From assembly GCA_964035545.1 (NCBI GenBank), contig OZ037765.1, forward strand, positions 18,104,995-18,168,994: a stretch of DNA of 64,000 bases, written 5' to 3'. Below are positions 1-64,000 of the stretch, piece by piece. The position numbers were made by a program, and so were the translations under genes. The stretch comes from Bugula neritina. Taxonomy: Eukaryota; Animalia; Bryozoa. The notes below the pieces were generated by a model. It was not told where the DNA came from, did not search any database, and saw only the letters and a list, made by a program, of their open reading frames with translations. Within the stretch, counting starts at the first letter, position 1. Every line of letters starts with the position of its first letter.

Positions 1-1320
1 CACTTAATGACTCATTAGTAATATTGGGTATTTTCATTGATTTCTCAAAAGCATTCGATACAATCAACCACAATATTTTGCTACAGAAACTACGAGATTA
101 CAATTTTGATTCTCACTCCATAAGTTTAATCCAAAACTACTTGACCAATCGAACACAGCATGTTATAATAGAGAACAGTATATCCAATTCCTTGCATATT
201 ACCTGTGGAGTTCCCCAGGGCTCTATCTTGGGCCCTGTGCTCTTTCTGCTGTACATAAATGATTTAGCTACCCATTGTCCTTTATTTGATACTATTCTGT
301 TTGCAGACGACACAAATCTTTTTTGGAAGAGCAAAGATTTAAATGCTGATATTGGAAATATAAACTCCTCACTAAATAAAGTTAATAACTGGTGCATTGC
401 AAACAAACTAACTCTAAACTTAACGAAAACAAACTATATCATTGTTAAAAACTACCAAAAGAATTTTGTACTTAACAGTACCATCCATATTGACAATATA
501 CCTCTCTCGCCTAGCTCAGAAATAAAATTTTTAGGTGTAGTCATCGACATTAACTTAAACTGGTGTGCTCATATAAATTCTTTAAGGACTCAGCTCAACA
601 AAGTAACTGGTATGATATACTTAGCTTCAAAGTTTTTACCATACAAAGCTTTGATTTTATTATATAACAGTCTGATAAACAGCAAACTTACATATTGCTT
701 AGAAGCCTGGGGAAATGCCCCTAAAACCCACCTGAACAAGTTGCTTTTAATTCAAAAACGCATTATTCGCATTATTTTCCACAAATCACCTACTGAACAC
801 ACGTCACCTCTATTTATCAAAGCAGAAATTCTTCCTATTGATCTCTTGTATATCTACCGCCTATGTCTTCTTGGTCATTCAGCTTATTATACTCCATCTC
901 ACACCAAACAACCACCAAATTACCTCACCAGACATTCTGAACTTTCCTTACCCTTACCTCTCTCTACCTCCGCAGCAGGTCATCGTCAAGTGTCCTACCA
1001 GATGTCTAGCAATTGGAATAAACTACCTCTGACTTTAAGACATCATCAAAGCTTTGCCACATTTAAAATATTGTTGAAAAAGCACCTACTAAAATCTTTA
1101 ACTTAATCTAAATAAATAGTTCCCACTATTTTTTCAACTGCCACTTGGGCCCCGCTCCTTGAATAGCTATGCTACTGAGCACATGGGCCCCCATCTTGAT
1201 ATTATATATAAATTGAATTTAGCTCTTTTTGTGTTACTGTTGTATATTTGTATTTTTTTGTCCTTTTTGTTTTTTTTTTTTTTTGATGGAAATAAAGAAA
1301 ACAAACAAACAAAACAAAAA
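1..1320 (+). mobile_element. Non-LTR retrotransposon (LINE, CR1/L2 group): 3' part of ORF2 reverse transcriptase plus 3' UTR; 5' part outside the window
   Basis: ORF 24-1106 is open from the window edge and has RT motifs FIDFSKAFDT, GVPQGSILGP, LFADDT, KFLGV. The 3' UTR has a stem-loop (1147-1190), a T-rich tract, AATAAA (~1292) and a (CAAA)n-like tail to ~1320. Antisense to, and intronic in, gamma-tubulin. Confidence 0.93.
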
Positions 1321-1851
1321 TAAGTATGAGCTTGTAAATAGAATATTTTTCAGTAAAGTTTAGCCAGGATTGGCAGTTATCATTACACAATGCTGAACTC
1401 TTCATTTTCTGGGATATGTTTTGGGAGTTGTTCTAAGAGGCATATGTACAGGAAATTAGTTTGTAATTTTGTGTGCTTTAAAAAACATGTATTATAAAGT
1501 TCTCAAGAGCTAATCAAGCCTTTTGGAGACAAGGTGACAGCTGGTACTCACATTGAAAGTAAAAATGAGCAGGTTTGACACAAAAAGCATAAAAGAAAGT
1601 GTTAGAAAGACAGGTGCAAGAAAGGTGATCACATGAGATCAACCTTTAGAAATAATCCACAAGAACTAACATAACTTTTGTTAACAACAAAACCATTACA
1701 GAGAAAGATGAACATTATAAACATAAGAAGTTGTTTGCCATTGTCTCTTTTATCCAAATTACTATTATTTTCTACAGAAGTGTTGAACACGTTAATTGGT
1801 AGAGAAAACTCTTGGCTGAACAGAGAAATAAGGAAGAGGAATTGCACCAAC

Positions 1852-4800
1852 CTGAGTAGGGTCAACCTCTCCCTGGATGATGTTCAGAATGGAAATGTAG
1901 CAGTGATTAGCCTGTCTGTTGATGGGAGTAGAGACCATCATGTTCTTGGGTTGTAGCAACCGTCGCATTACATCTAGCACAGTTGTCTTACGGACATTGG
2001 CAACCTGTAAATATACACCATATGATTGGTGTAGACTATATTTTTATAGAGAAGCAACACTAACTGTAAAGTGAATTAAATAAGAATAGCAGCCATTAAA
2101 TTGGGTACCATCAACCACCTAATGCTGTACTTCACAAGTCTCCATTATAAAACATCAAACCACTGAAAATTGATTTTGGTTAATTTTTCTACATTTTCTC
2201 ACTAGAATATGGACACTGGGGTTCTTACCACCTTTAAAAGAATATAGTATTTATTTTAACTTCTGTCTAAATACAATCTCACTTTATACTGTGGTTAAAT
2301 TATTAAAAAAAATATTGCTTTTCACTTTCACTGCCAGTCATAACAACCCTGGCCCATACTTGCCCATACTTAGCATTTTCTATTCTATAACTAATTGATA
2401 GTGCTAACTTGAATAGTAACTGCGGATTTAGAGTATAAGGTACAAACCTGAGAGTCTGTGGTGAGAGGCGTATAGCCAGTCATTAGGAAATGGAGCCGCG
2501 GAGTGGGTATGAGCGAACTTATTAGGCCTATCAGATCATTGTTCATGTAACCGGGAACCCTCAAAGTGGTCGTACTGGCAGACATCACTGTGGATACCTG
2601 TTAGAATAGAGAGCAAATTAGCGTATCACTATAATTAATATGTAAAAGAGTAGGTTGAAGCTCCACCCCAAGGAGAACATCCTCTATTCAAGTTGTGCTT
2701 TGAAGCACAGGCTCAACAACTTCTTGTCACCGTGTGATGGTCAAGTGCCAGTCTATTAGCACCTTGTATAACAGTTGGCACACTGCTATTATAATTAAAA
2801 TAACTCTGATAAATGCCAGAAATGATTGGAAATTTTAAAGGGACTGTCTGTCACTTAACAAAAATTATGCTTAAATTGTGATTTGATATTATAAACCCAC
2901 AAAATATAAAACTAAACAATAATTTTAGAAAAATTTTCCAACAGTAAACCAAATGAGAAAAGTTCATTAAAAAGTGAAAAAATTAAACCAATGACCCAAT
3001 GTCAAATTATTATGCCCTTTTAATTTATTATCATTATTATTTATATTATTATTGAGAAATAAAAAAACTGAAAGTATTAAAAAGCAGCATTGATTTAATT
3101 TATTTTACTTGTAAAATATATTTCCATAACAACAAGGGTATGAATAGCCAACAATTTTAGCCCAAGAAAGGCCGGTTAGTCTATAGCATCTTATAAGGCA
3201 GATCCTTGCATTAGTAAAAGCAAGTTCAACTATAGATTGGATTTATTTCATGAAAACAGAAGTTCTTCTACCAAATGATGAAGTCGAAAATAGAGGTTTA
3301 GACTATCGCCAACTGTGCGTTAAAGAGCGAGCCCACTATAGATTTCTTACTTAAGGTATTACCAAAATTTTTTTACCACCAACTTATTCATAAAATAAAT
3401 AGATACTTTTTGTTTGAGCAATTCTTTTAAAATTTTGCAACTACGGAATTGAAAAATGAAGCTTTGAACGCCGCAGAAAAGTCCTGATTAGGTAACTTCA
3501 GGTTTTCCTTAAATTAACACATTATTAATAATAAAAGCCGTAAAGAAAACACGTTGAACAATAAAATTTGCTCTTCATACAACTAGTCATTTTGAACATG
3601 CCTTTTCTTGTCCAACTAGAGTATTAGGTGAAGACAATTTTTAAATTTTATAAAATGCGTACTGTTGACAACATGTGGTGACAACTCCTAAATTCCAAAA
3701 CAGAAACCTACAAGTTTTTATCTTATAAATTATTGGGACAAATTTTAAGATTTATTAGTTCATTGATAAGTCAGAGTGAAATGAATTTTCATACATGCTG
3801 GTCCAGTCTGTATAGTTCAAAATTTTGAAAGAGCCTTGTAAAAGTCTGTAAATCTAAAACTGTATTACAGATCATGCTGATGCTAATTCTATTTCATGAA
3901 CTAAAAGTACACCATAAATAAGAGTCGATACTTTCAAAGGTGGGCCTGCTAAAAGTAGTTAAGTATAGGTATACAGCAAATATTCAATTATCTAGTAAAT
4001 AAGTTAAGTAATCTGTAGCCAAAACTTAGTAGCCTCATGCAGATCAAACAGTTTTATTCACTTTCACATTATAATCACTCGCTCAAAATAAAATTTTAAA
4101 TGCCAAGTTAAACAGCAGCACTGAGAGCAGTAAATGATATGGGAGTTTGAGAATATACAAAAACAAAATATAACAGAATATTTAACTTGATTAAATGATT
4201 TTATCCCAAAGTAAGAGGTTAGAAAAATCTACTTTTAGTTGTATTTAAGTTAAGTTTGATTTACTTATCGATTACATGAACTAAAAATCCAATCATATAG
4301 ATTATAGAGTGGTGTCAATATTAAGGTTGTCAAGTTTTGACGACTCCAAGAAATAGCTATAAACTATCAGAAATTAAGTTTAAAATTAATAAAATCAAAG
4401 GATCGGTGTAAAGCAACAAACTGAGATATAGAAATAGCACTGCCAGGCAACAGGCTTCATCCACTAAGGCGATAACTAGGCCAACTTACCAGATGATTTA
4501 TTTGCTGAAATGTAGGATTTTCAATATGTAACCTTTCAACAGCTATTCTGTGCAGAGCTGTATTATCCAAAACATTCTGCAACATAATACTTAGTTAGAA
4601 ATAAAATAATTCAAAACCTTTGCAACCATAATCCACAACATCATAGGGTCATCGACTTCCCTTAGGGGATTCAAATCTTAAAACAAATAAATTATGTCAA
4701 ATTGAATTCATATAAAATAAAATGAAACAAAAATTATTAATGTTAGGCCTTACCACACAGTCAGCATTTTGTGTAAGCCGTTTCAGTGTCAGCAAAGAGT

Positions 4801-7800
4801 TATACGGCTGTACAACAACGTCGCTGATTTCATCTTGATTAGGGAACACTGAATACGTTTGTATCAACTTCTTAGGAAATCTACAACATAGCCGACATGG
4901 ACAGCCCAGTGAATGTGAGCCTGCTGTTTCCACAAACACAAAGTTTCAACCCTGCTGATCAGAAATACATTTCTTCTAAAAGATACTTCATAACACACAA
5001 TATGAGGATCTACTATGGTACAAATGTCAACACAGGCAACGTCGGTTATTTAAAAGTAATTGTATGTGTACTGTCAGATTTAGAGAGATTGAATTATGAG
5101 TTTAGTTTGAAGTAGTCACACCTTGAATAATCGTACAAATTAAAAAAACACTAATTTTTACTTGCAAGTTCAATAAAATATTGCTAAGCTTATTTATGCA
5201 AATGAAATCCATGTAGCAATGTTGTAGGGATAACTCTTATTGACTGTACATTACTAAGAACTTATCTGCATTGCATCAAGCTTTAACATAAAACACATTC
5301 AACTGGAGGAAAAGCAAAAATAACCCACATACCTGTCATTCAGCTTTTCTAATATGTATGATCCCATACCGGACCCTGTTCCTCCAGCAATCGAGTGGCA
5401 CAGCAAAAATCCCTGAAAGACAACTCTCATTATCATAAAAATAGGCAAATCAACTGTGCAAAAATCAATATAAAGTGTAATACACTGATGCTACATATAA
5501 AGTCACTATATCCAGAGCAGTGCATGCATAATTCATGCTCTATCTGGTACTATTTAAAAAAAAAACTTCTAAAATTATCAGAACTAGCCAGGCAGAAATA
5601 CTTTTCTTTCAAAGTGTGCCAAACATGAGTTAGAATCAGGACAATTTGGCTGAATTGGGTTTGAGTATTTAAAAACTATTACTTGAACATCACAAGGATA
5701 GCTGGTTAGCAAGACTACCAATCTAACAATATTCACATATCAAGATCAAAAAATGAGAGATTTACAAGCACACCAGTTTGAACATCAATCAACCTCAACC
5801 AGAAAGAATTACACCACAGCAGCAGTGATTAATATTGTGATTCTTTGCTACAACACTGTATGTATCAGTAATTAGTGATTGAGATATTAGCAACTATTTC
5901 AAACTTTATCATGATTATTATTTAGTGACAGCTATTGATATAGTTCATAGCAATGTAGAAGGATAGAGAGCTAGTTTAATTGCTGCTTTCTACTCTGATG
6001 AAACTTGCTGACACCTGCCTGCCATGTAATGTCTCAACTAGTTCTTCACAGAACTAGCCTGCTAGAGTGTGTGTGCCTATAATACACTAATTATTGACTT
6101 ATTTAGTGACAAAATTTAGAGAAATATGTGACAAGTTCACCCACCTCTAAGCTATCACTGCCCTCAGCTTCTCTGTCGATGATATCAAAGACTTCTTCAT
6201 ACAACCTCTCACCCTATAACAAAATAGAAACATAATTACTACCAAAATTTAAAAGACAAACGCCATATAATCAAATAAAATATCCAACTATTTCAGTTAA
6301 CATTTTAAAATAAATATTGAGGCAAAACATAATTTATATCCATTATTTATAATAGAGTTATAAATTTGGACATTATATATTGTGGAATACAGACCTGTGT
6401 GTAGCCGCTGGCCCAGCTATTGCCAGCCCCACCACCGTGTTTAGACATATATATGTTCTCAGGGTTAAAGAGATTGGAATATGCAGAGTTCATGATGCTG
6501 TTGATGACTCGAGGCTCCAAGTCGAGAAGAACAGCTCGAGGAATGTAGTGTTCATCATCTGCCTGCAAATAATCAACAAAACATATGAAGCTGATGTACC
6601 CACGCTAATGAGAAATAGAAAAAAAAACTTTGCTTGCTTTAATTACAAAATAGTTTAAAATATTATGCACTATCAAGTGAAAATATATTCCCTTCATTAT
6701 ACAAAAAAATTAAGAGTTTATACTGGTCACTCTAAATAGAAAAGTATAAGAGCTTCTAAAACTTGCAATCTGTCATGATCAACTGTAGGTTACAACTAAT
6801 GCCTTCTTAAGACACATGCCTACATACATTAGTGTTGTGAGAACTAACTGACGACTTTTAAGGAATGGTTTCATGCAAAGGTTATTAGTCAAATAGGAAA
6901 AATATGGTTAAGTATAAAAATAAAATTGTCTGCGATCTACTCAACACAAAAGCAATAAAAGTTTAATTAAGGTCACATTTAAAGAAATATTGTCATCATT
7001 TATTTGTGATTCCTACAGTAACACAATTTCAGAAAAGGAACTTCTACTTTTGAAAATGATGCTTTCTGTTGGGCTGAGAATTGCTTATGTAACAGAGACA
7101 AGGTGTATTAGTATATAATTTGGCACTGAAAAGAAGGCAACTTCTAATAATTTCTGGGGTAGAGATAATCTTTCATAGCAATGGGTTTACACTTGTAGGT
7201 GTAAAGTTATATATTAGTGAACATAGAAACTGACTAAGTAGTACTATAATAAAGCATACACCAGTGTTTCTCTGCAATATATTGTTGCATTTTTAAATAC
7301 CTGGTAAAAGAAGACATCTTTTCTGTCAATTCCTTCAGTTGCAAAATCCTCCAAAATTCCCTCTACAATTTGCTTAAATTTATTAAATATACACTAAATG
7401 ATGCTTTTAGTTTAAACACACAAAACAAATAATTGCCCAAAGATACTAGAGAATAGTATCGATCTAATGTATCATAAATGGCTCGTTAATGAAATCACAC
7501 AGTGAATAATTGTTTCTTTAGGAAAAAACAAAATAAAATATGAAAAATAATATTTTTTAAAACATATATGTACATGAAAGTTTTACAGCTAAGGTTTTGA
7601 GGTATATTAAATGTATTAGAAAATGTAACATCATTATTATCCTATTTACCGATGCTATAAAATCAACTAAAATAGCTCTTGAAGCAATTAAAGTATTATC
7701 TTATTTATCTTAATGTAGAATTATAGTCACCTGGATTGATTCCATGCTCTGCACACAACTGTTTCCAAAATTCCATCCCAACTGAAAGAAAACATGATTA

Positions 7801-8464
7801 AAATGTAATTTTAAAACCTCTTATTAAAAAAAGAATTGCAACAACTTGACTTTATTGCATATAGTGATATACAAATTGTACGGTTTCAATAAATACTCAT
7901 GCTGTGATATCAGACATGTTTAGGGTCAAAACTTAGGCAATAATATTAAATATTACTATATATAATTTCTTCAGATAAAGAGGAAAAAACCTCTATTTAT
8001 TTAAAAGTCAAAACCCATTAAAGTAAGAGTTTTGTTTATTTGAAGAGGGCCGAAACTGTGTCTAAGTAGCAGAAGATCCAACAAAACGGTGCCCTTACTG
8101 ACATTGTGGTTGCTAATGACCATTACCATGCCAACGTGAAACTCAGTAGATTAATTGATCGAATAAATATGTCAAGTGTCAACTATAAGCACAAGTATAA
8201 GTACAACTATTATTACTGTTTATTGGAATAACTATATTCATAAGTATAAGCATTACTATCAACTTGAAGTCTATAACTATTACTAATAAGTATAAGTTAT
8301 ACTGCATACGCATAAGCTAAACTTAGAATATTATACTCATAGCTCAGAGTGACAGTCACTAACTCTGTAAGTGTAAGTGTACAAGAATTTGGGTATAACA
8401 TTAGTACACGGTTACCTTGATTTCCACATTGTCCAACTTGAAGAGTGATTATATCTCGTGGCAT
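1852..8464 (-). CDS. TUBG1: Gamma-tubulin, partial (10 coding exons seen; C-terminal exons lie left of the window)
   Basis: GT-AG exons 8416-8464, 7731-7781, 7301-7362, 6395-6562, 6145-6213, 5333-5412, 4754-4880, 4490-4576, 2448-2597, 1852-2004 splice in frame: [16 protein letters not shown]...[29 protein letters not shown]...[10 protein letters not shown]...[16 protein letters not shown]...[10 protein letters not shown], diagnostic of gamma-tubulin. Confidence 0.97.
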
Positions 8465-10560
8465 TGTGCTTAGTACAACTTGAACTTTCTACTTTTAGTT
8501 TTCGATTCGACTCGAAGTTCAACTTCAACTTCACATCGAATTAATATTATGATTATTACTTTGATTTTGAATTAATGAAGTTGAACTTGAAGTAATTGAA
8601 CCTAGAAACTTTACAATTATAACATTGACAATAAATTATTGCTTATGCAAGATCTGGTGATCAGCTTGGAATATAAACTTAAGTCAACTGCAATAAAATT
8701 AAATGTATTTCAACATTTATTGAACATAGCAATTGGTAGTTTGGAAAAGGCGCCGGAAAACGATTTCACTGTTATTTCCACAGATGGTCTTTGCAACACC
8801 AAAAAGTATAAAACTTCACTGCTTTTCTTTTGCAAAAACAGTGCAAAATTAAACAATATAAAATAAATATTAAAGGTAAAAAACAATTAGAATAAAGTGC
8901 AATAAAAATTGCTAAAAATTTGAAATTGACGCCTTTCGCATTTCAATGCAAAATCTTTTTAATCTCCAGATTGTATTTTATAAATGGCGGTATTTCCGCT
9001 CACATTTTGTTCTAGGTATTTGATTCTAGTTTTACAATGCAAATATAAATATACTAACAATATAAAAATATAGTCACTTTGAGAGAGCAATAGTTAATAG
9101 TGATTACTTTCAATTTATGTGGTGTGATACTAAGTTGGAATCTATCGCTATGTGTCAATATTCTTACAAGTAACTGATGCTTTAAGTTTTAGTTTAAGTT
9201 TAAGTTCATCATATTTATTAAATATTATTATTAATCATTAATTAAATCATAGTGATTAATTAATAATTAATAGTTAATCATTATCATTATGATTTATGAA
9301 TGCCAATATAAATATGATTTATGAATGCCAATGTAAATATGATTATGAAATATAAATATAGTTGTCATTGACATTATTATTATGATATTTAATTTGATAA
9401 TGATTTAGATTTTAGATTATCATTCAATTTTTATGATCGTTATAATTATAAATCATTAAATGAAATGTATTATTATTATTATTATAGTCATAATTGATAA
9501 TGATGTTGATTATCAGTATTACTATCAGTATGAATTATAATTTTAATTATGATTATCATTAACATTACGATTATGTTTAATTTTGTGTAATTTCATTCGG
9601 AGTATTATAAAATTGAATGTATTTGTAATCATATTGATAATCATTATGAATATCGGTAACTGTAAGTGTAAGTACCAAGTATATGTAATAGCGTTGACAA
9701 TTACTCAGTAATACTTATTAACTGTTACACTTACTTGAAAGCCGTAGGACTAGGTATAAGCTATACTATCACATGGTGATAGTTGCAGTACTCAGTAGTA
9801 ATATGGGTATCAAATTTAAGTTAGCATATGATTATATCAGTATAAATTATAATTGTTTTCAGTTTCAGCTTGCTTCTAGTTTTACTTTAACTTTTAGTGA
9901 TTTACTTTTATTTTTTTAACTTCATTTAAGTTCTACTATTGATTTTAGTCTCTACATCAGGGTCTAATAGTAATGCAGTTACAGTTACTAATGCTCATTA
10001 CAGTTAGAGTTACTAAATCTAATACTATTAGTAATGTAAATAAAGTATTACTATTATAATCTAATATAATTCAATTTAATGATTAATTATATAGTCACTT
10101 TAATTTAGATTATAGGCATCTATAACTTATTTTCCAGTGAAATTAAACTGACTCATAAATCATGACTATAACTATAAGACTGCTCAATTTTCTAAAATAA
10201 AAAACTGCGTAACTAATACTATATCAGTATGAGTATATTGTATTTAAGAGTAGTCATGGTAAAACTGCTAAATTTTAATATATTTTTGGAAATAATGTTG
10301 AATTTGTTGCATATTTACTATTAATATAAATATTGCATTATAATGATTGATGAATAATATTTATTAATCATAATAATTATTTTGATTTTCATGTGTGAGA
10401 TTATATTTTGATTTTCATAATGATATTCTTATTGATATTATATTCATCCTCAAATTTTTGTCAAATTCAAGTCAATGATTACTCAAAGTCAAATTCAATG
10501 GGAATTTGTTTCATTTACTATGCAAGTCAACTTAAATCGTGGTTCAAACCAACAATAGTG

Positions 10561-10714
10561 AATTTGATTAGAAGCTTAAGTTGCTTCTAATCTAATTATA
10601 ATTTAAACTTTGATCAAATTAACTTATACTAAATTATAATTTGATTAGAAGCTTAAGTTGCTTCTAATCTAATTATAATTTAAACTTTGATCAAATTAAC
10701 TTATACTAAATTAT
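10561..10714. repeat. Perfect 77-bp tandem duplication containing a hairpin
   Basis: 10561-10637 equals 10638-10714; each unit contains the inverted repeat GATTAGAAGC-ttaagtt-GCTTCTAATC. Confidence 0.9.
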
Positions 10715-11924
10715 TAATAACGTATATGTGCGTGTTGTTATAATTTTTCAATTGATATGCATTGAACTCTCTTCCAACAGAAATTGGTGTTCAAACTAAA
10801 AAGTTAAATTGCTAGTTTTACTTTAACTTTCAATTGTAGCTATTTCGAAATATATAGTATTATTTAACTTTATTCACAATTGATCAAAGATGATAAATTC
10901 GATAATAAATGTGCTAATTATAATAATATAATAATCATTTTTTCTTATTAACATAAATAGTAAATTTGGACTCAACAGAACTGTTTCAAAGTCAAAAATA
11001 AATCAAATCTCAGTCAAGTCAAGCATTTGAGTTGAATTGCAAAATCGGCTCATTAAAAAATGCAAAAAGTTTTCCCCTACCGGTTACCTATATAAGCAGA
11101 CTTTCTCGAAGTTTAGTATGCTTTAGTCTGCACTCCCATTGTAAGTTTGTTGGCTGTTTTGACAGCTCTTTATAAATACTCATTTTATTTGTTTAGTTGC
11201 TTCGAAGAAATTGATGATTGATTAATAAAATTAGGAACTAGTAATTCTGTCAACTACTTGTAATACAGTTTATTATTTGAGCAGTCTCCAATTTTTGACA
11301 ATACAGTGAATACTGTTGAATACAGTTCAATGCTATACAACTACCTATGCTTGTAACACTACAAACCTTGCTTCAAACCAGAGGCAACAACAGCTGTAAT
11401 AAAAAGAATGAAACTTTAAATCTAGTTTCTTTACTCATCGCATTATTTCTTGGTAATTATTGATAATATTAAGTTTCCACTGTAATATCTTTATATTACC
11501 ATGTTATTACAGTAGCTATTAGTTTTTTCATGTCATACAAATCATACCTAATTATTTAATTCACTTTAAATTAAAGGGCTGTTTAGTTGACAAGATACAT
11601 ATTTTTGTTCCAATTTCCAAGTCAAACTAAGTGATTATGGAATTTTTACGTAAACTTGTTGACTGATTTTTTAAAATTTTAACTAATCTTTGTGTGCATA
11701 TTGCTATTTTTGTGTCAATGGTCCACTCTGTTTAGCTTAATTAATTTATAATTATGATACAGGTTCTTGGTATATTTTAACTCTATTGCCTCTGTCTAAT
11801 TAATTTGGTGAAACTAAAAGGTTAAAATATTCATTAAATGTGATATTTGATGATGAATTGGAAATGGTTGCTTATTTTGTCTTCTTCTTTACAGGTTGTT
11901 GGTAGCCAATACTAATAAATCACA

Positions 11925-14900
11925 ATGCAGGTGTCTAACCCTAATGACATTAAGATTTATAATCTCAGTGCTGGTAGATCCTTACCAGAGGTAAGCAATA
12001 ATATTATAATCACAATTTATTATTCTTCATAGACAAATAATAATGGTGTTATAAACATTGTGAAAGAGAGATCAGTGACAGCGACAATTTTAATTAGTAT
12101 TAAAGCATGTTTTCTTTATTATGCAATGCTCAGTTATTTCAGCATGAAACTAGCATGAAAATGGAAGCCAATAAATTTGTCTTGAAATATTAAAAGTGTT
12201 GATCAAAGCATTTCTAAACTAAAAATTCAAGCTCATTCTGCCAACACCGTGTCTTCATGCGGGTTCACTTTTGGGACTTTTTTACTTAAAAAATATTCCT
12301 TAAGAATAACTCGAAGTAGTCGGAAATGTTTAAAAAAGATTTGAAACATTATTATCATGTCTATATTAGTGATGAGAACTTTCTTTTTCACTTCTTGATA
12401 CTTTCACAACAGTTTAGCAATTTAGGCGGCTCCAGACTTGTCTTGTTAAAGTTTTATTACCTATTATAGTGTAGCTATATAATTATATCTATTCATCTGG
12501 CTGAAATTTTAATGTGATCTTGTAAGGACTTTTGCATTTTGATGCAACCTCTAATGAGCCCACCCAACTTGGTGTATGCAATTGTTTGAAGTGTTTTGAT
12601 TCTCTTGGAGGCATTTTTAGGTTGACAAGTGTGATGTCAACCCTCAATAAAATGCAGATAAAAAGTTGAAAATATTTATGTTGTATGTGGTTGTAATCTA
12701 GTTTTATCATGCATGAAAAAAAACGAAATGAAATTTAAAAGCATACTTTTTGGTGTGCCATGCTAATATGTATAGTTGATAGAAGACATTTTGGTGTTTT
12801 CAGTGGCTCTCGGAAAGAAAGCGCAGAAAGTTACAACAGCAAGACGTTGGTAAGCTGCAGTCTAGTTTCTCCAGGAGCAGTGTTTCTACTCTCATTTTTG
12901 TAAACTAACCTATTTTGTTTTTTTATAACATACTTGAATTAGACTTATTGACTCCAAAGTTTCATTTTAAATTTGCCCTCTTGTTTAATCAGAGTATTGA
13001 AATTGAAATGTTGACTAAAAAGTAGCAAACAGAAAAATTAAAATGGCAGTATGTCTTCAAGTATGACATAGTTTATAATTTTTAAAATTTATTAAGCCTC
13101 TGCTAAATATTGGGTTATTTTGCATCTTACTTTCTTAAGGTAGATATATCTTGCATATATCAATTATTTGACCAACGTTGTCATGTCTGCAGGTTGTTAT
13201 AGACTAGGTTTCTGGTTGTAGATGTCAGACAGCGAATTGAACTGCTCCAAGACTTCTCAATGCCACATGTTAGCAATCTAGTAAAGGTTACTAAAGACAA
13301 CCAATACATTATAACTGCTGGCACATATAAACCTAGGTTGAGAGTGTTTGATACAAATCAGATGTCACTCAAATATGAAAAAGTAATGGACTCGCATGCT
13401 ATACAGCTTATTTCCATTGAAGAAGATTATTCTAAGGTAAAGGGTTACAGTGATTCCTATTGACTGATATATTTGGCTAGTGTGTTGTAAGGAAATTAAT
13501 ACTATCAGTAAACGCATTTACTACAAGTGGTTTTTTTCTCAATAATTTTAGAAATTATTTTCTTTTTCATACATGCATAGTTGCAACAAAATTATCTTCA
13601 AAGTAAGCATGTTTGGTGGTGTTTGAAAGATTTGATGCAGTTTTAAATTATAATTGTAGAATTGTATCCAGCTTTTGAAAACTAACTTTTGAGTGGTAAC
13701 ACAAGTTTTCCATCATTCAAAATAATTCATGTAACTTGCAAAATAAAAATTTTCAGTTATATTTGCTGCGTGTTACATAGGATTACAAAATATATTGGTG
13801 GTTACAAATGGAGACAAATTCAAATAGATATCTTGGACCAAAAATTAATTTATGATAGTTTTTTTTATTGCAATGCATTCAAGATACTACCTTATATTAT
13901 ATTACTGACTGTTGGTTGAATTAATTCAAATATAACATTCAGTTGAATTGCATTTCAGGTTGTTGTACTCCAAGATGATAGATATCTAGAGTTTCACCAC
14001 AGATATGGCAAGATTTTTCGAACTCGAGTGCCTACATTTGGGCGAGATTTAGCATATCATTTTCCATCATGTGATCTTTATATTGCTGCATATGGGTAAG
14101 CTTTTTATTTTGGAACAACTTTTTTCAACAAAATCTTTAAAGGCCCATCATGGAAAACTCTTAAATCACCATAAAGTTTGAAATTTGCTAATTATATCTA
14201 ATATGGGAAAAGACCAGGTTTAGGATATAAGATGGTAAAAATGGTATCTAAATGCCTGTGAGGTTAAATATGTAACTGTAACTATTTATGGAGCACTGGT
14301 TTTGTTAAAATCTGTGTGTCTAAAGTTTTCTGATAAGGCAAAAGATTATCAGATGGCAAACAATCTCCAAGAAGTCATATATACTCCATTTTAGAAATGA
14401 AATCTACAGACTTAACTTGGAGCAAGGAAGGTTTCTCAATCCAATAAAAACCAACTCAAAGTAAGATAGTTCAGTATTCAAGTTCTGTTGGATTTAATGA
14501 GCTTCAGTAACTAGTAGCTATGCCGGGTAAAAATTTGAAAATGCACAAAAAATATATTTATATATTTGATTTAGTAGAACTGAACAAGAATATTGATGAA
14601 AAGTTTGGGGTGTAAACCCCCTAACAAGTTTTACCCAATAAATCTATAAATACTAAAGACTAAGCTGTTAATGGCAATGATGCTGGTTTTGAATTTTATA
14701 TATTGTTACATAAGTGTTCATGTTTATGTGAAAGCATTCAGTCTAATGTATTAGTTTAGACTGCCTCCACACGTACTAGTTTCAAAACAAATTGGTTAAT
14801 GTTTCCTGATGCTTCTTAGTCAACATTAGCCATGCATGTAGTTCCTAAATGTATATATATATATGTATATAACTAACAACACCCTGTCAACTAAAGAAAC

Positions 14901-17900
14901 ATGAGGGAAAACTCCTAGACACACCACCATTCTTCTTCCACAATGCCCTAGGTGCATAGGTGGTAGGAAACAGTGGATTTTTTTAATTGAATTGTCCATG
15001 TTTCGTGTTTTAGTGAGGTCACATGTTGCGAATTTAATCCAGAACACCAGTTGTTTACTTGTGGAACTGGCCACGTAAGTATCATACGGCTATGTTTTAC
15101 TTGCAAGAAGTTTTTGAATAAACTAACAAATCAGTATTATAATTGATGAGTAGCTTCTACTTCAAAGTAGAACTCAATCCAATGATGGCAATGAAAAATA
15201 CTTTCTAAACAATATCATTACTTTTTAATAATGAATTATTTACCTACATACGTGACAATTTCTGTTGATTTTACATTTATCTGGTATACTTGATAGTTTG
15301 TTAGTTTATTTTTATCAAATAATGTATTTAATTGATGTAATATTGTATGGGAAACTATTCTGTTATATATTCCAACTTAATATTAACTATGCAATTATAC
15401 CATTGCGCTTTTTAAGTTACTAAACCTATAGTAATAATATGTTTTATGTTTACAAATGCACTGTAGCTAACGAAAGGCATCAAAATAAATAGTGGTAAGG
15501 GTGATTGCAGAACAGTGCACAACATTCTGTTTTTATGGATTTCTGCAAGTAAAATTAGCGATGGATTTATACAAATAGCAATGTAATCTACAAGTTTATA
15601 TTTAAAATGAATTAATAACATTTTAAACAACTTTATAAAAGTTTAAAAACGACTAATATAATCGTACAATGTAATTAATAATAACCTTTGCTAGTGTTGA
15701 CGGTGCTTCGTTAACATGGCAGGTTTTACAGTATAATTTATATACTTTCATGTGGATATGCCGCAGTGTTTGGAGATTTGTTGTGAAATATTTAGTTTTG
15801 AGTGTTTTTATTATCACTTATACGAGCTAACTTTCTAATGGCGTGCAATCACTCCTTTTAAGGGTCACGTTGAATGCTGGGATCCAAGGACGAGATTCAG
15901 AGTTGGTTCATTAGATTGTGCCATTGCTACTTACCAGGAGTCTAACATGTAAGTGTAAGTTCATCAGGTTCTACAGAAACCTGATGAAAAATATATAGCT
16001 TCTTCTTGTGCATACATTCAATGTGCAAGATGACTTTTAGTGTTATGTTTCCATAGTGAGTTGTGGACTATTTTAGATAAAACGCTATTTTAATTAGTTT
16101 TTAAAGTTTAATGCAATAAAGATTATTTGTGACATGAATTTTTTTACGCTCTTCTACCACAGTTTTTATATAATTAGGGAACTGCTGTAAAATATTTTGG
16201 ACGTTTTTATTCAGCAAATATAATATATTTCAGCGAATCTGTACCTCAAGTCACTTCATTGAAGTATAAAGATGGATTGAATTTGGGTGTAGGAACAAGT
16301 TGTGGTCAGGTAAGCTAGAAGTTAAATAATATAGTTATATTCTGCTAAACCTGATTAGATTTCTCCGTCTACTAGTAGCACTAAGAGCACCACATCTATG
16401 CAGCATATGTATTACACCCTCTGTAGTGAAAGCCAATACTACTATTCAAATTTTGTTTAGGTTTTAATTGCTTCAGTTTGTATAGTATTTATTTATCTCA
16501 GCAAATTTAGTACATCGCTCCGGTAAATGCGATTGTTGGTTTTTAGGTTCTCCTTTTTGATATTCGATCAAAGAAGCCATATTTGGTTAAGGACCATAAT
16601 TATGAGCTACCAATTAAGTCAATACAGTTCCAACCAGGAAAAAACATTGTATTGTCTATGGATAAGCGAATAATGAAGATGTGGGATGGAAACACTGTGA
16701 GTAAACTGCTGAGATAAAATTTCTTTTACCAACCAACTTTTTCAACATAAAATAGTTTTTCGTTTGTACAATTAATTGGAGTTTGCTTGGCTGCCAGGGT
16801 AAAGCATACACACACATAGAGCCGGAGGAGACAAGTCTGAATGATCTTTGTCTTATACCAGAAACTGGTCTCATGTTTATGGCCAACGAAGCTCCAAAAA
16901 TATTGACATACTTTGTACCGGTAAGTCAGTAATAAACTGTTGTAATTGTGCTTTAATTTCGGATTTCTTGCACATGCCATCTTTTTCAAAGAGCAGAGGG
17001 GGGAGTTACAGTAGCGATGTTTTCATAGGGTTTTGGAATGAAAATTGAACGCAATTTTAGATATAATCCACAAATAATATTAATTTGTTTTCATGTATGG
17101 TGTTGCATCTTTTCTCAGCAAAAGTTTAAATTGCTTGAAGTTGATAATACTTCTCTGTGTTTGCAGAATCTTGGTTCAGCTCCAAGCTGGTGCTCGTATT
17201 TAGACAACATAACAGAAGAGTTGGAAGAAACTTCTACACCTCAAGGTGTTTCTCAAGTTTATATGTTTCCATTTTCTTGTACACTATTGCTCTCTATGCT
17301 TGTTGATAAAATGGCTCAACTTGCTGCGTTGCTAGGGAACATGCAGTTCATTTTTATTACTTAATGGCTAAACTGCACCTTAAGCACTGTTAATTGATTT
17401 TTATTGATCATATGTTTGATATTTTTTAGTGTATGAAGACTTTCAATTTGTGACCAGGGCTGAGCTAGAAGAAATAGGTCTAAGTGATTTGATTGGAAAG
17501 CCATTTGTGAAAGCCTTTATGCACGGGTTTTTTATGGATGTTAGGCTTTACAAGAAGGCATGTCATCTTATGTTTTATTGTTGTTGAATCTTCATGCATA
17601 CTTGATCTTTTCACTGAAAAATCAAATGGTTTGATAATTAAATTTGCAATTCAGTTCATCTCACTAAATTAACTTGTTATAAATTGTTGTAAATTCTGAT
17701 TATTATGCTTTGGTAGGCCAAAGGTGTTAGTGAGCCATTTGCTCGACATGATTATGAGAAAAAGAGAGTCCAGCAGATGATTTTGGAAAAGACGAATGAT
17801 CGTGTTAAATCCAAGTACAAAAGACCTACAGTTAATAAAGAATTGGCTCAGAAGATACAGGAGCAAGAAAAGGTATGCATTTGTGGTTGTGTTATACAAC

Positions 17901-19455
17901 ACATTGAAGCATAGCATTTTAAACAAATATTTGGTTGAGTTATGTTTCTCATATAAAACTCTACTTTCAATGAGCTAAGTTTAGTTTGCGGTGCTGCAAA
18001 CAATATCATTGGCTGGTTGTAATGTGAGTACTGATTGGTTTCATTTGTGTGATGTGAATTCAGGATGGAGGCTTGCTCAAGGATGATAGATTTGCATCAC
18101 TTTTCCACAATCCAGACTTTGCCAGGAACAAAGAGAGCCGAGAATACCGTATGATGAACCACAATGTGGCCAGGTTAGATATGGATAAAAAGAAGAAAGC
18201 TAAGATATTGGAAAATTTTGAGGAAGTCGATGGTGGTAAACCTAAGAAAAAAGAAACTCCTGCGGTAAACATTGCCTTTTACTAAAGAGAAATTTGCTGC
18301 AGTTACAAGGTCAATGTATTTTAATGCCGATTTTAAATTTTAAAGTTTTTTTTTATAAGCTCTAAAAAGTATTATTCAATTGTATTTTTTGTAACTCTGG
18401 CTTCAGGTAAAGGTTGTTAAACAGCCAAAATTCTTCGAAATCAAAGAAGGAGATTCTTTAAATGATCTTCAATCCAGTGTCAGCAAACCAAAGAAATCAA
18501 AGTAAGTTGCTCAATTTATTTTTGTTTGTCTAAATGGAATATCTTCTGTCCAACAGTGCACTAGTAGCTTCAGTAGTTTATTTTACCTTCTATATAACTT
18601 TTGGTTTCATAACATAAGGCATGATTTCTGTTGGATATAGTTGCAGTGTACACTTAGAAATGGATTTGAAACTATTAGCTATACCTCAAATGTATAGTTA
18701 TGATCATCTCATTTTGGTAAATGTGGTTCGAAACTGTTCCATATTTCATATAGCTTGCCCCAAACTATGTTGTTGCTTAGTCAAACTCTTTTTGTCAAGG
18801 CTTCCACTTTAACATGTTAGCCTGCTATTGTTTTTACAATAATTGCAACATATGCTCAATATGAACATATGCACAATGAGACCAAGTGTTAATTCACAGA
18901 TATGGGTATCTTATTTATGTTATTTTTATCCTCAATTTTAAAAATGATGCATTCACTGGGTTATAATCTTTTAGCATACATAATTGCTGGTGTCAGATAT
19001 TAAGATATCGCTTACACGTTAACCTATTTTTGTTATTCATCCTGCATTATAATATTTGTTGTAGATTATCGTTGGAAGAACGAATTAAATCTCTGGAGTC
19101 AAAAAGTGACAGTATAAAATACAATTCGAGTTTTGGTGCTAAAGAAATGACTTATATCCCATCAATGGTAAATTTGATTTAAAACATTGTGCTTAAAGTT
19201 ACGATGGTGTCTAATTAGATTTTTGGAATGAGGTTTCTTTTAATGTTTTATTACAAGCAATCTTAGTACTGTTAGTTTTTAGTTTTGAAGACCATATTTT
19301 ATAGTTGATATTTCAAATTTTTACTACAGGATGATAAAGCTAAAAAGCAGAAACAAGATCAGGATGAGCACAGAAAAACCCGAGCCAAGTTACGTAGATC
19401 TGCTCATAAGATAACCAAACATAAAATTGCTCCCATGTGGAAATCAACAAATTGA
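11925..19455 (+). CDS. NOL10: Nucleolar protein 10 (Enp2 homologue; WD40 + NUC153), about 17 coding exons
   Basis: Starts MQVSNPNDIKIYNLSAGRSLPE/WLSERKRRKL; also RIELLQDFSMP, GTYKPR, LGSAPSWCSYLDNITEELEE, FMHGFFMDVRLYKK, DDRFASLFHNPDF. Approximate exons 11925-11990, 12804-12849, 13222-13436, 13959-14095, 14395-14460, 15014-15074, 15863-15948, 16234-16309, 16547-16696, 16798-16920, 17167-17245, 17430-17557, 17717-17872, 18064-18264, 18407-18501, 19065-19167, 19330-19455 (TGA). Confidence 0.95.
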
Positions 19456-21797
19456 ACATATAGTTACTACTAATTTAAAAAAATTGATCTTCATTAAAAG
19501 TTGTGTAGTACTTCATGCATGGATGAAGTATAAAGTTATCGGAAATTATTTTTATACATGATAAAATAATAAAATGATAGCATCATAATAATAGCTTTAC
19601 TGATTGCGATGACAGTTGTTTTTATGTGTTTAATCAATAATGCACCACCGTATTTGATATGCGCTTTAAAATAGCAATTAAGGAGGTACAAGCAGTAGTC
19701 ATTTATAGGTCGTATACAGCAATATAAATATACTCCACCTAATTGTAATAAAGGCTAGTTAGGAACAGGTTGACTTTTAGAATAGTCTTTTTAGTGTAAG
19801 TTGATTCGATTTCAGAAATAGTCACAAGTATTTATTAAGTTTGTGAGCAATAAAATTCTACAAGTTCTATATTATAATCATAGTGGTGGAACATCCATTT
19901 TACATTGCTATGTTGGCTAATATTCTAGCAACCTTGTTTGAGTAAAACCATTGCAGGTAAACCAATACACAGGAAAAAATATGCCAATATGAGTGTCGCA
20001 CAAATGGATGACTTGTCAACTCTTGCTAAATCATAGAAGTTTCAACAGTTTCTGTATGTTGTATATATGAGAATACCCAAATTGCAATAATAAAAGCTTA
20101 AGTGTGGGCTATGTTGTTTATCTAAGAAAATTTCTTCATATTTTTCAATTGAGAAAGTAAGGTCCTGTATGGTGTTTAGTTAAATAAAACATTATCAACT
20201 TTTTGCAAGTTGCAACCTTTAGGAAAACTCTGGTGGTAAGGGTAGGTGTAAGTGCGTGTTCGTTGCAATATTTCTTTTCAATTTTCACCTGTCACATTTC
20301 ATTGTCCGTATTTATAAGTTACTTCCTCCATACTATGACGAAAAGTTGCTTTCTACTATAGAGTTATCCTACTCTTTTGTGGCAGTAGGGCCATAGTCTG
20401 CGTGTGTGAAAGGCCCCGTATTTCGTTCGGTAATAATATAACAGAAAATATTATGCAAAAATCTATTATTATGACACGAAGAATTCCGAATGTTGGCGTT
20501 AAACTGCGTCAACGATTTTTATTGGATGGTCGTTGCGCGATTGAATGAACATAATATAGATGAGTTGCTAAGCTGGGTTCAGGGTTGAGTGAAAATTTTC
20601 ATTTTGATTTACAATAAGTATTGACAATTTCCAAGTTGTAGCACCAAAAAACTCGACAAAAACAGAGTTTTCTATATATCAAGGCTATAATATTGGTTAT
20701 ATTGGTGAAATTTTATAATTTATGTGCCTAACTGTATTTATAGTATAAGTTAAAGTATTGGACTTCGGGTAATACTTATACTAATACTAACTCACTAAGA
20801 GTAAGTCAAAATGTAACTCAAAACTGTCAAGTGTAAGTGTAATAGTTAGTCAATAGGTGTGACATTTTGATTTACATTAACTTGAACTAAAAATTAGAAT
20901 AAGTTATCATAATTGATATTAGTTATAATTGCCATTGACTCTCATTATTCACTATTACTATTACTATTACTATTAGTATTAGTATTAATAGTGACTAACT
21001 CTAAGACATTAGCCTTAGGGCTTAGGCCGCTAGGGCATGAAACTGAATGGGACTATGTCTGTCGTGATCGTCTATCAGAGTCGCTATGACTATCACTATG
21101 AATATCAGTATGACTATTAGACTCAGTATCACTGACTATTACTATAGTATATGAATGTCTATTTGATTTTGAATTTAATATCAATATGAATATGTATGAC
21201 TTAATAATTAGTATAAGTATAATTCTTATTCTTGAAGTTAGACACCCTTCAGGCTTTACTGGAACTATGTCTATTGCTCAATTAGTACAAGTGCAAGGAT
21301 AATTTCTTCAATATTCTTTAGCTTAGGCTTTATGCTTTGGTTATTATTACTATTGCATTTAGTTTTATGCAATGCAAGCAAGTTGATGGGATGTGTTTAC
21401 TGCATCTAGCTAGCACTTGTGTTCCGTCTAAGTCTATTGAAAGCATTTATTGAAAATTGAGGTATCCTAATCTAAAATATAAATTGAAAAACATGTTATT
21501 GGCTTAGTTATAAAATATATTATAGTAAGTTGATGTTTTATCTTTCCCATGTTTTGCTATCAAAATTATACTCGAGCTGTTTCTGCAGATACTATAAATT
21601 TCCATCTAATTCCTGGTAATTTATTACTGTTTTTTTTCTAATTTAAATGGATATTTAGATTATGATTTTTGATCAATCAGCAATTGCTATCAAGTCCAAT
21701 AGTTGAATTCTAGAGTATTGATTTCAGAGGTTGTGCAGTCTTTAATTATAATCATAATGTCTGCAAAATTAAATAATTGCTCACTGTTTTCCCTATT

Positions 21798-21960
21798 TAG
21801 GAGTAATAGAGGAGAAATTGATATAGCCTAAGTTCTTTAATTTTATTATTTAATTTTGGTTTGGGGCGAGAGTTGAAATTCTCGCAAGAACATAACTTCT
21901 TATGCTACATTTTTAATCTGCAACACAGGCTTTTCTCAACTTCTCCATTACTGCACCTAC
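21798..21960 (-). mobile_element. MITE-like repeat, copy 1 of 3
   Basis: Reverse complement of the ~145-bp repeats at 36810 and 41748; degenerate terminal inverted repeats (TAGGTGCAGTA-T-GAGAA). Confidence 0.7.
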
Positions 21961-23219
21961 CTCGTTTTCCCAAAGGCAAATGGTTGTAAAAAAGTATACT
22001 TATAGTAGAATATAATGGAGAATTACGAACTGTCTTACACCATGTTTGTCCCTGTTCAAACACATCAATAGGGCACAGTGTTACCATATTTGCATTCAAA
22101 TTTTTCATGAAAATACCACAACTAATACTTTTTTCCTCGTGGCATCCTAAATGATATTGTTATAGTAGGGTTTTCAGATATTAAAATGTCGTAGTTGTAG
22201 AATATTTTGATATAGAAGTAATAAAATTGGGGTGACCAAAATGAAATTTTAAATACTTCATTTGCAGAAAGTTATGGTCATAAAACTGGTTTAAAATGTA
22301 TCTTATTTGATTTGATGCAATAAAGTCAATGTTGGTGGGCTTTTTCATTTATTTGAAAATTTCATTTTTTAGTGGTATACATTTTGTTTGGTTTAAAGTA
22401 AAGCTTTTCTTATTGAAGCAAAAACAAAACTTTCCTAGAACTATGACTAGAAATGTGTAAAGAGTAACAGTTTGTAATACTTTCATTTAGAGAGCATACA
22501 CAATGTTTTTATAGCATTTCAGTTAATAAAATTTTCATTGATCGTTTTGCTTTTTCTATTGGAATAACTTTAGCTGATGTATTTCTAATCAATTATAATG
22601 CTATAACCTGCAAAGGTAGCTTATTCAACCTTGGCTAAGGATGTAGTATTACTGATGATAATTGTCTCTGCTCTATGAACCTGGTAATTTCAAATTTTCA
22701 GAGTGTAATAATAAGAAGTTTTCCATTTTCTAATTTGTTTTGTAGAAAATGATTGACAAATTAAAGGAGGATAAAGGCTAATTTAGAGTTATCTTCACAG
22801 AACTGTCAATTGTTGTAAGTTAGCATTACAAGTTAACATATTTTCATTTTTGACAAGCAAATTAAAATGAATTAGTATGTTTACTGCAGCTTCTACTCGA
22901 AAATTACTGTATATTTTTTCAACTTTCTTTCACTGCTTAGCATTAGTTTGTCTTTAAGAAGTTATGTCTACATGAGTATATCAAGATGATAATAAACCAG
23001 ATTTGCTTAATATTTGTAGACGCTAGTAAATCTGTTTGCATAATACTTTATGGTTGCCTAGTTTAAATTTGTAAGCAAAATTTCATATTATGAACATGAT
23101 TACAATATGTTTTTATTTTAGAAAGCAATAAGCATATCTCAAATGATATTATTCCCAAAGATTTACTACCTACATGTAACTCTACAATTGCTTTATACTG
23201 ATCATCACAATTGTCTAAC

Positions 23220-27500
<4,281 letters not shown>

Positions 27501-28261
27501 ATGCATAGACCTTCACTTTATGATTAATTGGTAGATTGGGCCATCTATTGATGAAACAAAATTATTCATAGCGTATATAATCAGCTACAAACATTGACCA
27601 GGCAATTCTGTCTTTCTGCTGGAATATATTTTGTGTCTAGCCCAGTACACACCTACATTACTAGTATCTTGATTTGATTGCCTTAATATCAAAGTTGTGT
27701 TTCAAGGGTTAAATGATATATATCTTCAAATTATCTTTTTGCAGCTTTAAGTTTTAGCCTAAATTGTAGTTGAATTGTCCTTCACTGTAAATATGGTGTA
27801 GGTGCATGCGTGTATTTTAAACTTAAAACTTTCAGGATAACAGTTAAAGCTGACAAAAATATATTATAATAAATCTATTAGTTCTCTAAATATTGACGTA
27901 ACAAAATAACACAGTAAACTTGATATCTATTATTGTCTACACTGTATAACTTGAAATGTCAAAGTCTGTATGAAATAATTTTAATTCCTGCTTATAATTT
28001 CAGTTAATAATTTGGCTGAGCAGTTTTAACAAAGTATCTCATTAATGCAGTTATACTGTGTTGAAAAATAAAGTTTGGTTCATAATTAATACATTGATTT
28101 GTCCTGTAACATTTCAACTATCCACTGATTCAAATATAGGATCATACAAATAATTTATAGAAAACATGTAAAAAATATATAATCGTCTGTGATTAATACG
28201 GTAAACAAAAATATAAATCATTAATAACTTTGACCCTCCACCCTCCTACCAACAGGTGATC

Positions 28262-29653
28262 TCAGCCCAAAAGCACTCTTTTGATTCGCTTTCTGGCTTC
28301 TAATAACTCTTCGTCAGACTCTGAGTCACTGCTGCCTTCAACATGAGGCCGATTATCCGAGCAGTTTGGAGAGCAAAGATACTGCAGCAAAGGAAGTCTG
28401 TATTTCCCACAGAAATCCACAAATTTCACGTGTTCAACTTTAGCTGAGAAGAAAACTCCTATAAAATACAAAACATAACATCACTTAGAAAGGCGTGCTA
28501 TATTGCTGAGATTTGGCATTGATTTCTACATGGTAGAACTTACCTTTACATCTTGGGTTGACGCATTTATTAGCAGACTTTAAATACTGGTCTAAACATC
28601 TAGGAATCGCATTCTTTGTGTAAGTAATGTGATTCAACTTGATAACCCGACCAGACAACTCCAAGAGAGATGGTACTTCATAAGTCATTCCCTGTATAAA
28701 TTTCACAACAAGGGGGTTGTTTCTTAGACTCAGCTCCACAAGATTTATGGCAACAATTTCTGGGGGCAATGTCGCCAGCTTGTTATTATGTAGGCTCAGA
28801 CTTTTCAACTTTCTTAGATACATTAATGTCTTGGGAAGACTTTGTAGCCGGTTTCCAGCTAAGTTTAGGTTAGTAAGATGGGTCAGAGATCCTACTTCTT
28901 CGGGAATACAACGTAGCAAATTATCCCCCATGTTGAGCACCTCTAAACTGCAAATATATAAAAACTAGGTCACTAATCTAAATTTAAGACAACACTGGAA
29001 GAATTTAGAGGCAGACTTTCTATTGCTAGATCATACACAGATGATCAAATTACATCTTTTCACATTAAAAAACACAGAACGCAACAACACAATAGTGTTG
29101 CTATGAGCATACACGTGTTACAGTTATACATCAAACCTTAGTCACCAGGCAACAGCATGTATGTATTATAAAAAACCAACCTGTGAATATGGTGTATCAA
29201 GTTTGGCATTTCCTCAATCCTGTTGGAGGCCAGGTACAACTTCTGAATTTGCGGCATGTGAATTAATGGAGATGGAAATTCCGTAAACCTGTTGCCACTT
29301 AGATTAATAGCTTGAAGTGAGTGTAACTGGTCAAAATTTTTAGGTAGAGAATCATTGTCTAAATTGTTATTTTTAACCACAAGGGTTTGCAAAAAAGATA
29401 GTCTTCCAATCTCTTCTGCAATATGACAAAGTCCATTATTACTAGCATCAAGAATTACTAGATTAGAGAAAGTTCCGATTGCCCCAGGAAGTATACCAAT
29501 GCTGTTATGGTGAATTTGTAAACTTAAAATCTGATCTCGCTCCGTAATAGGAAGACGATCTTCGGGAAATGTATGGAATCCATTACGAGACAAGTCTTTG
29601 CTGTTTAAATCAGTCCAATACTGGTTCCATGGTCTTTCTTCTCTAGAGCCCAT
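28262..29653 (-). CDS. LRRC58: Leucine-rich repeat-containing protein 58
   Basis: Exons 29181-29653, 28544-28947, 28262-28458: multiple LxxLxLxxN repeats, BC-box-like PSLLELSGRVIK, and the characteristic C-terminal CVNPRCKGVFF...HVKFVDFCGKYRLPLLQYLCSPNC. Confidence 0.92.
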
Positions 29654-30113
29654 GCTTTTATTTTCAAGACTAGAAATATGCCTGCAATAAAGAGACTAGC
29701 TTTGCACACATGACATAAAATAGAATGCCACAAATTTTACATGTATTTGTTTTACCAAAGGACGCAAGTCAAATTTTTGGTCAAATACTAAAACAAGCAA
29801 CCTTTGCTACTCCGAAACAGTGCTCTGTTTTCTTATACTTTAATGTGGTGAAACTTAATTTCAAGATGATAAATACACCTCTCCAGATACTTTTTATAGG
29901 GCACCTGTTCAAAGGCACCACAAGACCTCTATTATAACTGCAAACCATTGCTGACATGACTAGCCCAGCCATCAATAAAACCATAATTTTCATTAAAAAT
30001 AGTAGTTACTCTAAAAGCTTCCTGGTATATCAAATTATTTGTCTTTTATAGTTACAACACAATAGTTATAATAATACTTAATATTGAAATGCAATACTTT
30101 CTGCAAACATAAG

Positions 30114-30328
30114 AAGCAGCCGTGGTCTAGGGGTTAGAGCGTTCGGTTAGTAGACACGAAGTTGTGAGTTCAAACCCCAACAAAGGCCATTGGTGATGTT
30201 AGGAAAAGCATCCAGTCATAATTGCTCCTATGCCTCAACTGAATAAGTTTTTAGCCCAATTTAACAAAAACCCCTTCCATCAGGGGTTTTCTCACAGGAA
30301 TGGTGACTATAAACTTGTGTAAGTTTAC
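30114..30328 (+). mobile_element. tRNA-derived SINE, copy 1
   Basis: A-box TGGTCTAGGGG and B-box GAGTTCAAACC; homologous over ~215 bp to the inverted copy at 37770-37985. Confidence 0.85.
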
Positions 30329-33116
30329 GACATATCATACGTATCTAGAAAATATAAAACATTTACTCTATATATAAGTTTGATAGAATTTAGCATTTAT
30401 TGCCATATTTTATTTTCATAATGTAATACATAGAGTACTAATTACATTATTTTGAAAATAATTATATAACTTCAATATAATAACATAAATAAAGTGATTT
30501 ACCATAAATAATAGTGCTAAATTAATATTTTCCACTGTATTTTGTATCATATACCAATGATTAAAAGTCAACACTTTTAAAAATAGGAATAAATATCAAA
30601 AAAAATAGTGTTACTTCAATATCATATTACTTTAGGATTTATTAGGAAATTAGCCCAAGCATGGGCTTTTCCACAAATCCTTTTCCTGCTAGTTCAATCG
30701 TATTTACACACCACAGCCACCTAAATTTATGTAACTCTTTGATACAATTTTTGCATGTTTAACACTGTTAGCGCTTCAGAAAAAACAGCTATAATGCATA
30801 AGTACAAATGTTTAATATGAATGTTATATTAGTAATAACTAAGAAGCATCACATAATTCAGTTTATGTCTATAATTGTCAATTTAATGGCCCAACTGCAG
30901 CTATGATTACCAATATTATCATAACTATTAGTATTACTGAGTATGATTTCTGACTAATGGCCCTTAAGTATGAAACTAAATGTCTAGCTGCATGATTGTC
31001 TCATAACATACTGGGAATAATAATTGGATTGCTGGTCTGACATCCATTCTGTGGAAATTAGTATTAGAACTACTACTAGTAAAAGATGTAGCTCTGTTAC
31101 AGTGACAGACTCGGTAAGTTATATTTATACTTTGAGTTGGTTACTGATACCATTACTACTACTATTACTACTAGCACTTCGTGCATTCACAGGAGCCAAT
31201 CGGCAATCTGTACAAACAAAAACTCTTTGCCATAAGATATTCATAAAGTTTAAACACCTGCCAACCGTTCAGCATGAAGTATGAACATTCAGTTTCACAT
31301 TGATTCTAATCATAATGATAGTGGTAGTAATTGTGATTGAGTCATAGCTTCGGACTTGCATACATCTGCAATATAATTAACTTGAGTAGCAAATTTTTAG
31401 TTACAAATTGCCATTTCTTTTACTATTAGATTACTATTAGTTATAGTATAACTATTCGTATTACTATAAGTATAACATTAACTATAAATATAAGTATTAG
31501 TATAATATTAACTTAAAGTTAATGCTTTACCATTTTCATTATCATTATTAATTTCATTCATTATAAATCTCGTAATAATTTTAATATAAATAATCATTAT
31601 ATATAATTATAATAATCTTACTTGTGATTATCATAATCATTATGATAACCACTACGACTATGACTATCAGAATGAGAATCATAATGACAATCATTATCAA
31701 TTATCATCAATGATATCGATATCATTATGATTATGATAACGAAGTGATAATAAATAATCATAACGCTTAGTTTTACAGTTACACCAACACTAATACTAAT
31801 AGTAATAGTAATTGTAAATCAGTAAGTGTAACACTCACACTGACAGTTTGAGTTTAACGTACAGTTCGAGTTTGACTTTGACTTTGAGTTAGTGTGTTAG
31901 TGTTACTCTTAGTCTTACACTTGCAGTTACTCTAACTTTTACGCTTAGTCTTAGTCATACTAATAGTAATATAGTTAATGTTATAGTTATACTTATATAC
32001 TTATACTTATAGTTATACTGATACTCATAGTCATACTCATACTCATAGTCATAGTGATACTGATAGTGTGAAAATCAAAATGAAAATGATATTTATTAAC
32101 TTCTAGTTGCAACCAGTCAATTTGTTATAACTTTGCCAATACTATGTCTATATTCAAATTTATAAAATAAGATTTGGAATCCCACAGCATCATACTGATA
32201 ATGATACATTTACAGTGAGTATTGTGCAAGTATTCGATGATTCAACGCAGATCGGATGCATCGAAGTGTAAACAATCTCGTGAAATGTATGACACGCAAA
32301 GCCTGAGTGGCCCTTAGTTGTGTTCAAAGTTCAAAGGGCCATAGAGCAATGTTACACAGTTAAGGTAGGATAACTCTATACTAGAGACGCTTATAGTATC
32401 ATCTCAATAACAATATAACTATAATAATATTATTATATCCATTGAACTATATTATAGTTTCAGTTCATTGATTATATCTGCACGTGTACTTGGAGGAGAC
32501 AACTTTGATTTGCACGAAAGAATCAAAAGCTCTACTGAAATAGAAAATTAAATGTAACAAGTACATTCAAATAATATAACATATTGTTTTTTGAAAGTTT
32601 TAAGTTGTTAAGTTTCAACAGACCCTTCTATACCTTATCTAATGGCATTAGAAAACTGCCAACCACCACTGATGACTGCCTACAAGTACAATGCATATTG
32701 AGTAAAAGTGACAAAAAATCAATAAAATAGAATACATTTACCTACAAAATTGCTTCATATTGCATAAAATAAAGTATACGTCATTTGTGGGGGGGTTATT
32801 TTTGCTGACTCACGGTTAAATAACATATTATTGTAATAATAATTATATTCATGTATGCATTTGTGCGAGAAAACCTATATGAACCGCTCAGAAAATATTA
32901 GTGTTATCCTCTCTTTATAAAAACTTAAGCTTTATTTATCGCAGTCAGTCTATGTCAAGGTTGTTTTTCACTCTGATCTGAAGCTCATTATTTTTGCTTT
33001 ATGATTTTAAATATTATAATACTTAGTTAGTTTAGGTATTTTAATTGTACTTTGGATCCGCTTCTTCACAATAAAACTGATTAAAGTAGTTTTTTTTGGT
33101 AAATTTGAGTAGCAGT

Positions 33117-35613
33117 ATGAGTAGCGAACGACACTCTCAAACTGCAAGTAAAAATAATACTGAGTCTGATGCAAAAAACACGTGTGGTACTGATACTGGT
33201 ACTGGTAGTGATACTTACAGTTACACTAACACTAGCAGTGACACAGCAAATCAAAAGGAAAACGGTTGTGTTGGAGTAGAGCCTGACGTAAACGAAGAAA
33301 CTGTTAAGATAAAATCCAATTCATCTCATTCTGATTGTGATGGTCATACGGAGACTTATAGTTACAGTGATTCACATTCAAATTTCGATGAGTTAGAAGA
33401 GCAGGGTGAAGTTGATGCTGAATTAGAAGATTTACTTGATGGTAGGCTAGTACTACTACAAGTACTAGTAGTGATAATTAATTGTATACTTATACTTATA
33501 ATACTATTAGTATTACTATTGGACTTGAAGTTAGTTCTACTAGTCCTAAGTACTCAAGTAGACAGTAGTACTCACATTCACAGTCACTAGTGCCAGTATG
33601 AGTAGTACTAGTTATATTTAATTTTATAATTTATTAATATTTCATTATTATTATTAGTATATTTGTAACTTAAGTCGTAGCTTATAATTCTGGAAAAATG
33701 GTTGGAATACCTTAACCAAAGCATCACTACTTTTATTTTCTAGACTGCTTCTAGGATGTCATAATTGTGCAGAGCAGAGTTTTAGCATTATTGAAAGTTG
33801 ATTTTGTAGTCGCAAGTCACAATTTCTTCTTGTCAAAAGAAAAGAACATTTTCAGTAGACTCTCTTTTCAAAGTTTTTGCTTACTAAATTTTTGCAATAA
33901 AAATAATATTAAAAAATATTTTCATTTCAAAGTCGTCAAAAGTGAGCTTGTGATTTACACCATTTTCAGAAAGCCTTGCTGATCTTACTACCTATACAAC
34001 AACTGCGAAGGAAAAAGTAAACATAGCAGAATCTGATGCTCCACCATCAGGCACATCATCACATGCCAAAGCTGAAAATGTAGGCAGACTCGCATTTATT
34101 ATTTTTATTTCTCTTCCTTGAGCATAACTTGCGGTGTCATTTGTATAGATATATTCTTAGTGATTGCCAAGGTACGGCTATTTAATAATTACTGTAGCAG
34201 TTATTTGTTGGTTGATAAGTAGAGCAGCAGTGGTTTGAATAATTTGGATAAAGTTTTAATCACTATTATATTGCAGTTACTTTTAAAATGAAGTTAATTA
34301 ATTTCCATTTGTCTGTAACAGAAAAATAACTAATGACAAATTGTATGATTGCTCTAGTTAGCTAAAATTAAAGGTTATCCTTTTAAGAGAGTAATCGAAA
34401 AAGGAGGTTCCACTGAGAGGGTGCTTTAGAAAGTCGTGAAGTTTAGTACTGGGGTTTAAAGCACCTTGGTGAATTACCAATACCTTTTCTCTGTTATCAG
34501 GAAAAAGATGCATTCATGCAAGCTCTGTTGGATGGAGCTATGGGTCAATCTGATTCATCTGCAGCAATTGAAGAACACCTGAAAGAGCTACTGAAAGATG
34601 ATCCTCTAGCTATGTCAGAGTTTGAAAAGCTTAGTAATCCATCTACAGGTCAGGCATATTAACTCTCCGTTAGTAAAACTTCTAGAAAGTTTTACATGCT
34701 CCCAATTGTTATTCATAGGCTAACAAATTGCATCTTATTACTCTGATTGTAGAAAGAGAATCACAAAAGGATTTTGCAGATACTTTAGCAGAGACACTAT
34801 CTAGTCTTTCTGAAAATGCAAAGTCTTTGCAGGTACAATAATTGCTATTCACCAACATAAAGATCCATTGTTAGTTCTATTTGCAGCATGCAAGCATTAA
34901 CATATTTTTATTGATAGGGACAGTTATCTGAAGATGAGTTAGTAAAGACTTTACAACAATCACTTGGTCTAGATGAAACTCCAGATGGACCAGATGGTGA
35001 TGGCTTCATGCCACTCATGCAAAACATGATGTCCAGTTTATTATCTAAGGACATATTGTACCCTTCATTAAAAGATTTAGCTGACAAAGTGAGTAATTGA
35101 AGACTGAAGACTTTTGTGTTATCAGTAAATTTTGTATTTCTGGTTTTAATTTGATTTACTGCTTTGCCTGTTGGTGCAAGTTTAAACTGTTTTTCTAGTA
35201 TCCAAGCTGGTTGAGTGCTAATAATGGTAAACTTCCAAAGAAGCAGTTTGATGTATACACCAGACAGTTCGACATAGTATCAAGATTGTGTGACCTTTAC
35301 CACTCAGAGAAATCAACAGATAGTCAGCAAGTCAAAGATGAAAGATTTGAAAAAATTCTAAATTTAATGACTGAGGTTGGTTGCTTATGATGAACTAAGT
35401 AAAGCTCCCGCTGTGTCTACATGAGCTTATATTTATATTATATACAATACTCAGTCTCTGTTTCACCAAGTGTGTTATGATGGTTTCTATTTATAGATGC
35501 AGGATTGTGGTCCACCTCCAAAAGAAATTGTCGGAGAAGTGGCTCCAGGATTAAACTTTGATGCCTCTGGGAATCCACAATTCCCTGGTATGGAGCAATG
35601 CTCAATCATGTAA
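33117..35613 (+). CDS. PEX19: Peroxisomal biogenesis factor 19
   Basis: Exons ~33117-33441, 33970-34079, 34501-34648, 34753-34832, 34918-35088, 35200-35375, 35497-35613. PEX3-binding-like DAELEDLLDESLADL, MQNMMSSLLSKDILYPSLKDLADKYPSWL, MQDCGPPPKEI, and C-terminal CaaX box CSIM*. Confidence 0.93.
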
Positions 35614-35864
35614 CTGCTCCGAGGGCTTTTAATAACGTGTTTACATATATGCAATCTGTAATTTAATGTACTTTTATTATATATAAATTATGTAATTTAT
35701 TGATTATTTTCTTCAAAAAATTTCAAATGCAATAAATTAAAAAAAAATTTGATTACAAGTATAATACAAAGGTATGTGTTCATAATATCTAGATGGTATG
35801 AAAAATGTAAAATATATTGGAATATTTCACAAAGTTAAAGTAGCCAGTGTAACCAAGTTATAAT

Positions 35865-38800
35865 CTACACTGACTGCCGTGATGCGGGAGGGTCGGTGTA
35901 CACCCCATTATTCACAAGATAATTAGACAACTCCAACTCATATTCATCATAGTCTTTCATATCTTCATCTATATTAAGGCATAGTTCATTTAGCAGTAAA
36001 TCCATTACCTAAAACATTGCACATGCTACAAATATTGCATGCAATCTCGGGCAAGTCAAATATTAAGTGCATCAGATCATTTATCAGCAATTTCAAATTA
36101 CCAGCAACATTCTTTATGGTTGGCAAAACCCAAAGATAAATACAAGCCTTCAGAGAAAAAGTTAAAAATATGTTCAGTTGAATAGCTAATGTTTTATATA
36201 CTGATTGCTCTCTGTACTACTCAACTATCGAACATGTCCTGTGAACAATAAAATGTATTTATCAATCTGATAAAAAGCAAGTAGTTGCACTTTTGTAATG
36301 CTCATCATCACTTTAGATGTAATATCTGATAGATTCTTAGCCTAAACATGAATGTCAATCGAAAGCATTATATCAACTATGTAACACTCACAGCATCAGT
36401 AACAACTCTTTCATGGAACTTTCTGACAGGATTCACATTCATTAGATCACGTTGCGATATTTCTAACTCCGACATTCTCCGTAGCAGTATATCCAGAATC
36501 ATGCCTAGAAACATTAATATGCTATTTTAATTAATTGTTTTAAAACCATAATGACAAGGTCTACATCGCCATCATTATAAAGTCATGCTCACACAAAATT
36601 CATAATTGTTACATCAAACGTTTATATTTTAAAAACCTGCCAATTAAGTTAAAATAATAATGGCCAAAGTCAGCCAATGATTCCCAAAAAAACACCAGCA
36701 TGTATGAACAATGACTTCTTGATGGTGGACAGCTGGAGGCCTTCTAAGTTAAATTTTGGATTGCATTTGCTTTAACAAAAATACCTAAGTAAATTAATAA
36801 TATGAAGAGGTAGGTGCAGTAATGGAGAAAAGCCTGTGTTCTAGATAAAAAATGTAGCAAAAGAAGTTGTGTTCTCACAAGAATTTCAACCTTCGCCCAA
36901 AATAAAATTAAAGAACTTAGGCTATCTTAAGTTCTCCACTACTGCTTCTAAATGGATATAATCACATATTAAGTATGAATATATTGTGAACTAAAGTTTT
37001 ATGGAGAATAAAACGACATGTTTTGGCATTTATTCACAAAGCTACCCAGATGTACATCAGAACATTAAGATTCAGGATTTAACCGCTACACGATATGAAA
37101 ACTAAATGGTCAGGAGCACCCACTATCTTGTGCACAATGAGCCGCTGGAGTAGAGTCCACATGTATCCTTTCCTGTTTCAGTATCTGCTCTAGTGCGTTC
37201 TCTAGAATTATGCCATCCAAAAACTTTTCATTTGCTCCCTCAGACAGCTGTGAACATTAAAACATGAACATACAACAAATTTAATTTATAATATTCATTT
37301 ACAATGCTTTACACTCAACTCATTAGCGTAAAATAATATAAAATGCTTTTGTAAAATGTAAAGTTTCAGTTTCTAATGTTCAGAAAGCACAACTCCCAAT
37401 GCATTTAATGTAATGCACACTTGTATACCATGGGGCATAGGCAAAACTTGAAATCACAACACTCAAGCAAATGGAAGTTTAAAATATAATAAAAGAAAGT
37501 AACAAAAGTAAGAACGAGCTTCCACTCATCTTCATCTAATAAACTTGTTACTACTGTGTTACTGCTGAAGTATTATTTTTAGTTTTACAATATTAAATTG
37601 AGTAATTTATTGATGGCGTTCTAAGAACAGTCATATGTTAGCACATAGCATTTATATGATTTAAAAACATTTTATGCCTTATGGTCTGCTGCAAAAAAAA
37701 ATTTGAATTGCAAAATCTCAATAGACTTTCATGTAACTTCTGCCAATGATGTCTGCACTCTGACTCTGTGAAACTCGCGCAAGTTTATAGTCACCATCTC
37801 TGTGAGAAAACCCCTGATGGAAAAGGTTTTTTTTAAGCGGGCTAAAGACTTATTCATATGTGATACAGGAACAATTGTGACTGAATGATCTTCCTAACAT
37901 CACCAATAGCCTTTGTCGGAGTTCGAACCCATGACTTGGTGTTTACTAAGCAAACGCTCTAACCCCTAGACCACAGCTGCTCCCTACTCTGACTCTGTAA
38001 GCAGCGTTTTGAATTGAAGCAACAAAAAGTCAAGTTAAAATGAAAATTCTGAAAGTTGAGGTTGACAAAAAGATATAAATAAAATGATAAAAAATAAAAT
38101 AGAGGGAAAATCAGTTGTTTTTATTTTGGTACCAACAGATAGACACTATTGTAACTTTTGTCAAGCTTTAATGTTCTTAGGGGTTTATCAAAGGTTTTAT
38201 AATAGTGCAGCCATGTTTGCAAAAGCTTGTTGTAAGAGTTGACTCAACCATAAAGATTTCATGTGTTTATTATAGGAGCTAGTAGTTTGATTGTAAACAC
38301 AACTATGAGCCATGAGAAACATCATTCATGGTGAACTTTTTATAAGATATAAGTTTTGAATCATTAAATAATGTAAATGCCTTTTTAATTTTGTATGGTT
38401 GAACTTATAAACATGTACATATAATTTTTTATAAAACCTCTTTGTATTCGTCTCCCCTAGTCTTATCTTCAGCACTTTCTATAGCATCAAAAGCAATATC
38501 TATGAGCAGATCATCAACCACTGGATTTGTAACATGATGACTGAGTAGTTCTTCTTCAACAGCTTCTGTTGTAATCTCATTAAACTACAAAATGCAAAGA
38601 AAGCATGAAAAAGCAAATATAATGTTCTTCTTTGACTATCACATTATGTGCTGATTAATTAAAAATGTCTCAAATCTATGATATCACTATTGTGATCAAA
38701 GTATTTTCTGTATTCTACTAAAGTATAAATGTTTTGCACACACTGAGATTTTCAGTTAAACTCAGTAATAACCTCAATAGACCAATTTCATAGCTGTATT

Positions 38801-41800
38801 ACTGTTTTGCTGATAACAATTTGACATAACTAACCATAGAATATACAGTTTCAGTTGTAATCTCATCAGTAAGCTTTGCTAAGGTTTTCTCAGGAGCTGA
38901 TTTGTCTAGAAAGCCTTGAACAAACTCAGCACAAGTCTCTCGTACAACAGCTGCAACTTGCTGGTAGAGATAGTCGCTGATTAAGTCATCAACTACTTGT
39001 TTAGATGCTTCTGCCTGACCTATTAGAGTTTGTACCTGTTCAGTATCGCCCCACATGTCCACCCTGTAATAGCATATGCTTTAAACAGCTAGTGTAGGAA
39101 ACTTAGACATTGTTGAAGTCAACAAACATCAGACTGAGACAAGTAGTTGAATGAAAAAGGTTGTGTTGTAAGAATTTTAGTTGTCATCTTTATTACTAAT
39201 ATAATATCCACTGCTGTCATCTACGAAGTAACTAAAACATTAAAGCTGACATAATAGTTTACTTAAATATTTAAAACAAAATGAGAAATAAAATGCGTTA
39301 CTTTTATTAATTCTAAAGCCTCATTGGAACTTTCTCCAATTCTCCTAGTTAGACTTTTAAAACATACAATATCAGTTACCGAGCTTCAACAAAGCTTTTA
39401 TACTCTCAAACCGCATAAATTCAGTACCAGAAAAGGAGTAGATCCAAGGCCAGCACTAAGTTGAAGATGCTTTCGAAAGACTACAAACTCTGAGTATTTA
39501 CTTCATGAGACATCCATTATAATATTAAATATTTCATGGTATATTGAGTCACCTAAGCTCAAAGAGGAGATTCAAACTAGTATATTCTGCAATTGATCTT
39601 TCAAATATTATGTGATTTAAATTAGGCATTATAAAAAAGCAACTTGTCTGTGAACTGGTAGGTATTATTAGTTGTATTAGACTACTCAGTACTCACATTA
39701 TGTGACCTAATTATAGAGATTTTATTACAAGTTAATTCAAGTTGAGTGGATTCAGCTTAATCTATTTATTGATTTAATTTATACCTGAACTGTTTTTGTT
39801 TTATCATGACTTGATTAGACTTGGTTAGCCATTGATTTTATTTGATTTGCTCTGAAGAGACCAATGTATTTGTATGTTTTAGTTTATTTTTGACAAACAG
39901 CTAGCATTATTTTTTCATTACTAATAGCACTAAGCTAGAAGTTAGCACTCTTGACTTTGATTAGTATAAAGATGGTGAGTGTAATATGCACTTACCTTGT
40001 TGGTAGCTGGGCTCCAGTCATACGCTGGGTGAACTGAGTGTGTTGTGGGACTCTAGAATAATGGCCTGGTTTAGATTTCTAAAATTTAAGTTTCATACGC
40101 TTTAAAAAAGACAGTTAATAGCAGATCTATAGAGTATCAATAGCACTAGGAAATAACTTACAGTATAAGCCTATTAGAAAATACCAGTGAGTCATTGCTT
40201 GTAATTTGGGAGCCAATTAGCTAAAATAATTTCGTGAATGTAATAATACATAAAATTGTCAAATGCAAATAAAATCATGACACCATCTATCCAAAAATTA
40301 CTAGATGTCATCTGTAGGCAACATAAATGGCTAACATTAAAATAGTCAAATGGAGACAAAAAACGATAATAAAACGTTTAGTGGTTCTTTCGTTTTAGCC
40401 TTTAAAACATGTATATACTTTAATATAATACTAATGTTTCGTAAAAAAGAAATATTGACACTAACAGAAATTGCCTCTGCAATTATCAGAATCAGCAGCT
40501 TATATTTTACATTGTTTTGCAGAAAAATTGGTTTAACAAGTCAAAAATTTAGGAATGGTAAACATACTTACTCTGTTATACATCTCATCAAGGAGTTCTA
40601 TTAAAAGATCAGGAATCATTTCATCATGAAGATATGAATTAATAAAATCGTCAGAATATCTCTGTGCAAAGTGTCTGTCATCATAGAAATGCAATGTTGC
40701 CTGGCCAATTAGCTTTTTTTCCTCCTCTACTGACAATCTTTTTGGATAAATACGTGGAGAATGATTGTGAGTTTGAATATGATTTGAGTGATAGTGACTC
40801 GGTGGCATTCGCTCATATGGTGTAACATCAGTTTGAGTTTCAGTGCTGACTCCAACTCTTTTACTCTCACGTGTCTACAAATATTGACAGCTTTGATAAC
40901 ATAACATAGTGAAAAACTTATCAATAAATCTGTCAGTAAACTCCGCTTAATTAGTTTTAGAGTTCAAATCTATTCATTAACCACTAACCAATGTGGTGTG
41001 TTTAGACTTTGATCCAATGCCATCATTTTTGCGTAGATGTGACTTTTTAATTGGTTCTTTATTTAAGAAGCCAGGGTGTTGAACTGGAACTAAGGCAAAG
41101 CTCATGGGAGGTAAAGGGAAATTAGGCTGTTTTGTGTCCAAATGATTAGATTTATAGTTGTAAGCATCTTCATCAGAGGTTTCGCTTTTCTCACCCCAAC
41201 TGTCATCATCTTCTGCAGTCCTTCAAATTTCCAGTTAACTCATTTATAATAAATTGTTGGCACAGTTTTAATTCGCATTATATATGTTCTATATTCACAA
41301 TGTTCTTATGCTCCAAATGGATCCACTGGTATGGATGGATTTGCAGTTCGTCAATTTAACCTATGGTTGTGGTTTCATTCAACTGATACTGTCCGCATTG
41401 CATAATTCAAAGCTAGGGGGACAAAGCCATAGGGACGAAGCCATGGGAACGAAGCCATGGGGACAGAGTGATACAGATGATCTATATCCAATGTCAAACA
41501 TTTCACATCAAATCAATTATTCAATTAGAAAACAAGTTAGAGCAGCATTACTTTAGTAGGAACACCATTTACACTCTACAGCAATATTATTACTAATTTA
41601 CCTCTCAAAAGCATTCATTTTTGGTGCTAAAGATGGCACAACTTTGTACTTAGAAATAGGAGATTTTCCTTCTGCTGCTCTGTTTCTAAAAACATATTAC
41701 TAAAATAAAATTTTAAGTTGTATCAACAAATTAAATAATAGCCTCAAGTAGGTGGAGCAATTGAGAAAAGACTGTGTTCTAGACTAGAAATGTAGCAAAA

Positions 41801-43090
41801 GAAGGTGTGTTCTCGCAAGAATTTCAACCCCTGCCCCAAACATAAACTTATTTCAAGAACTTTGGCTATCTTAATTTCTCAACTACTGCACCTAAATAAA
41901 ACCATTAAGAAACAATGATTTAAAATCAACATGCCTAAAAATTCAAATCATTTTTAATATTAATAATATAATTGCCTCTTCACCTTTCCAGTGCTCGAGC
42001 TTTTTGCAAAACATCATTGCTGTTTTTAGTTTTGAGTTTCTTTGATCGAACTTTTTTCAAGCTAAAAGTATATTAACAAATTAACACCACATTGAAATAA
42101 CCTACTACTTTTATTATTCAATGTACAGTTATAGTCAACAAGTGACAATGTTAGCAATGTTCTCCACTCTAAACTGCCAATAATGACAAGTAACAAAAAG
42201 AAACTCTAAATAATCAGTTTTGGCATTAATAACATGAGCTGAATTTATCTATAAATTAAAGAGCTCCAATACACAAGAATTTTTTTAAATTTTAATTTTT
42301 TAAAATTATCTTTTCAAAGCAATTTCAAAAAGATAGGCACTCAATAGCTGTTAAATTACTTGATAAAAATACTTCTCATTGTAATTTTTACTACGTCCTT
42401 AGTGATCAAAATCAAACCATGAGATATTTTGTTACATAGTATCATCATCAAATCTACTTTTTGATTGGTCAAGTTTTAAAGCAAAGAAGTTAATAATATT
42501 AATTTAAGCCAAGAAGGATGTAGGGCAAAATATGAACAAGAACTAGGTTTTTTGTTCAAGTAGATTTGACATAAATTCTCTTATTTGAGTTAAAAACAAA
42601 CTTTGTTAGTACCAGTGCAAATTGTGACAAAGTTACTTTTAAATTGAATGTAAAATTTGAAAAATAGTCTCGAGCAACAATTAATTTAACATTGTTATCA
42701 ACATTAATATCATTGTAACATACAAAGTTGAATAACCCAATGGCTATAGTTGAACTGTCCATCACAAATTACACACAGGATAGATGATTAATGTAAGCCC
42801 TTTGTTCTTTACCTACATTAAAAATAACAAGTTTAAAAATTACCAGTTATCAATTTAACATAATTTTGATTTAGAAGCCGGAACAAAGTTGTGACTGATC
42901 AAAATTATAAAAATAGCATGTGCATTATTTTGTAAAGCTTTCATTTTTTTACATGAAACATTATAAGCCTGCCAAAGACATATGACTAACAAAACCTCAG
43001 AAAATCCATGTAAAGCTTGAATTTTATGCAACTTTTTATGATTTAAAAAACAGTGTACCTTTGTGAATGCTCATTCCATCGGTTCTCCAT
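35865..43090 (-). CDS. Uncharacterised multi-exon protein (basic N-terminus, acidic helical C-terminal half)
   Basis: GT-AG exons with open frames at ~43059-43090 (MENRWNEHSQ), 41984-42061, 41602-41685, ~40572-41212 (one or more exons, structure unresolved), 39996-40078, 38834-39064, 38439-38585, 37124-37247, 36392-36505, 35865-36008 (..YTDPPASRQSV*). No family recognised. Confidence 0.7.
36810..36949 (+). mobile_element. MITE-like repeat, copy 2 of 3
   Basis: TAGGTGCAGTAATGGAGAA ... TTCTCCACTACTGCTTCTA terminal inverted repeats; internal sequence shared with the copies at 21798 and 41748. Confidence 0.75.
37770..37985 (-). mobile_element. tRNA-derived SINE, copy 2, with a 13-bp target-site duplication
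   Basis: Reverse complement of the 30114 SINE; flanked by the direct repeat ACTCTGACTCTGT at 37757-37769 and 37986-37998. Confidence 0.9.
41417..41466. repeat. 14-bp GC-rich tandem repeat (~3.5 units)
   Basis: ggggacaaagccat / agggacgaagccat / gggaacgaagccat / ggggacag. Confidence 0.8.
41748..41894 (+). mobile_element. MITE-like repeat, copy 3 of 3
   Basis: TAGGTGGAGCAATTGAGAA ... TTCTCAACTACTGCACCTA terminal inverted repeats; same internal sequence as the other two copies. Confidence 0.75.
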
Positions 43091-43668
43091 TCTTGCTTAA
43101 CTAATCTCAGCCATGAACTTGTATTCAGATATTAAACATCCAACATCACGCTAAAAATATTGAAAATGGCCAAGTCAAAAAACAATCATAATATCTTATA
43201 ATAAAGTTATAATTCTGTCACTTCTCTTTATAGGAATTAAAACCATAATTATTGGGTTACAAGTATTATATTGATATACCTCTATTCTAACTCATACTTA
43301 CACTCCTAATAACAATGACCATAAAAATGGGAATAAAATGAGAGTATTTTGATTAAGATCAAAATCATAAGAAAAGATATAATCAAAACTTTTGAGAACA
43401 AAAATTGTAAAACTTTCAGCACAGCCAGGCTTCAGAATCAAATAATTCTTGCATATGCCCTAATATAATCTAGCCACTCTTTAAGAAAAAGGCGGAGATA
43501 AACTTTTGTAATGTGTACTGAGGAAACATAATTACAGTCACTGCCTAACATTTTTTATATTCCAACAAATGCCGCAGGTAGGTATAGAGCTTGGTAAATG
43601 ACTTTTGTCAGCAATGATACAACTGGGATTCAGACCCACAATTTTTGATTGAGTATCACTCGATATAG

Positions 43669-46094
43669 TGTAATGGCTCATGGACCTGCTCACCTACCAT
43701 GTTCCCGACCATGATAACTCTGTCCATGAGTATGTGGGTGAATTGGTAGAACGCATGAGGGCGCACATGAAATGCTTCGAGAGAAGCAATGGCAAGTGCG
43801 GACCGAGAATTCTGATGAGGCTCCCCTATATCAGGTGGGGGACTGGGTCTGGATGGCCAACTACCGCAGGCGTCGCGGACAAGCGGCTAAGCTACAGCCC
43901 AAGTTCGTGGGGCCCTACTTGGTAGTCGAGGTGATGCCCAACCATACCTACAAGATCAAGCACTCAGAACAGGTGTCTATCCAGAGCGAAGCTCGCTTGA
44001 AGCCGTATTGGGCTAGCCCCGATGCGGTAAGAAAAGCCCCCCCTCCCCGTTGCTGGAGCCCAAGAAGCAGACAGCAACGGGTGGACGGCAGCAGCACGGA
44101 CCCAAATACGAAGTGATAGTGCCGCGGGAGAAAGATCTGGGCAGAGACGAGCGACCACTTCCGCCACCGGAAGAGTTTCCGCCGCCTCCAATGCCAGACC
44201 TGACGCCATCACTTCCAGAACCCGAGCCGGGCCTGCAGGTTGAGGCCCCCGCAAAAGAGAGGGATCTCGCAGTGGAAACTCTGGGGGAAGTCAGAACGGA
44301 GCCAATCACCTCGAACCCGGTAGCTCCACTTGTGAAACTCTCGAGTTTACCTGTAGAAGCACCGTCCTTCTTGAAGAGAAGTCAACACACCAGACAACCT
44401 CCAACTTACCTACAGGACTTTGTGTGTGACTGCGTAGAAAGCGACACACTACCTGGTCAAACGGATGGTTCTGCAACAAATTATCCAACACCACTGGGGA
44501 GTTGTGTGCTCCACGGGAAGATTGACTTTTGCGAGGGCGGAGCAATGAGCAAAATTAATCCGCCAATTTCGAAATGCCCCAGTCGTTTGCAACAATCACA
44601 TTGCCCAGTCTTTTTCTATGCCGATGCGGTCAAGAGCAAATGTACTAGTAGACACATAGAGTAATTATTCCTATTATTCGAGTATGCCACACAATACCGA
44701 GTCACGGGGTGCCACTCGACTTGCCGCTATGGGTTCTAGGACATCCACCTTTACTTGGCAGCATGACCACGTGCCTAGTCAACCTCCCTCTCCCCTAATG
44801 GACTTCGAGGATAGAGAATTGCCAGCGCCGCTCCGCCGTCGGTGAGTGTCGTCGGTCACGGAACGGAAAGTTGAGATCGCTTGGGGTGCCGGTGGAAGCA
44901 CCACATCCCAGTTGTGTCATAAAACTTCCCCATCTATCCGTTCTCTGATGGCACAGGTGGACGCTCACTATTTGTTGGTCTTCTGTCCCTGTGGATATCA
45001 CGACGTACACTCATATGCCATCTCAGAACACCAAGCTCGGGCTGGCTGTTACCCAGGAGCCACATACACAGTAGATGCCAACAATTATGAAGAGTTCTTT
45101 AAAATCATTCGCCCGCTAGTATATTAAGGCCTGCTTCTAACCATTCCTTCCCAAGGGTTCCTGACACTACAAGAAGGCGTAGGTCATCGGTCCCATCTTT
45201 TGACTAGGCAATCTGGACCAACCCCTCCACTAATGAAATGGGCGACCCCGAGTACAATAGAAGAAGAAGTGGATCCACCTCTCAGTGACCCTCCCCCTGT
45301 GACCAAATGTCCTAGCCGGTTGTCTACTGTAGATGAGAGACTCCAGCAGCTACAAGTTGACTTTAGTCAACTGGCACCCCGACTTTTGGCCGCTACCACT
45401 GGACTGTACCAGTTGAAAGACTCTGTGGGACGCCTTAAGCAAAGACTTCGTGCACGCCAGCCCAAGTCTCGTCCATACCAAGCTAGATAATAATCTCCAT
45501 AGGGAGCATATGTCTGTGAATTATGTTCTTCCCGTCTCTCTTGGTGGACAACGCTGTGTGCATGTAGATGACACTCTTCTTATGTCTATATAATATGTAG
45601 CATTACTGATATACCTGTGTATTATTTCTCTCGTAATATATATTAATATATATATATGTGTGTGTGTAACATTTTTTTATTATTATTGTAATGTTTTCGC
45701 CATCCTCAAAAAGTGGGCTTTCTGCTGGTGGGGGCGGTGCAATAGCTCATAGACTTTCGAAGGGGGACCCGTCATTTCCCCTTCTCTACTACTAACGTAT
45801 ATCTAGTCATGGCGTTTCTCTTGTATTCCCCCGTTTATCGTGTGGAAGTCCACGTGGCCCGTCATGTTGAACTATATCTAACCCCCAATCAACATAGGGG
45901 TCAACACGTGGATAAGAGATGAGAGGACAATGTTTTCCGGCAGACAGTTACAACCGCTTAGGCTAGAACTACAGACCTGTTTTCTTACTACTCTGATATT
46001 CTTTTTGTTTACTTTACTGATGTAATCCATTTTCAATATTTGTATATCCTCGTTTAAATAAAGCATTCGCACTCGGTGAAGTTTTTGCACTGCA
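43669..46094 (+). mobile_element. Decayed Ty3/Gypsy LTR retrotransposon: integrase C-terminus, extra ORF, polypurine tract and 3' LTR
   Basis: Sharp GC shift; frameshifted integrase C-terminal GPY/F region (YQVGDWVWM...KLQPKFVGPYLVVEV...RLKPY); purine-rich GGTGGGGGCGG just before TG at 45738; LTR ~45738-46094 with AATAAA at 46057 and a TGCA end. No TSD identified. Confidence 0.85.
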
Positions 46095-47486
46095 TTCTGG
46101 AATGTACTAATTGGAATACATACAAATACCCACAAGCTAATAGTTGAAAACTATAACAATAATTCTACCAACTGTGCAACTATGACTATCAAAAAACATT
46201 GATAAGCGTTACTAATAATACTTTCTATCAATATAGTACTCCAAGTTAAAAAACGAATAAGTGTGAAGGGCACTTGACTAAATTCTAGACTAATTTAAGG
46301 AAAATTTCAGAGCGAAATTAAATTTGAAGTTTCAAGTTAAAGTTTGAGTTAGTGTTACAACTTTCACTTTTAGGTACTGTGATTAAATTACAATAACAGT
46401 TTCACTTTTTAGATAAAACATGAGATTTTTAACAGTGAAAGTCTAACTTTAAAAAACGCAGTACAAGTAAATTGATCTGAAACCAGTGTCAGTGTGAGTG
46501 TCAGCTGACTTTACTCACACTGACAGTGACACTCAAAGTCAAAGCACTTTACTAGCCTAGGCACGGCGACTGATGAGTAATAGATTAGTATAAATCATTA
46601 AATTTAATATAAAAAAAAACTTGTTCAATAACCAAAACAATAACTAGCTGTTTTGTGGCACTACTATAAGCTTATAAATTATATTTATATTCTACATGTG
46701 TTACAACATGATATAATAATGTATAATTAATTACAACACCTGTTCACTAGATGAATCGAAGGTAAACAATAACTTTAAGCCTGTGAGTTTTATTCGGCAT
46801 TAGCAACTCACGCTGTTAGCAACGACCCTTCAATAAGAAATAAATATATACGATTACGCTTTTGACTAACCTCTTTGATCACGGGCTTTATAAGCCTTAC
46901 TCGAAAACAAAATCTAGAGTTGTCTTTTCATACCAGTTAGACGGCCTGTCTTTTATTAGTGCATTCATAATTATTCAAGTTTCAGTAAATGCACTCAAAG
47001 CAAAGCACATATAGATTATCAAGCGCATCAGAGTCAACAAATTTTCAATAAAAATAATGGGTTGATTCTGTTAAGATTTCAAGTCAAACTGAGAAAGAAC
47101 CAAGGATATAGGGTTAAGGGCTTTCTAAATTTAGAAAGAATCTTCAATTATATCTAATATCCATGTTTGATAATAAGCAGCTATTAGACAGTTGATAGCA
47201 CAGTATTTTCTAGCTGGTAGAGATATGACACAGCTATGGCCCAAGATATGTCACAAGATCTAAACTCTTCAAGAATGTATAGTGAGAATTAGTTTTGTTA
47301 TTGTACAAATTGACATGTAAGCAGTGTAATGGACATTGATAATTCAAGAAAATGAAGAATGTAAAATATAGATAGTTATTCCAGCTGATATGGAGCATGC
47401 AATACAATAGTACTCTGCATTATTAGAATGTATCTTCCTTTTTCCAAATCAGGTCAGGTTGGATTCTATCTGCCCGTTACATGCAT

Positions 47487-47873
<387 letters not shown>

Positions 47874-48528
47874 CTTAAATTTCAAATAAAATCACTCGAT
47901 CATAACGACCTAATGAGTGTAGTTTATATTACCTACACGAAACAAATTTGTAGTCATCTAAATGAGTAAATAAATTTATTATATCCAATATGGTATAAAT
48001 ACCATATATGTGTGTATTTTTTATTTTATACAAACCTAACATGTGCACTTTAAACAAGCGAAACGAACTCTTATCAACCTGCCGACATTAAAAAAAAATT
48101 TCGTGTGCAACCATCAAACTTAGAGATTCTATATTTTATATTTCATATACTAGTACAGTAAATAATTAATATTCAAACACCTATAATAACCACTCAATAA
48201 CAACTATATTTCCTATAATTGTGTGTTTACATTGTGTTTCTTTATATATTTACAAATATTTAAAAGCTTATAATAACCTCAAAGTCACCACTATATTTGC
48301 ATTGTGTTTTACGTTGTGTTTCACATCTTGATTTTTTTTATGTAAAAATTTAAATTCAATAATGTGTCCGAGGAGTGCTAAAGAAGCATGAAACTAATAG
48401 TAGCACAATAACATAACATCCACTTAAATTGCTCTTTCTCTCGATAATATAATTGCTCATTATTGTACATATAATAATTTGAGCGCTCTTTTATCTGCTG
48501 TTTAACAAACTCACACTACAGCTAATAT

Positions 48529-48531
<3 letters not shown>

Positions 48532-48571
<40 letters not shown>
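48532..48571. repeat. (TA)n microsatellite at the 3' end of the Penelope-like element
   Basis: About 20 TA units, 30 nt downstream of the element's hammerhead on the minus strand. Confidence 0.97.
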
Positions 48572-48576
<5 letters not shown>

Positions 48577-48600
48577 GAAATAAAATGAGATTTGATTAAT

Positions 48601-48671
48601 ATAATGGCATTTATTACTAGTAGTTTCGTACACAAGAACGATGTGCACTCGTCAGATAAATTAGCCACTAT
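48601..48671 (-). ncRNA. Type I hammerhead ribozyme in the PLE 3' UTR
   Basis: Minus strand: atagtggc-taa-tttat CTGACGA gtgcaca-tcgttct-tgtgtac GAAA ct-act-ag TA^ ataaa-t-gccattat. Full catalytic core, 7-bp stem II, short stem III, bipartite stem I (5+8 bp), GUA cleavage triplet. Confidence 0.9.
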
Positions 48672-48768
48672 GATTGCTTACAACTATAAATAATGTAATG
48701 TGTAAATATACACAGAATAAAGCTAGAAGATCAGAATATAACAAAGAGGTAGCATTGGAAGTAATTGG

Positions 48769-50889
48769 CTATGTTACAGCATTCTTGAGTAAAAATTTAC
48801 TACTATGTCTGCATATGGATAAAAAGTCATTGCGCTTATTGAGGGAAGACAACTGTGGCTTATAAAGAATGAAATATTTTTCCCATGAGCATAGCTGACA
48901 GTTTTTAGTGATGTTGTTGTATGGTTGAGCTTTTCTGAGAATTTTCCAGGATATGGTAAAATCCAGACCTTTGTCTTTTAAGGTCCAGATGTGTTTGCTC
49001 AACTCAGTTTGCAAGCGCTTGGTTGGGTGTCTGAAGGAAGCAAGGTGGTTGTAGTATCTTGCCTTGAATGCAGTGGAGGAAATTCCTACATATGTTTCGA
49101 CAGTATCGTTTGATGGGACGGATACTTTGGCCTGGTACACAATGTTTGGGGTGGTGCATTCTCCTGGAAGCGGGCATGTCTCTACATTTCTACAGTTACA
49201 GCCTGCCTGTGATATAGGGGCGGTGTTGCATTTAGTAACACTTTTGTTGTGAGCAGTGATGGTCTGCTCCAAATTTGGGCAGCAACTGTAGCTGAGTTTG
49301 AGTGTGTTTTTATTAAATATTTTGTGCAGTGGGTGTTTGGTGTGGAATGTATCTTTTGTCAGCTTGAGGAATATGGAGCCGATTTTCGTCTTTACATTGC
49401 GGCTATAAGGTGGATTGTACCAGATGACTCGTCTTTGTCGGATGGGTTTGATGCTTGTATTGGTGTTGTCAGTATAGTCTTTGTATTTGAGTTGGTAATT
49501 ATATCCGCTTTTGGCCAAAGCATCTTGATATTGTGGGATGGCATTGTTGAAAATGGTTTCATTGGTAGATATGTCACAAAGTCTGCGGTTTATAGATTCT
49601 GGTATGTTTTTCAGTATACTGGGGGGATGGTTAGAGTCTTTGTGTACATACAGAGGGATGTTGTTAGGCTTAGAGTATGGTGTATAATGTTTCTTGACCA
49701 GATCTAGGGTGACATCTAAATAGTCAGTTGTCTTAATATTAACATCTATGGTGATCTTTAGACCGTGTGACTGGAATAATATGCAGAGATCTTTTTTCAG
49801 TCTTTCAGCTAGTTGTGGTTTAAGATCTGTTACTCCTAGCCCATCATCTCGATATAGACCAATATTAGCTTTGAACTTATTTGAGATTGTACTTAATAAA
49901 AATAATCCTACCAATTCACATGTTTCAGCACCATCATGTGAGCCCATAGTGACGTCAAACAAATTATCTGATTGTCTTTTACCCCAAAATGAGTTGTCAT
50001 GCACCAATATGGATTTTTTTGTGTGCAATATGATATTCCGTTCGTGGTTGCTGACTGTAGTATGCAAGTTGGCAAAGTCGAGAGCATCTGATAGTAGCTT
50101 TGGCGATATAGATGGATAAAATTCCACAATATCGAACACGATAAAAGAGTGCCTGTTTGTGGTGGTCAAATTGTTAAACCAATGTAAAACTGCAGATGTG
50201 CTTTTCCACTGATTTAGGCCAAGTTTGCTGTTTATCGTTGTATTAATTCTGTCAAGTATTTGTTTACTCACCCTACTTATCTCTGGTTTGGTGGGGTTAA
50301 TGAGGCGGCAGGTGGGGTTAGTTATGTAGTTAGCCTTATGGTCCTTGATAGTAATGAAGGCGGGTTTCTTGGCTGTTATAGTGATTCTGTCATCAAGTTC
50401 CAATTGTTCAGCCATGGCTTTGTCCTCACTAGTGATGTTGGAGACATTGTCATTTGATATTTTCTTATAGGTTTTAGTGATGTTGTTAGTTAAGAGTCTG
50501 TCATACGATTCTTTGTCCATTTTGTAGAAATTGTTGCTTTTATCTGCAGGCACTATTATATTGTCGCTCTTGGTTATTTTATGCTTGATGTCGGAGGATA
50601 GCTTGTCTTGAAAGGTATTGTGGACGTGTCTAAACTTAACAGATCGGATCATGTCAGCTAATCCTTGCTCGAAACTTTGCATAGCTGTGATCTGTGGTGG
50701 GGACTTTTTTGACCTGAATCCATAAGTTTCCTTCATGCTAGATCTAGAGTCAGGATTTAGGAAGAAGAAGGCAGCCCATCTCATTTTGATGACTAAAGAT
50801 TCTGTGTATTGGATCAGTCTCCGTATATACAGTGATTGTGATGGAATCGGTATATTCATAGTTGAATAATCAAATCTTAGTTGTTCCAT
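48769..50889 (-). CDS. PLE polyprotein: reverse transcriptase + C-terminal GIY-YIG endonuclease
   Basis: RT motifs FDIVEFYPSI, VTMGSHDGAETCELVG, LYRDDGL, YLDVTL, YVHKDSNHPP; linker CNCRNVETC (CxCx5C); endonuclease NIVYQAKV...TYVGIS...FKARYYNH with CQLC. No internal stops. Confidence 0.96.
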   Translation of the reverse strand: MEQLRFDYSTMNIPIPSQSLYIRRLIQYTESLVIKMRWAAFFFLNPDSRSSMKETYGFRSKKSPPQITAMQSFEQGLADMIRSVKFRHVHNTFQDKLSSDIKHKITKSDNIIVPADKSNNFYKMDKESYDRLLTNNITKTYKKISNDNVSNITSEDKAMAEQLELDDRITITAKKPAFITIKDHKANYITNPTCRLINPTKPEISRVSKQILDRINTTINSKLGLNQWKSTSAVLHWFNNLTTTNRHSFIVFDIVEFYPSISPKLLSDALDFANLHTTVSNHERNIILHTKKSILVHDNSFWGKRQSDNLFDVTMGSHDGAETCELVGLFLLSTISNKFKANIGLYRDDGLGVTDLKPQLAERLKKDLCILFQSHGLKITIDVNIKTTDYLDVTLDLVKKHYTPYSKPNNIPLYVHKDSNHPPSILKNIPESINRRLCDISTNETIFNNAIPQYQDALAKSGYNYQLKYKDYTDNTNTSIKPIRQRRVIWYNPPYSRNVKTKIGSIFLKLTKDTFHTKHPLHKIFNKNTLKLSYSCCPNLEQTITAHNKSVTKCNTAPISQAGCNCRNVETCPLPGECTTPNIVYQAKVSVPSNDTVETYVGISSTAFKARYYNHLASFRHPTKRLQTELSKHIWTLKDKGLDFTISWKILRKAQPYNNITKNCQLCSWEKYFILYKPQLSSLNKRNDFLSICRHSSKFLLKNAVT

Positions 50890-50993
50890 TTTGCAGTTTA
50901 CAAATAGAGTGCTCTACTTAAAGGAGCGTAAAATAGTAAAATGGGTGTTTATAAAACGTTACTAGAGTGCTCTATAGAAATAAATCTAGAGTC

Positions 50994-51044
50994 GTTGTCC
51001 TGATGATCGTAGCTTGCACTACATAAAACAATATTGTAGTCGAT
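50994..51044 (+). ncRNA. Degenerate hammerhead-like motif
   Basis: gttgtc CTGATGA tcgtag-cttgca-ctacat AAAA caatattg TA gtcgat. Topology is right and stem III is palindromic, but GAAA reads AAAA and stems I/II are imperfect. Confidence 0.5.
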
Positions 51045-51440
51045 AAAATGAATATATATAAGTTTATTTTTATATCCAAAATTGTATCAGTACCAAATAT
51101 AAATACTCTATTTTTCGAAATATTGAGTTCTTTTGATTCATTTTTTAATTATAGAAACTATATATATATATATATATATGAGGGGACAAACCCCGAAACA
51201 GCTGCTGTCCACAGATTGAGGTATTATGCTCTCACTTAATGCTCAGCAATGACATTCAGTGATTGAGCTCTCTCACCATGGTCACAAACTCAAGCTGCTA
51301 GCATTTTGCAAGGCTCGTGACTCCTAGGTGACCCCTAGAGTCACTTGAGCTCTCTGGCTTGAGTTTACACACCTTTTAAATATGCTTTAGTAGAAACATA
51401 AGTTTCTACTATTGCGAAGGTGTGGGCCATGGTACTCTGT

Positions 51441-51495
51441 TCTGTGCTGATGAGGGGACAAACCCCGAAACAGCTGCACAGCTGCTGTCCACAGA
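51441..51495 (+). ncRNA. Type I hammerhead ribozyme (copy with an 8-nt duplication in stem III)
   Basis: tctgtg CTGATGA gggg-acaaa-cccc GAAA cagc-tgcacagct-gctg TC^ cacaga; predicted cleavage after 51489. Confidence 0.9.
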
Positions 51496-51720
51496 TTGAG
51501 GTATTATGCTCTCACTTAATGCTCAGCAATGACATTCAGTGATTGAGCTCTCTCACCATGGTCACAAACTCAAGCTGCTAGCATTTTGCAAGGCTCGTGA
51601 CTCCTAGGTGACCCCTAGAGTCACTTGAGCTCTCTGGCTTGAGTTTACACACCTTTTAAATATGCTTTAGTAGAAACATAAGTTTCTACTATTGCGAAGG
51701 TGTGGGCCATGGTACTCTGT

Positions 51721-51767
51721 TCTGTGCTGATGAGGGGACAAACCCCGAAACAGCTGCTGTCCACAGA
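51721..51767 (+). ncRNA. Type I hammerhead ribozyme
   Basis: tctgtg CTGATGA gggg-acaaa-cccc GAAA cag-ctg-ctg TC^ cacaga; perfect core, 6-bp stem I, 4-bp G-C stem II, GUC triplet, predicted cleavage after 51761. Confidence 0.93.
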
Positions 51768-51770
51768 TTG

Positions 51771-51831
<61 letters not shown>

Positions 51832-52512
51832 GGTTTGATGGCTATATTAAGAGAAAAGAAAAACATGTTAAACTTTTTCTCCAAACGTCTGAATTAACAC
51901 TTTAAGATTTACAAGAACATGCTGATTGATATGCCTGTTTAGCTTTCTATATTCAATGACAGATGATATGCAGTACAACCACCCAGCTCACAACTATTAT
52001 TTGGTAATAGTTAGCATTTTGTGCAGCGCTTCAGAAGTTTGTAATTCTAGAAAATATCTATTTTATTTTTATTTGTAGCTTTTCAAATCAGCAGCCCACA
52101 CTCCAAATCAAACACACAGACTATACAAACATGGAAGATAAAGCATAACACCAGCACTCACAAAACTGCACATTATACAGCTCCATCCTTTTATTACAAG
52201 GTCAATAATTGGTTTATGTCTGTTATTGTGATATCACAGTTTTGATTCATTATTAATTACAATTTTATGCTGCTTTTTACAGCTCATAGTGATTTATTAT
52301 ATTGACGAGCACAACCCTTAATTTTGCAACATTTTTATGTACATCATTTTAATTATACCACTGTTAGCAGTACAGTCAGTGCTCACCAATATATTATAAG
52401 CTAGAATCTCTTCACCAGCTCTCAAAGCTAACTTTTGGAATAGCAGAACATAAATTTACTGTCAATTAGCTTGCATTTTGGTAAAATGTAGATATACAAA
52501 TTTGAAATTTAC

Positions 52513-52563
52513 TATATCACACCCAGTTACAGATATTTAATATCTGTAACTGGGTGTGATATA
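52513..52563. repeat. Perfect 25-bp-arm palindrome with 1-nt spacer
   Basis: TATATCACACCCAGTTACAGATATT-t-AATATCTGTAACTGGGTGTGATATA. Confidence 0.95.
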
Positions 52564-53245
52564 ACATTATAGACAGACACTTTGTTACTGGTAATGTTAA
52601 TGTTAATGTTAATCCAAGATCCTCTTCTATACCAGCAACTAATTACCTCATGTTGTTTGCTGATCAATATTTCTGAAATAGAATTGAATTCACTGCCACT
52701 ACACTATAACATTTGTAGCTATTCTAGCCTAGCTAACTAAACAGAGGGTAGCATAATATCCCACTAAGTAGTGAGTACTAGACATCATTATGCTAATGTG
52801 CCACGCTGAATTATAATATGCTAATAATCAATATACTCTTGAACAGCATCTACTTTATGCATTTAAATGCGAAGCACTGGCTCTCATAAGGTTATACAAT
52901 TACAACAACTAGCTGGAGTTAAGCATTAAACATGATTCCTTGGGGATATACTACAGCATTTTCCTATGAGTTACTGTGTAATATATAAAGCAATAATGAT
53001 GAAACCATCTTCTATATGACTACTATAAATGCATCTACGAAGTATGCCACAATCAGCTGAAAGTTGATACCCAATTATAGGTGAGTGCAGACTTATATCA
53101 TCCAGTGATGTTGGTATAGCTATTAGCACATTAGCATTTCTTACATCATAGTAGCAGTAATTAGTAGAAATCTATTGCTTAAGTATATTTACTGTTTCTA
53201 TAACATTATTATATACAGCTCATTAGACCTAATCTCTACCAGGCC

Positions 53246-56200
53246 ATGGATACTGCATCTAAATACAAACAGACTAGAAAGGTTAGCACAGAGTCAGCAT
53301 CTGAGAGGAATCATTCAGTCGCAAGCGTAGAGCATTCTGAATCCAACACGGAGTTGCCTGGATCTTGCACTAAACAGTCAACATATATCACAACACAGTC
53401 CTCTTTCAACTCTGAAGTTGCAAAAGTAAGTCACTTTATCACATGCCGTTATGCTGTTGGGTGAAAATAATCTATTATAAGTTATATTGCATAATCAGCT
53501 ACGTCAAGGAATTGTTATGTTAAAACCAAATAGTTTTGTTTGCCAATAAGCAAATACCAAACCACATACTAATGTTTATTATTAGTGATTAAAACTAAAG
53601 GCTATAATATAATCTGTAAATACTATATCGTAGTTATAGTTGTCATAATAAGCAATTTTATTCACAATGAAAGCACAGCTTTTTAGTTAAGGTGTTTTAA
53701 TTTTTAGTAAAATAACTTTCACCCAAGTTTTTTTAAATGTTTTAAATGCAGCATACTTCTTCATCGCCCAAAATTTCTTTCGAGTAATAAATGTGAGATT
53801 TCAAGAACTTCAGTTAAATTAGCTGCATAAATCTCTCACTATAAAAGCCTCGTTATCAGGGTCTATGTTATTTAAGAACAAGTCCTATATCCAGTGTTAT
53901 TTGATTTTAAAATGTAAATAGCTTTATTTTCTTGTTGCACACTAGTATAGTTTAGGAATCGTAGCATAAAAGCTTCCTGTAAACTATTAAATACAAGCAT
54001 ATGATTAATAAACAATTAATAGACCAATACTATTATTCCTATAAATCAACTTAAAATTGTACTAATCATATCATAACCATGCAATTTAGTGGAAAATAGC
54101 AAGCATATATATAATAATAATAAAGCCTTGTGATCATGTGATGATAATAATGTCTTTAAAACCAGCTGATGAATTTCATCAGTTGGCTTTGATTTCATTC
54201 AGAGTTGGACTCTTACTAAACTAATGTATTTATATTGTTCAATTGCAAAAAATATATTGGTTTCCATTGTCACAGCCAAGTTAGGCATTACTCCCTGACT
54301 ATATTATATATTTTTTAACTTTTTAAACCGGACCCAAGGTTCACTTCAAAAGGTGCCCAGCACTAGTTGATAGCCAAATATATTTATTTTCATATCAGCC
54401 AATCATAAGTACGTGGTCCAGAACATTTCTTGTAAATTATTGCCAATAACTCTTTATAAATAACTTGAAACATAAATTTTTCAAGATGGGATTATTTTTA
54501 CATTTTCAACAAGTTTAATTTTTAACCTGTAAACTACCAGTTAATAAACTTGTCTCAAAATGAGCTTTAAAGTACAAAACATATAATTAAACCTTATGCC
54601 TGGTTCACACTGCAGCAACAAGTTCATCACTTGTCATACAGCAGTCAGTGTGATATATAGTAGCACTATCACAGTAACAGATTTTAGATCACAGAGGTCT
54701 GCTCTAGCAGATGCATTCAAGTGTTCTGCTATTCAGACACATTTTTTGTATTCAGCTGCAAACCAATTTTATTATTTGTTATCTGAGTGTTGATTGGGAT
54801 TATTATTAGTTGATTAGAAATTTATCAATCCCAAACAGCATTTTACAAATTATATTGATAAATTTTACTAATTGCATTAATAAAGTTGGCTAAATTGTGT
54901 TAGGTAACATAGTTAAATTATCCTAGTAAAGTTGTTGCCGTTTTGGCTATATTATTATTAATTTTATTCTTATTTCCATTCTTAACTTAATGACTGGTTT
55001 TCAATAAGAAGTTCTGGGCTGAAGATCTCTGAAGAACTACTAAAATGAATTAGTGAGCAGTTTTCAGACTAGTAAAGTAGAGTAATAGGGCTGTAGATTA
55101 TTCTGTTGTCCAATCATGATGCAGCAGTTGTATGAGGTCAGCCCCAAACTTTCAAGTCAAGTAAAACACACAGGTCTTGGAAGTTGTCAATCCCTTTGCT
55201 TTACTTAACACCTACGAATGGGATTTGTGCCAATTTGAGAACAACCTATATAAATGAAAGTAGCAGAATGCCATATAAATGTGAAAAAAACACTTTAAAT
55301 ATGGTTTGCTGTCGATTCCACCACAACTGTTTTGGGTAGTTGATTATATGTGAATAGCCCGATTAATTTTTTCAAGTCCAAGTCTTGTTATTGCTTTAAA
55401 ATAAATGAATAATTATACATTATCAATTTTGAAAATTTTAAACTATCCTTTTAAATATCTTGGAAATACTACTCATGCAAACAAATAATGACAATAAAAA
55501 TCAAATTGTCTTTTATTTGCACCAATAAATGTGTGAAATAAACTAATTGTTTTCATCACATGTTTGCAAACTATAACAATATACTCTATTATAATATAGT
55601 TTATATTATTAGAGCCCAGATTTACCTCCTTCAATGACAGAAAATGGTGCAGCAATAAAAGAAGAAGTTGAACTCACTACCATGGAAAATGCAACTAGCT
55701 TAAACAACCTTATACGGGTGGCAGCTGCTGAGACCCTCACTTCTAAACCAGCTTTTACCCATGATCAAGCTAACAGTATAGGTAAGGTAACAGTATAGGT
55801 AAGGTAACAAGTATAGGTAAGGTAACAAGTATAGGTAAGGTAACAGTATAGGTAAGGTAACAGTGTAGGTAAGGTAACAGTGTAGGTAAGGTAACAGTAT
55901 AGGTAAGGTAACAGTATAGGTAAGGTAACAGTATAGGTAAGGTAACAGTATAGGTAAGGTAACAGTGTAGGTAAGGTAACAGTGTAGGTAAGGTAGCAGT
56001 GCAGGTAGGGTAGTAGTGCAGGTAAGGTAACAGTGTTATTATAGGTAAGGTAACAGTGTAGGTAAGGTAGCAGTGCAGGTAGGGTAGTAGTGCAGGTAAG
56101 GTAACAGTGTTATTATAGGTAAGGTAGCAGTGTAAATATATATACAGCATATAGCTTAAGTACTGCACAGGCTCTACTCACATGTATGTAATTTAAGAAT

Positions 56201-59200
56201 CAACTGTTTTAAAGGAAGATCACTTTCTACTCTTTTTAATAAAATTATGTTTTTTATAAAATTTTCTATTACTAACATTTTTCTAGCAATAAATAGCCTA
56301 TGTACAATCATTATCGTCATAGCTGTGCCCTTTTCAAGTTAGCATAAATTATTGATTTTTAATTCTACAGTTGAATATGTTGAAAAATCTGCAAGTTGCT
56401 AGTCTTTACATCAAACACCAAACTAGAATACAGCTAGAAGTCGTTTTCATGAAATTTTGTGGATTTGTTGAATATATTATCAACATGCTTCATTTGCGGC
56501 GTATTTCAGGGAACAAAGGCTATCCAATAAACAATGCTGCAGAGAGTATTTGTGTGTCAGCACAAGCAGCGCCAAACTTAATATTTGCACAGCCTCAGTT
56601 CACGGGAGCATCTGGACACCCGCAACTCTTTATAGCTGGACCCAACCCGCCTCAGACTGGTGGCATGTCGTATCCACAGATACTTATTCCTATCAACCCT
56701 TCACCTCACATTCAGCCAAACCTTGGTATTGCTTACTGTTTATTTTAAGTCAGCTCAGTGATTAAGCCGTGTGTTATACTGCAGCTAAGAGTAGTATGCA
56801 ATGAGTTGACAATAATTAGCATTAGTTGTATAATTCCACGAACTCCAATGTCGAATGAAAACCATCATCAGCATGAGTACAAAATTTATTATAAAATATC
56901 ATTTTTGAGTATATAACTTCCAAAAAATGTGCAGATAATAACTAAGATATATAACTACGCATCTAATGACAGTATAGAAACAAGATGTATGCATGCATCT
57001 AAAATTCTTGTGACTTTTGCAACTGGTAAGTAAAAGTAAAGATCACAAGTGATGAAGCTTGCTGCAACTGTTTAAATATAAATAGCTTACTAAAAATGAA
57101 TTAAATTAATTCAATTATGCTCCAGCCACATATTACACATGGTAAATGCAAAGAAAATAACATGGTTAAATAGTAGCTGTGGTATAGGTTACTCAGTTAT
57201 AATTGCTTATCAATACATGCATATTATGTTAGATTGCTGCGTTTAACACTATTTTTCAGATTTTGGGGCCTTTGGGAGAATGCTGAAAAATAGTCACTAT
57301 ATACCTTTGGGCCACTACAACTAAACTTGACAATGCTTAATGTAATTATTGTTGATAGTGTCTCATACACACTATTTATCTAAGAAGATTGATTCATAAC
57401 ACAGTTTCATCTGGTTACCCCAGCATATCCCTAACTCAAAATTAAAACAATGGCTAAAATCTGATAGCTATACTGGCATTAAAATTAATTGTTATGATTT
57501 TAAACATAATTATATATACAATACAAAGGAAAGTGGGTAAAAATCTTCAACAAAGATGCCTTGTTTTTATAATAATTACTGCTGGAAATGATCAATCATA
57601 TATCCATATTATACTCTTTCAGGTCAACAAGTTTCTGCCCCGCAGTTCATCACCATTCCAGCCTCTCCTATTCAGTTCCTAGCCAATCAGCCTATCATTG
57701 CAGCTGCCAACTTCACTGGTCTTCAGCCATTTACGATGATGCCAGATCAAACCAGCTGCACGCCGTCAGTAAGTAGTGCTAGTAGTAGGTTCAACTGATG
57801 AGGGCTGGTTCCAGAAAGCTTAAGTCATATGTGGAAGTCTTAGCAGTTTGCAAACAAAAATCTTAGTGAATAGTTCGCAAGCAGTTCAGATAAAATACGT
57901 TCACCATAGCTAAAATTATCCTATCATTTAAACATAGAAGCTTAGTAGTTTTAAACTACTACAACTTTCGTAAAGACACAAACTAATTTTGAATTTTCAG
58001 TAATTTAATACTGCTTAAGACTTTATGAGAACCACTGCTTATCAGAGTAACCAATCAGCTGTTGTTTAGTGTAGTCATGTGACATGTCCGTACAGCTTCC
58101 CCTGTCTCTAGGCTTACCTGTATGAGATAGGATGATTCATGTATATCAAAACAAAGTTGAACCAACTTTTTTTTACCATTTGAAGAAGTATGTAGTTTTT
58201 AGTAAAGAGCATCTTTTTTGTTAAGCATTACTGAATATCAACTTATTAATTTGTATCAAGAAATAATATTATTTCATGACACTAATACTATATCTTTAGC
58301 ATGGTGAGTTCTGTTTTCGTGTGGCTGGACAAAATTATGGCTCCTTAATATTTTTTGACCAGCTAATTTACGCTTCAGCCCATCAAGTTCTAACTTAACC
58401 TGTTGTGCTTATGCTAGCTGTTGTGCAGTGCTTAGTACTTTGAAGTTGCAAGGCTTGCTCCTTAGTGCGGCATTTTGCCAGACTAGACGAAGAGCAATTT
58501 TCATTCTTCAATTTCTAAAAATGTTATTTTAAGTGTGTTTCGTTTGCTGCATATTTCGTATTGGTGAAATTGTTTATTTTACATTGTGCTTTATACTTTG
58601 TAGTGATGTAGTAGCATGTATGTTGTAGTGTGTTGGGTGTGGAGCATACACATTACACACCCCAGCTATCCCGATACATATTTGCAAAGGTAATTGTTTT
58701 AGATGCATGTATAATTTGTATCATAATTTGATTTAAAATCCCTTTGTATTATGTAATATTGGACCTGTGTCAATTATCAACATAAAGTGCTAAATAAACT
58801 GAATTTCTATAACAGTAACAGTCACATTTAATATTTTTGTTGACTACATGTATTCAAAGATATATTTGTATTCTATGTTTGCATGTGATTGATACTAAGT
58901 ATGTTTAGAATGTTAGTCAAAGAAAGTAAGTTCCTTGCAGAGACCTGTAAACAGAATAAATTATTAAACATTCTTTTGAAATTTGTTAAGAAGTGCATGC
59001 ATGGGATTCAGTTTAGAGATAAAATAAAATGTAAAAACAATAATAAGTAGGCTTCAGTACATATTTTCGTAACCACGTAACATAATATATTGCAAGTTTA
59101 CATGATTCAAGGCTCTATATGTCACATTGTTTTTCGTGTCTGCAGACAATTATTGCTAAGCCCCATGCATTTTTTGACAATGTTTTATAATATTTACTGA

Positions 59201-62200
59201 CGCTTGCAGTTACATAAATATGCTAAGCAAATACCATATGCTGTTGATTTTAGTCGACCTCACAAAGTAGTAAACCACCAGCTGTTGTTGCACCTGGAAG
59301 TGTTTCTATTGTCCCACCGATGTTGCTGTCAGCAGCTAGTCCTGCAGTGTTCTCAGCTGCACCACTTACCTCATCCACTCAGCAGCATCAGCAAGATGTG
59401 ACTGGGAAAGCACAACGCAACCTAAACAATCCGGTAGGCAGACTTGTTACACATCAACAGTTACTGAATCGGAAACAGTGTTGTGTTATAGTTTATAGCA
59501 AGTAGATGTAGAGTTGAGTTTACCCAGCAGCCCCTGTGGGTCTGTGATTTGAATCCGGTGGGGGCAAAGCTTTTACAAGCTATTTCGGCCTTTAGTGAAG
59601 TTTAGTAGTACTTCGAGGGAGTTGAGTGGTCAGGGGAGCTTGAATACTGAAAAGTAGTAGAGATGTCAGTAGAGTTCTTGAGAACTAGGTGAGATGTAAT
59701 GTTGAGTTTACCCAGCAGCCCCTGTGGTGTAATTGGTTAGTGCGCCTGCTTGCAAGCCGGAGGTCTGTGGTTAGAATCCTGGTGGGGGCAAAGTTTTTAC
59801 AGTAGATACAAAAAATAACTTCTCAGTAAGTTAAATTATTGACTGCTGCTTCACTAAGCCATCATAAGCCTGCATGACTAGTAGGTAATACTGCTCACTA
59901 CAGCAGCTATTGTTTATTATTAGGTGTGTAGACTATAAGTGGAAGTTTGTTAAATCATCGTGTAGCATTTACATTGTTCTTACGAGCTAGCAACAGATAT
60001 GTAAAGACCAAAGTATACATTTTAAAGCCAAATATTCCAGAATACATATAAACAAACGTAGTATAGTTTCTTAAGTTATGGAATATTTTCAATAGGGTTG
60101 CACAAAAATAATAGTTGTCCAAATCATAAAAATATTATATTATATAACTACAAGTGTGTTTGTTGCTATTTTATGCTTCAGTATAAATATACAAGCAATG
60201 CAATATTTACCTTTAGTCTTATAATTCTGCAGATGGTGAAGTTTTTACCTTCAATTCAGTCACTAGTAAGCAGTTCCGTTGGCAACCAGCCAGACACACT
60301 GACAGGCAGAACAGCAGAGGATCTACTAACCAATGAGAATTGTTCACCAGGTTTGTCACGTGACAGTTTCTCAGATTAAAGCAGTTGCTAGGTATAATCA
60401 CTATACCTTATAAGTATCAGGGACCTTATTATTTTGGTAGTTGAGTATTATTGGTAGCATTCTTTCTTACTTTAAGTTTGATTTCATGCTATTGAAATAA
60501 ATTAATTCTTCCTTACATCAAACAACTACAGAATTACATGAACGTGTGCATAGTATATAATATATAAAATATTATTTGTAACATTCTATGTTAGGTTTTG
60601 CGCAATGAAAAAGTCCACCAAATACTTATGTATACATTTAGGAGCAAATGAAACGTTAGTTAGCAGCACTGAACCAGGCTCTATTATTGATGGCATAAAC
60701 CTGGATGATATCAAAGAGTTTGCCAAACAGTTTAAATCACGGCGATTGTCAATGGGTCTGACTCAGACTCAAGTTGGACAGGCGCTTAGTGTGGCTGAGG
60801 GGCCGGCTTACAGCCAGTCAGCAATCTGCAGGTAAAAGAAGGAGCAGACAATTACTAACATTTTATTTGTAGTAGTGCAAGTTAATATGGTCATATAACA
60901 CAACGAGTGTGTACAGGGCTTAGCAGAGTTCAGCATGTTATAAGTAATTTTGGATTGCAGTCTATAGTTAACAATGAGCCAGGTAATATCAATAGTAAAG
61001 CTGCAGTCAAGTCTACATTAGTTATATTTATGTGGGCAAGATAAAGAAGCTGTGAACTGTATCAGATTGTAGAACAAATATATAAAAATATTTATTGTCG
61101 CAGACTGATAGAAAATAGCAATGTGAAAAAGTTATATCATAAGTTATAGTTGCAAGTTGCAAGTTGCAAGTTGCAAGTGTAAAGATAAGTGACAATGCTG
61201 GGTTTTTGTACTAGTCAAAAAAGTTAGCTATTGTATAGTAGCCATAATGAGTGTGGAAAAAGCATCATATAGCTGGTATAGCTGTGATGATACGTGAAAA
61301 GCTATGATGAATTAGGGAAAAGCTTTCCCAGCTTATGTAAAGTCTCAACAATAATTATCAGTTTATATTTTATCATTTGCTAAGTTTGCATTTTTACAGA
61401 TTCTATTCTGTTATTCACTAGGTGCTAGCTAGGTTATAAACAATCCAAACACCACTGCAAATGACTTTATTACAAGCATCTTAAGATACATTTAGTTGCA
61501 TTGTCATCTGTAGCCTGTATAAAACAACAGCATTGGTATGCTGGACTTCTAACCCCTGAAAATATTTACCCGGATCACTAGACATTTTAGTTGACTCTTC
61601 TTCCTTACCTAGTTTCAAGAGTATTTTAGTTTTAGTTTATCAAACCAAAGATTGGCAGGAGTAACTCTAGAAACTTTTGAAAAAATAAACTTTGTTGAGT
61701 TTTAATGCAGATTGAAAAAATTCTGTTAATCCTAATCAGAAGATTACACATTTAAAAATTTATGTTTAGGTTTGAAAAACTTGATATCACTCCAAAGAGT
61801 GCACAGAAAATAAAGCCAGTGCTGGAGAAGTGGTTGCTGGAAGCCGAGGCTAGGTACCACTCTGGGACAAACAGTGCCGGTGGCATTGAGACATCTGACA
61901 GACTGAAGAAGAGAAAAAGACGGACTTCGTTCACACCTCAAGCAGTTGAAGTACTTCTAGAGTATTACTTGAAAAACAGTCACCCTTCAGGTAATGCATA
62001 ATGTTGTTTTATGATATCCACTAATTTCTAGTAAAATCTCATATGAATTGTGCAGGTGTCATTATATATGAAAATTTGCTCACATTGTACTACTTTATGC
62101 CGCATGCAACAGCTCTATGCTGCCTATGGGATAAACTATAAAGCATTGGTTGTTCCTTTCACATTGTTAGGGAGTGAAATGACTTGTATAGCCAACAAGT

Positions 62201-62334
62201 TGGGCTATGACAGAGAGGTGGTGAGAGTTTGGTTCTGCAATAAAAGACAAGCTCTAAAAAATGCTTCTAAAAAACTAAAACCTGATACATCTACTGCTGA
62301 TGTCCACTCATCCCAGTCTCCAGCTTTGGTCTAA
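53246..62334 (+). CDS. POU6F: POU domain class VI transcription factor (POU6F/pdm3-like)
   Basis: POU-specific domain DGINLDDIKEFAKQFKSRRLSMGLTQTQVGQALSVAEGPAYSQSAICR/FEKLDITPKSAQKIKPVLEKW and homeodomain KKRKRRTSFTPQA...YDREVVRVWFCNKRQALKN (exons 60642-60831, 61771-61991, 62172-62334). Upstream exons ~53246-53425, 55613-55781, 56510-56725, 57623-57771, 59254-59433, 60232-60391 and the start codon are less certain. Confidence 0.92.
55771..56134 (+). repeat. 17-bp minisatellite (TAACAGTRTAGGTAAGG)n spanning an exon/intron boundary
   Basis: About 21 units, with a ~74-nt higher-order duplication in the distal part; the first unit overlaps the end of POU6 exon 55613-55781. Confidence 0.95.
59718..59790 (+). 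pseudogene. tRNA-like sequence (apparent anticodon TGC/Ala); probable tRNA pseudogene or SINE head
   Basis: Acceptor stem GCCCCTG/TGGGGGC-A, A-box TGGTGTAATTGG, loop CTTGCAA, mutated B-box GGTTAGAATCC, downstream TTTTT; imperfect anticodon and T stems. An internally deleted duplicate lies at ~59504-59578. Confidence 0.6.
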
Positions 62335-64000
62335 GAGTCATCAGATTCTCAAATATTTAAAGCTTGGGGCCACGAATCTCAATAAGATGTGATCTTTATT
62401 TATATTATTCACTATATTAAATTAAAATCGTTTCGTCTAAATTACCAGTTTTATTTTTTTAACACCCTAATATGGTACGTACTTTAATTTTGAAAGGTAG
62501 TTCTAATGTTTTTTATTCAAAAAATTATGCTTTTTATTTGGGCAAAACTTATGAAGCTATTAACGTAAAACACTCTGTTAGCTTTGTACTAACATATGGA
62601 GATATGTAGATTCAGCTAAAGTAGAAAGCATAAAGGTGTCCGATATTACAATAGCACAGCATCTTTTGAATTAATAATATGTGTAAATTTTTGTGAAGCA
62701 ACTTTATATGACTATCCTATACTCTTCCTATTTTTCTAACTAATGTCTAAGATCTCAAACTCACAGGTGGCTTGCTAAAGCTGTTAATGATAGTTTAGCT
62801 TATTCAAAAATGTTATAAGTAAAGCACCCTAAACTAATGAGTGCTATGCTGTAAATTTGTTGTAGTCTGTAAGCAAATATGATAACTACAAGTATTTGTC
62901 AGCAATTTATGATACTAGTTATGAAGTTTATATATTCTTGTTTTTAGGCAATAATTAGAATAGCATAAATAATGAAACACAATATTACTGCAATATGACA
63001 CTTCATAATACTATGTTCAATGTTGAAATATCAGGGTTTTAATGTTTTGTAAAATAATAAAGTCCTACATAGAAAAACAATACTTGTGATGCATGTAGAC
63101 TAGTGTATAACAGATATTATGAAGTAGCCAACACAATTTATGTTCCATAACCATATTGTTGAAATTTTCATCTATAGATTTGAAATTTTTTCTTCATTAA
63201 TGTTGAGGGTTTATTTAATAAAATTGTGATTCTAAATCAGTGAGTTTAATCTAGTTGGATTTCTATTTTATGTTGCTAGTATATGTATGAAGCAATTAAA
63301 AAACGTCATTTCTAAGCATAATTTCGAATCCCATTATAAATAAATGTTATTATTTAGTCTGCTTTTAATTTTCCTCAGTCTATGTTAGCAAAAGAACACC
63401 ACTTGTGTAACATAATGCCAAGATACTTTTCCTGTTTTACAAGCCAAATTGTTTGAGCATCAGTCTTATAGAATGATTTGCTAATAAAGCCATAGAAAAA
63501 ACACAAAAACATCGAAAAGACAGCATGATAACTTTGAACAATATGTTTAAAAAATCAAAACTTAAGCACTTTGTAACAATTTAACCAGTATTGGTTTTAT
63601 TTAACCCTTTTTTCAAATTAAAAACAGTGATAAACACAGTTATTTTTTTGCTGAATACCAACTTTATTCAGTGCAGAAAGTTTTCCAATGCACAATTACT
63701 TGGATTGCCATAAAAAGTGATGGGAGAATTAAAGGTAGGTGGATGTTGGGGGTGTCTAAAATATATTTATTCCAATAAATAAAATATGCTGAGCATTGAT
63801 GATTGCAGGAAACCAGCATGAAATTAAATTATATTTTGAAAATAATTTAATACTTTCATATTTTTAGAAATACGAAAAGTAAGAAGGGAGGTAATTGTTT
63901 GATTGAAGCACCAAGGAGAGTTTGAATAATAAAGGGCGACGAAACAATAAGAAAATGTCACAATACTGACAAAATATATAAAAATAAGTCTATTAGGCAA

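What the first reader, a model, noticed from the sequence alone, without database searches (positions are those of the whole stretch)
51178..51776. Retrozyme-like array: 272-nt structured non-coding monomer delimited by hammerhead ribozymes (predicted self-cleaving, circularisable RNA)
Seen: ~2.2 near-identical tandem units, each with a type I hammerhead (CUGAUGA, GGGG/CCCC stem II, GAAA, GUC). Cleavage after 51489 and 51761 would release an exact 272-nt monomer. The monomer has nested helices: ACCATGG(51275)/CCATGGT(51427), AAACTCAAGC(51286)/GCTTGAGTTT(51357), GTGACT..CTAGG/CCTAG..AGTCAC (51317-51344), CACACCTT(51368)/AAGGTGTG(51417), TAGTAGAAAC(51388)/GTTTCTACTA(51402). No credible ORF. Established: metazoan non-LTR retrozymes are short tandem repeats with type I hammerheads that yield circular RNAs. 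Inference: this is a young, possibly undescribed retrozyme family, and a more-than-unit-length insert beginning mid-ribozyme fits rolling-circle reverse transcription of a circular RNA.
Basis: partly seen in the sequence, partly recalled or inferred. Interest (0 to 1): 0.92.

Follow-up and report, generated by a model that had tools for sequence, protein, structure and literature searches.

The report
Hammerhead retrozyme array in TA repeat
This is a 2.2-unit copy of a young, non-coding 272-base mobile element that carries a self-cleaving hammerhead ribozyme (an animal "retrozyme", a known kind), pasted into a (TA)n microsatellite beside a Penelope-like retrotransposon of the type that most likely copies it.

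Summary
Window 51178-51775 (+) is a partial unit, a 280-nt unit, a 272-nt unit and a 14-nt tail. It has two complete type I hammerhead cores and one 5'-truncated core. The extra 8 nt is a duplication in helix III of the middle ribozyme, found only at this locus.

No Rfam hammerhead model reaches its threshold, so the ribozyme call rests on the core and helices, not on a curated score.

Genome-wide the unit is a dispersed, very young family. At least 104 insertions share one exact 3' end, 14 nt past the cleavage site and running into (TA)n. Their 5' ends vary. There is no ORF. Several arrays carry a private variant in every unit, which fits repeated copying of one monomer template.

Intact Hydra-clade-like Penelope elements (about 700 aa, one of them 290 nt away) use the same (TA)n sites.

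One RNA-Seq-labelled run holds the unit at very high depth. Circularity and self-cleavage were not shown.

Verdict: a real animal non-LTR retrozyme, a new member of a known kind, probably mobilised by Penelope-like elements. The scan has already met this same family on other pieces of this genome.

The parts
51159..51179 (.). (TA)n tract on the 5' side of the insert. It is part of the microsatellite target. Bases 51178-51179 could belong either to the tract or to the element.
51180..51209 (+). 5'-truncated first unit, equal to monomer positions ~241/243-272. It holds only the 3' part of a hammerhead: helix II, GAAA, helix III and C17. It has no CUGAU and no 5' strand of helix I, so it is predicted to be inactive.
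51210..51489 (+). Unit A, 280 nt. It is the 272-nt monomer plus an 8-nt tandem duplication (ACAGCTGC, 51470-51485) in helix III of its hammerhead.
51433..51503 (+). Complete hammerhead 2. The 5' strand of helix I is 51441-51446. CUGAUGA is 51447-51453. Helix II GGGG/ACAAA/CCCC is 51454-51466. GAAA is 51467-51470. Helix III is lengthened by the duplication. C17 is at 51489, with predicted cleavage after it. The 3' strand of helix I starts at 51490.
   Evidence: the minimum-energy fold of this stretch is the three-way junction, -22.7 kcal/mol
51490..51761 (+). Unit B, the canonical 272-nt monomer running from cleavage site to cleavage site. It is identical to copies on four other chromosomes.
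51713..51775 (+). Complete hammerhead 3. CUGAUGA is 51727-51733. C17 is at 51761. Helix III is 4 bp with a 3-nt loop. The 3' strand of helix I equals the tail.
51762..51775 (+). 14-nt 3' tail CACAGATTGAGGTA, equal to monomer positions 1-14. This is the fixed 3' end shared by the whole family, and it merges directly into (TA)n.
51774..51831 (.). (TA)n microsatellite on the 3' side, about 29 repeats.
48769..50889 (-). Intact 706-aa ORF of a short Penelope-like element with Hydra-clade features. It is a candidate for the kind of helper that copies the retrozyme.
48572..48655 (-). 3' end of that PLE. It has a minimal type I hammerhead (CUGACGA, 7-bp helix II, GAAAC, palindromic helix III), then a ~44-nt tail, then (TA)n at 48532-48571.
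50999..51160 (+). 162-nt 3' fragment of another hammerhead-bearing element. Its core has decayed (GAAAC has become AAAAC). It ends at the same (TA)n tract in which the retrozyme sits.

Best explanation
The array is one insertion of a non-autonomous, non-coding retroelement of the animal (non-LTR) retrozyme kind.

Proposed cycle:
1. Genomic copies are transcribed.
2. The type I hammerhead cuts after GUC and releases a 272-nt RNA with a 5'-OH and a 2',3'-cyclic phosphate.
3. A host RtcB-type ligase closes that RNA into a highly base-paired circle.
4. The endonuclease of a Hydra-clade-like Penelope element nicks a (TA)n microsatellite.
5. The exposed TA-repeat 3' end pairs with the UAUUAU stretch at monomer positions 13-18, and the element's reverse transcriptase starts cDNA there.
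6. The enzyme runs 5'-ward through the ribozyme and round the template for a variable distance. At this locus it went 2.2 turns.
7. The 5' end is then joined to the target, often by T/TA microhomology.

Shown here:
- the anatomy of the array and an intact catalytic core;
- a strong predicted fold;
- dispersal as more than 100 near-identical copies with one fixed 3' end and variable 5' ends;
- near-exclusive location in (TA)n;
- coexistence and co-location with intact PLEs that have the same target;
- presence in RNA-labelled libraries.

Inferred, not shown:
- self-cleavage;
- circularisation;
- which reverse transcriptase does the copying;
- whether the template is a circle or an uncleaved multimer or read-through RNA.

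The confidence figure of 0.85 covers only 'a real retrozyme-type retroelement that inserts into (TA)n'. I put PLE as the mobiliser at about 0.7 and a circular template at about 0.55.
For: Core and helices:
- All conserved hammerhead positions are present: C3-A9 as CUGAUGA, G10.1-C11.1, G12-A14 as GAA, A15.1-U16.1 and C17.
- All three helices are present and helix I is the open one.
- The sub-threshold Rfam alignments place the core and the three helices in a hammerhead architecture.

Fold: -109.9 kcal/mol, z = -7.7. The circular fold is -103.5 kcal/mol.

Family size and age:
- 759 first-look candidates and 83 scored matches at 93-100% identity on all nine large contigs.
- 104 exact copies of the terminal junction GTCCACAGATTGAGGTA+TATATA, against 0 in the control.
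- 39 exact internal unit junctions.

Insertion anatomy:
- All 22 insertions read in full share the same 3' end. Their 5' ends lie anywhere in the unit, and arrays span 0.2 to 5 units.
- (TA)n tracts of at least 12 nt make up only 0.22% of the window.
- A head-to-head pair of 53-nt copies at L027 matches the known PLE insertion style.

Template clues:
- The 3' end lies 14 nt downstream of the cleavage site, so cDNA was not primed at the end of a cleaved linear monomer.
- Variant 27T>C occurs only three times in 216 Mb, in the three units of one array.
- Variant 114C>T is in both units of another array, and 200C>G is in both units of a third.

Selection on RNA structure:
- Subfamily B differs from this copy by two fully compensatory pairs, 26/50 (C-G to U-A) and 103/142 (G.U to U-A).
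- It also differs by a G-C to G.U change in helix II.

Helper:
- A 706-aa ORF lies 290 nt away. Its features match the Hydra clade, whose members insert in (TA)n and always carry hammerheads (PMC8557442).
- At least 875 candidate PLE ORF matches exist in the genome, many intact at about 700-715 aa.
- 7 of 100 retrozyme ends lie within 3 kb of a scored PLE ORF match, against 0.35 expected.

RNA:
- Run X1 (labelled RNA-Seq, 260 Mb) holds the unit at a summed word depth of 5,800-43,000. Contigs cross both the cleavage site and the permuted ends.
- Run X9, an oligo-dT metatranscriptome, holds it at depth 7-19.
- The assembly's copy number could not give that depth from DNA at about 1x coverage.
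Against: - No Rfam hammerhead model reaches its curated threshold.
- Canonical helix III is weak on its own: 4 bp with a 3-nt loop, -0.5 kcal/mol. The minimum-energy fold of the canonical ribozyme stretch is not the active junction. Cleavage may therefore be slow or need a dimer (-14.1 kcal/mol as a duplex).
- No reads showed ends at the predicted cleavage site. The two raw-read runs held nothing, and contigs cannot show ends.
- Contigs cannot tell circles from tandem transcripts.
- Run X1 is only labelled RNA.
- No sequence similarity was found between the retrozyme and any of the 3-4 PLE tails available, so no specific helper family is identified.
- The 5-unit array on C9 has different single variants in different units, two of them shared with other loci. 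A single monomer circle does not predict that.
- A linear read-through RNA ending in (UA)n would give the same 3' junction.
Confidence: 0.85

Rival explanations
1. Same element and same target, but the template is linear. It would be an uncleaved multimeric or read-through transcript that ends in (UA)n copied from the flanking microsatellite. That tail would pair with nicked (TA)n DNA, in a SINE-like manner. On this reading the hammerhead is not needed to make the template and no circle is involved.
For: - The 3' end lies beyond the cleavage site and is always followed by (TA)n.
- PLEs in this genome likewise keep a 22-57-nt tail after their own hammerhead, so their templates are not cleaved there either.
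- Run X1 has contigs that run from the unit into flanking sequence (table 7).
- The C9 array is heterogeneous from unit to unit.
Against: - Most genomic copies hold 1.4 units or fewer (104 terminal against 39 internal junctions). Multi-unit linear templates should therefore be rare, yet arrays of 2-5 units occur.
- A variant private to one array sits in all three of its units and nowhere else in the genome.
- Published retrozymes accumulate mainly as circles (PMC7229834).
Confidence: 0.3
2. The unit is not an independent element. It is the terminal repeat (pLTR) or solo 3' end of a coding Penelope-like element.
For: - PLE insertions are mostly 5'-truncated 3' ends and carry hammerheads (PMC8557442).
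- Vertebrate retrozymes are related to PLE pLTRs (preprint 10.64898/2026.07.22.740005).
- Only a sample of the 759 candidates was read.
Against: - In every multi-unit copy the sequence upstream of a unit is the end of the same 272-nt unit, up to 5 in a row, with no coding part.
- No open stretch exceeds 49 codons.
- A sensitive BLAST of the monomer against the window PLE and all other loci held finds only retrozyme copies.
- Where PLE ORF ends lie upstream (L012, L022), at L022 a separate PLE-type hammerhead and tail lie between the ORF and the retrozyme, and both retrozyme copies begin directly after (TA)n.
Confidence: 0.05
3. An ordinary minisatellite or satellite spread by DNA-level duplication, with a hammerhead-like motif that is inactive or present by chance.
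For: - Rfam thresholds are not met.
- One locus (L010/L011) is a DNA-level duplicate of insert plus flank, repeated every 590 nt.
Against: - More than 100 dispersed loci on all chromosomes share one exact 3' boundary and have graded 5' truncations. Most are under two units. That is the footprint of reverse transcription.
- There are compensatory changes between subfamilies.
- The unit reaches high depth in an RNA-labelled library.
Confidence: 0.03

Closest known systems
Metazoan non-LTR retrozymes (Cervera and de la Pena 2020, PMC7229834): coral, mussel and axolotl families
   Same: - Type I hammerhead in each repeat.
- Non-coding unit within the 150-450 bp range.
- GC below 50%.
- Tandem copies and a highly self-paired monomer.
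- Abundant in transcriptome data.
- Co-resident PLEs.
   Different: - Here most loci are short, 1.4 units or fewer, and the longest array seen has 5 units. Published families reach tens of units or satellite-like blocks.
- The insertion anatomy is unusually clean: one fixed 3' end 14 nt past the cleavage site, and near-exclusive (TA)n targets. That paper does not mention microsatellite targeting.
- Helix III is 4 bp with a triloop and has a palindromic CAGCUG, which puts it between the invertebrate type and the dimer-dependent amphibian type.
- Circles and cleavage were not tested here.
Hydra-clade Penelope-like elements (Craig et al. 2021, PMC8557442)
   Same: - Insertion into (TA)n.
- A hammerhead close to the 3' end.
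- 5' truncation, tandem arrangement and head-to-head arrangement.
- A short extension at the 5' side of insertions. Here many arrays begin 35-57 nt before the unit boundary, and the paper describes a 30-40-bp 'tail'.
   Different: - The retrozyme has no ORF and is only 272 nt.
- Its hammerhead has longer helices than the minimal PLE type with a palindromic helix III.
- Its post-cleavage tail is 14 nt, against 22-57 nt in the PLEs seen here.
- No sequence similarity to the PLE ends available.
Amphibian satellite 2 and Schistosoma SM-alpha hammerhead repeats
   Same: Short repeated non-coding units with type I hammerheads that are transcribed and self-cleave. A weak helix III that can be completed in a dimer.
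   Different: Those are very high-copy satellites or SINE-like families. This family has a few hundred copies and a strict microsatellite target.
Plant LTR retrozymes (PMC4918200)
   Same: Non-autonomous retroelements whose hammerheads excise an RNA that is circularised and reverse-transcribed by a helper element.
   Different: Plant elements have type III ribozymes, LTRs, PBS/PPT sites, 4-bp target duplications, 600-1000-nt circles and Gypsy helpers. None of these features is present here.

Membership tests
Hammerhead ribozyme, type I | Conserved catalytic core: CUGANGA, GAAA, A15.1-U16.1, H17, G10.1-C11.1 | tested here: met
   CUGAUGA / G...C / GAAA / A...U / C is present at 51447-51489 and at 51727-51761.
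Hammerhead ribozyme, type I | Three helices around the core, with helix I open (5' and 3' ends in helix I) | tested here: met
   - Helix I: 6 bp (UCUGUG/CACAGA), an internal loop, then 4 more pairs.
- Helix II: 4 bp with the loop ACAAA.
- Helix III: 4 bp with a 3-nt loop, or 7 bp in the duplicated copy.
- The Rfam alignment places all three helices.
Hammerhead ribozyme, type I | Score at or above the curated Rfam gathering threshold | tested here: not met
   No hit at gathering thresholds. The best lax hits are RF03152 at 19.1 bits against 56.3 and RF00008 at 14.9 bits against 48.5.
Hammerhead ribozyme, type I | Self-cleavage after H17 | not testable with these tools
   The raw-read runs held no reads of the element, and contigs cannot show RNA ends.
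Animal non-LTR retrozyme | Short (150-450 bp) tandem repeat with a type I hammerhead in each repeat, non-coding, GC below 50% | tested here: met
   The unit is 272 nt with 45.6% GC. The longest ATG-started ORF is 21 codons. Arrays have up to 5 units.
Animal non-LTR retrozyme | Dispersed copies that show retrotransposition | tested here: met
   104 exact 3' junctions, variable 5' truncation, and copies on all nine chromosomes.
Animal non-LTR retrozyme | [quoted passage not shown] | tested here: inconclusive
   Very high depth in run X1, which is only labelled RNA-Seq. Present in a true RNA library, X9. Contigs close the 272-nt cycle, but they cannot separate circles from tandem transcripts.
Animal non-LTR retrozyme | Highly self-paired monomer | tested here: met
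   z = -7.7. Two compensatory pairs separate the subfamilies.
Hydra-clade Penelope-like element (the neighbouring ORF, not the retrozyme) | Short element under 3 kb; single ORF with a C-terminal GIY-YIG domain; CxCx5C linker; DKG motif modified; RW(K) motif; no CCHH; hammerhead present; (TA)n target | tested here: met
   - About 2.6 kb lies between two (TA)n tracts.
- The ORF is 706 aa.
- Motifs read by eye: GCNCRNVETC, PADKS, MRWA, VYQ..YVG, CQLC..E and CRH.
- A hammerhead and (TA)n sit at the 3' end.
- Its homologues carry HTH_animal, DUF8422 and GIY-YIG domains.
- Caveat: Pfam itself sees no RT or endonuclease in this ORF, and no phylogeny was made.
PLE pseudo-LTR (rival filing) | The unit flanks, or is continuous with, a PLE coding region | tested here: not met
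   None of the 22 insertions has a coding part inside it. There is no similarity to the PLE sequences held.

The most novel reading that the evidence does not exclude
The family preserves a direct genomic footprint of target-primed, multi-turn (rolling-circle) reverse transcription of a small circular ribozyme RNA by a (TA)n-specific Penelope-like enzyme. Three observations point this way:
- cDNA always starts inside the unit, at the UAUUAU stretch 14 nt past the cleavage site.
- Arrays are clonal for variants found nowhere else in the genome.
- Among 40 insertions, 5' ends cluster in two places. Twelve lie at whole numbers of turns (monomer positions 4-16, about 2 expected). Fourteen lie 35-57 nt further on (positions 229-252, about 3.5 expected), which recalls the PLE 'tail'.

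If this holds, the small, young family would be a tractable system for showing how PLEs pick and copy retrozyme circles.
Probability: 0.3. Interest if true: 0.6.

Novelty: new member of a known kind. Interest (0 to 1): 0.4.

Why it matters
Retrozymes are the main source of ribozyme-made circular RNAs in animals. Who copies them back into DNA has so far been argued mostly from co-occurrence and from similarity to PLE terminal repeats.

This family is small, very young and strictly tied to (TA)n. Its insertion junctions can therefore be read base by base. They match the target and the insertion style of the Hydra-clade Penelope elements in the same genome.

That gives independent, anatomical support for the PLE-helper idea. 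It also defines a priming site that can be tested at the bench.

The host appears to be a bryozoan, probably Bugula neritina. I found no published hammerhead or retrozyme report for it. For genome annotation, the family explains a recurrent class of ribozyme hits next to TA microsatellites.

Tried and rejected
Searches that led nowhere:
- Rfam at gathering thresholds and at E up to 10 over 1 kb found no hammerhead. Only an 81-nt search gave sub-threshold hits.
- A Pfam GIY-YIG search of the genome gave one non-PLE hit.
- An RVT_1 search was swamped by LINE and LTR elements.
- Strict hammerhead patterns found few other families.
- The regions around two of those hits held no PLE ORF.

How the PLE ORFs were found: by reading open frames in the flanks of retrozyme copies.

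Negative checks on the PLE ORF: Pfam and PDB sequence searches found nothing.

Read data: the raw-read RNA runs X19 and X20, from another organism label, held no reads.

Ideas considered and dropped:
- That the PLE and the retrozyme in the window arose head-to-head in one integration event. A 162-nt fragment of a third element lies between them, and the same fragment sits upstream of the retrozyme copy at L028. Serial insertion into one TA tract explains the layout.
- That the 8-nt duplication marks a transmissible subfamily. It is unique to this locus.

Tests without enough power: depletion of variants in the ribozyme among young copies.

Limits reached:
- All 12 own-genome searches are spent.

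Full report
WHAT IS THERE

Window 51178-51775 (+) consists of four pieces:
- a 30-32-nt partial unit (monomer positions ~241-272);
- a 280-nt unit (51210-51489);
- a 272-nt unit (51490-51761);
- a 14-nt tail, CACAGATTGAGGTA (51762-51775).

(TA)n lies on both sides, at 51159-51179 and at 51774-51831.

The two full units are identical except for an 8-nt tandem duplication (ACAGCTGC) in the middle ribozyme. This explains why Tandem Repeats Finder gives period 280 at 100% identity. The duplication occurs once in the 216-Mb genome, so it is a private change at this locus.

The monomer folds at -109.9 kcal/mol, z = -7.7. The circular fold is -103.5 kcal/mol. No reading frame of a multimer is open for more than 49 codons, and GC is 45.6%.

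THE RIBOZYME

Two complete motifs are present, with CUGAUGA at 51447 and at 51727. Each carries:
- the whole hammerhead core;
- a G10.1-C11.1 closing pair;
- a 4-bp helix II with the loop ACAAA;
- GAAA;
- helix III, then U16.1 and C17;
- a helix I of 6 bp that continues after an internal loop.

The first motif is cut off within CUGAUGA, so it cannot be active.

Rfam does not recognise the motif at curated thresholds. On an 81-nt stretch the two best families are both hammerheads: RF03152 at 19.1 bits and RF00008 at 14.9 bits. Core and helices align correctly but score far below the cut-offs. I therefore call it a hammerhead on its features, not on a database score.

Canonical helix III is marginal on its own (-0.5 kcal/mol), and the minimum-energy fold of the canonical stretch is not the active junction. 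Two copies could pair through the CAGCUG palindrome at -14.1 kcal/mol. The private duplication turns helix III into a 7-bp stem at -6.9 kcal/mol, and with it the three-way junction becomes the minimum-energy fold. Dimer-dependent hammerheads with a weak helix III are known from amphibian retrozymes (PMC7229834).

THE FAMILY

A search of the window's own genome gave 759 first-look candidates and 83 scored matches at 93-100% identity on all nine large contigs. Several copies are 100% identical to unit B. Old, decayed copies at 76-91% identity also exist.

I read 22 insertions in full:
- Every one ends at the same base, ...GUC|CACAGATTGAGGTA, followed by (TA)n.
- Their 5' ends lie anywhere in the unit.
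- Array length runs from 0.2 to 5 units.
- Seventeen also have TA repeats directly on the 5' side.
- 5' junctions commonly start with T, TA or AT, which suggests microhomology with the target.

Exact pattern counts over the whole genome:
- 104 terminal junctions, against 0 in the control;
- 39 internal unit junctions;
- 158 occurrences of the tail's first 15 nt in any context.

Among the first 100 of those 158, only about three ends do not continue into TA-rich sequence. (TA)n tracts of at least 12 nt cover 0.22% of the window, so the target preference is extreme.

One locus, L027, holds a head-to-head pair of 53-nt copies. One locus, L010/L011, is a DNA-level duplicate of insert plus flank.

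WHAT THE JUNCTIONS SAY ABOUT THE TEMPLATE

The fixed 3' end is 14 nt beyond the cleavage site. The cDNA therefore did not start at the end of a cleaved linear monomer. The template was either a circle primed internally or an uncleaved or read-through RNA.

In the monomer the tail continues GGTA-TTATGC. At the ends of insertions it continues GGTA-TATATA. A nicked TA-repeat end pairing with the UAUUAU stretch would give exactly this junction. That step is inferred.

Arrays tend to be clonal:
- 27T>C occurs three times in the genome, and those are the three units of one array.
- 114C>T is in both units of another array and at one other place.
- 200C>G is in both units of a third array.

An error made by the reverse transcriptase in one turn would not recur in the next. 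These variants must therefore have been in the template, or the arrays grew later by local duplication.

Against a simple single-circle model, the five units of the C9 array carry different single variants, two of them seen at other loci. That array also starts with a 21-nt duplicated piece that looks like a template jump.

I compiled 40 insertions. Twelve begin at monomer positions 4-16, that is after whole numbers of turns, where about 2 would be expected. Fourteen begin at positions 229-252, that is 35-57 nt further on, where about 3.5 would be expected. The windows were chosen after seeing the data, and the sample is the best-scoring subset, so this is a lead. The second cluster recalls the 30-40-bp 'tail' described for PLE insertions (PMC8557442).

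THE LIKELY HELPER

An intact 706-aa ORF lies 290 nt upstream on the other strand (48769-50889). It sits inside a ~2.6-kb element bounded by (TA)n. The element has its own minimal hammerhead (CUGACGA...GAAAC, palindromic helix III) about 44 nt from its 3' end.

Pfam and PDB sequence searches see nothing in the ORF. By eye it shows the marks that Craig et al. give for the Hydra clade:
- a CxCx5C linker;
- a modified DKG motif (DKS);
- an RW motif;
- GIY-YIG-like VYQ...YVG;
- CxxC and CxH around the conserved E and N;
- no CCHH.

It has more than 2,700 homologues of about 700 aa that carry HTH_animal, DUF8422 and, in some, GIY-YIG domains.

The genome holds at least 875 candidate matches to such ORFs, in several families 47-100% identical to the query. 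Many are intact. That paper states that almost all Hydra families insert into (TA)n and that canonical hammerheads are universal in the clade.

Seven of 100 retrozyme ends lie within 3 kb of one of the 113 scored PLE ORF matches. Random placement gives 0.35, with a maximum of 3 in 2,000 trials. This shows shared target tracts, not co-mobilisation as such.

I found no sequence similarity between the retrozyme and the PLE ends I could read, so the specific helper family is open. Between the window's PLE and the retrozyme lies a 162-nt fragment of a third hammerhead element. The local layout is therefore best read as serial insertion into one TA tract.

RNA

Eighteen public runs from six studies hold the unit. 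I laid four runs on a permuted monomer (L010:1365-1636, cleavage site at 1500|1501):
- Run X1 (labelled RNA-Seq, random, 260 Mb) covers it at a summed word depth of 5,800-43,000. This is roughly 1-3% of the run's bases by my arithmetic. A few hundred genomic copies could not produce that depth from DNA at about 1x coverage.
- Run X9 (an oligo-dT metatranscriptome) covers it at depth 7-19. One contig crosses the cleavage site and another closes the 272-nt cycle.
- The two raw-read runs belong to another organism label and held nothing.

No RNA ends could be seen, and circles cannot be told from tandem transcripts.

The dominant variant in X1 and X9 equals a rarer subfamily present in this genome (unit 2 of L030). 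It differs from the window's unit by two fully compensatory pairs in the predicted fold, 26/50 (C-G to U-A) and 103/142 (G.U to U-A). It also has a G-C to G.U change in helix II, and the catalytic core is untouched. That argues for selection on the RNA structure in the propagating lineage.

HOST AND LITERATURE

The assembly size (216.0 Mb, nine large contigs) matches the published Bugula neritina assembly (PMC11480708). The closest named relatives of a host kinase exon and of the PLE ORF are from the bryozoan Watersipora. No paper in the library holds both 'hammerhead' and 'Bugula'.

What is already published:
- Animal retrozymes and their circles (PMC7229834).
- The proposal that PLEs mobilise them (PMC7229834).
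- For vertebrates, support from the relatedness of retrozymes to PLE terminal repeats (preprint 10.64898/2026.07.22.740005).

Earlier notes of this scan describe the same 272-nt family on other pieces of this genome and reach the same reading. I treated them as leads and re-derived the points above.

VERDICT

This is a real, young animal retrozyme: a new member of a known kind. What is worth keeping from this case:
- the base-level insertion anatomy;
- the strict (TA)n target shared with Hydra-clade-like PLEs;
- the clonal arrays;
- the locus-private duplication that stabilises helix III.

Self-cleavage, circularity and the identity of the helper remain to be shown.

Noticed in passing
window 48532-50998 (-): An apparently intact short Penelope-like element with Hydra-clade features. 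It has a 706-aa ORF, its own minimal hammerhead near the 3' end and (TA)n at both ends. Pfam does not detect its RT or endonuclease.
   Followed up: partly
window 50999-51160 (+); also L012:3063-3221, L028:1808-2072, L074:1242-1400: A 162-nt module with a decayed hammerhead. It recurs at 92.6% identity just upstream of PLE ORFs at two of the three other loci, even though those ORFs belong to a different family, and antisense to them. It may be a recurrent inverted partner or a shared 5' part of PLE insertions.
   Followed up: partly
window ~47911-48010 (+): Another 3' fragment of the same second hammerhead family. Its core has mutated to CUAAUGA. It is followed by a ~50-nt tail.
   Followed up: no
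window 47490-47880: A (GT)n/(AC)n microsatellite of about 390 bp next to the cluster of hammerhead elements.
   Followed up: no
L001 (G000:C9:3146065-3147432, minus strand): The longest array seen, with 5 units. Its 5' end has a 21-nt piece (monomer 6-26) joined back to position 4. This looks like a template jump close to the ribozyme cleavage site.
   Followed up: partly
L027:1291-1418: A head-to-head pair of 53-nt retrozyme 3' ends. Their tails are slightly shorter and end ...GATTGC. This is the twin, inverted arrangement typical of PLE insertions.
   Followed up: no
L030:1781-2099 and runs X1, X9: A diverged subfamily, about 6% different. It is rare in this assembly but dominant in two public RNA-labelled runs. 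This may reflect a sibling lineage of the host. One array (L030) joins it seamlessly to a unit of the young subfamily.
   Followed up: partly
L010/L011 (G000:C8:2722281-2723296): The same 1.5-unit insert plus its TA flank occurs twice, 590 nt apart. This is a DNA-level duplication of an insertion, not two separate events.
   Followed up: no
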